From the NCBI GenBank assembly GCA_038870635.1, contig JAVZJR010000007.1, positions 1 through 22,990 on the forward strand: 22,990 nucleotides of DNA, read 5' to 3'. The notes under the pieces are model-generated. The model was not told the DNA's origin. It was given only the letters and a program-made list of their open reading frames with translations, and did no database searches. Below, in pieces: positions 1 through 22,990 of this stretch (within the stretch, counting starts at the first letter, position 1; the number at the start of each line of letters is the position of its first letter). The position numbers and the translations under genes are program-made. Source of the DNA: Candidatus Bilamarchaeaceae archaeon (GTDB taxonomy: Archaea; Micrarchaeota; Micrarchaeia; Anstonellales; Bilamarchaeaceae).

Positions 1-1
1 T

Positions 2-88
2 AAAACTCAAATTGCTATAATGTTCTTTTATATAGCTAAGTATAACTTCTTTCTTTAGATTATTTAGATTTTGATTGTGGTCATCCAT
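2..88 (-). CDS. Possible 5' end of a hypothetical protein running off the window (MDDHNQNLNNLKKEVILSYIKEHYSNLSF...)
   Basis: ATG at 88 on the minus strand with an open frame to the window edge; divergent from mvaD across an AT-rich spacer. Only 29 codons are visible. Confidence 0.4.
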   Translation of the reverse strand, partial: MDDHNQNLNNLKKEVILSYIKEHYSNLSF

Positions 89-255
89 AAATTTATTTTT
101 TCTACAAATTTTTATAAAGTTATCTTTATTGAATTATTATGGTTATACGCTATAATCTTTAATTTTTAGATTGTCATTTTTACTTTAATTTACTTTAATA
201 TTGAAATAAATAATTTAAATATTTGCTACCAACTAATCAAACGAAAGGTGAATGT

Positions 256-1257
256 ATGAAGGCAACCGCAATAGCTAATTCTAATATAGCGATAATAAAG
301 TATTGGGGAAAGAGAGATGAAAAACTTATATTGCCTACTAATAGTTCTCTTTCTTTTACAATGGATGATAATCTTAATACAAAAACAACGGTGGAGTTCA
401 GCAGGAATCTAAAAAACGATGAGTTATATATAAATGATGAAAAGGCAACAGAAAAAGAGACATCGAGAATAACAGAATTTTTAGATATAGTAAGAGGGAT
501 GGCTAAAATAAATGAAAGGGCTCTAGTTATATCAAAAAATAATTTTCCAAAAGCAGCAGGTATGGCTTCTTCAGCATCTGCTTTTGCTGCTCTTGCTGGA
601 GCGGCGTCTAGGGCAGCTGGTCTTAATCTTTCACTTACTGAAATATCTGTTTTGGCTAGGAGGGGGAGCGGAAGCGCGATTAGGTCTATATATGGCGGCG
701 CGGTTAAATGGGAGATGGGGGAAAAAGCAGATGGTAGTGACTCTATAGCAGTGCAAATAGCGCCAAAAGAACACTGGCCTGAAATAAGAAATGTTATTGG
801 GATTATAACAAAAAAAGAAAAAAAGATAAGTTCTCGCGCTGGAATGAGAGAAACCGTAAAAACCTCTTCGCTTTATGAAGCAAGGTTGTTGCACGTAAAA
901 GAAAGGTTGGAGATGGCTGAAAAAGCGATCCTGCGAAAGGATTTTCATACTCTCGCAGAGATAATAATGCGCGAGAGTAATAACATGCACGCAGTAATGC
1001 TTGATACCTACCCCCCAATAATCTATCTTGATGATGTTGCAAAAGCAGTAATTGAGTCAGTCATAGAATTTAATTCTAAACAAGGAAAAAATGTTCTCGC
1101 GTATACATTTGACGCTGGCCCAAATCCTCACATATATACAACTGAAAAATTCGTAGATGATGCAATAGAGTTATTGCGTTACAATGGAATAAAAGAACAA
1201 ATAGTGTGTAAAGTAGGCGAGGGTTTGAGATTTTCTGACGACCATCTTGACATTTAG
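256..1257 (+). CDS. mvaD: Diphosphomevalonate decarboxylase (GHMP family)
   Basis: Motifs ANSNIAIIKYWGK, NNFPKAAGMASSASAFAAL, LARRGSGSA, ESNNMHA and YTFDAGPNPH. ATG at 256 follows the SD-like AGGTGA (246-251); the ORF track start at 223 is probably too early. Confidence 0.93.
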   Translation: MKATAIANSNIAIIKYWGKRDEKLILPTNSSLSFTMDDNLNTKTTVEFSRNLKNDELYINDEKATEKETSRITEFLDIVRGMAKINERALVISKNNFPKAAGMASSASAFAALAGAASRAAGLNLSLTEISVLARRGSGSAIRSIYGGAVKWEMGEKADGSDSIAVQIAPKEHWPEIRNVIGIITKKEKKISSRAGMRETVKTSSLYEARLLHVKERLEMAEKAILRKDFHTLAEIIMRESNNMHAVMLDTYPPIIYLDDVAKAVIESVIEFNSKQGKNVLAYTFDAGPNPHIYTTEKFVDDAIELLRYNGIKEQIVCKVGEGLRFSDDHLDI

Positions 1258-1266
1258 GTGTTTTTT

Positions 1267-2337
1267 ATGATAAAAGCGTCCGCCCCGGGCAAGATCCTAT
1301 GGTTAGGTGGTTATGCTGTCCTCGAAAGGCCAAATATATCCTTAGTTACTGCTGTAAATGCGCGAGTTCACGCTCACATTCAGAAATTTAAAGAGGACTA
1401 CCTGGAAATCCCCCAGTTTAATATTAATGAAAGCATCACGGCCTTATCAGAAGATAAAAAAAATAGTGCAAAGTTTGTTCTTGCAGCCCTATCATCGGTT
1501 AATTCCTACATAAAAGCCAAAGATATCTCAATAGAACATGTAAAGATAAGCACTGTAAGTGATCCAGCGTTTTCAGTAGAAGGCGGAAAAAGCGGTTTAG
1601 GGTCAAGCGCAGCAGCTACAGTTGCAACAGTTGCGGCTCTTTTATGTTTTTATGGTTTTAAAGACAGAGAGTTAGTTCATAAATTGGCGCAGTACAGTCA
1701 TGCATTAGCGCAAGGGAAGATTGGGTCTGGCTTTGATATCGCCGCGGCTACTTATGGTACCATACAATATACACGTTACAGTCCATCTATAATTAGTATG
1801 GATGAGAAAGATATCACAAAAATAATAGATAAAAACTGGGATTACGAGATAAAACCTATAGAATGGCCATCAGAATTACGAATAATAACGGGCAATTTTA
1901 TCGGTGAGAGCGCATCTACTACTACGATGGTAAAAAAGGTGATGGATTATAAGAAAAATAATCCTGAAGAATATTCAGAAATAATAAGGGAAATTGACAA
2001 CGCAGATAGGAGGGCGATAGATGCGTTACAAAGAAAAAATTACAAAGAATTTGCTTTTTACTTTAACGAAAGTCGCTTACTTACAAAAAAATTAGGAGAA
2101 AAAAGCGGAGCCGAAATAGAACCGCCAAAAGTAACCACACTTATTGAAAAAATTTTAAAAGAAGGGGGGGCATTGGCTGCTAAACTTCCAGGTGCAGGCG
2201 GAGGTGATAGTATTTGTGTTATCTGCACCGACAGTGAAAGTGAAAGAAAAACAAAAGAAATTTTGCAAAAGGAAAATAACATTAGCATCCTTCCTGATTT
2301 AAAAATAGAAAATAAAGGTCTACTATATCGCTCTTAG
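1267..2337 (+). CDS. mvaK2: Phosphomevalonate kinase, ERG8-like (GHMP family)
   Basis: SAPGKILWLGGYAVLE, GKSGLGSSAA, AQGKIGSGFDIAAATYG and PGAGGGDS motifs typical of ERG8-type PMK. Directly follows mvaD, with SD-like AGGTG overlapping the mvaD stop. Confidence 0.88.
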   Translation: MIKASAPGKILWLGGYAVLERPNISLVTAVNARVHAHIQKFKEDYLEIPQFNINESITALSEDKKNSAKFVLAALSSVNSYIKAKDISIEHVKISTVSDPAFSVEGGKSGLGSSAAATVATVAALLCFYGFKDRELVHKLAQYSHALAQGKIGSGFDIAAATYGTIQYTRYSPSIISMDEKDITKIIDKNWDYEIKPIEWPSELRIITGNFIGESASTTTMVKKVMDYKKNNPEEYSEIIREIDNADRRAIDALQRKNYKEFAFYFNESRLLTKKLGEKSGAEIEPPKVTTLIEKILKEGGALAAKLPGAGGGDSICVICTDSESERKTKEILQKENNISILPDLKIENKGLLYRS

Positions 2338-2473
2338 AGTTATATATAAATTACGATAAACAAAAATATTTATAACAAAAATATTTATCGCTTATTTTTA
2401 TTCAAAAGTATCAATTTTATAGTAAAGTAGTATAAAAGAAACATTTAAATATTGTTTTAATAAGAATAATTTT

Positions 2474-3286
2474 ATGGAAATAAAATATGTGTCATTAGAA
2501 GGCGTATTGGCAAAGACCGGTTTCACGAAAAATGAAAAAAATCTTTTACTAAAAACACTTCATTTATATGATGTACTTTATGAAAAAAGAAGTGAAGCAA
2601 TGGGTGTTGGCGGCGTCGCACTTCGTCTTTATATAGATGCTAGGTACAAAGCAAAAATGGGAAATACAGCTAAGATTACCGATGTTGACCTCGTGTTTTT
2701 AGAAATACCACCTTGGATAAAAAAATATTTACAAAAAGACAATTTTGTCCCTCAAGAACGCCTCCTTCTTAATATAAATGGCATTGTTAAGAAAATAGTG
2801 AGAACATACGAGGGTTTAGCCCCAGTTTGGCATCTTCAACCAAATCTTTCGGAACAAATTCCTATTTTTGATGATGTTTGTTTTTTTGAGGGAAAAATAG
2901 GTAGAATACCAATTTTAGCGGATGATTTTGCCTTTTCTTCTGTCGTGACAATACACACAAATTATGAAAACAAAGAGAAGCAAACAGATATAAGAATAGC
3001 TGATAAAGGTTTGCTTCTAGCAACTTTTCTTAATCCAGACGCGATAACAGATGTGCGTGCACGACGTTCTGCTCTTCTTTTAGCCAGTCATCATACTGAA
3101 ATAGAATCCATTGCAAAAAGATACGTCGAGGTAATAAAAAGGACGGATATTGATTTAAATGAACTTAAAAAAACGTTAAATATTTTGATTTCAAATGCTA
3201 AAAATCAACTTAAGAAATATGCACACGAATTTGTTGAGGTCGTATGGGGGGTTTTATCGTCTGACCATCAAAACATTTTTAAATAG
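2474..3286 (+). CDS. Hypothetical protein with a Pol-beta-like nucleotidyltransferase signature (AbiEii/DUF2204-like)
   Basis: GVGGVALRLY followed by ITDVDLVF (hhGGxA...TxDhD). TATA-like TTTAAATA about 25 nt upstream of the ATG. Confidence 0.6.
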   Translation: MEIKYVSLEGVLAKTGFTKNEKNLLLKTLHLYDVLYEKRSEAMGVGGVALRLYIDARYKAKMGNTAKITDVDLVFLEIPPWIKKYLQKDNFVPQERLLLNINGIVKKIVRTYEGLAPVWHLQPNLSEQIPIFDDVCFFEGKIGRIPILADDFAFSSVVTIHTNYENKEKQTDIRIADKGLLLATFLNPDAITDVRARRSALLLASHHTEIESIAKRYVEVIKRTDIDLNELKKTLNILISNAKNQLKKYAHEFVEVVWGVLSSDHQNIFK

Positions 3287-3290
3287 ATAT
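3270..3290 (+). promoter_or_regulatory. Putative 23S rRNA promoter (BRE/TATA-like)
   Basis: AAAACATTTTTAAATA overlaps the end of the upstream CDS and precedes a hairpin-rich leader and the 23S processing stem. Confidence 0.4.
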
Positions 3291-3397
3291 GCTCTTAATA
3301 ATGGCTACAAACCTACTTATTCCAATGTACGCGCGTCTGCGCGTGAGGAAAAAACCATTAGGTGGTTTGTTCTCTCTCCGTTATACGGAGAGTAAGT

Positions 3398-3440
3398 AGA
3401 GTGGAAGGGAAATAGCAGATGTGAGGAATAGTGAGTTTGG
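3398..3440 (+). other. 5' arm of the 23S pre-rRNA processing stem (pairs with 6349-6388)
   Basis: GGAAGGGAAATAGCAGATGTG...GTGAGTTTGG is complementary to CCAAACTCGC...CACATTCTGCTTTTTTCCCTTCC downstream of the 23S. Confidence 0.8.
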
Positions 3441-3454
3441 GTTCTAGAAATCTA

Positions 3455-6348
3455 GATATTCATACCGTCTAGTGGATGCCTAGGCTTACGCCCACGCGGC
3501 CACGCGGCAAGCTGCGATAATCTCCGGGTAGCCGCATGCAGGCTTTGATCCGGAGGATTGGCGGTGTACTTTCCGGCTAACTGGGAAGTACGAAAACTCC
3601 CCGAAATGAAGCGTCTTAGTAGGGGAAGGAAAAGAAATCAATCGAGATCCGGTTAGTAACACGAGTGAAAGCCGGACAGACCGTCCTGAATACTCTATGG
3701 TAACATAGAGTAGATGTGGTGAGGTTAGTACCATCCATTTTCCTACCAGAAGTCAGCTGGAACGCTGCGCCATAGCGGGTGAAAGCCCCGTATGGAAAAG
3801 AAAATGGAGGGAACTCGAAGAGTAGTGTCCTCTTGATAGGGGGCATGAAGATGGGGGTATCAACCTCCAAGTCTAAATATGGGGCGTAAGACCGATAGCG
3901 CATTTAGTAGCGCGAGCGAAAGGTGAAAAGAACCGGGGGACCGGTGTGAAAAGACCTGAAACTAGACGGTTACAGCAGGACAAGGCACAAAAGGGTAGGA
4001 CTGCAGAAGTGAATGCTGGTAACAGCAGGAACGATGCAGTTTAACCAGTGTCTTGTCTTTCTTCTCGAAGCAAGAGCCAGGGAGTTTATGTGCGTGGCGA
4101 GACGAAAGTCGAAGGGAAACCAAGTGCCCGCAATACCGCAAGGTATGAGGGGCGTTGTGGTAATTCGCGACTAGTCACTCACATAAGACCCGAAGCCGTT
4201 GTGATCTACGCCCGAGCAGGGCGAAGCCAGCTTGACAGCTGGTGGAGGCCCGCAACTAGTGGTGGTATATTCCCCTTAGGTGACTTGGGTGTAGGGGTGA
4301 TAGTCCTGTCGAACACGGCAATAGCGAGTTCCTCCCAAAATGTGTCTCAGCACAGCGTCCTTGGAGTGAGATACAAGGGTAGAGCACTGATCAGACAGAG
4401 CGGCTCCGAAAGGGGTCACTGTCTTTTCAAACTCCGAATCTTGTATCCACGAAGAAGAGGGCAGTTGGGTTCACGGGGTAAGCTTGTGGACCTATACGGG
4501 ATTGACCGTACGTTGGGTTAAGGACCCTAAATGCTGGTTAAGTGCGAACTGCAAAGAAGTCTCTATTCAGAGACAGCCGGGAGGTAGGCTTAGAAGCAGC
4601 CATCCTTTAAACAACGCGTAATAGCGGACCGGCCGAGAATGCAGACTTTGAAGATTACCGGGGCTAAACCAGCTTCCGATACCCAACCTAGGCGAAAGCC
4701 TATAGAGTAGGGAGGCGAACGGATGGCGCAGAAGTAGGTTCGTGAGAACCTATGGAGCCTTCTGTTATGAATATCCTGGTGTTAGTAACAGCAATATCTA
4801 GGTGAGAATCCTAGACACCTTATAGAGCAAGGTTTCCTCAGCAACGTTCGTCAGCTGAGGGTTAGGCGATCCTAAGCCTCATGGTAATTCCTCTGAGGCG
4901 AAATTAGGGAAGCCGGTTAATATTCCGGCCCCACAGAGGTAGGTGCCGCAAGGCATGCCAACTTTCGGACGCCTTTGGATAGGTGAAGCGGCTGCGGCCG
5001 TCTGAGGAGAGTAACTTCGCGGAGTCTCATTATGAGGAGAAGCGAATGAAACTCCAAGGGGAAACTTCATCAAATCCAGGGGCCCATGAAAACGAGGTTG
5101 GAACGATCCTCTGTGCTCGTACCAAGAACCAGTACAGGTGCTCTAGCTGAAAAGGCTAAGGTGTGTCGGGAGAACCCGGGTAAGGGAATTCGGCATATTG
5201 GCCCCGTATCTTCGGTAGAAGGGGTGCCTTCGCATGCGCAATGCGGAGGTCTCAGTAACAAGGGGGGAGCGACTGTTTACCAAAAACACAGGTCACCGCA
5301 AAGTTGAAAAGCCTAGTATGGTGGCCGACGCCTGCTCACTGCCAGTACCTGAAAACGGGGTTCAACCTGGAGAAGGGCTGGTAAAGAGCGGGGGTAACTC
5401 TGACCCTCTTAAGGTAGCGTAATACCTCGCCGCTTAATTGGCGGCTTGCATGAATGGCGTAACGACTCCCCCACTGTCCCTACCTGGGACCTGGTGAACT
5501 CACTATCCGGTGAAGATGCCGGAGACTCCCAGTGGGAAACGAAGACTCCATGGAGCTTTACCGCAGTCTGGTGTTGTGGTACGAGTTATACTACCGAGAG
5601 TAAGTGGGAGCCGTCGAACCGTTGCTTCCGGGTAACGGGGAGGCGAAAGTGTAACACCACTTAGTATGACTTGTATTGCTTACTCGAAAGAGGACAGCGC
5701 CAGGTGGGCGGTTCGGCTGGGGCGGTACGCCCTCGATAAGGAAACAAGGGCGCCCAATGCTCTGCTCATCCCGGTCAGAAATCGGGAGTAGAGGGTGAAA
5801 GACAAATGCAGGGCTGACTGTATCCCTAAAAGCGTGGGATGCAGAGACGAAAGTCGGGCTTAGCGAACATAGATACCTTATTGATGAGGGTTCTATCTGT
5901 CAGACAAGCTACCCTGGAGGTAACAGGCTCGTCGCGGGCGAGAGTACACATCGACCCCGCGGTTTGGTACATCGCTGTCGGCTTGGGACATCCTGGTGGG
6001 GCAGGACCCGCCAAGGGTTGGGTTGTTCATCCATTAAAGTCCCACATGAGCTGGGTTCAGTACGTCGCGAGACAGTACGGTAGTATCTACTGGGAGCGTT
6101 TGCCTCTTGAGAGGAAGGATCTCTGAGTACGAGAGGAACGGAGATCCGGCGCCTCTAGTCTACCGGTTGTGAAATACGCACTGCCGGGCAGCCACGCGCC
6201 AAGTGATAAGACCTGAAAGCATCTAAGGTCGAAGCACTTCTCAAGACGAGGAGGCATGAACCGCGGATAGCAGATCCGTTTGATAGGACCGGAGTGTAAG
6301 CGGTTAGCGAAAGCGAGCCGTTCAGCTTGCGGTTACTAAAGGTTCATT
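3455..6348 (+). rRNA. rrl: 23S ribosomal RNA, archaeal, not linked to 16S or 5S (ends approximate)
   Basis: Conserved blocks GCAAGCTGCGATAA, GGTAGGCTTAGAAGCAGCCATC, CTCTTAAGGTAGCG, TAACAGGCT, GAGCTGGGTTCAG and the sarcin-ricin loop AGTACGAGAGGAAC. About 2.9 kb, GC-rich against an AT-rich background. Confidence 0.98.
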
Positions 6349-6388
6349 CCAAACTCGCGCACATTCTGCTTTTTTCCCTTCCCATTCT
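6349..6388 (+). other. 3' arm of the 23S pre-rRNA processing stem
   Basis: Inverted repeat of 3398-3440, followed by a T-rich tract. Confidence 0.8.
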
Positions 6389-6442
6389 CTAATTTTTTAA
6401 ATATTTATGAATGAGAATATTAGTTGTATGCACTATTTTGAT

Positions 6443-7663
6443 ATGTCTAAACTATATTATTTTTCAAAAAAGCCAGGCATAGGCGGAAAGATAAAAGCTA
6501 CGCCAGAAGATTTCATAGTTGAAGAAATAACAACAGATGGTAGTGTACTAAGCATAGATAAAATTTTTTCAAGAAAAGATGAAGAAGGTTCTTTTACTCA
6601 TTTTATTCTGCAAAAGAGAAGTTGGACTACAGAAGGTGCTTTAAGAAGAATTGGTGATGCGTTAGGAGTAGGAAAGAAAAGATTTTCTTACGCAGGTTCA
6701 AAAGATAAAAATGCATTTACTACACAACTCGTTTCTGCTTACAAAGTTGCTAAAGAAGATTTGCTTTCTCTTAAACTAAAAGACATAAAAATTCTTGGGG
6801 CATGGTATGCAAAAGATAAAGTTCATCTTGGGGAGCTCCTTGGTAATAGGTTTACCATTCGCGTCGTAGATGTTAAAGAAAAAGAACCCTCTAAAAAAAT
6901 CAAAAAAATCGCTAATGAAATAAAAATGCATTTCCCAAATTATTTTGGCCCTCAAAGATTCGGAAGTAGTCGCAAGAATACAGACACTGTAGGGGAATTT
7001 CTTATCCGTGGTAGGCCAGACCTTGCTGTAATGGAATTTTTAACAGGTTCTTGCGAGTTAGAAGAGAGAGAAGAAGCCAAAGTTGCGCGTTTAAATCTTT
7101 CTAAAACAAATGATTTTTCTCTTGCATTAAAGGAATTTCCAAAAAGCTTGAAGTTGGAGAGAAGCATCCTTTATCATCTCTCAAAATATCCTCGGGACTA
7201 CGCAGGTGCTCTTCGTTGTCTTCCACGTCAAACTTTACTTCTTTTTGTGCATGCTTTTCAATCGCGTTTATTCAATATCCTGCTTTCAGAAAGAATAAAA
7301 GAAGGCGAAATTAAAAAGGAAGAGGGAGAATATTATTGCGGAGAAAAGTTAGGTTTTCCAGACATAAATAAAAAAGAAGAAAAAAAGAGAAAGAGTACGT
7401 ACTTGGTGGGCAAGATAATTGGTTATGAGACAAAGATAAACGAGCGAGAGAAGAACTTACTTCTTAGATTTGGAATAAAGCCTCAAGATTTTAAGATAAG
7501 TTTTATGCCTGAGATTTCAACAAAAGGCGGCTACAGACTTCTTTTTGCACCATTGAAAGATTTCTCTTTTAAAGACAATACTTTTATTTTTTCCTTACCG
7601 GCAGGTTCCTATGCTACTGTCGCTTTGCGAGAGTTTTTAGATGTCAATAAAGAGGTTGTTTAA
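6443..7663 (+). CDS. truD: tRNA pseudouridine(13) synthase TruD/Pus7
   Basis: KATPEDFIVEE, catalytic SYAGSKDK, GELLGNRFTI, PNYFGPQRFG and FSLPAGSYATVALRE. The start could also be 6407 or 6428. Confidence 0.95.
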   Translation: MSKLYYFSKKPGIGGKIKATPEDFIVEEITTDGSVLSIDKIFSRKDEEGSFTHFILQKRSWTTEGALRRIGDALGVGKKRFSYAGSKDKNAFTTQLVSAYKVAKEDLLSLKLKDIKILGAWYAKDKVHLGELLGNRFTIRVVDVKEKEPSKKIKKIANEIKMHFPNYFGPQRFGSSRKNTDTVGEFLIRGRPDLAVMEFLTGSCELEEREEAKVARLNLSKTNDFSLALKEFPKSLKLERSILYHLSKYPRDYAGALRCLPRQTLLLFVHAFQSRLFNILLSERIKEGEIKKEEGEYYCGEKLGFPDINKKEEKKRKSTYLVGKIIGYETKINEREKNLLLRFGIKPQDFKISFMPEISTKGGYRLLFAPLKDFSFKDNTFIFSLPAGSYATVALREFLDVNKEVV

Positions 7664-8755
7664 ATGATACTACAAGAAGAAAACATCTCTTTTGAGATTT
7701 CGAAAAAAGTTTTTTATAACCCAAATATGCGTTTTTGTAGGAGTATATTTTCTTTAGGAGTAGGTGCGATTAATCGTGATTTGGTTGTTTGTGATGCATT
7801 CGCTGCGTCTGGCATAAGGGGAATTAGATACGCAAAAGAGAATTCAAATGTCAAGAGAGTTATTTTTGTTGATTTAGAAAAGGAAGCTATCAAATGCATA
7901 AAGAAAAACGTGAAAATTTCTAAAATAAAAAATACAAAAATAATGCAAGGCAACATTTCCCGTCTTGTTTTTGATATTGTCGCAGATTTTGCAGAGGTCG
8001 ATCCTTTTGGAACGCCTGCGCCTTATCTATACGATGTTTTTAGAATGTTCAATCCATTAAAAGAGGCTTATCTTTCAGTTACTGCTACAGATACTGCCGT
8101 GCTTTGTGGTGGCAAGGTAAAAGCAGCAATGAAAAATTATCATTCAAAACCTCTAAACAATGAATTTACTCACGAGAATGGTACACGTATTCTTCTAAAG
8201 AAAATCACCGAAGTAGCAGCAGAGTTTAACTTTGGTTGCATTCCTATCCTATCTTTATCCGATAGACATTACCTAAAAGTTTTACTTTATTTAAAAAGAG
8301 GCGCTGACGCCGCCGACCGCTCGCTAAAGCAACTTGGTTTTGTTATATTTTGTCCTAAATGCGGTTATCGTTCAACTGCTCTTTTCCCAGAAAGAATTTG
8401 TCCTCTTTGCCATTCTTCATTAGATTACGCAGGGCCATTGTGGCTTGGCGCCATAGCTGATAAAAAATTTGTAAAAAAGATGATTAAGCTTAATTCTGAG
8501 AGAGATTATGCTGATAAGAAAGAGATAGAAAAAACACTTGACATAATATATGAGGAAGCAGAAATGCCACCATATTTTTATGATATCCATGCTATTGCGA
8601 AAAGGACTAGAAAATCGTTTATACCTAAAATGGATGATATGCTAAACGCTTTGAGAAGAGAAGGTTACGATACTACAAGAACACATTTTTGTCCTACTGG
8701 AATAAAAACAAAGGCGTCTTATAAAGATGTAATAAGCATTATTAGTAAATTGTAG
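7664..8755 (+). CDS. trm1: tRNA (guanine-26-N2)-dimethyltransferase Trm1
   Basis: VFYNPNM, DAFAASGIRGIRYAKE, DPFGTPAPY, SVTATDTAVLCG, zinc ribbon CPKC...CPLC, AGPLWLG, RTHF and GIKT. Confidence 0.95.
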   Translation: MILQEENISFEISKKVFYNPNMRFCRSIFSLGVGAINRDLVVCDAFAASGIRGIRYAKENSNVKRVIFVDLEKEAIKCIKKNVKISKIKNTKIMQGNISRLVFDIVADFAEVDPFGTPAPYLYDVFRMFNPLKEAYLSVTATDTAVLCGGKVKAAMKNYHSKPLNNEFTHENGTRILLKKITEVAAEFNFGCIPILSLSDRHYLKVLLYLKRGADAADRSLKQLGFVIFCPKCGYRSTALFPERICPLCHSSLDYAGPLWLGAIADKKFVKKMIKLNSERDYADKKEIEKTLDIIYEEAEMPPYFYDIHAIAKRTRKSFIPKMDDMLNALRREGYDTTRTHFCPTGIKTKASYKDVISIISKL

Positions 8756-9506
8756 AAATAAATTCTGGAAAATCATACGCTATTTTTACTTTTGGTTTTG
8801 ATATAACTTGTTTGTAACCTAACATATATCCCTCTCTTTGGCAAACTTCAAATACATGTTCACTACATTCGCATTTTTCGTCTGCTTTTACTACAACTAA
8901 ATCTGAACCGGCTTTTCTTAATGCTCGCATGGCGCTTACAATGTCAATTAATTTTGTTTTGTTGTTTATTGTTAAAACTATTCGTATGGGTATATTCTTG
9001 TTAAATTTTCTTGTTTCTTTTATTAGTTCAACAACTTTTTTTACTGAACTTTTTGAATTTTTATCCATATTAATATCATAAGAAATTACATCAACAACTG
9101 AGTTAAGTATGATACCAACAAATTTTTTATTGAAAGAAGGTTTTAGTACGCTTTCAATAATGACATTAGGATTTGTCTGTCTTATTTGCTTAATGTAATT
9201 AGCTATATAAGAGGCACCGCCATCTTTCATGTCACTTCTATAATCAGAATTAAGCATGAGATAACTTATTCCTAATCTTTTGGCCACTGCCGCTATTCTT
9301 TTTCCATAGTCTATTTGCGGCTTTTCTGGTTTTTTGTTTTTTTTCTTCTTGTCTGAAAGTATATTAAAAGCCATAAAGCCATTAAAAAAATAATCTGGAA
9401 GCTCTTCACTATTAGCCAAGAGTGATAAAACCTTTTGGTTTTCTAATACTTCTTGAGCTGCTTTTAATAGGGTTTCATTATGCGCATGGGATTTTATTTG
9501 GAGCAT
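8742..9506 (-). CDS. Degenerate lipoyl synthase (LipA)-like protein lacking Fe-S ligands (probable pseudo-enzyme)
   Basis: LGISYLMLNSDYRSDMKDGGASYIANYIKQIRQTNPNVIIE aligns by eye to the LipA consensus GLxYVVITSVxRDDLxDGGAxxFAxxIxAIRxxxPxxxIE. The C-terminal LGYKQVISKPKVKIAY aligns to MGFxxVxSGPxVRSSY. No CX4CX5C or CX3CX2C motif. Start 9506 or 9545. Confidence 0.7.
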   Translation of the reverse strand: MLQIKSHAHNETLLKAAQEVLENQKVLSLLANSEELPDYFFNGFMAFNILSDKKKKNKKPEKPQIDYGKRIAAVAKRLGISYLMLNSDYRSDMKDGGASYIANYIKQIRQTNPNVIIESVLKPSFNKKFVGIILNSVVDVISYDINMDKNSKSSVKKVVELIKETRKFNKNIPIRIVLTINNKTKLIDIVSAMRALRKAGSDLVVVKADEKCECSEHVFEVCQREGYMLGYKQVISKPKVKIAYDFPEFISTIY

Positions 9507-9537
9507 ATGATTTATATGAGTAAAAAATATTAAAAAT

Positions 9538-10044
9538 TTATTCATTACCAGATAGTTCTCTTATCCAAGCTCCTATAAAATGGGTTAATACTATAACAAT
9601 AACCGCAATTACGAGATGCTCGGCAATCACGTGTAATGTTTTTTGATGTGTCATTTTTGCCATTCTATAACTAAAAAAACAGAGTAGAAGCAGCCCCCAT
9701 GCACTTGCTATCAGGACTGCGTTTTGCAAACTTATTGTGTCCGATGCAAAAAGAAAAGGAATAGCGAAAGTCAATGCAAATAAAAATTTTGATATAAATG
9801 TAGATGCTGTTGCTTCCCATACCTCTTCTTTAGTGTGCACCCCTTCTGACTCTTCAGACATATGTATCCCAAAAGCGTCAGAGAACGCATCTGCTATGGC
9901 TATTATTAGTATGCCGCCTAAAACTGCGGTTTGCGAATTTGTAGTTGCCTCAAGACCAACAATTAAACCCAAAGTAGTTATAACAGCAGAAGTTAATCCA
10001 AAATTCAATCCAACTTCTCTAGAATGCATCCCCATTTTAAGCAC
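9538..10044 (-). CDS. VIT1/CCC1-family metal transporter-like membrane protein
   Basis: FGLTSAVITTLGLIVG and IADAFSDAFGIHMSEESE; about 5 hydrophobic segments. Confidence 0.8.
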   Translation of the reverse strand: MLKMGMHSREVGLNFGLTSAVITTLGLIVGLEATTNSQTAVLGGILIIAIADAFSDAFGIHMSEESEGVHTKEEVWEATASTFISKFLFALTFAIPFLFASDTISLQNAVLIASAWGLLLLCFFSYRMAKMTHQKTLHVIAEHLVIAVIVIVLTHFIGAWIRELSGNE

Positions 10045-10873
10045 CTATTAGTAATCTAAGCATGTCGCGTAAGCCAGGTGCAAGGCCCATTATTATAAGC
10101 ACTAAACAAATATAATTTTTCTCGTTCTCATCCATTTTTTCGTTTTTTATTGCCCATGCAGCGATAACAGAAATCGCTATTTTGACAAAATAAAACAAAA
10201 AATAGCTATCACCAACTATCCCTATCCATCTTGAAAAAACATGCTGTTCAAAATATGAGAGGGGAGCGAAAATTGGTGCTATTTCTATAGCAATAAAAGT
10301 CGCCGCACCATCAAGTGCATGCGCTCCGACTACAAAACTAAGCGTATTCTCTTTAAACAAAATTCTTGCCAACACCAAAGGTATCGCTGCCATTATTACA
10401 ATAGCGAATACTAAAAGGAAATATTTAGAAAATGGTAGAACCAAAAGAAAATGTGGGAGCCAGAGAATCATTCCAACTTTCCATAAATATTTTATTTTTC
10501 CAAATCTATTCAATAAGAATACGCTCGATAAAAAAAGAAATGCCGTGACTATGTATATGCCAGGCGTGACTGTAAGAAACCCATAATCATATATGTGGCT
10601 ATCTAAAATCAATTTATGGATTGGAGTAATTGAAGCAAAAACGCCAGTATCTATGCTGTCTGTTATCACTCTCATTGTGGAGCCTAAAAGCACAAAAGAA
10701 AGCGCACCAAAAATGAAATTGTTATCGATTTTTATTTTACTTTTTTGAAGTAAACCATAAATGATGTATATAGCCACGATTGCGATTATGGCATATGTAA
10801 TAGTGTTTACGATGTTGTACCCAGTTTTAGATATTATTGGGTCAACAAAATATTCATATATAAATTTTTCCAT
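10037..10873 (-). CDS. DUF63-family archaeal multi-pass membrane protein
   Basis: GYNIVNTITYA, RVITD, VTPGIY, AHALDGAAT, YFEQHV and MGLAPGLRDMLR motifs. Likely start MEKFIYEYF at 10873. Confidence 0.8.
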   Translation of the reverse strand: MEKFIYEYFVDPIISKTGYNIVNTITYAIIAIVAIYIIYGLLQKSKIKIDNNFIFGALSFVLLGSTMRVITDSIDTGVFASITPIHKLILDSHIYDYGFLTVTPGIYIVTAFLFLSSVFLLNRFGKIKYLWKVGMILWLPHFLLVLPFSKYFLLVFAIVIMAAIPLVLARILFKENTLSFVVGAHALDGAATFIAIEIAPIFAPLSYFEQHVFSRWIGIVGDSYFLFYFVKIAISVIAAWAIKNEKMDENEKNYICLVLIIMGLAPGLRDMLRLLIGA

Positions 10874-10885
10874 CGAATCAACTGC

Positions 10886-11188
10886 GTGAATATTAAGCAT
10901 AAAAGATTTATAAAACGAAGTAGTTTTGATTCTGTAAAAAAGCTTCTTGAAGAGGCTCGGTTAGCATTTGATAGTGGAAAGATTGAACGTGCTAATCGTT
11001 ATGTAAGGATGTGTTGGGAAATCGTAAAAAAGAATCGCGTTAGATTGCCAAAAGAATACAAAAACTCTTTTTGTAGAAAATGTCTTTCTTTATGGGTGCC
11101 TGGAAGTACTGCCATTGTTTATTTTGATAAGAAAAATGATTGTTTGCGCATAAGATGTCTTAAATGTGGTTTCTCCAAGCGTTTATAA
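10886..11188 (+). CDS. rnp4: Ribonuclease P protein component 4 (Rpp21/Rpr2)
   Basis: RANRYV, RVRLPKEYKNSFCRKC...PG...CLKCG zinc ribbon. Confidence 0.9.
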   Translation: MNIKHKRFIKRSSFDSVKKLLEEARLAFDSGKIERANRYVRMCWEIVKKNRVRLPKEYKNSFCRKCLSLWVPGSTAIVYFDKKNDCLRIRCLKCGFSKRL

Positions 11189-11716
11189 TCATTCTTCAAA
11201 GTTCTCGTAATTTAAATCGTTAAAAGCACAGGTTGGCGGATCCTGAGCGAATATTTTAGCTATCTCTTCATTCTCCACGAGAGCGTTATTTTTTGGCAAA
11301 AAAAGATAGTTTTTTCCTTGGAGTGAGAAGCCAGCATAATACGAGCTGCTCTTAGTTATGTATACCTTAGCGTTTTCTACTCCAAGGCTTCTTAAAAGAG
11401 CTACAAAAAGCAAGGCTTTGTTAGGGCTATCAGCAGCGCGGATTTCATCTATTTCTTCTGGTTTAAGCCAAAAAGTTAAGGAGAATTCGCATGTTTCTAT
11501 TGTTCTAAAATAACCAATTATCCTATTTATAGCTTCGAGCTGTCCTATCGTGGGCCATTCCGGAATTATTCTTTTTAGAAGATGGTTTAAAAAAGGCTTG
11601 TTAGGCTCTGTCATTTTTCTTATTTCTGTTATTGTTTTTGTTTCTTTTTCATTTATTAACTCTTTGTACCTGTTAAGCATTAGAAGATAAATAGCTGCTT
11701 TTTTTCTATCATCCAT
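11189..11716 (-). CDS. Hypothetical protein, transglutaminase-like fold without the catalytic Cys
   Basis: FWLKPEEIDEIRAADSPNKALLFVALLRSLG resembles the W-x-x-P-x-E...GDCEDxAxLhxSLLRxxG transglutaminase-like core. Confidence 0.55.
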   Translation of the reverse strand: MDDRKKAAIYLLMLNRYKELINEKETKTITEIRKMTEPNKPFLNHLLKRIIPEWPTIGQLEAINRIIGYFRTIETCEFSLTFWLKPEEIDEIRAADSPNKALLFVALLRSLGVENAKVYITKSSSYYAGFSLQGKNYLFLPKNNALVENEEIAKIFAQDPPTCAFNDLNYENFEE

Positions 11717-11741
11717 ATGCTATTTATTTTACTCTTTGTAT

Positions 11742-12314
11742 TTATAATAGTTTTGCAATTTCATTTCGTATTTTCTCGTTTATTTCTTCGGGTGAGAGGG
11801 AAGCATCCAAAACAACCCATTTTTTAGCGTGAAATTTTTCATTCGCCAATTTTATAAATTTCTCCCGCACTTTCTTTAAATAATCACTATCTGATTCATA
11901 CCTGTCAGGTTGTTTTTGTTTGTATTTTCTTTTTTGTGCCTCTTTTTCATCTATATCAAAAAGAATGACAAGGTCTGGCTGAACGTAATCTATTTCATTT
12001 ACTATTTTTTTTGATTTTTCATAGCCCAGCTCGTCAAGTTCATAGGCAATTGTTGAGTATACGTAGCGATCAACAACAACTAACTTCGAACTTTTTTTAG
12101 CATTCTCAAGTTTTTTTTGCTCATTGGCTATGTCAGATAAAAAAAGGAGAAAAGATGCTTTTTTTTCTAACGATATTTTTTTGTCAAGATAATCACGCAA
12201 TATTTGATAATTTTTTGTAGGGTACTTAAAATATTCAAATGATAGATATTTCCTTAGTAGTTCTATTTGAGTATCCTTTCCACTCCCATCTATGCCTTCA
12301 AAAACCACAATCAT
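11742..12314 (-). CDS. tmk: Thymidylate kinase (dTMP kinase)
   Basis: IVVFEGIDGSGKDTQ P-loop, VVVDRYVYSTIAY and PDLVILFDI. Start 12314 (MIVVF) or 12335. Confidence 0.92.
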   Translation of the reverse strand: MIVVFEGIDGSGKDTQIELLRKYLSFEYFKYPTKNYQILRDYLDKKISLEKKASFLLFLSDIANEQKKLENAKKSSKLVVVDRYVYSTIAYELDELGYEKSKKIVNEIDYVQPDLVILFDIDEKEAQKRKYKQKQPDRYESDSDYLKKVREKFIKLANEKFHAKKWVVLDASLSPEEINEKIRNEIAKLL

Positions 12315-12315
12315 C

Positions 12316-12819
12316 TTATCCCTGTTTTGTACCAATGCTGCAGCTACCTAACACATATGTATCGCCGATACCTACCATTGCCGCGCGCGTGTAGTATTCC
12401 GTTTGATTCCCTTCATTGATATATATAGATATGCCCTCTGAATTTATCATTTTTATACATTCATTTGGGTTTAGTGTTTTGTTTGTTAAATTTAAAAGTG
12501 ATGCAACTACGCATTTATTATTGCGATCCATACCAACATAGACAACATTTCTTCCTACAAGACCGCTGCTGCCAGCAAAATCAATACCACATTGAAATAT
12601 ATTTCTGTTAACTAATTCTGAGCTTGCATTTCTTGCATCCATCACGATGTATATCTTTTTTGATTCTGCAAGTAAGTCCAAAAAAGTTTCTTTATTTATT
12701 TTTTTTCCTTTATCAAATTCTACTCTTTCTTTTTTTTCGTCCATTACAAAAAAAATTGCCCCGGCTAATAACACGATCAATATAACGATCAATAACATTG
12801 TTTTGTTGGCATCGAACAT
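12316..12819 (-). CDS. Hypothetical membrane-anchored protein with a 4-Cys domain
   Basis: One N-terminal TM helix (LLIVILIVLLAGAIFFV), four Cys, sequons NAS, NLT, NKT and NQT; SD-like AGGTGG upstream. Confidence 0.75.
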   Translation of the reverse strand: MFDANKTMLLIVILIVLLAGAIFFVMDEKKERVEFDKGKKINKETFLDLLAESKKIYIVMDARNASSELVNRNIFQCGIDFAGSSGLVGRNVVYVGMDRNNKCVVASLLNLTNKTLNPNECIKMINSEGISIYINEGNQTEYYTRAAMVGIGDTYVLGSCSIGTKQG

Positions 12820-12850
12820 TCTTCCACCTTGGTTAAAGAAAAGTAAAAAA

Positions 12851-14938
12851 TTATTTAAGCATTTCTGCTATTGGACAGACTTCGTAATAAGCGACAGGTT
12901 CTTTTATTTTTGCGTTTACAGAAAATGCAGTTGAGAATGTTGAATCCCCGTAGTTTGCAGAAGGTGTGAATTCTATTACCGCGTCATAGAGCTTAAGCTC
13001 AGCGCAATCTATTGTCTTGTTATTTTTAAGACAGGATGACGCATCGTTTTTATCTATTAAGTCAATTGTTTTGTTTTTTTCTTTTAATGTTTGGATTAGT
13101 TTTTCTGCGCACGTACTCATAGCTTTTGTTTCAGTTGCTGAAGCAAGTTGATTGTCTATAACCACTGCTACTGTTTTCTGGTTATTAAATTCATCATAAA
13201 ATTCATTGAATGTTGCATCCGCGGAAGTTTCGTCCATAAGGAAAAATAAAGCACCTGCGGCAGATGCCAATCCGGCCACTGAAATTAAAAACAAGCCTAA
13301 GAAAACATAGACTATCTTTTTTGAGCTATTCAATTTAAGCAATGTTAAGAATACCAAAAAGACCATTGCTAGGATAGAGAAAAATAATAGTAAGACAAAT
13401 CCAGTAAGAAAAGTACTTTTATTTTCAACAAGTCCTGAAGGTGTCGCAACGTTTGTAGTAGTGGTGGCGTATGCAAGCCATGAGTTTGCCTTTATTGCAA
13501 AATTTCTCATTGGAGTGGTGGTGGTTGTTAACGGAGATGCTTCTATATTTTCCACCATTTGCGCCGTAGCATTTGCTAATATGCGGTATTTTTCTTTTAA
13601 TTCATTTGCTTTGTCAGTACTGATTCCTGGAGCCATCTCTTTATCTAATTTTTGTAATTCATTCTTATAGTCTTCATATTTTTTCTGGTCGTCTCCTGAT
13701 AAATCGTGGCTACCAATTTTGAATATATTTGCTATACTCTGTTTTTTTGCTTCTCCTATTTCATTATAAAGTGAATAGATCTCAGCAGTTTTGTTTTCTA
13801 AAGATGTTAAAACTTTTTCGTACTGTGCTATCTCATCATCTAAACCTGTAAAATTAGCTGAATCTATTTTGCTTCTTATACTTTCACGCAGCGCTATTGC
13901 CTCTTCTTTTTTTATGTTTAGATTGGTATTAGCTATTAATAGATATGCTTGGGCGGCTTCATTCTCTATTAATTTGCCTTTTTTCTCGAGTGGCTCAAAA
14001 ATTTGATTGTATTTCTCTGCTGTTTTTTTGTTTTCATAAAAAGTTACTCTTTCTTCTGTGTTTTTTAAGATTTTCTGAACTGTTGAGTTAAGATTAGCAA
14101 GAGGTTGAACTTTTGTATATAAAGCGTCTACTCTATCTTTAAGCTTCATTAAGCTTCCTTCTTGGTCTAAGTCTAGTGGGGGGCATATGGCGTAACATTT
14201 GTTTTTGCAAGCAAGTTTGTCAGCACTATCATTTATTTTTGGATATCTAAAAATACTGCTTTCTATTTTATCTGCATAATTCTTTAGTACAGGTATTGTA
14301 CTTTTCATATATGCTAAAGTATCAACTACATTGTCTTTCGTTAAATTTTCTAAGCGCTTGTTATAATTCATTATTATTTCATCTGTTCCATAACTCGAAT
14401 AAGAAAAATCTTTTAGTGGTTGTATGAGTATTTCATAACTGGACCAATGAAATTGTTCATGACCATATGAATAAAGTAGCATTGCGTTAATTTTGCAGCT
14501 TTCATCATCATGGCACCATAACTTTTGGGGCGTGTTGTTTATGTATATTTCTATTTTTTTGTCAGTAAAAAGAGCCTGTCTGCATGCATATTCTTCTTGG
14601 TTTTTGTATGTTCCATATCCGTCATTTCTACTCTTATCATAAGTCGCGATAAGCTCTTTTATTTGTGAGATGTCTGAATCAGAAGGATAGAACTCTTTTT
14701 TGTAATACCACTCTAATACTTCTTCTATTTCTTCTTTGTTCCTTAAAATCTCACCTTTTTTTAGAAGGAATGTTTCAGAGTTATTTATATAAACTATCGA
14801 ATAATCATCGCTAGCTCTCGTAAAATTCTTATAAATTACTGAATTTGTATCCTCACCGTTATAAAAATAATCAGATACGGAAAATGAGAACACAAACCCA
14901 ATAAGAACTAAAAACATAAGCAACGAATACGGTCGCAT
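12851..14938 (-). CDS. Large hypothetical surface glycoprotein (signal peptide, Cys-containing and coiled-coil ectodomain, 2 TM helices, C-terminal 4-Cys domain)
   Basis: N-terminal MRPYSLLMFLVLIGFVFS, many NxS/T sequons, a heptad-rich middle region, and two long hydrophobic helices at about aa 510-568. Confidence 0.8.
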   Translation of the reverse strand: MRPYSLLMFLVLIGFVFSFSVSDYFYNGEDTNSVIYKNFTRASDDYSIVYINNSETFLLKKGEILRNKEEIEEVLEWYYKKEFYPSDSDISQIKELIATYDKSRNDGYGTYKNQEEYACRQALFTDKKIEIYINNTPQKLWCHDDESCKINAMLLYSYGHEQFHWSSYEILIQPLKDFSYSSYGTDEIIMNYNKRLENLTKDNVVDTLAYMKSTIPVLKNYADKIESSIFRYPKINDSADKLACKNKCYAICPPLDLDQEGSLMKLKDRVDALYTKVQPLANLNSTVQKILKNTEERVTFYENKKTAEKYNQIFEPLEKKGKLIENEAAQAYLLIANTNLNIKKEEAIALRESIRSKIDSANFTGLDDEIAQYEKVLTSLENKTAEIYSLYNEIGEAKKQSIANIFKIGSHDLSGDDQKKYEDYKNELQKLDKEMAPGISTDKANELKEKYRILANATAQMVENIEASPLTTTTTPMRNFAIKANSWLAYATTTTNVATPSGLVENKSTFLTGFVLLLFFSILAMVFLVFLTLLKLNSSKKIVYVFLGLFLISVAGLASAAGALFFLMDETSADATFNEFYDEFNNQKTVAVVIDNQLASATETKAMSTCAEKLIQTLKEKNKTIDLIDKNDASSCLKNNKTIDCAELKLYDAVIEFTPSANYGDSTFSTAFSVNAKIKEPVAYYEVCPIAEMLK

Positions 14939-14991
14939 GCTACTTTTATGGTTAAATTACTATTTAAATGTTATGTTTTTAATAATCAAAC
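14939..14991. promoter_or_regulatory. Compact divergent promoter region
   Basis: 53-bp spacer between divergent ATGs, with a central TATTTAAATG TATA-like element roughly equidistant from both starts. Confidence 0.45.
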
Positions 14992-16719
14992 ATGGAGTTC
15001 GACGATTTACTTATTACAACGGGCGTTGATGCTCTAGTAAAGCTCGTAAAACAAAAAGGACGAATAGAGTTAAGCGAGTGTGCAACATCTCTTAACATTC
15101 AACCAGATACTTTAGAAGAATGGGCAAGAATACTGGAAGAGGAAGGAATAATAAAAGTGGAGTACAAACTAACAAAAGTATATCTTGTTTGGGTTCAACC
15201 TACAGAAGAACAAATAAAAGAAGAAAGTGAAACAATCGAAGCCGAACGACTCAAACTTCTAAAAGAATTAGAGAAAACAAAGAGCGAAATTCCATTAGAA
15301 TTAAAAAAAATGGATGATTTACGTGATTCTTTTAAAGAAGTGTACTCTAAATTTTCTGCTGATATAAAAAAATTGGAAGAAAAAGTTTCACCTTTTTTGT
15401 CCCTAAAAGAATCTATTGAAAAAAGGAGAAATGAAAACGAGGACAAGTTTAAAAATCTGCAAAACAATTTAACAGATATTGCCTCCAACTTGGAAACAAT
15501 TTCAAAGGAACTAAGAGAAGTAGAGAGTAGTGTTGAAAAAAGTAAAAGCGAGGAATTGTTTACGAAGATAAAGAAAAAACAAGATGAAATTTACCAAATG
15601 ATGAGTGAGCTAAAGGAACTTCGAAGGTCTATTGATGTTAACAAAGCAGTTAAAGCCGAGCTACCATCTGCGTATGAGTTAAAAAAGAAATTTGATGCAA
15701 TTTCAAAAGATTTTGCAGATTTAAAAAACCGTAATTCTGCTTTGCGCGAGGACCTAATTAGTTTAAAGGAAGGAAAGGAGATTGTGGATAATGTTGGTGG
15801 CGCATTGAAAGATTACGAGAAAACAACTGCTCAGTTGCAGAAGGAATTATCTGAATTAACAAAAGAAGCAGATGCATTATTCGAGCGAGTAAAAACTATA
15901 GATGAAAAAGTGCGCGAGAGCTTCGATACAATAAATAGGTTCTCTGATTCTCTGAATGTGGCCAAAGGAATAGTTTCAAGATTTCCAAATCAGGAAAAGC
16001 TTCATGTTGAACAAGAGAGCATTCTAAAGAAAGAGATTGAAATAGAACAAAAAATTGATGCGCTTAAAAAGATAGTTGAATTGGCCGGCGGTGCTCAGAT
16101 TTCTGCTCAGGAAGCACATGACCTAGCGGAGAAAATAGAAGCTAAAATAAATGAGCTCAAAGAAGAATCTATTGTTCTTTCTCAATCTCTAGAAGAAGAA
16201 AAAAATCGTTATTTTACATTTCAACAAGTAAGAGAAAGAGTACTGCCCGCTCTTCGTTCTTACCAAAACGAGATTATTAAACTCAAAGGAGAGTTAGAAA
16301 AGATTAAAGATTCTTTAGATTTTGAAAGCGAAAATTTTGAAAAACAAATTAATAATATAGAAACAAAAATTGGAAAAGAAGAATTAGCAGAACTTTTCAA
16401 AATTACTAAAGAAATCGAAGATAAGAAAAAATTATTAGTTCAAATAGAGAATAATTTTGAAGAATTAAGTGAAAGAGCAGATAATCTAAACAAACGTCTT
16501 TCTCTTTTAACTAATCAAGCAAAGATTTTAGCAGTGCGCGCTGCGCCACCTCAAGAAGAAGCTAAAAAAGAAGAAAAAAGAGGGGAAGAGACAGTCGATT
16601 ATTTCAAAAGAGAACTTCAGTTAACAAAAGAGGAGGAAAGAGAGTTTGCAAAAAAGCGCGAAGAACTTAAAAAACTTATAGAAAAATTGTGGGAAGAGGA
16701 AAAACCTAAAAAGAAATAG
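14992..16719 (+). CDS. Hypothetical protein: N-terminal winged-HTH-like domain plus ~500-aa coiled coil
   Basis: TGVDALVKLVKQKGRIELSECATSLNIQPDTLEEWARILEEEGIIKVEY follows a wHTH pattern; E/K/L-rich heptads run to the C-terminus; no Walker A motif. Confidence 0.75.
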   Translation: MEFDDLLITTGVDALVKLVKQKGRIELSECATSLNIQPDTLEEWARILEEEGIIKVEYKLTKVYLVWVQPTEEQIKEESETIEAERLKLLKELEKTKSEIPLELKKMDDLRDSFKEVYSKFSADIKKLEEKVSPFLSLKESIEKRRNENEDKFKNLQNNLTDIASNLETISKELREVESSVEKSKSEELFTKIKKKQDEIYQMMSELKELRRSIDVNKAVKAELPSAYELKKKFDAISKDFADLKNRNSALREDLISLKEGKEIVDNVGGALKDYEKTTAQLQKELSELTKEADALFERVKTIDEKVRESFDTINRFSDSLNVAKGIVSRFPNQEKLHVEQESILKKEIEIEQKIDALKKIVELAGGAQISAQEAHDLAEKIEAKINELKEESIVLSQSLEEEKNRYFTFQQVRERVLPALRSYQNEIIKLKGELEKIKDSLDFESENFEKQINNIETKIGKEELAELFKITKEIEDKKKLLVQIENNFEELSERADNLNKRLSLLTNQAKILAVRAAPPQEEAKKEEKRGEETVDYFKRELQLTKEEEREFAKKREELKKLIEKLWEEEKPKKK

Positions 16720-16734
16720 TTCTTGAGTGATCCT

Positions 16735-17724
16735 ATGAATTTTTTAGAGCTATGTAAAGATGACTTAAGAGATGTAGAAAAAGAAATGATGTTATTAGTA
16801 GAAAAAAGAGAAAAGCGCACTTTTGGTATTATTCCTTCTTTTCTAGAACGAGGTGGCAAAAGAATGCGCCCTCTTCTTTTACTTCTTTTTTTTCACGCCT
16901 TTAACGGTAAGGACCTAAAAAATGCTAAGAGAATGGCCGCTTTAATAGAAATGTTTCATAATTTTACTCTGATTCACGATGATATAGAAGATAATTCTCG
17001 GTATAGAAGAGGCAAACCAACATTACATATTGAATATGGCATTCCGATGGCGCTTAATAGTGGTGATGCATTGTACACTCTTGTTTTAAAAGAGATAAGT
17101 GAATTAGATATGGAACCATCTCGGGTTGTTAGTCTGATGCGCCTTTGTTCTAATGCTTTTCTTCAAGTAGTAGAAGGACAAGGAATTGAAATATCGTGGG
17201 AGCAAGAAAACAGTTTCGAAATAAAAGAAAAAGACTATTATCATATGATATCAAAAAAAACTGGTGCTTTAATTGCTCTTTCTTGCGAGGTAGGTGCGTA
17301 TCTTGCTGGTGCAACCGAGGAAGAACAGCAAGTTGCAAGGAAATTTGGTGAAAATATCGGTGTTGCTTTTCAGATTTGCGACGATATTTTAAATTTAACT
17401 GCGCAGTTTGAGAAATATAAAAAAGAAATAGGCGGGGATATAACTGAGGGAAAGAGAACGCTGATGGTAATAAAAACACTTGAAATAGCCGATGAAAAGG
17501 ATAGAGAAGTATTAAAAGAGATTATTTCAAGTCGTACAACAAATCAAAAAAGAATAGAGGAAGCAATAAGTATAATAAAAAAGTACGGGGCATTGGAATA
17601 TGCTGCTGAAAAAGCCCGTTTGCTTGTCGAACAAGCACAACAACTTTTGATTATTTTAAAGCCCTCTCCTTATAAAACAGCTCTTCTTCAAATTGCAGAT
17701 TATGTTTTAACAAGGGAAAATTAG
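16735..17724 (+). CDS. idsA: Polyprenyl diphosphate synthase, probably geranylgeranyl diphosphate synthase
   Basis: GGKRMRP, first Asp-rich motif HNFTLIHDDIED..RRG with Phe five residues upstream (short-chain type), GQ, KKTGAL, AFQICDD and GDITEGKRT. ATG 16735 follows SD-like GAGTGA. Confidence 0.9.
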   Translation: MNFLELCKDDLRDVEKEMMLLVEKREKRTFGIIPSFLERGGKRMRPLLLLLFFHAFNGKDLKNAKRMAALIEMFHNFTLIHDDIEDNSRYRRGKPTLHIEYGIPMALNSGDALYTLVLKEISELDMEPSRVVSLMRLCSNAFLQVVEGQGIEISWEQENSFEIKEKDYYHMISKKTGALIALSCEVGAYLAGATEEEQQVARKFGENIGVAFQICDDILNLTAQFEKYKKEIGGDITEGKRTLMVIKTLEIADEKDREVLKEIISSRTTNQKRIEEAISIIKKYGALEYAAEKARLLVEQAQQLLIILKPSPYKTALLQIADYVLTREN

Positions 17725-17792
17725 TTTTGTTTATGAGAAAGAAAGTAATAGATTTTTAAAACATCCATTTTATTTTTTTATTGTGGTCATCT

Positions 17793-18524
17793 ATGCCAAA
17801 TAATTTTTTTATTACAGGTTTGCCAAAAAGTGGGAAGACTACACTTCTTATGAAATTAATTGATGAACTTAAAAAACAAGGAAAAAAAGTCGGAGGTTTT
17901 CTTACTCCTGAGCAAAAAGAACATGGAAGCCGGGAAGGTTTTTTAGTTAAAGATATAGAAACAGGAAAGAGCGCTGTTCTTGCTGTGTTGGGTGGAAGCG
18001 GCCCAAAAGTTGGAAAATACGGCGTAAACATAAAAGATTTTGAAGGCATAGCCCTTCTTTCTATGAAAAAAGTTGATAAGTATGATGTTTTTGTAATAGA
18101 CGAAATTGGTAAAATGGAGATGAAAAGTAAAAAATTTGTGGAAATGTTGGATAAAGTATTTGAATCGAAAACCCCAGTTATTGCTTCAATCGGGGAAGAT
18201 TTTTTAACCGCATATGCACATCAAGGAGAGATATTTGTGCTAACACCAACTAATCGTGAAGGTGTCTTTCTGGAAATCTTACATAAAACCTCAAAAATTC
18301 CTCTTGAGAAAGTAAGCAGTGTTTCGGTAGCTACGATAGAACAAGAAAACATAAAGACAACAAAAAAAACTCAAGAAAAGGCATCACAAAAAAATAAAAA
18401 AATCAATAAAAAAGAAATTCATAGAGAAAAGAAACCTGCAAAAAACGAAGAGAAAGCTAAATCTTCTAAAAAAGAGGAAGACAAAAGTTTCTTATCTAAA
18501 TTAAAGAGACTCATAGGGTTTTAG
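17793..18524 (+). CDS. THEP1-family nucleoside triphosphatase with a Lys-rich C-terminal extension
   Basis: ITGLPKSGKTTL Walker A, VGGFLTPE, REGF, VGKYGV and VIDEIGKME Walker B; extra ~75-aa tail ending SFLSKLKRLIGF. Confidence 0.88.
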   Translation: MPNNFFITGLPKSGKTTLLMKLIDELKKQGKKVGGFLTPEQKEHGSREGFLVKDIETGKSAVLAVLGGSGPKVGKYGVNIKDFEGIALLSMKKVDKYDVFVIDEIGKMEMKSKKFVEMLDKVFESKTPVIASIGEDFLTAYAHQGEIFVLTPTNREGVFLEILHKTSKIPLEKVSSVSVATIEQENIKTTKKTQEKASQKNKKINKKEIHREKKPAKNEEKAKSSKKEEDKSFLSKLKRLIGF

Positions 18525-18543
18525 TTTTTATTTCAGTACCACT

Positions 18544-19569
18544 CTAATTGTAATTATAATTAAAAAAATTGTCTATTAATTTTTTTAATTCTTTAGAGTC
18601 TTTTTCTTGGTTTTTATTTGTCGGTTGTAGAGTTTCCATTGTCATTTTATAGATAGTTTCTGTTAATTCATTAATTTTTATAATTTTTGCTATGCCCTCT
18701 CTTTTAATTTGTTTTATAGTTGTATCCAAGCCAGAGAAAAAGTTTTTTTCGTTAGAAAACAAAACAAGATGATTATTAAAATTTTCATTTTTTAACTTAA
18801 AAGAAAAAATACGGTTAATAGTATTATATGCTTCATATACAAAGTAAATTTGATTTTTTTGTTTTAAATTTTCTATTGCCATAAGAGTTTTTATTTTTTG
18901 TTTTACATCTTCCCCTTCTTTTATATGTATCATGTTATTCATTAAGTTGCTTATCTCAGCTATAGAAAATAAACCACTTTTTGCGTAGGAAATGAGAATT
19001 AAATTTGCTACTTCTTCAGTTTCATTTAAATTATTTATAATTAGTGGTCTAAAGTAAAAATTTTGGTTATTATTGAGTTTTATTATGTTTTTAATTTGGT
19101 CTACTACTTCGATATTAGGTTTGTTTAGTTTAACAAAGTCAGGTAAGTAGTTTTTGAGTAATCTTTTTTCTTCTTTTATTATTTCCTCTTTAAAAGCTTT
19201 GCATTCTAACATAGTCGTATTTTCTTTAGTTTTGTTGAACACGGCTAATATAGTTTGTGCTTTTACTTTTCCTCCCAAAAGAAAGTCTAAATTTTTTATG
19301 TTGTACTCAAGCATTTGCATTAACGGAAGGTAATCGTCATCACTTTTTACAAGAGGTAACAGAATTCTAAGTGAAGAGGCTATTTTACCATTTTTTATTG
19401 CTTCGTTTCGTTCGAACTCATCAGGAGTAAGCAATTTTGCATTAAATTTTGTTTTTGGAGTTATTAACTTTGCTCTCGTGTTTATCAAAGTTAAAATTTT
19501 AGCTTCTGTTTTATTGTTTATACAATTTAAAGTAAACCCCACGATTATCTTTTTTGGTTGACACTCCAT
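18544..19569 (-). CDS. Hypothetical protein (Asn/Lys/Ile-rich, no recognisable motif)
   Basis: 341-codon ORF in very AT-rich DNA, with a TATA-like TTTAAAAA about 25 nt upstream on the minus strand. Confidence 0.7.
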   Translation of the reverse strand: MECQPKKIIVGFTLNCINNKTEAKILTLINTRAKLITPKTKFNAKLLTPDEFERNEAIKNGKIASSLRILLPLVKSDDDYLPLMQMLEYNIKNLDFLLGGKVKAQTILAVFNKTKENTTMLECKAFKEEIIKEEKRLLKNYLPDFVKLNKPNIEVVDQIKNIIKLNNNQNFYFRPLIINNLNETEEVANLILISYAKSGLFSIAEISNLMNNMIHIKEGEDVKQKIKTLMAIENLKQKNQIYFVYEAYNTINRIFSFKLKNENFNNHLVLFSNEKNFFSGLDTTIKQIKREGIAKIIKINELTETIYKMTMETLQPTNKNQEKDSKELKKLIDNFFNYNYN

Positions 19570-19669
19570 GTTATTGTTATATATTACAAAATGTTTTTAA
19601 ATATGTAGAAAAAAGGTAATACTGGTTTTTTATATAAATAATTAAAATTTTTGTTCTTTGAGCTTTATC

Positions 19670-20329
19670 ATGAATATTCTAAAAAATATATCAGTTGTTT
19701 TGGGTATCATGGAAAAAGAAGCTAAAAAAAGAAAAGCTCCTGTTTTTGCATTTAAGAAAAAGACTAAAAATAATGCATTTAAATTACTCATAGCGACCAT
19801 TCTTTCTTCTCGTACAAAAGATGAAAAAACCATCCAAGCAATAGATAGACTTTTTGCTTTCGTTTCTAAACCATCAGATTTAGCTGGGTTACCCATAAAA
19901 AAAATAGAAAAGCTTATTTATGGAGTAGGATTTTACAGAGTAAAAGCTAAAAACATAAAAAAAACTAGCGAACTGATTGTTAAAAAATTCAACGGAAAAG
20001 TTCCATCTAATTTAAATGGGCTTTTAGAGCTACCAGGGGTAGGTAGAAAAGTTGCTAATATTGTCCTTTCTGAAGCGTACAGAAGGCGATCTATTCCTGT
20101 GGATACACACGTGCATAGAATAAGCAATCGTTTAGGTCTTGTTAATACTAAAAATCCTGCCCAAACAGAAAGAGAGTTACTTAAAATAATCCCAAAAAAA
20201 TATATAAATAATATTAACCATATATTTGTGGCTTACGGCCAGACCATATGTTTGCCACGCATGCCATTTTGCTCTATCTGTAAAATAAGAAAATACTGTG
20301 CTAAAAAAGGGGTTTCTTATTCTAGATAG
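19670..20329 (+). CDS. nth: Endonuclease III (HhH-GPD DNA glycosylase/AP lyase)
   Basis: LIATILSSRTKD, LLELPGVGRKVAN, PVDTHVHRISNRLG and the 4Fe-4S motif CX6CX2CX5C (CLPRMPFCSICKIRKYC). Confidence 0.95.
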   Translation: MNILKNISVVLGIMEKEAKKRKAPVFAFKKKTKNNAFKLLIATILSSRTKDEKTIQAIDRLFAFVSKPSDLAGLPIKKIEKLIYGVGFYRVKAKNIKKTSELIVKKFNGKVPSNLNGLLELPGVGRKVANIVLSEAYRRRSIPVDTHVHRISNRLGLVNTKNPAQTERELLKIIPKKYINNINHIFVAYGQTICLPRMPFCSICKIRKYCAKKGVSYSR

Positions 20330-20356
20330 GGATACTTATCACTATTTTTGTTTAAA

Positions 20357-20371
20357 CGAAAGATTTAAAAA
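20357..20371 (+). promoter_or_regulatory. Putative 16S rRNA promoter (BRE + TATA)
   Basis: CGAAAGA followed by TTTAAAAA, about 90 nt upstream of the processing stem. Confidence 0.55.
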
Positions 20372-20460
20372 TGAGTATTACTATAAAATATCCTTACCTT
20401 TTATGGGGTTATTTTTTATTTAACTTGCCCCATGCGTGGAAATCTATGCTTGTAGATTTG

Positions 20461-20511
20461 ACTCACGCTTCAAGAGAATGGTGCATTAAGTTAGCCAATT
20501 CCGACAACGCG
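20461..20511 (+). other. 5' arm of the 16S pre-rRNA processing stem with BHB motif
   Basis: ACTCACGCTTCA-AGAG-AAT-GGTGCATTAAG pairs with CTTAATGCAC-AT-TTCT-AAA-TGAAGCGTGAGT (22141-22171): a 4-bp helix AGAG/UUCU flanked by 3-nt bulges AAU and AAA. ACAACGCG also pairs with TGCGTTGT. Confidence 0.88.
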
Positions 20512-21010
20512 ATAGTCTCCTATATATTCGCTTTGCAGCGATCAACTCCAGTTGATCCTGCTGGAGGGTACTGCTATCAGACTTCGATTAAGCCATGCAA
20601 GTCTACGGTTGGACTTCCAACCGTGGCGGACGGCTGAGTAACACGTAGTCAACTTACCCTAAGGACGGGGATAACCTCGGGAAACTGAGGATAACCCCCG
20701 ATAGATGATGGAAACTGGAATGTTCCATCATTTAAAAAGCTGGTGAATTGGAGCCAGACTGCCTTAGGATAGGACTGCGGGGGATTAGGTAGTTGGTGAG
20801 GTAACGGCCCACCAAGCCGATAATCCCTAGGGGCCATGGGAGTGGTGGCCCCCAGAAGGGCACTGAGACAAGGGCCCTAGTCCTACGGGATGCAGCAGGC
20901 GCGAAACCTTTACAATGCGCGAAAGCGTGATAGGGGAAGTCTGAGTGGCGGAAACTTAGTTTCCGTCTTTTGCTGAGTGTAAATAGCTCGGCGAATAAGG
21001 GTGTGGGCAA

Positions 21011-21052
21011 ACACGCCCTTCGAGCATTTGACAGTCGTAGGGAGTGGCCTAT
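21011..21052 (+). other. 42-nt BHB intron in 16S rRNA (helix 18, after ~E. coli 510)
   Basis: Interrupts the conserved GGGCAA|GACTGGTG. Central helix GGGC(21005-08)/GCCU(21047-50), bulges AA^A and AU^G, paired intron arms; excision restores the consensus. Confidence 0.9.
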
Positions 21053-21152
21053 GACTGGTGGCAGCCGCCGCGGTAACACCAGCGCCTCAAGTGGTACCCA
21101 CGAATATTGGGCCTAAAGCGTCCGTAGCCGGTCTAGTCCGTCTTCTGTGAAA

Positions 21153-21191
21153 AGATGTTGCCTCGCTTTATTGCGAGACTTCGTCTCACAA
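21153..21191 (+). other. 39-nt BHB intron in 16S rRNA (helix 21, after ~E. coli 609)
   Basis: Interrupts the conserved GTGAAA|T. Central helix GUGA(21147-50)/UCAC(21186-89), bulges AA^A and AA^U, intron-side helix GAUG/CGUC and inner hairpin CUCGC/GCGAG. Confidence 0.88.
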
Positions 21192-21355
21192 TGTTGGGGC
21201 TTAACCCTAACGCGTGCAGAAGATACCACTAGACTCGGGAGCGGGGGAGGACAGGGGTACACCCGGGGTAGGGGTAAAATCCGTTGATCCTGGGTGGACC
21301 ACCAGTGGCGAAGGCGCCTGTCCAAAACGCGTCCGACGGTGAGGGACGAAAGCTG

Positions 21356-21389
<34 letters not shown>

Positions 21390-21491
21390 CAGCTGTAAAT
21401 TATGTAGACTTCGGTGTTACGCTAGAGTAATCTAGCGTAGTGCTGTAGCGTAGGTGTTAAGTCTACCGCCTGGGGAGTACGATCGCAAGAT

Positions 21492-21527
<36 letters not shown>

Positions 21528-21663
21528 CCGTGGATGCTACGGTTCAATTGGATACAACGCCGGGAACATCACCAAGGGCGACGGCAGTATGAAGGCCAGA
21601 CTAAAGATCTTGCCTGACGAGCCGAGAGGTATTGCATGGCCATCGTCAGCTCGTGGCGTGAAC

Positions 21664-21695
<32 letters not shown>

Positions 21696-21965
21696 ATGCC
21701 CTTAGTTGCTAATCTCTTCTCCGGAAGGGATGCACTCTAGGGGGACTGCCCGCGTTAAGTGGGAGGAAGGAGTGGGCGACGGTAGGTCAGTATGGTCCGA
21801 AACCCTTGGGCTACACGCGGCATACAATGGGCGGAACAGCGGGCTGCGACTCCGAGAGGAGGAGCTAATCCCATAAATCCGCTCTTAGTTCGGATTGAGG
21901 GTTGCAACTCACCCTCATGAAGCTGGAATGGCTAGTAATCGCGGGTCATCATCCCGCGGTGAATG

Positions 21966-21997
<32 letters not shown>

Positions 21998-22122
21998 GTC
22001 ACCCAAATGTGTTTTCGGTGAGGCTTCGGTTATTGCCGAATTCGAACCGATGATACGTGAGGGGGGCTAAGTCGTAACAAGGTATCCGTAGGGGAACCTG
22101 CGGATAGATCACCTCCAAAATT

Positions 22123-22171
22123 TGCGTTGTGCGAGGATTGCTTAATGCACATTTCTAAATGAAGCGTGAGT
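22123..22171 (+). other. 3' arm of the 16S pre-rRNA processing stem
   Basis: Inverted repeat of 20461-20511. Confidence 0.88.
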
Positions 22172-22175
22172 TCAT

Positions 22176-22988
22176 TTATCTCTTAAGCGTAATAAGAACT
22201 TTCTTTTCTGCTTTTCCTTTTAATTTAAGTATGTTTAGAATAAGTTTTACCTCTCTTCTCCTTTTCTTTATTAGTCTATACTTTTCTTTTTCATTCATTT
22301 GTGTTTTTTGTATTTTCTTAACAGCTGCTGCATAATGTTTTTTTATGTTATTTATATCTTCATCTGAATAGGAGTAAGTTTTATTTTCTCTTAATTTTAA
22401 CATAGCTTCTTCTAAATCACTTTTAGCCACTCTTAATATTAGCTTAAGATAAGATAATGATATGGGTTTATTTTTATTTAATTTATAGAATAAAGTACAA
22501 CTTTCATATTCTCTTAATTGTTTACACCATTTACAGAAATCGTCTATATTAGCAGAGCTATTGTTTTTTATGAAATTTTTTAATGTATTTATAAAATAAT
22601 GCTCTTTTGCTCTAAAGAAATCATATGCTGCACATTTTATCTGTAATCCGTGTGCATTAATTTTCTCTAACTTTCCTGCAACTTCTAAAATAAGTGCAAT
22701 ATATGGTAATGATAACTCTTCTCCTTTATCCTTAGATTTTATCTTCTCTCTGTTATTCTTTATCCATTCAAATGCTTCATCTTCATTACTAAAATCTAAC
22801 TTATCAATAGTTTCCTTATTGAAGAGATAATTATCATATGCTCCACATTTTATCTGTAATCCGTGTGCATTAATTTTCTCTAACTTTCCTGCAACTTCTA
22901 AAATAAGTGCAATATATGGTAATGATAACTCTTCTCCTTTATCCTTAGATTTTATCTTCTCTCTGTTATTCTTTATCCATTCAAATGC
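22176..22988 (-). CDS. 3' part of a larger hypothetical protein with 71-aa tandem repeats (starts beyond the window)
   Basis: Manual translation shows that the frame of ORF 22176-22430 stays open to the window edge: ...AFEWIKNNREKIKSKDKGEELSLPYIALILEVAGKLEKINAHGLQIKC(G/A)AYD... twice, then a basic C-terminus. Confidence 0.8.
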   Translation of the reverse strand, partial: AFEWIKNNREKIKSKDKGEELSLPYIALILEVAGKLEKINAHGLQIKCGAYDNYLFNKETIDKLDFSNEDEAFEWIKNNREKIKSKDKGEELSLPYIALILEVAGKLEKINAHGLQIKCAAYDFFRAKEHYFINTLKNFIKNNSSANIDDFCKWCKQLREYESCTLFYKLNKNKPISLSYLKLILRVAKSDLEEAMLKLRENKTYSYSDEDINNIKKHYAAAVKKIQKTQMNEKEKYRLIKKRRREVKLILNILKLKGKAEKKVLITLKR

Positions 22989-22990
22989 TT
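22620..22990. repeat. Tandem repeat with a 213-bp period (22620-22777 vs 22833-22990)
   Basis: 158-bp visible overlap, identical except G22630/C22843; the period equals 71 codons, in frame. Confidence 0.95.

Follow-up and report, generated by a model that had tools for sequence, protein, structure and literature searches.

Sequence profiles, alignments and a predicted fold identify one gene in the window (the whole 22,990-nucleotide stretch analysed here) as a descendant of the lipoyl synthase LipA that has lost the sites of both Fe-S clusters and whose codons carry the mark of purifying selection. The gene, here called lipX, apparently belongs to an undescribed family, a selected LipA-derived pseudoenzyme of which intermediates survive in living relatives. 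The window forms contig C7 of a genome of 859 kb (G000; 89.6% complete, 0% contamination) and carries archaeal 23S and 16S rRNA genes; the sequencing runs that contain it are hot-spring metagenomes. The features discussed below are as follows.

8742..9506, minus strand: lipX, the LipA-derived gene, 254 amino acids plus stop (residues numbered from the ATG at 9506)
9530..9535, minus strand: TATA-like box TTTTAA, preceded by a purine-rich stretch and beginning 29 nt upstream of the ATG
9390..9419, minus strand: site of the former CX4CX5C auxiliary-cluster motif, which now reads L30/S33/Y39 and has lost 2 residues
9318..9350, minus strand: lysine-rich loop K53-P63, where CX3CX2C was deleted; mostly an inherited post-motif segment
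9213..9239, minus strand: retained LipA motif R90-x-D92-x-x-D95-x-G97, from the alignment
8907..8933, minus strand: newly conserved basic motif of predicted helix α5 (A192, R194, R197, K198, G200)
8817..8852, minus strand: newly conserved motif of predicted helix α6 (F219, E220, R224, Y227, G230)
8775..8786, minus strand: former RSSY motif, now K241-I-A-Y244, with substrate Arg and cluster Ser gone
7664..8755, plus strand: trm1 (context), convergent, overlapping the lipX 3' end by 14 bp
6407..7663: truD (context), before trm1
9538..10044, minus strand: VIT-family gene (context), upstream of lipX and co-directional
10037..10900, minus strand: DUF63 gene (context), upstream of lipX and co-directional

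ORF analysis finds the frame from 9545 to 8742 open for 267 codons with no internal stop. Translation probably starts at its second ATG, 9506, since the database protein P0001 and its three closest orthologues begin there (P0002, P0003 and the G001 orthologue share the start of P0001, the window protein) and a TATA-like box lies 29 nt upstream. A TT[T/A]TAA box starting at -30 to -27 is found at 10/10 lipX loci in two genera; the background is 76/750 G000 ORFs, with crudely called starts, and 15/750 in a control window. We take this box to be the archaeal TATA box of a leaderless transcript, and its position and conservation make it likely that lipX has a promoter of its own. A frameshift or assembly artefact was rejected, as the protein is recovered from six contigs, a strain variant is free of indels and the losses are common to orthologues. 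The initial annotation had described the frame as free of stops and frameshifts, and so it is.

Descent from LipA is supported at several levels. The window protein matches the NCBIfam LipA models (TIGR00510, PRK05481 and PRK12928) at E-values of 3e-15 to 3e-14, with scores of 53–56 bits that fall far below the curated cut-offs of 203–310; a Pfam search of the protein returned nothing at cut-off, including no PF04055 (Radical_SAM) match. Its best sequence match in the PDB is human LIAS (E 1.5e-8). The AlphaFold model (pLDDT 88.6, pTM 0.85), built from a 19-row alignment that includes intact LipAs, retrieves LipA/LIAS as its best Foldseek matches (TM 0.79–0.83 across the top 12 rows), and VIA-align places LipA/LIAS at Z 25.0 (rmsd 2.7 over 239 residues) and 23.8 with the next non-LipA entry at Z 13.8. 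The ESM Atlas has a model of its own for this protein, and it too resembles lipoyl synthase (TM 0.82). The predicted fold is a partial (βα)6 barrel whose elements follow the order of LipA, as given in the available part of PMC12246082. Colinearity with LipA, which the initial annotation had judged by eye, is thus borne out by profile and by fold, and the RSDMKDGGA segment does align with RDDLxDGGA of LipA. In addition to the R-x-D-x-x-D-x-G motif, E118, F219 and G230 of LipA are kept.

What has been lost is the set of residues that serve the chemistry. The three auxiliary-cluster cysteines align to L30, S33 and Y39, where the annotation had located the lost motif; the third is still present in P0002 and G001. 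The radical-SAM motif CX3CX2C is deleted, with about 9–11 residues, and RSSY reads K241-I-A-Y244, the PKVKIAY for PxVRSSY exchange noted earlier, so that the substrate Arg and the cluster Ser are gone and both cluster sites are missing as claimed. Aromatic residues of the short N- and C-terminal helices may fill the space of the auxiliary cluster. According to the available text of PMC12246082, human LIAS contacts methionine or deoxyadenosine through S179, D181, L212, F143, Y309, M279, M310, R350, E239 and N237; mapped by eye from alignments, eight of these ten are replaced or deleted, S179, a backbone contact, survives and the alignment leaves L212 ambiguous. The H-protein contacts of LIAS (residues 66–110 and 311–314; same source, in part) map to the replaced N-terminus and to a deleted loop after GQY. 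One reading did not hold: the lysine run had been seen as a replacement of CX3CX2C, and the alignments indicate instead that the motif was deleted and that the run is mostly an inherited segment following it, already lysine-rich in relatives that retain the motif. Six derived proteins have three to five K/R in the 12 residues after the motif, against a median of two and a maximum of three in 80 intact LipAs.

Radical-SAM proteins are defined by their cluster. By sequence, the window protein is outside both LipA and the radical-SAM enzymes as judged by their defining features. A general loss of Fe-S use was considered and rejected, since G000 keeps five other PF04055 radical-SAM genes.

Protein, genome and related-locus searches found at least 23 derived sequences; those that could be placed belong to three genera of one Micrarchaeota family (f1). 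Nine genomes of the family carry the gene: six of the window's genus (g1), two of g23 and, as a partial copy, one of g7; the remaining derived sequences are unplaced proteins or contigs. Judged from the aligned motifs, decay is graded, from an altered auxiliary motif, through retention of the radical-SAM motif only, to neither. In g1, G002, G004, G006 and P0007 retain CX3CX2C and a shortened CX2CX5C and have lost the Arg of RSSY, the three genomes among them keeping the Ser before the terminal Tyr; G005 retains CX3CX2C only; P0006, L033 and L034 retain one Cys of the CX3CX2C loop; and P0005, G001, P0002, P0003 and the window gene are without that loop. The g23 lineage runs a similar course, with CX3CX2C kept in G028 and P0012, distorted in G152 and P0010 and absent in P0053. 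One degenerate member is named 'lipoate synthase' in a source record.

The derived sequences share a branch. A quick 82-row tree, which left out 22 near-redundant intact LipAs of g19, placed 19 derived rows together (SH-aLRT 96). A more careful 34-row tree, computed on barrel columns only with both cysteine motifs and RSSY removed, gave support of 97/93 to the derived clade, 100/99 to g1 and 95/91 to the g23 lineage; its LG+G4 model can join long branches and its outgroup is not clean. Even so, it kept the long branches without cysteines in the g1 and g23 lineages apart. This tree needs four changes of CX3CX2C, and because the placement of G005 is unsettled, three to four losses are a safe count on the sequences at hand. 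A sample of 401 genomes of the phylum held no high-scoring derived member outside f1, and the best seven matches outside the family all have intact motifs. Searching for a hidden intact lipA with TIGR00510 recovered nothing but the derived gene in G000 (89.6% complete), and in the incomplete genomes G028, G152 and G012 the derived gene alone rose above noise. A profile that detects both forms found neither the derived gene nor an intact LipA in 49 of the 98 other f1 genomes, so the derived gene serves no family-wide need.

The proteins that LipA serves are missing as well. An E2, LplA/LipB and GcvH were not found in any of seven g1 genomes (81–92% complete), and neither PF03099 nor PF10437, the ligase C-terminal domain, was detected in any of five genomes searched. 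Two weak matches to the lipoyl domain PF00364 in g1 both fall in ORFs of about 590 amino acids, which from their sequence we take to be A-type ATPase subunit A. All 41 f1 genomes whose LipA bears both cysteine motifs have an E2 and a ligase (motifs were checked in each of these 41 intact-LipA genomes of the 99 in f1, the RSSY pattern being loose for some), as against one of the nine carriers of the derived gene, G152; kin are not independent in these counts, the nine carriers representing three genera. In other genera of the family lipA was lost outright. The check proposed at the outset, for a true lipA and lipoylated complexes, thus found neither in G000 or the g1 genomes searched. With cluster residues lost, client proteins not found and the gene conserved, it is likely that lipX has been reused as a binding protein.

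The best-conserved new feature in the alignment is a patch on helices α5 and α6, not the lysine run. Comparison of 19 derived rows with 80 intact LipAs picks out R166, A192, R194, A199, E220, R224 and Y227 as fixed positions (derived/intact frequencies for patch residues: R194 0.95/0.14, E220 1.0/0.24, R224 0.89/0.15, Y227 1.0/0.38), and K or R is enriched at positions 198 (1.0/0.12) and 194 (1.0/0.35). R197, G200, E220, Y227 and G230 are invariant in 23/23 derived sequences. The patch falls on model helices 186–199 and 216–229, away from the mapped H-protein contacts, and helix periodicity, used here in place of coordinates, suggests that it would be surface-exposed. G012, which retains RSSY, already bears most of the signature. 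Basic residues rise outside the patch too (K58, K62, K94, K128, K170, K183); derived proteins carry a net charge of +6 to +26 against a median of +5 in intact LipAs, and the pI is 9.3–10.3 in 19/19 of them against a median of about 8.7 in intact Micrarchaeota LipAs, in keeping with the basic protein first described. About 21% of 749 G000 ORFs also have a pI of at least 9.3.

We tentatively propose that the lipX product is a non-catalytic docking protein that binds a polyanion, most likely RNA, through the new basic patch, a reading to which we give slightly less than an even chance. The gain of basic residues at many positions is our reason for favouring a polyanion over a protein partner, a new non-radical activity or slow decay; a nucleic acid as partner, RNA being preferred, is by itself close to an even call and leans a little to the negative side. 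The docking role would have arisen on the outer helices, on the branch leading to the clade and ahead of cluster loss. Lipoylation clients would then have disappeared in most carriers, and cluster and SAM ligands would have eroded in one branch after another, with the patch retained; a second, non-catalytic role would make the chemistry dispensable and so account for separate erosion in several branches. Several observations stand against RNA docking. Intact Micrarchaeota LipAs are already basic and about a fifth of G000 ORFs are equally so; the invariant E220 and Y227 would be just as much at home in a protein interface or in internal salt bridges; the association with RNA genes is one of position, convergent and not adjacent in g23; and along the late branch lipX has outpaced its neighbours in divergence (G000–G001 identity 45%).

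Instead, the same patch could be where the protein associates specifically with an acidic partner protein or with itself, which would make lipX an adaptor or scaffold. We regard this as unlikely, though a serious contender. Mixed Arg, Glu and Tyr with invariance at single residues (R197, G200, E220, Y227 and G230) is typical of protein interfaces, and native LipA docks an acidic protein by charge, according to the available part of PMC12246082. The difficulty is that no candidate has emerged: GcvH and a ligase were not found in the seven g1 genomes, nor the ligase C-terminal domain in five, and the 175-aa neighbour, which was tried as a specific partner, was rejected because it occurs throughout the family (80/99 f1 genomes). 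The basic residues gained away from the patch also speak against an interface of this kind.

Retention of R90, D92, D95 and E118 in the barrel raises the question of a new non-radical enzyme or small-molecule binder in the emptied barrel, with early members perhaps acting as radical-SAM enzymes on a new substrate. The invariant β5 Lys of LipA has become Arg (R175) in late branches of both lineages, and G002, G004 and G006 keep CX3CX2C, CX2CX5C and the Ser before Tyr though no client was found. Against this, most funnel-facing residues vary in late members (86, 120, 124, 143, 144, 146, 179), the kept R/D/G motif may be structural and early members already lack the Asn that binds the SAM ribose. 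A new activity is on balance rather improbable, and the docking reading remains our preference.

Selection on lipX is purifying by the codon comparisons, at a dN/dS of about 0.06–0.07 and like that on trm1. In the L033/L034 pair, the only unsaturated one and one whose members both retain more LipA features than the window gene, the NG86 dN/dS is 0.056 for lipX, 0.091 for trm1 and 0.162 for the VIT gene. The comparison of G000 with G001 is saturated at synonymous sites (pN 0.34, pS 0.80), and these two genomes share 45% identity in lipX against 50–70% for ten neighbours. A GY codon model over G000, G001, L033 and L034, four members without CX3CX2C, gave omega values, rough because of saturation, of 0.074 for lipX, 0.063 for trm1 and 0.103 for the VIT gene; first-fit values for the full genus set (0.203 vs 0.150) were excluded from the estimates. 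In a strain variant from two runs of one study, the 40 of 66 differences listed include four synonymous and two non-synonymous changes in lipX, nine and none in trm1 and three and four in the VIT gene, a weak comparison since the other 26 fall outside the list; there are no indels in lipX.

The least probable explanation is slow decay of a relic that outlived the pyruvate dehydrogenase and lipoylation genes and persists only because misfolding is selected against or because it overlaps its neighbours, for although stepwise repeated erosion, long branches, identity below that of the neighbours, two non-synonymous changes among the six strain differences listed and the 14-bp overlap with trm1 would suit it, it is hard to square with frames that stay open in full-length members despite saturated synonymous sites (omega about 0.07), with presence in six of seven g1 genomes where the seventh has contig ends at the locus, with a promoter-like box kept in two genera, with residues variable in intact LipA that are now invariant, and with the outright loss of lipA in other f1 genera. 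The suggested test by orthologues and dN/dS, with at least 23 relatives recovered, together with synteny and the conserved promoter-like box, therefore speaks against a decaying pseudogene. Lost catalytic residues, an intact frame and purifying selection are the features of a pseudoenzyme, and on this sequence evidence we consider it probable that the lipX protein is functional and non-catalytic.

The gene neighbourhood contributes little. In g1 the order DUF63-(VIT)-lipX, convergent with trm1, is found in G000, G001, G002, G005, G006, L033 and L034, and across two contigs in G004. G003 is the sole g1 genome without a match; of its two flanking contigs, one breaks off within the VIT gene and the other within trm1, so that the lipX site falls in an assembly gap. 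Only the later-branching g1 members have the VIT gene. In g23 the derived gene adjoins (G152) or lies about 5 kb from (G028) a homologue of the window's 175-aa gene, and in G028 it is about 18 kb from trm1, which suggests the same ancestral region as in g1 with other direct neighbours. The tRNA-modification and VIT1 context of the initial annotation is therefore correct as to the neighbours and offers slight support for function, because trm1 is convergent, lipX has its own promoter-like box, VIT is confined to one genus and the g23 neighbours differ. A functional link to trm1/truD, VIT or DUF63 was considered and finds no support beyond one genus. We take DUF63 to be the archaeal lipoprotein factor AliA; our search found no literature linking the two, and the available part of PMC12462473 does not mention DUF63.

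Known systems resemble lipX in part. With LipA/LIAS (TIGR00510, PRK05481; PDB 4U0P, 5EXJ, 8TRW) it shares ancestry, predicted N-terminal helices, the partial (βα)6 barrel, β7 and the C-terminal helix, but CX4CX5C, CX3CX2C, RSSY, most SAM contacts and the client-contact regions are gone and an invariant outer-helix patch has been added. The heme chaperone HemW/RSAD1 is likewise a radical-SAM homologue reused for binding and delivery; from what is available of PMC10114771, HemW retains three cysteines, SAM and the [4Fe-4S] cluster required for heme transfer, whereas the window protein has no cluster or SAM ligands of the HemW type and lacks HemN-like ancestry, its nearest folds being LipA. LipS1/LipS2 are also archaeal departures from canonical LipA, but the available parts of PMC10332631 and PMC12246082 describe them as active enzymes that have two clusters and scant sequence identity to LipA, and report them absent from Micrarchaeota; the window protein is derived from LipA itself and is without cluster ligands. 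Pseudoenzymes in general, such as the pseudopeptidases (PMC11266112, in part), lose catalytic residues, keep the fold and shift to binding or scaffolding. lipX differs from them in that no active LipA paralogue was found in carrier genomes and decay intermediates survive in living relatives. A literature search, mostly of open papers with supplements aside, found no report of a cluster-less LipA family, and none is described in the available parts of PMC10332631, PMC13692748, PMC10114771 and PMC12462473. Genome tables supplementing PMC10332631 may list derived genes as LipA.

Our fullest reading is that a radical-SAM enzyme was wholly converted to an iron-free RNA- or protein-binding factor, the docking surface coming first, early members possibly being redirected two-cluster enzymes and the clusters then being shed independently. 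We hold it as a possibility, with somewhat more reserve than RNA docking. The range is narrow, three genera of uncultured archaea, and the family is a caution that genes annotated as LipA in DPANN genomes may be wrongly named. A selected family without both clusters and with natural intermediates offers a test series for the origin of pseudoenzymes, in which binding comes first and chemistry is lost later, and it also addresses how the barrel folds without clusters and what roles LipA has besides lipoylation. If the proposed conversion is true, the radical-SAM fold would include in lipX a functional protein free of cofactors, and this would hint that the α5/α6 face of LipA has a latent second role in binding.

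A small group of cysteine and histidine residues lies in the shortened loop preceding helix alpha6 of the LipA-derived protein:

About 8841-8873, minus strand: small Cys/His cluster (C212, C214, H217, C222)

The cluster is partly common to the orthologues P0002 and P0003 and is not family-wide; it is a possible disulfide or metal site. Four further LipA homologues, P0017, P0025, P0008 and P0031, each miss a motif, and the tree places them outside the derived clade. P0017 retains CX4CX5C and lacks the CX3CX2C loop, and its sequence cluster contains a second member.

A further gene in the window had no match at cut-off in Pfam or NCBIfam:

11189-11716, minus strand: 175-aa gene

Homologues are present in 80 of the 99 family genomes, and ESM Atlas features point to a predicted transglutaminase-like fold. 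Since serine occupies what we take to be the catalytic cysteine position of that fold, the product, too, may be an enzyme homologue that has lost its activity, the second after the LipA-derived protein.

The remaining genes considered here are as follows:

223-2337, plus strand: diphosphomevalonate decarboxylase and adjoining GHMP kinase (family search)
2474-3286, plus strand: long ORF, unassigned by Pfam and NCBIfam at cut-off
3448-6356, plus strand: 23S rRNA gene
14992-16719, plus strand: 575-aa coiled-coil protein, weak SMC-like matches
18544-19569, minus strand: long ORF, likewise unassigned by Pfam and NCBIfam at cut-off
20545-22117, plus strand: 16S rRNA gene

The kinase presumably resembles phosphomevalonate kinase, and the adjacent pair suggests a classical mevalonate route. 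The coiled-coil gene is in synteny in genomes G001 and G005 and at locus L033, all from g1, and a Sul12a chromatin-protein model matches the N-terminus of its product (E 2.3e-5). The ORF at 18544-19569 is contained in a low-GC stretch (25-27%). The rRNA genes are unlinked, with 23S first on the same strand and 14 kb between them; ORFs listed within either gene are spurious.

The intact LipA of genome G057 and protein P0013, also an intact LipA, are each extended at the C-terminus by about 100 aa:

L010:1249-2457: intact LipA with C-terminal extension

By eye, this extension is similar to a small gene, presumably LplB-like, that precedes the lipoate ligase gene in G152, a g23 carrier of the derived gene. 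Because E2 and the ligase are both present in G152 (loci L105, L106) and the degenerate gene is the only LipA-like one found in this 86% complete genome, the data suggest that G152 relies on lipoate salvage only.

Follow-up and report, generated by a model that had tools for sequence, protein, structure and literature searches.

The 16S rRNA gene on a contig of Candidatus Bilamarchaeaceae archaeon is interrupted by 42 nt (21011–21052, + strand) directly after E. coli position 509, in helix 18. The whole stretch of DNA that was analysed, 22,990 nucleotides long, is referred to as the window. The interruption raises two questions: whether it is an intron that is removed from the RNA, and why its arms can pair both with each other and with the exons on either side.

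The insert at site 509

The features that define the insert are as follows.

20545..22117, + strand: 16S rRNA gene with two inserts (Rfam RF01959, 1395.9 bits)
21003..21011, + strand: 5' side of the bulge-helix-bulge (BHB), with outer helix GU, central helix GGGC and bulge AAA; predicted cut between 21010 and 21011 (from sequence; pairs kept in 26 of 26 family members)
21011..21052, + strand: 42-nt BHB intron at site 509 in helix 18, member of family A (from the BHB, homology borders and the family model)
21047..21055, + strand: 3' side of the BHB, with central helix GCCU, bulge AUG and outer helix AC; predicted cut between 21052 and 21053 (from sequence; in RNA contigs of a congener 21010 is directly followed by 21053)

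E. coli numbering was taken from a full 16S sequence (L094); a 1520-nt 16S gene in a public E. coli record (L093:207-1726) has an atypical V3–530 region and was set aside. On this numbering the last exon base before the insert is 509, in agreement with the position of about 510 given in the initial annotation, and the central helix GGGC corresponds to 504–507, so that the overlap with pseudoknot bases 505–507 claimed there holds.

In the BHB, G21005–C21008 pair with G21047–U21050, including one G·U pair. The bulges are AAA (21009–21011) and AUG (21051–21053), the outer helix has 2 bp only (G21003-C21055 and U21004-A21054), and the intron stem, formed by 21012–21023 with 21035–21046, has 12 positions with G·A and U·U mismatches. 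Helices, bulges and both stem mismatches are as first described. The motif has the hBHBh' architecture, i.e. a 4-bp central helix, two opposite 3-nt bulges and flanking helices (the outer one of 2 bp), and the insert is a small hairpin intron by size (<50 nt), by its hairpin and by having no homing-endonuclease ORF.

Cutting after the second base of each bulge releases 42 nt and restores the junction GGGCAA–GACUGGUG. The same junction is unbroken in the intron-free gene of a member of the same genus (L006) and in 36 of the 99 genomes of the family. The cuts predicted from the BHB are therefore the borders given by intron-free relatives, as had been claimed for the EndA cutting rule. With the borders fixed by homology, a 4-bp central helix together with 3 bp of intron stem arose in 0.2% of 100000 shuffles of the insert. 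Central and outer helices are kept in all 26 family A members compared, and the central helix in all 20 introns at site 509, including four that are unrelated in sequence.

A near-identical intron (3 changes) occupies site 509 in another genome of the genus (L035). A DNA contig from run X1 spans 20878–21134 with 0 differences, although X1 may be the source of the window itself and is then not independent. Taken with the same-site introns in other genomes, this contig rules out an assembly error and upholds the insert as present in the DNA. The 42-nt insert is very probably a protein-spliced archaeal BHB intron.

Splicing enzymes and predicted splicing pathway

An EndA of 389 aa, matching the ε2 EndA of ARMAN-2 (4FZ2) over its full length (E 1e-126), and an RtcB (E 2.2e-168) are encoded in the genome; endonuclease and ligase, as expected of a host of BHB introns, are thus both present. 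A second, shorter protein with an EndA domain (173 aa, E 7e-10) is encoded at G000:C2:102401-102634 (L002:1249-1770). According to the accessible part of PMC3239211, the ε2 type cuts both strict and relaxed BHB motifs, which fits the strict motif at 509 as well as a relaxed motif at a second site, 609.

In the proposed pathway, pre-16S RNA would adopt the BHB at 509, the ε2-type EndA would cut after A21010 and U21052, and RtcB would join the exons and probably circularise the 42-mer. Bases 505–512 would then form the helix-18 pseudoknot and the uS4 contact. There is little doubt on our part about this order of events, in which EndA cuts and RtcB joins before the pseudoknot at 505–507 and the S4 contact at 508–512 would form. 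In bacteria, S4 no longer binds when 509 and 510 are both mutated, and efficient translation requires the helix-18 pseudoknot (accessible part of PMC2665224). We infer the cutting itself from the borders, the motif, its conservation and the enzymes, all of which are observed, and splicing of the 509 intron is to that extent supported.

RNA from a congener

Contigs from RNA runs X8 and X9 skip exactly 21011–21052 and, at the second site, 39 nt; a skip in run X11 was left out, its short side being only 18 letters. The alleles with the skip belong to a congener (L217, 96% identical in 16S) and show 9 differences in 335 nt. The DNA gene of the congener was not found in the metagenome search, which gave four stretches (L214–L217), all intron-free and RNA-like. 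Each of the four runs from the 3' trailer straight into the 5' leader, with the joint at the cut points of a BHB in the processing stem, and both introns are absent. Two processing-stem variants with nearly the same 16S occur among them. The corresponding elements in the window are the following.

20463..20500, + strand: 5' arm of the pre-16S processing stem with its own BHB (central helix 20473–20476, predicted cut between 20478 and 20479; from sequence, with L214–L217 joined at the matching point)
22124..22170, + strand: 3' arm of the pre-16S processing stem (central helix 22153–22156, predicted cut between 22158 and 22159; from sequence)

Circular pre-16S is known from other archaea (PMC7714728, in the part accessible), and we infer that L214–L217 are RNA assemblies of such circles. 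Taken as RNA, they show that EndA and a ligase act on pre-16S in this genus.

In the tree, the congener is nested between the window and G001, with bootstrap values of 97 and 99, and the 509 introns of these two differ at 3 of 42 positions. Since both neighbours have near-identical introns, the congener gene can be expected to carry the intron, and we consider it likely that it does and that the congener RNA is spliced. Exact loss of the intron also occurs (see below), and hence the absence of the intron from the congener RNA may simply be inherited. Among the joints listed for the RNA and DNA runs, none was a circular intron junction.

Second intron and the remainder of the window

Alignment to the intron-free gene L006 reveals two inserts in the 16S gene of the window, of 42 and 39 nt. 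The shorter one was absent from the initial annotation.

21153..21191, + strand: second intron, 39 nt, after E. coli position 609 in helix 21 (alignment to relatives; RNA contigs skip 39 nt)

It has a central helix GUGA/UCAC, bulges AAA and AAU and an outer helix of 1 bp, i.e. a relaxed BHB. Site 609 is occupied in 6 of 81 loci; near-identical copies of the intron are present in G005 and G006, and three others hold an unrelated family of 81–84 nt. The 609 intron falls within the V4 amplicon.

Searches of the genome gave no second 16S copy in the 859-kb assembly and no further copies of the 509 or the 609 intron. The 23S gene, at 3448–6356, is unlinked from the 16S gene. An Rfam scan of the window yielded LSU and SSU matches only and no group I intron match; with the length of 42 nt, this led us to reject a group I identity for the 509 insert.

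Elsewhere in the window, 22620–22990 contains a direct repeat with a period of 213 nt (158 nt at 99%) in an ORF that is open at the contig end. The repeat continues at the end of contig C6; hence C6 and C7 probably adjoin in the genome, the assembly having broken at a gene for a repeat protein. Genes for a diphosphomevalonate decarboxylase-like protein, a GHMP kinase and a polyprenyl synthetase lie at 223–2337 and 16723–17724 and represent parts of an isoprenoid pathway in a reduced DPANN genome.

A predicted second fold across both cut sites

The BHB is not the predicted ground state. The region folds instead as two hairpins (–31.2 kcal/mol, z –5.2), each of which involves one exon flank.

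20997..21020, + strand: alternative hairpin 1, 9 bp, intron 5' arm 21012–21020 with upstream exon 20997–21005; the 5' cut site is in the 6-nt loop (fold prediction)
21032..21057, + strand: alternative hairpin 2, 10 bp, inner motif 21032–21041 with 21048–21057, across the 3' cut site (fold prediction, covariation)

In a 68-nt piece, the BHB-constrained ensemble lies 13.4 kcal/mol above the two hairpins. Within the whole 5' domain the gap to the BHB fold is 9.8 kcal/mol at 37 °C and 6.8 at 65 °C; nearest-neighbour values are rough for motifs with bulges. The median gap between the folds is 9.6 for the 20 introns at site 509, as compared with 0.6–7.2 at other sites with at least two introns. The borders of two single inserts with large gaps, at 824 and 1277, are doubtful, and we did not include these among the second folds.

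The RNAalifold consensus of 26 family A members is the two hairpins. Across these members the BHB fold is 89.2% paired with 5 doubly changed pairs, and the second fold 92.9% paired with 2 doubly changed pairs, a result in which kin can beat such shuffles without structure. Hairpin 2 by itself reaches 96.5% pairing, and at 2 of its pairs both partners have changed.

In 24 of 29 members the last intron base is paired with its hairpin-2 partner, whereas the shuffled mean is 14.5 and none of 20000 shuffles reached this count (kinship uncorrected); the other 5 of the 29 are mismatched there. This base is U in 18 of 26 family A members versus A in 99 of 139 introns at other sites, and a later member (L270) adds a G-C state to the pair. 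The covarying evidence comprises at least 3 distinct compensated states and 8 changes on a weakly supported tree; the members are kin, and the independent events are therefore few.

The asymmetries of conservation are more telling signs of the second fold than covariation. G60 and G61, which are shared by both folds, never change, though the BHB partner is U in 7 and 3 of 26 members, respectively; G62, a position not included in hairpin 2, has a U as partner in 14 cases and has itself become A in 10 of these. Family A retains the motif ACRGUY without change, while the partner of the motif in the BHB fold varies or is absent, and ACRGUY survives in a 38-nt member (L252) that has lost most of that partner. 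The sole change of the first bulge base (A to U, in L069) comes with a U to A change in the hairpin-2 partner. Both mismatches of the intron stem fall at positions that are paired in the second fold.

In 19 of 26 family A members the intron pairs with the upstream exon at z<–2; the same holds for none of the 4 unrelated 509 introns and for 1 of 122 introns at other sites. Pairing with the downstream exon is weak when taken alone: it reaches z<–2 in 1 of 26 members, and a 5-bp downstream-exon match arises in 18% of shuffles of one sequence. The second fold is absent from the 4 unrelated introns at 509, and no general exon pairing was found among introns at other sites. We put it at about even odds that the second fold of family A is under selection.

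Distribution among relatives

Matches to 16S were obtained in 92 of 101 genomes of relatives, and 88 loci were taken, one of them a duplicate. These loci contain 219 inserts of at least 12 nt, 195 of which are up to 100 nt long (median 43). A 4-bp central helix at the homology borders is present in 162 of the 219, as compared with 8–18 in 20 shuffles for the order. Mini-introns are common in the order: at least one is found in 41 of 61 near-full 16S genes and none in 20, the maximum being 27. About 40 distinct mini-intron sites exist in 16S across the order, and the most intron-rich genes are L048 (G014) with 27, L037 (G005) with 15, L074 (G031) with 12, and L020 (G006) and L049 (G030) with 10 each.

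A survey of the site, which the initial annotation had proposed, found 509 filled in 20 of the 83 related loci that cover it. All searches pooled gave 34 distinct introns at 509; 30 belong to family A, and the other 4 are unrelated. By a sequence model (R1), family A is present in 31 of 99 genomes of the family, as one copy each and only at site 509; the model does not include structure, so that weak, diverged copies may be missed. By pattern, it was found in 30 of 176 genomes of the order, all within one taxonomic family, Bilamarchaeaceae. Its spread is patchy over three clades. Among 17 titled records with a 509 intron, 14 are labelled Micrarchaeota or Micrarchaeia, one Ca. Bilamarchaeum (a member of Anstonellales), one 'ainarchaeum sp.' and one 'uncultured archaeon'.

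Intron-free genes (L006, L273–L276) are nested among 509 carriers in the tree, which indicates that exact loss or replacement happens. This, together with the unbroken junction in the 36 genomes mentioned above, makes the 509 intron dispensable.

A scan of all genomes for inserts of 30–60 nt at the site gave at least 119 stretches, of which 94 lay outside 16S and matched by chance; L163 was dropped as an intron-free gene with a fortuitous match. A loose pattern applied to 401 genomes of the phylum gave mostly chance among the matches listed, and 3 new 509 members. Neither among the relatives' loci nor among the matches listed for the 401 genomes was a long or homing-endonuclease form seen at 509, and the family A motif had no occurrence in viral contigs.

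Another intron family of the order, of about 42 nt, occupies 7 different 16S sites in 10 copies (L020, L035–L037, L071, L072), a distribution pointing to apparent movement between sites. Inserts of 577–823 nt with BHB borders occur in the 16S genes of L046, L047, L050, L051, L054, L062, L073, L074 and L087, at sites that also hold short forms, and are probably homing-endonuclease introns.

Introns in the pseudoknot strand of the 530 loop were noted in 15 loci, at site 525 in L037, L048 and L049 and at site 526 in L039–L044, L046, L047, L051, L067, L073 and L083. Both sites lie within the usual 515F primer site, and 16S mini-introns, numbering up to 27 per gene and including those at 525 and 526, would bias amplicon surveys. 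Two different 16S genes per assembly were seen in G399 (L272 and L277, 88% identical) and in G047 (L030 and L087), probably owing to contamination.

Possible origin and role of the exon-complementary arms

An explanation that we regard as quite possible, if short of probable, is that the intron is spliced and its exon-complementary arms are left over from its birth or mutation by fold-back (template-switch) copying of the flanks, the second fold having no function. The 5' arm would then be the reverse complement of the upstream exon, and the 3' arm would start with the reverse complement of the downstream exon. A perfect inverted copy of 10–11 nt of the upstream exon in L072, L132 and L186 and an inner direct copy of exon sequence in L009, L096 and L151 are consistent with such copying. 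So is the rarity of flank pairing at other sites (upstream in 1 of 122 introns), which also implies that pairing of this kind is no general function needed for splicing. However, the exon-pairing strands are better kept than their partners inside the intron, and loops vary freely in length (introns of 38–55 nt) while the motif stays. Moreover, much of the variation is G·U-compatible and not exact Watson–Crick, which points to pairing in RNA.

Pairing in RNA would have a role if the two folds were the states of a switch. In the nascent RNA, the intron would first pair with both exon flanks, and the two hairpins would hide the cut sites. The 3' strand of helix 18 (21079–21088), helped by proteins, would reclaim the exon strands; the intron arms would then be free to pair with each other, and splicing would follow, and report on, the folding of helix 18. 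In a constrained fold of the 5' domain the BHB stands on a formed helix 18, and on this model splicing may wait for helix 18 to fold. The energy gap to the BHB is large, and proteins would have to pay it. The full combination, namely a two-state switch that masks the splice sites until helix 18 folds, arms that guide re-entry of the excised intron, and birth by fold-back copying, is put forward tentatively.

Re-entry may also be considered by itself. Here the arms would serve spread: the excised intron would pair with an intron-free 16S RNA on both sides of 509/510 and act as a splint that aligns its own ends with those of the exons, and EndA and RtcB would reinsert it by reverse splicing. For the circularly read intron and the spliced exon, a duplex of –23.3 kcal/mol is predicted in which the junction AA is unpaired. 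Reverse splicing at 509/510 would explain why family A is confined to one site, with one copy per genome in 31 of 99 genomes, as against 7 sites for the other family, and the patchy spread over three clades agrees with it. On the other hand, the duplex formed in trans is not a canonical BHB, and an RNA-to-DNA step is needed, while searches of the window's genome (89.6% complete) with one family each, RVT_1 for reverse transcriptase and LAGLIDADG_3, gave no match. Patchy gain and exact loss are explained by recombination between rRNA alleles, with no need for reverse splicing, and spread as the purpose of the arms seems to us unlikely.

We think it very improbable that ACRGUY is a protein-binding loop or that the excised intron uses it in trans, with the conserved 23S stretch CGACUGUUUA (window 5267–5280) as one conceivable target. 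Averaged over 29 members, no target of the motif region scores better than that stretch (–11.0 kcal/mol), which would also provide a partner for the invariant A that faces a G in hairpin 2. The pairing amounts to 6–7 bp only, however, and the nucleotides behind the motif track the last base of the intron itself and not the 23S sequence. C/D boxes or a K-turn were not seen in the alignments by eye, and ACA changes to ACG in 4 of 26 members, which makes it unfit for an ACA box; a C/D or H/ACA guide RNA reading of the 509 intron was rejected on these grounds.

That the insert is not removed at all, being an expansion segment or cut without ligation, or that it is an assembly error, is the least credible reading, since a BHB that is not the predicted ground state and RNA that is the congener's only are outweighed by a central helix that does not vary among the members or the unrelated introns at 509, and by a site that splits the very bases whose double mutation abolishes S4 binding in bacteria (accessible part of PMC2665224).

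Comparison with known systems

The reading of the 509 insert as a spliced BHB intron places it in a published kind, short hairpin BHB introns in 16S. In the accessible part of Jay and Inskeep 2015 (PMC4496867), 13 intron loci are given for 16S (374, 548, 722, 781, 803, 901, 908, 919, 978, 1093, 1205, 1213 and 1391), 7 of which hold small (<50 nt) hairpin introns. Neither 509 nor 609 is among these 13 Thermoproteales loci, in line with the suggestion of the initial annotation that a site near 510 is outside those commonly described. Site 509 was not found in the published lists so far as these were accessible. The resemblance to the small 16S introns of Thermoproteales, Desulfurococcales and Caldiarchaeum covered by the same source is nevertheless close: they are without ORFs, shorter than 50 nt, closed as a hairpin by the BHB and located in a conserved bulge of 16S, and the relatives studied here also use sites near 781, 908, 919 and 1093. 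In contrast to those introns, the host here is a Micrarchaeon with ε2 EndA, and the accessible part of PMC4496867 mentions no conserved second fold that pairs with the exons.

The ε2 EndA of ARMAN-2 is the same enzyme type, but the introns described with it are in tRNA (Fujishima et al. 2011, PMC3239211, accessible part), whereas those described here are in 16S rRNA. The transposed tRNA introns of Thermoproteales (Fujishima et al. 2010, as reported in the accessible part of PMC4090602) are related short BHB introns at many positions, unlike family A, which occupies a single site and whose sequence mirrors the flanks there. The same source describes the transposition mechanism of BHB introns without ORFs as unknown.

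Site 509, dense 16S mini-introns in Anstonellales and a BHB intron with conserved hairpins masking its splice sites were not found reported in the main texts and abstracts searched, mostly of open-access papers. The accessible parts of PMC12918454, PMC11291895, PMC8784108, PMC4090602, PMC12397907 and 10.64898/2026.10.13.758758 contain none of the three. What is new is a family at a single site whose arms pair with both exon flanks, with a conserved second fold that hides both cut sites.

With 30 members at one site, arms that mirror the exons beside them, and close relatives whose alleles lack an intron there or carry a different one, family A makes a small testable system, for which a 70-nt RNA and a characterised enzyme type suffice. 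It bears on the origin and mobility of BHB introns and on the timing of rRNA splicing relative to 30S assembly.

In group I introns, pairing with the exons is by a guide (P1/P10). BHB introns occur beside group I introns in rRNA genes, with Micrarchaeota among the hosts (Nawrocki et al. 2018, PMC6125680, accessible part, which mentions the BHB introns without positions). Like group I introns, the 509 intron pairs with both exons. Group I introns are ribozymes of at least 250 nt in which exon pairing positions the cuts, whereas the 509 intron, at 42 nt, lacks a ribozyme core, and while it is paired with the exons the fold that can be cut is excluded.

Follow-up and report, generated by a model that had tools for sequence, protein, structure and literature searches.

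A 39-nt insert after position 609 of a Micrarchaeota 16S rRNA gene is very probably an ORF-less archaeal BHB intron with a relaxed junction

Short hairpin (HP) introns of less than 50 nt with BHB junctions are described from the 16S rRNA genes of Thermoproteales, Desulfurococcales and Caldiarchaeum; the accessible part of that survey (Jay and Inskeep 2015) gives 13 16S intron loci, none of them at position 609, and calls V1-V9 intron-free (PMC4496867). For the Micrarchaeota, 16S introns of ARMAN-2 and Mia14 have been published (PMC8784108, PMC5498576), ARM-1 carries a 522-bp ORF-bearing 16S insert at 1093 (PMC8784108), and Nawrocki et al. report group I introns in Micrarchaeota rRNA, with BHB introns co-occurring in some archaeal host genes (PMC6125680). 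In the available portions of two of these papers the Micrarchaeota 16S inserts are mentioned and their splicing is not demonstrated (PMC8784108, PMC5498576). The epsilon2 EndA is described as cleaving hBHBh' and hBH pre-tRNAs (PMC3239211, PMC3488258, PMC12397907), and the relaxed substrate tested with the ARMAN-2 enzyme is, in the accessible text, an hBH/BHL pre-tRNA (PMC3239211, PMC12397907).

Here we describe a 39-nt insert in the 16S rRNA gene of Candidatus Bilamarchaeaceae archaeon, analysed within a stretch of 22,990 nucleotides of contig JAVZJR010000007.1 (hereafter the window). Like the HP introns as characterized in the accessible text, the insert is ORF-less, shorter than 50 nt, folded as a hairpin with BHB junctions, located in 16S and patchily distributed, and the window's relatives use loci that on a rough mapping fall near positions 722, 781, 908, 919 and 1093 of the HP paper (PMC4496867). 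Unlike those introns, it lies inside the V4 amplicon, has no adjacent homing endonuclease intron for co-conversion, and possesses a competing 3' hairpin, none being described for HP introns in the same text (PMC4496867). The HP hosts have an (alpha-beta)2 EndA, whereas the host of the window is a member of the Micrarchaeota with an epsilon2 EndA. With Ca. Micrarchaeum acidiphilum ARMAN-2 (4FZ2/9W2K) it shares the EndA type, including all eight named residues, and, so far as the available sources go, a small intron with a relaxed motif; the ARMAN-2 introns, however, reside in tRNA and the tested motif is without an intron-side helix, whereas the 609 insert resides in 16S and is without an exon-side helix. 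The published Micrarchaeota 16S inserts come from the same phylum and host gene, but those of ARM-1 and ARMAN-2 encode proteins whereas the 609 insert is 39 nt long and non-coding, and the remaining ones are group I introns or are described without a position in the accessible text; Figure 1 of PMC6125680 might list an SSU BHB site. Neither an intron at 609 nor a competing 3' hairpin was reported in the literature searched, which covered few subscription papers; the class of intron is known and the site is, within that scope, unreported.

The 16S gene of the window is a stand-alone gene of Micrarchaeota type, with the 23S gene separate at 3448-6356. It measures 1573 nt including two inserts, against 1491 nt in the insert-free congener G003, and alignment with the latter delimits inserts of 42 and 39 nt, the first lying 100 nt upstream of the second (Table 1). 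Mapping to K-12 rrsH and placement of the 515F and 806R primers, with primer sequences and V4 limits as we take them to be, confirmed the original prediction that the 39-nt insert sits in helix 21 within the V4 amplicon. The 515F-806R product is 332 bp in the window, 293 bp in G003 and 292 bp in E. coli. Since rRNA genes are difficult to assemble and the window ends near a contig end carrying a local duplication, an assembly artefact or chimera was considered. It was rejected and has a negligible probability: DNA contigs of two runs carry the identical insert (a single contig of run X1 reads through it and shows 0 differences across 21105-21377, and contigs of run X2 cover it, again with 0 differences, X1 or X2 possibly being the source sample), and ten other distinct sequences have diverged homologues at the same base.

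Table 1. Features of the 16S rRNA region of the window; positions count from its first letter
Feature	Position	Strand	Remarks
Pre-16S processing stem, 5' arm	20444..20513	+	pairs with about 22121-22192; predicted duplex -69.4 kcal/mol
Archaeal 16S rRNA gene	20545..22117	+	Rfam RF01959 full length, 1396 bits
First intron, 42 nt	21011..21052	+	about E. coli 499, upstream of the 515F site; unrelated family
515F-806R amplicon, 332 bp	21058..21389	+	515F site with 1 mismatch, 806R site with none
5' BHB strand	21147..21153	+	central helix GUGA (exon) and bulge AAA; predicted cut after 21152; invariant in 9/9 homologues
39-nt intron (splicing inferred)	21153..21191	+	after E. coli A609, helix 21 internal loop; mapped to K-12 rrsH
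Intron hairpin	21154..21185	+	intron-side helix 21154-57/21182-85, inner helix 21162-66/21173-77, 6-nt loop
Alternative 3'-terminal hairpin	21171..21191	+	21171-79 with 21183-91, 8/9 pairs, UUC loop; excludes BHB
3' BHB strand	21186..21192	+	central helix UCAC and bulge AAU; predicted cut after 21191
Upper hairpin of helix 21	21193..21211	+	directly 3' of the AAU bulge; fold prediction
Lower helix-21 stem, 3' strand	21216..21224	+	competitor of BHB for 21147-21148; fold prediction
Pre-16S processing stem, 3' arm	22121..22192	+	same predicted duplex as 20444-20513

The junctions have the geometry of a BHB rRNA intron. Four Watson-Crick pairs form the central helix (GUGA 21147-50 with UCAC 21186-89), two 3-nt bulges flank it (AAA 21151-53 and AAU 21190-92), and a 4-bp intron-side helix follows (GAUG with CGUC); each of these elements lies exactly where it had been predicted. 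Cutting after the second base of each bulge (21152 and 21191) excises 39 nt and restores GUGAAAU, as proposed at the outset, the joined sequence CUGUGAAA-UGUUGG reproducing the junction present in G003. The single exon-side U-G pair of the original prediction fared differently: U21146-G21193 is the one pair possible there, and its predicted probability is 0.00 in all 12 folds. As the exon-side helix is absent, the junction falls outside the strict hBHBh' substrates of alpha4 and alpha2 EndA, and under a published classification, of which part is accessible, it belongs to class HBh' (10.64898/2026.10.13.758758); it is in this form that the relaxed BHB reading was borne out. The geometry arose in 42 of 200,000 shuffles of the insert, counting four Watson-Crick central pairs plus at least four intron-side pairs in any of three equivalent registers, and the fold of the insert has a z-score of -3.95, with none of 200 shuffles equally stable.

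Comparative evidence points the same way. Across nine homologues the intron-side helix is 100% paired, two of its four pairs having changed on both sides, so that at least one flanking helix (the intron-side h', 4 bp) is present and covarying. On the nine-row alignment the BHB helices together are 96% paired, and their covariation score was reached by 1 of 500 shuffles; an earlier run with seven sequences was not significant (44-55 of 500 shuffles), and the result became significant with nine. The outer central pair is G-A in three of the nine homologues.

The insertion is precise, the gene is otherwise intact, and empty alleles exist in relatives. Among the 176 genomes of the order, 67 have site 609 empty with the exact junction, many of the others having an unassembled 16S gene or having been missed by the pattern. 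Nine pattern matches were obtained, of which five were rejected as chance matches outside rRNA; the occupied sites are those of G000 (the window's genome), G005, G006 and G014. Phylum-wide, 9 of 401 genomes matched, including G084, G140, G143, G326 and G034, and three metagenome contigs are also occupied at 609. Nine of the inserts at this site constitute one family of 39-44 nt, the homologue from G326 belonging to another order; G140 and G143 carry a second family of 81-82 nt at the same base, and the twelfth insert, 105 nt in G034, fits one base upstream. All 11 inserts at 609, from both families, have 3-4 central, 4-12 intron-side and 0-1 exon-side pairs. Collection-wide pattern scans were too loose, the matches listed being mostly insert-free bacterial 16S genes; among these matches 224 sites were anchored and 12 flagged, and five were true inserts (L116, L189, L239, L243 and L257, with L116 and L257 dropped as redundant rows), so that the scan gives no frequency. 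The lone match in a viral contig (L316), a single 17-mer without the rest of the intron, was judged a chance match and rejected. No second copy of the 39-nt intron was found in G000, nor copies elsewhere in the 176 order genomes by the exact pattern.

Local alignment separates the family clearly from everything around it. Close homologues at site 609 give z-scores of 10.9-13.0, and no clear sequence kinship to inserts at other sites emerged, the best z-scores of 183 comparisons being 4.2 and 3.8. Against the first intron, taken one base to the right, the value is z = -1.3. The two also differ in their distribution among relatives: G001 has the first intron and lacks the 609 intron, and G005 has the 609 intron with a different family at the first-intron site. 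The original prediction that the two inserts are unrelated is thus upheld; of its further claim of an independent gain, the existence of two separate intron families stands, but neither intron is new to this species. Within the genus the 609 intron occurs in G000, G005, G006 and L243 and is absent from G001 and G003, and the exon tree of the genus (computed from 26 rows with two redundant ones removed and with the root on G025 and G028) reads (((G000,G001),G003),G005),(G006,L243) with supports of 83-100. One gain with two losses, or a gain, a loss and a regain by transfer, would be equally short histories of three events each; in the first of them an old intron of the genus would have been lost in G001 and G003. 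Outside the loop the intron is identical in G000 and G005, the exons being 93.5% alike, an identity that would fit either constraint or recent exchange. The 609 intron is older than the window's species, because it is common to G005, G006 and L243 and has homologues up to another order.

Inserts abound in the rRNA genes of this lineage. Of 41 genomes searched for 16S genes, 36 gave a match, and 37 loci from 33 genomes were analysed, fragments shorter than about 300 nt from G002, G009, G017 and G023 being left out. These loci contain 118 inserts of at least 12 nt, with 0 in G003, 10 in G006, 15 in G005 and 27 in G014; in 23S the counts are 0 in the window, 2 in G001, 9 in G006, 10 in G005 and 37 in G014. 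BHB geometry, defined as at least three central pairs plus a 2-bp intron-side helix in the excision register, fits 76 of the 106 inserts of at least 25 nt, against 9.4 +/- 3.1 in 200 rounds of shuffling, and the strict test with all four central pairs fits 60 of the 106, against 1.5 +/- 1.2; the inserts are related and some misses are alignment errors, making this comparison descriptive rather than a p-value. Relaxed motifs are the rule in this lineage. The weak exon side of the 609 intron is not special to it, since 40 of the 76 inserts with BHB geometry likewise show no more than one exon-side pair.

Several relatives show further features of their inserts. In G014, a member of the same family, nearly all of the 27 inserts in 16S (L034) and 37 in 23S (G014:C58) are 30-55 nt long. 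A family of short introns with a shared central hairpin occupies many sites in G005, G006, G001 and L243 (L039, L010, L035 and L047), at about 330, 354, 621, 729, 866, 1226 and 1514, and at each site its 3' central strand fits the local exon; two of its members stand in tandem at 1226 in G005. This multi-site occurrence points to a spread of the family within the 16S gene. At window positions 21444-21453 a DNA contig of run X2 has an extra insert near E. coli 866, matching in its letters the intron that G005 has at this site; therefore, intron-richer relatives co-occur in that sample. The 23S gene of the closest congener (G001:C6, L327) contains a 700-nt insert with a LAGLIDADG_1 ORF, which is absent from the 23S gene of the window.

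Mobile elements of other kinds were considered for the 39-nt insert and rejected. A mobile homing-endonuclease intron is disfavoured because the 39 nt encode no ORF and G000 has no LAGLIDADG profile match: PF14528 and PF00961 were not found in this 89.55% complete genome, and LAGLIDADG_1 occurs in one of five genomes, inside the G001 23S insert, and not in G000. For a group I or group II intron the insert is too short, and the Rfam matches in the window are the two rRNAs only. As a possible mobility helper, reverse transcriptase (RVT_1) was looked for and found in none of five genomes, nor in G000. A non-autonomous IS200/IS605-like element, which we take to bear two terminal hairpins, was dismissed since no Y1 transposase (PF01797) was detected in G000 (one of five genomes has a match) and no further copies turned up in G000 or, by the exact pattern, at other places in the 176 order genomes.

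The enzymes required for splicing are encoded in the G000 genome (859 kb in 8 contigs, 89.55% complete). Its EndA (G000:C1) is a protein of 389 aa that matches the ARMAN-2 EndA 4FZ2 from end to end with an E value of 7e-127, the next best being 1e-19. It has the three-unit architecture of about 390 aa expected of an epsilon2 enzyme, with the Tyr-His-Lys triad Y233/H248/K279, the ASL pair Y157/K158 and also K225, R272 and W386 all kept; their ARMAN-2 equivalents, as given in the accessible text, are Y160, K161, K228, Y236, H251, R275, K282 and W384 (PMC12397907). The check suggested in the original prediction, to find and classify endA, thus yielded an intact epsilon2-type enzyme. An RtcB gene is present as well, and full-length EndA homologues of 54-72% identity exist in all five other intron-bearing genomes tested. 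The original prediction had invoked an epsilon2 EndA tolerant of relaxed motifs; the enzyme type is present, but the known relaxed test substrate is hBH/BHL and not HBh', and since the ARMAN-2 EndA was tried in the accessible papers on such pre-tRNAs, cleavage of the HBh' geometry would be an extrapolation by analogy. G000 also encodes a second, EndA-like protein of 173 aa (G000:C2, L002:1249-1770; PF01974, 37 bits), which aligns at the catalytic Tyr and has no clear catalytic His, and weak second EndA-like matches occur in G006 and G326. ARAGORN intron calls in the tRNAs of G000 were too unreliable for motif classing and were dropped.

We conclude that the insert is very probably a protein-spliced archaeal BHB intron without an ORF. 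From its sequence and geometry, its presence and absence among relatives, the conserved pairing and the presence of both enzymes, we infer its cleavage, its ligation and their timing as follows. The insert would fold into a hairpin while the 16S precursor is being made, and its last bases would pair with the exon GUGA; the resulting BHB would be of the 3-4-3 kind, with 4 bp in its intron-side helix and a true exon-side helix lacking. The homodimeric epsilon2 EndA would then cut after the second base of each bulge, and RtcB would join the exons, restoring E. coli positions 604-610. A time window is predicted for these steps, in which the BHB would dominate for roughly the next 25 nt of transcription, up to the emergence of the 3' strand of helix 21; from then on helix 21 would be favoured by 1-2.4 kcal/mol, and the BHB, stacked on the stem of lower helix 21, would persist as a minor state.

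This timing comes from fold predictions of RNA alone, without proteins, according to which the BHB competes with mature helix 21. In folds up to 21216 the BHB is dominant, with probabilities of 0.97-0.99 for three central pairs and 0.6 for the fourth. Addition of 21217-21224, from the 3' strand of helix 21, lets native helix 21 take over 21147-48 and lowers the BHB probability from 0.97-0.99 to 0.02-0.05 at 37 C; once helix 21 is complete, the share of the BHB state amounts to 2-5% at 37 C and 6-24% at 60 C, native helix 21 being favoured by 2.4 kcal/mol and 1.0-1.9 kcal/mol, respectively. When the BHB is forced, seven pairs of the lower stem persist and stack on its central helix, and the upper helix-21 hairpin follows the AAU bulge. 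The predictions suggest that cutting would happen during transcription or from the minor BHB state.

RNA contigs bear on the joined product. The only one to span the site, from run X8 (335 nt, depth 143), skips both inserts exactly, 42 nt and 39 nt, with 98 nt on the shorter side of the 609 joint. It has nine other letters in 335 and matches none of five relatives at the six positions compared, so it derives from a sister taxon, which may simply lack the intron; the joint would be compatible with splicing. No RNA contig of runs X8 and X11 covers the intron interior, and the RNA of run X11, consisting of short pieces only, has no joint at site 609.

The insert can also adopt a second fold. All nine homologues contain an alternative hairpin that always starts 21 nt before the intron end and comprises 7-9 pairs, built with a copy of the 5' BHB strand that lies inside the intron and has no bulge. 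Its significance per homologue, with the intron interior shuffled, ranges from p = 0.0006 to 0.018; in the window's intron alone, fixing the inner helix removes the significance (p = 0.08). On the nine-row alignment the alternative helix is 91% paired, three of its nine pairs have changed on both sides, and its covariation of 0.34, which rests on about four independent lineages, was reached by none of 500 shuffles. Opposite exon G604 the intron has C, A or U; this base is complementary to its internal partner (G, U or A) in every homologue, yet mismatches G604 in three of the nine. In the five members from outside the genus the energies of the two folds differ by 0-3 kcal/mol, and four of the nine homologues favour the two-hairpin fold by 2-3 kcal/mol; members of the window's genus instead prefer the BHB, by 6.6-12.7 kcal/mol, and have a 5' hairpin that is lost or weak. 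The same two-hairpin layout recurs in relatives at E. coli sites 793, 908, 1094 and 1494. It is not general, 15 of 79 short introns reaching p <= 0.05. Refolding of a circular intron to a splinted dumbbell, which holds for four of the nine homologues and not for the window's intron, was discarded. Template switching at quasi-palindromes mimics compensatory change, and the alternative hairpin may be non-adaptive, a product of hairpin-templated mutation.

The second fold enters both of the remaining alternatives to regular splicing. It is very unlikely that the insert is a retained expansion segment, staying in mature 16S as one or more side hairpins of helix 21 with the BHB as a relic. In the minimum-energy fold of the full region helix 21 indeed keeps its native form and the insert projects as a side arm, and formation of the conserved alternative hairpin would mask the 3' central strand and release exon bases 604-607; the eukaryotic expansion segment ES6S sits at helix 21, which we count in favour of retention. 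Yet the insert is present all-or-none at one base with near-constant length, its BHB pairing has been kept through compensatory intron-side changes, the second family at the same base has BHB pairing as well, and the same geometry is repeated at dozens of other sites, core ones included; retention of inserts at so many core positions of the relatives' rRNA is implausible. Sakai et al., in the accessible text, state the splicing of the ARM-1 16S insert as uncertain, which also speaks for retention (PMC8784108). Conditional or partial splicing, a two-state switch in which EndA acts only on the BHB state and some ribosomes keep the insert, is likewise improbable. Two mutually exclusive folds that both covary across nine homologues, their near-equal energies (within 0-3 kcal/mol) in five of these, and the recurrence of the layout at 793, 908, 1094 and 1494 are what such a switch would predict; in the window's genus, however, the BHB leads by the margin given above and the 5' hairpin is lost or weak, the alternative hairpin falls short of significance in the window alone, and inserts would hardly be retained at sites such as 908 and 1494, which we take to be core 16S positions. 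Splicing as a BHB intron accordingly remains the preferred reading.

Whether selection maintains the second fold is a separate matter. That it is selected and functional, the one feature of this locus that might be new, is a tentative suggestion that we consider doubtful. We are equally guarded about the idea that the 609 insert represents a subfamily of Micrarchaeota BHB mini-introns, so far undescribed, that have two states and a selected second fold; such a subfamily may occupy 16S site 609 and, by layout, also 793, 908, 1094 and 1494, and in each member the 3' strand may pair with a bulge-less duplicate of the 5' strand inside the intron, forming a hairpin of 8-9 bp that extends to the 3' splice site. 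If true, the second fold could release the exon after cleavage and shape the excised circle; alternatively, it could throttle splicing, or help to re-target introns without homing endonuclease or reverse transcriptase.

The 609 intron has consequences beyond this locus. A 515F-806R product of 332 bp instead of 293 bp may cause such archaea to be filtered from amplicon data, and relatives with many V4 inserts would give still longer products or have lost primer sites. As a compact test of whether epsilon2 EndA cuts an HBh' motif when a native helix of the rRNA competes with it, the intron bears on the order of splicing and ribosome assembly. The spread of ORF-less archaeal introns to new sites becomes an approachable question in this lineage because it combines 0-27 introns per 16S gene, no reverse transcriptase in five genomes and a conserved second fold.

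Some further observations were made in the window. Around the first intron (21002-21060) the intron is able to pair with the exon across both junctions, which would give two strong hairpins that rival its own BHB. The unlinked 16S and 23S genes lie 14 kb from each other, each within its own long processing stem; that of 23S is formed by 3386-3439 with 6351-6399, and that of 16S has a BHB-like interruption near 20473-20480. The contig end (22700-22990) carries a near-perfect direct repeat of about 150 nt, which may represent a repeat protein gene or an edge effect of the assembly. Three long ORFs have no Pfam family above the cut-off: 12851-14938 on the minus strand (695 aa), 14992-16719 on the plus strand (575 aa) and 18544-19569 on the minus strand (341 aa). 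A mevalonate/isoprenoid set of this DPANN archaeon, at 223-2337 and 16723-17724, comprises diphosphomevalonate decarboxylase-like, GHMP kinase and polyprenyl synthase genes.
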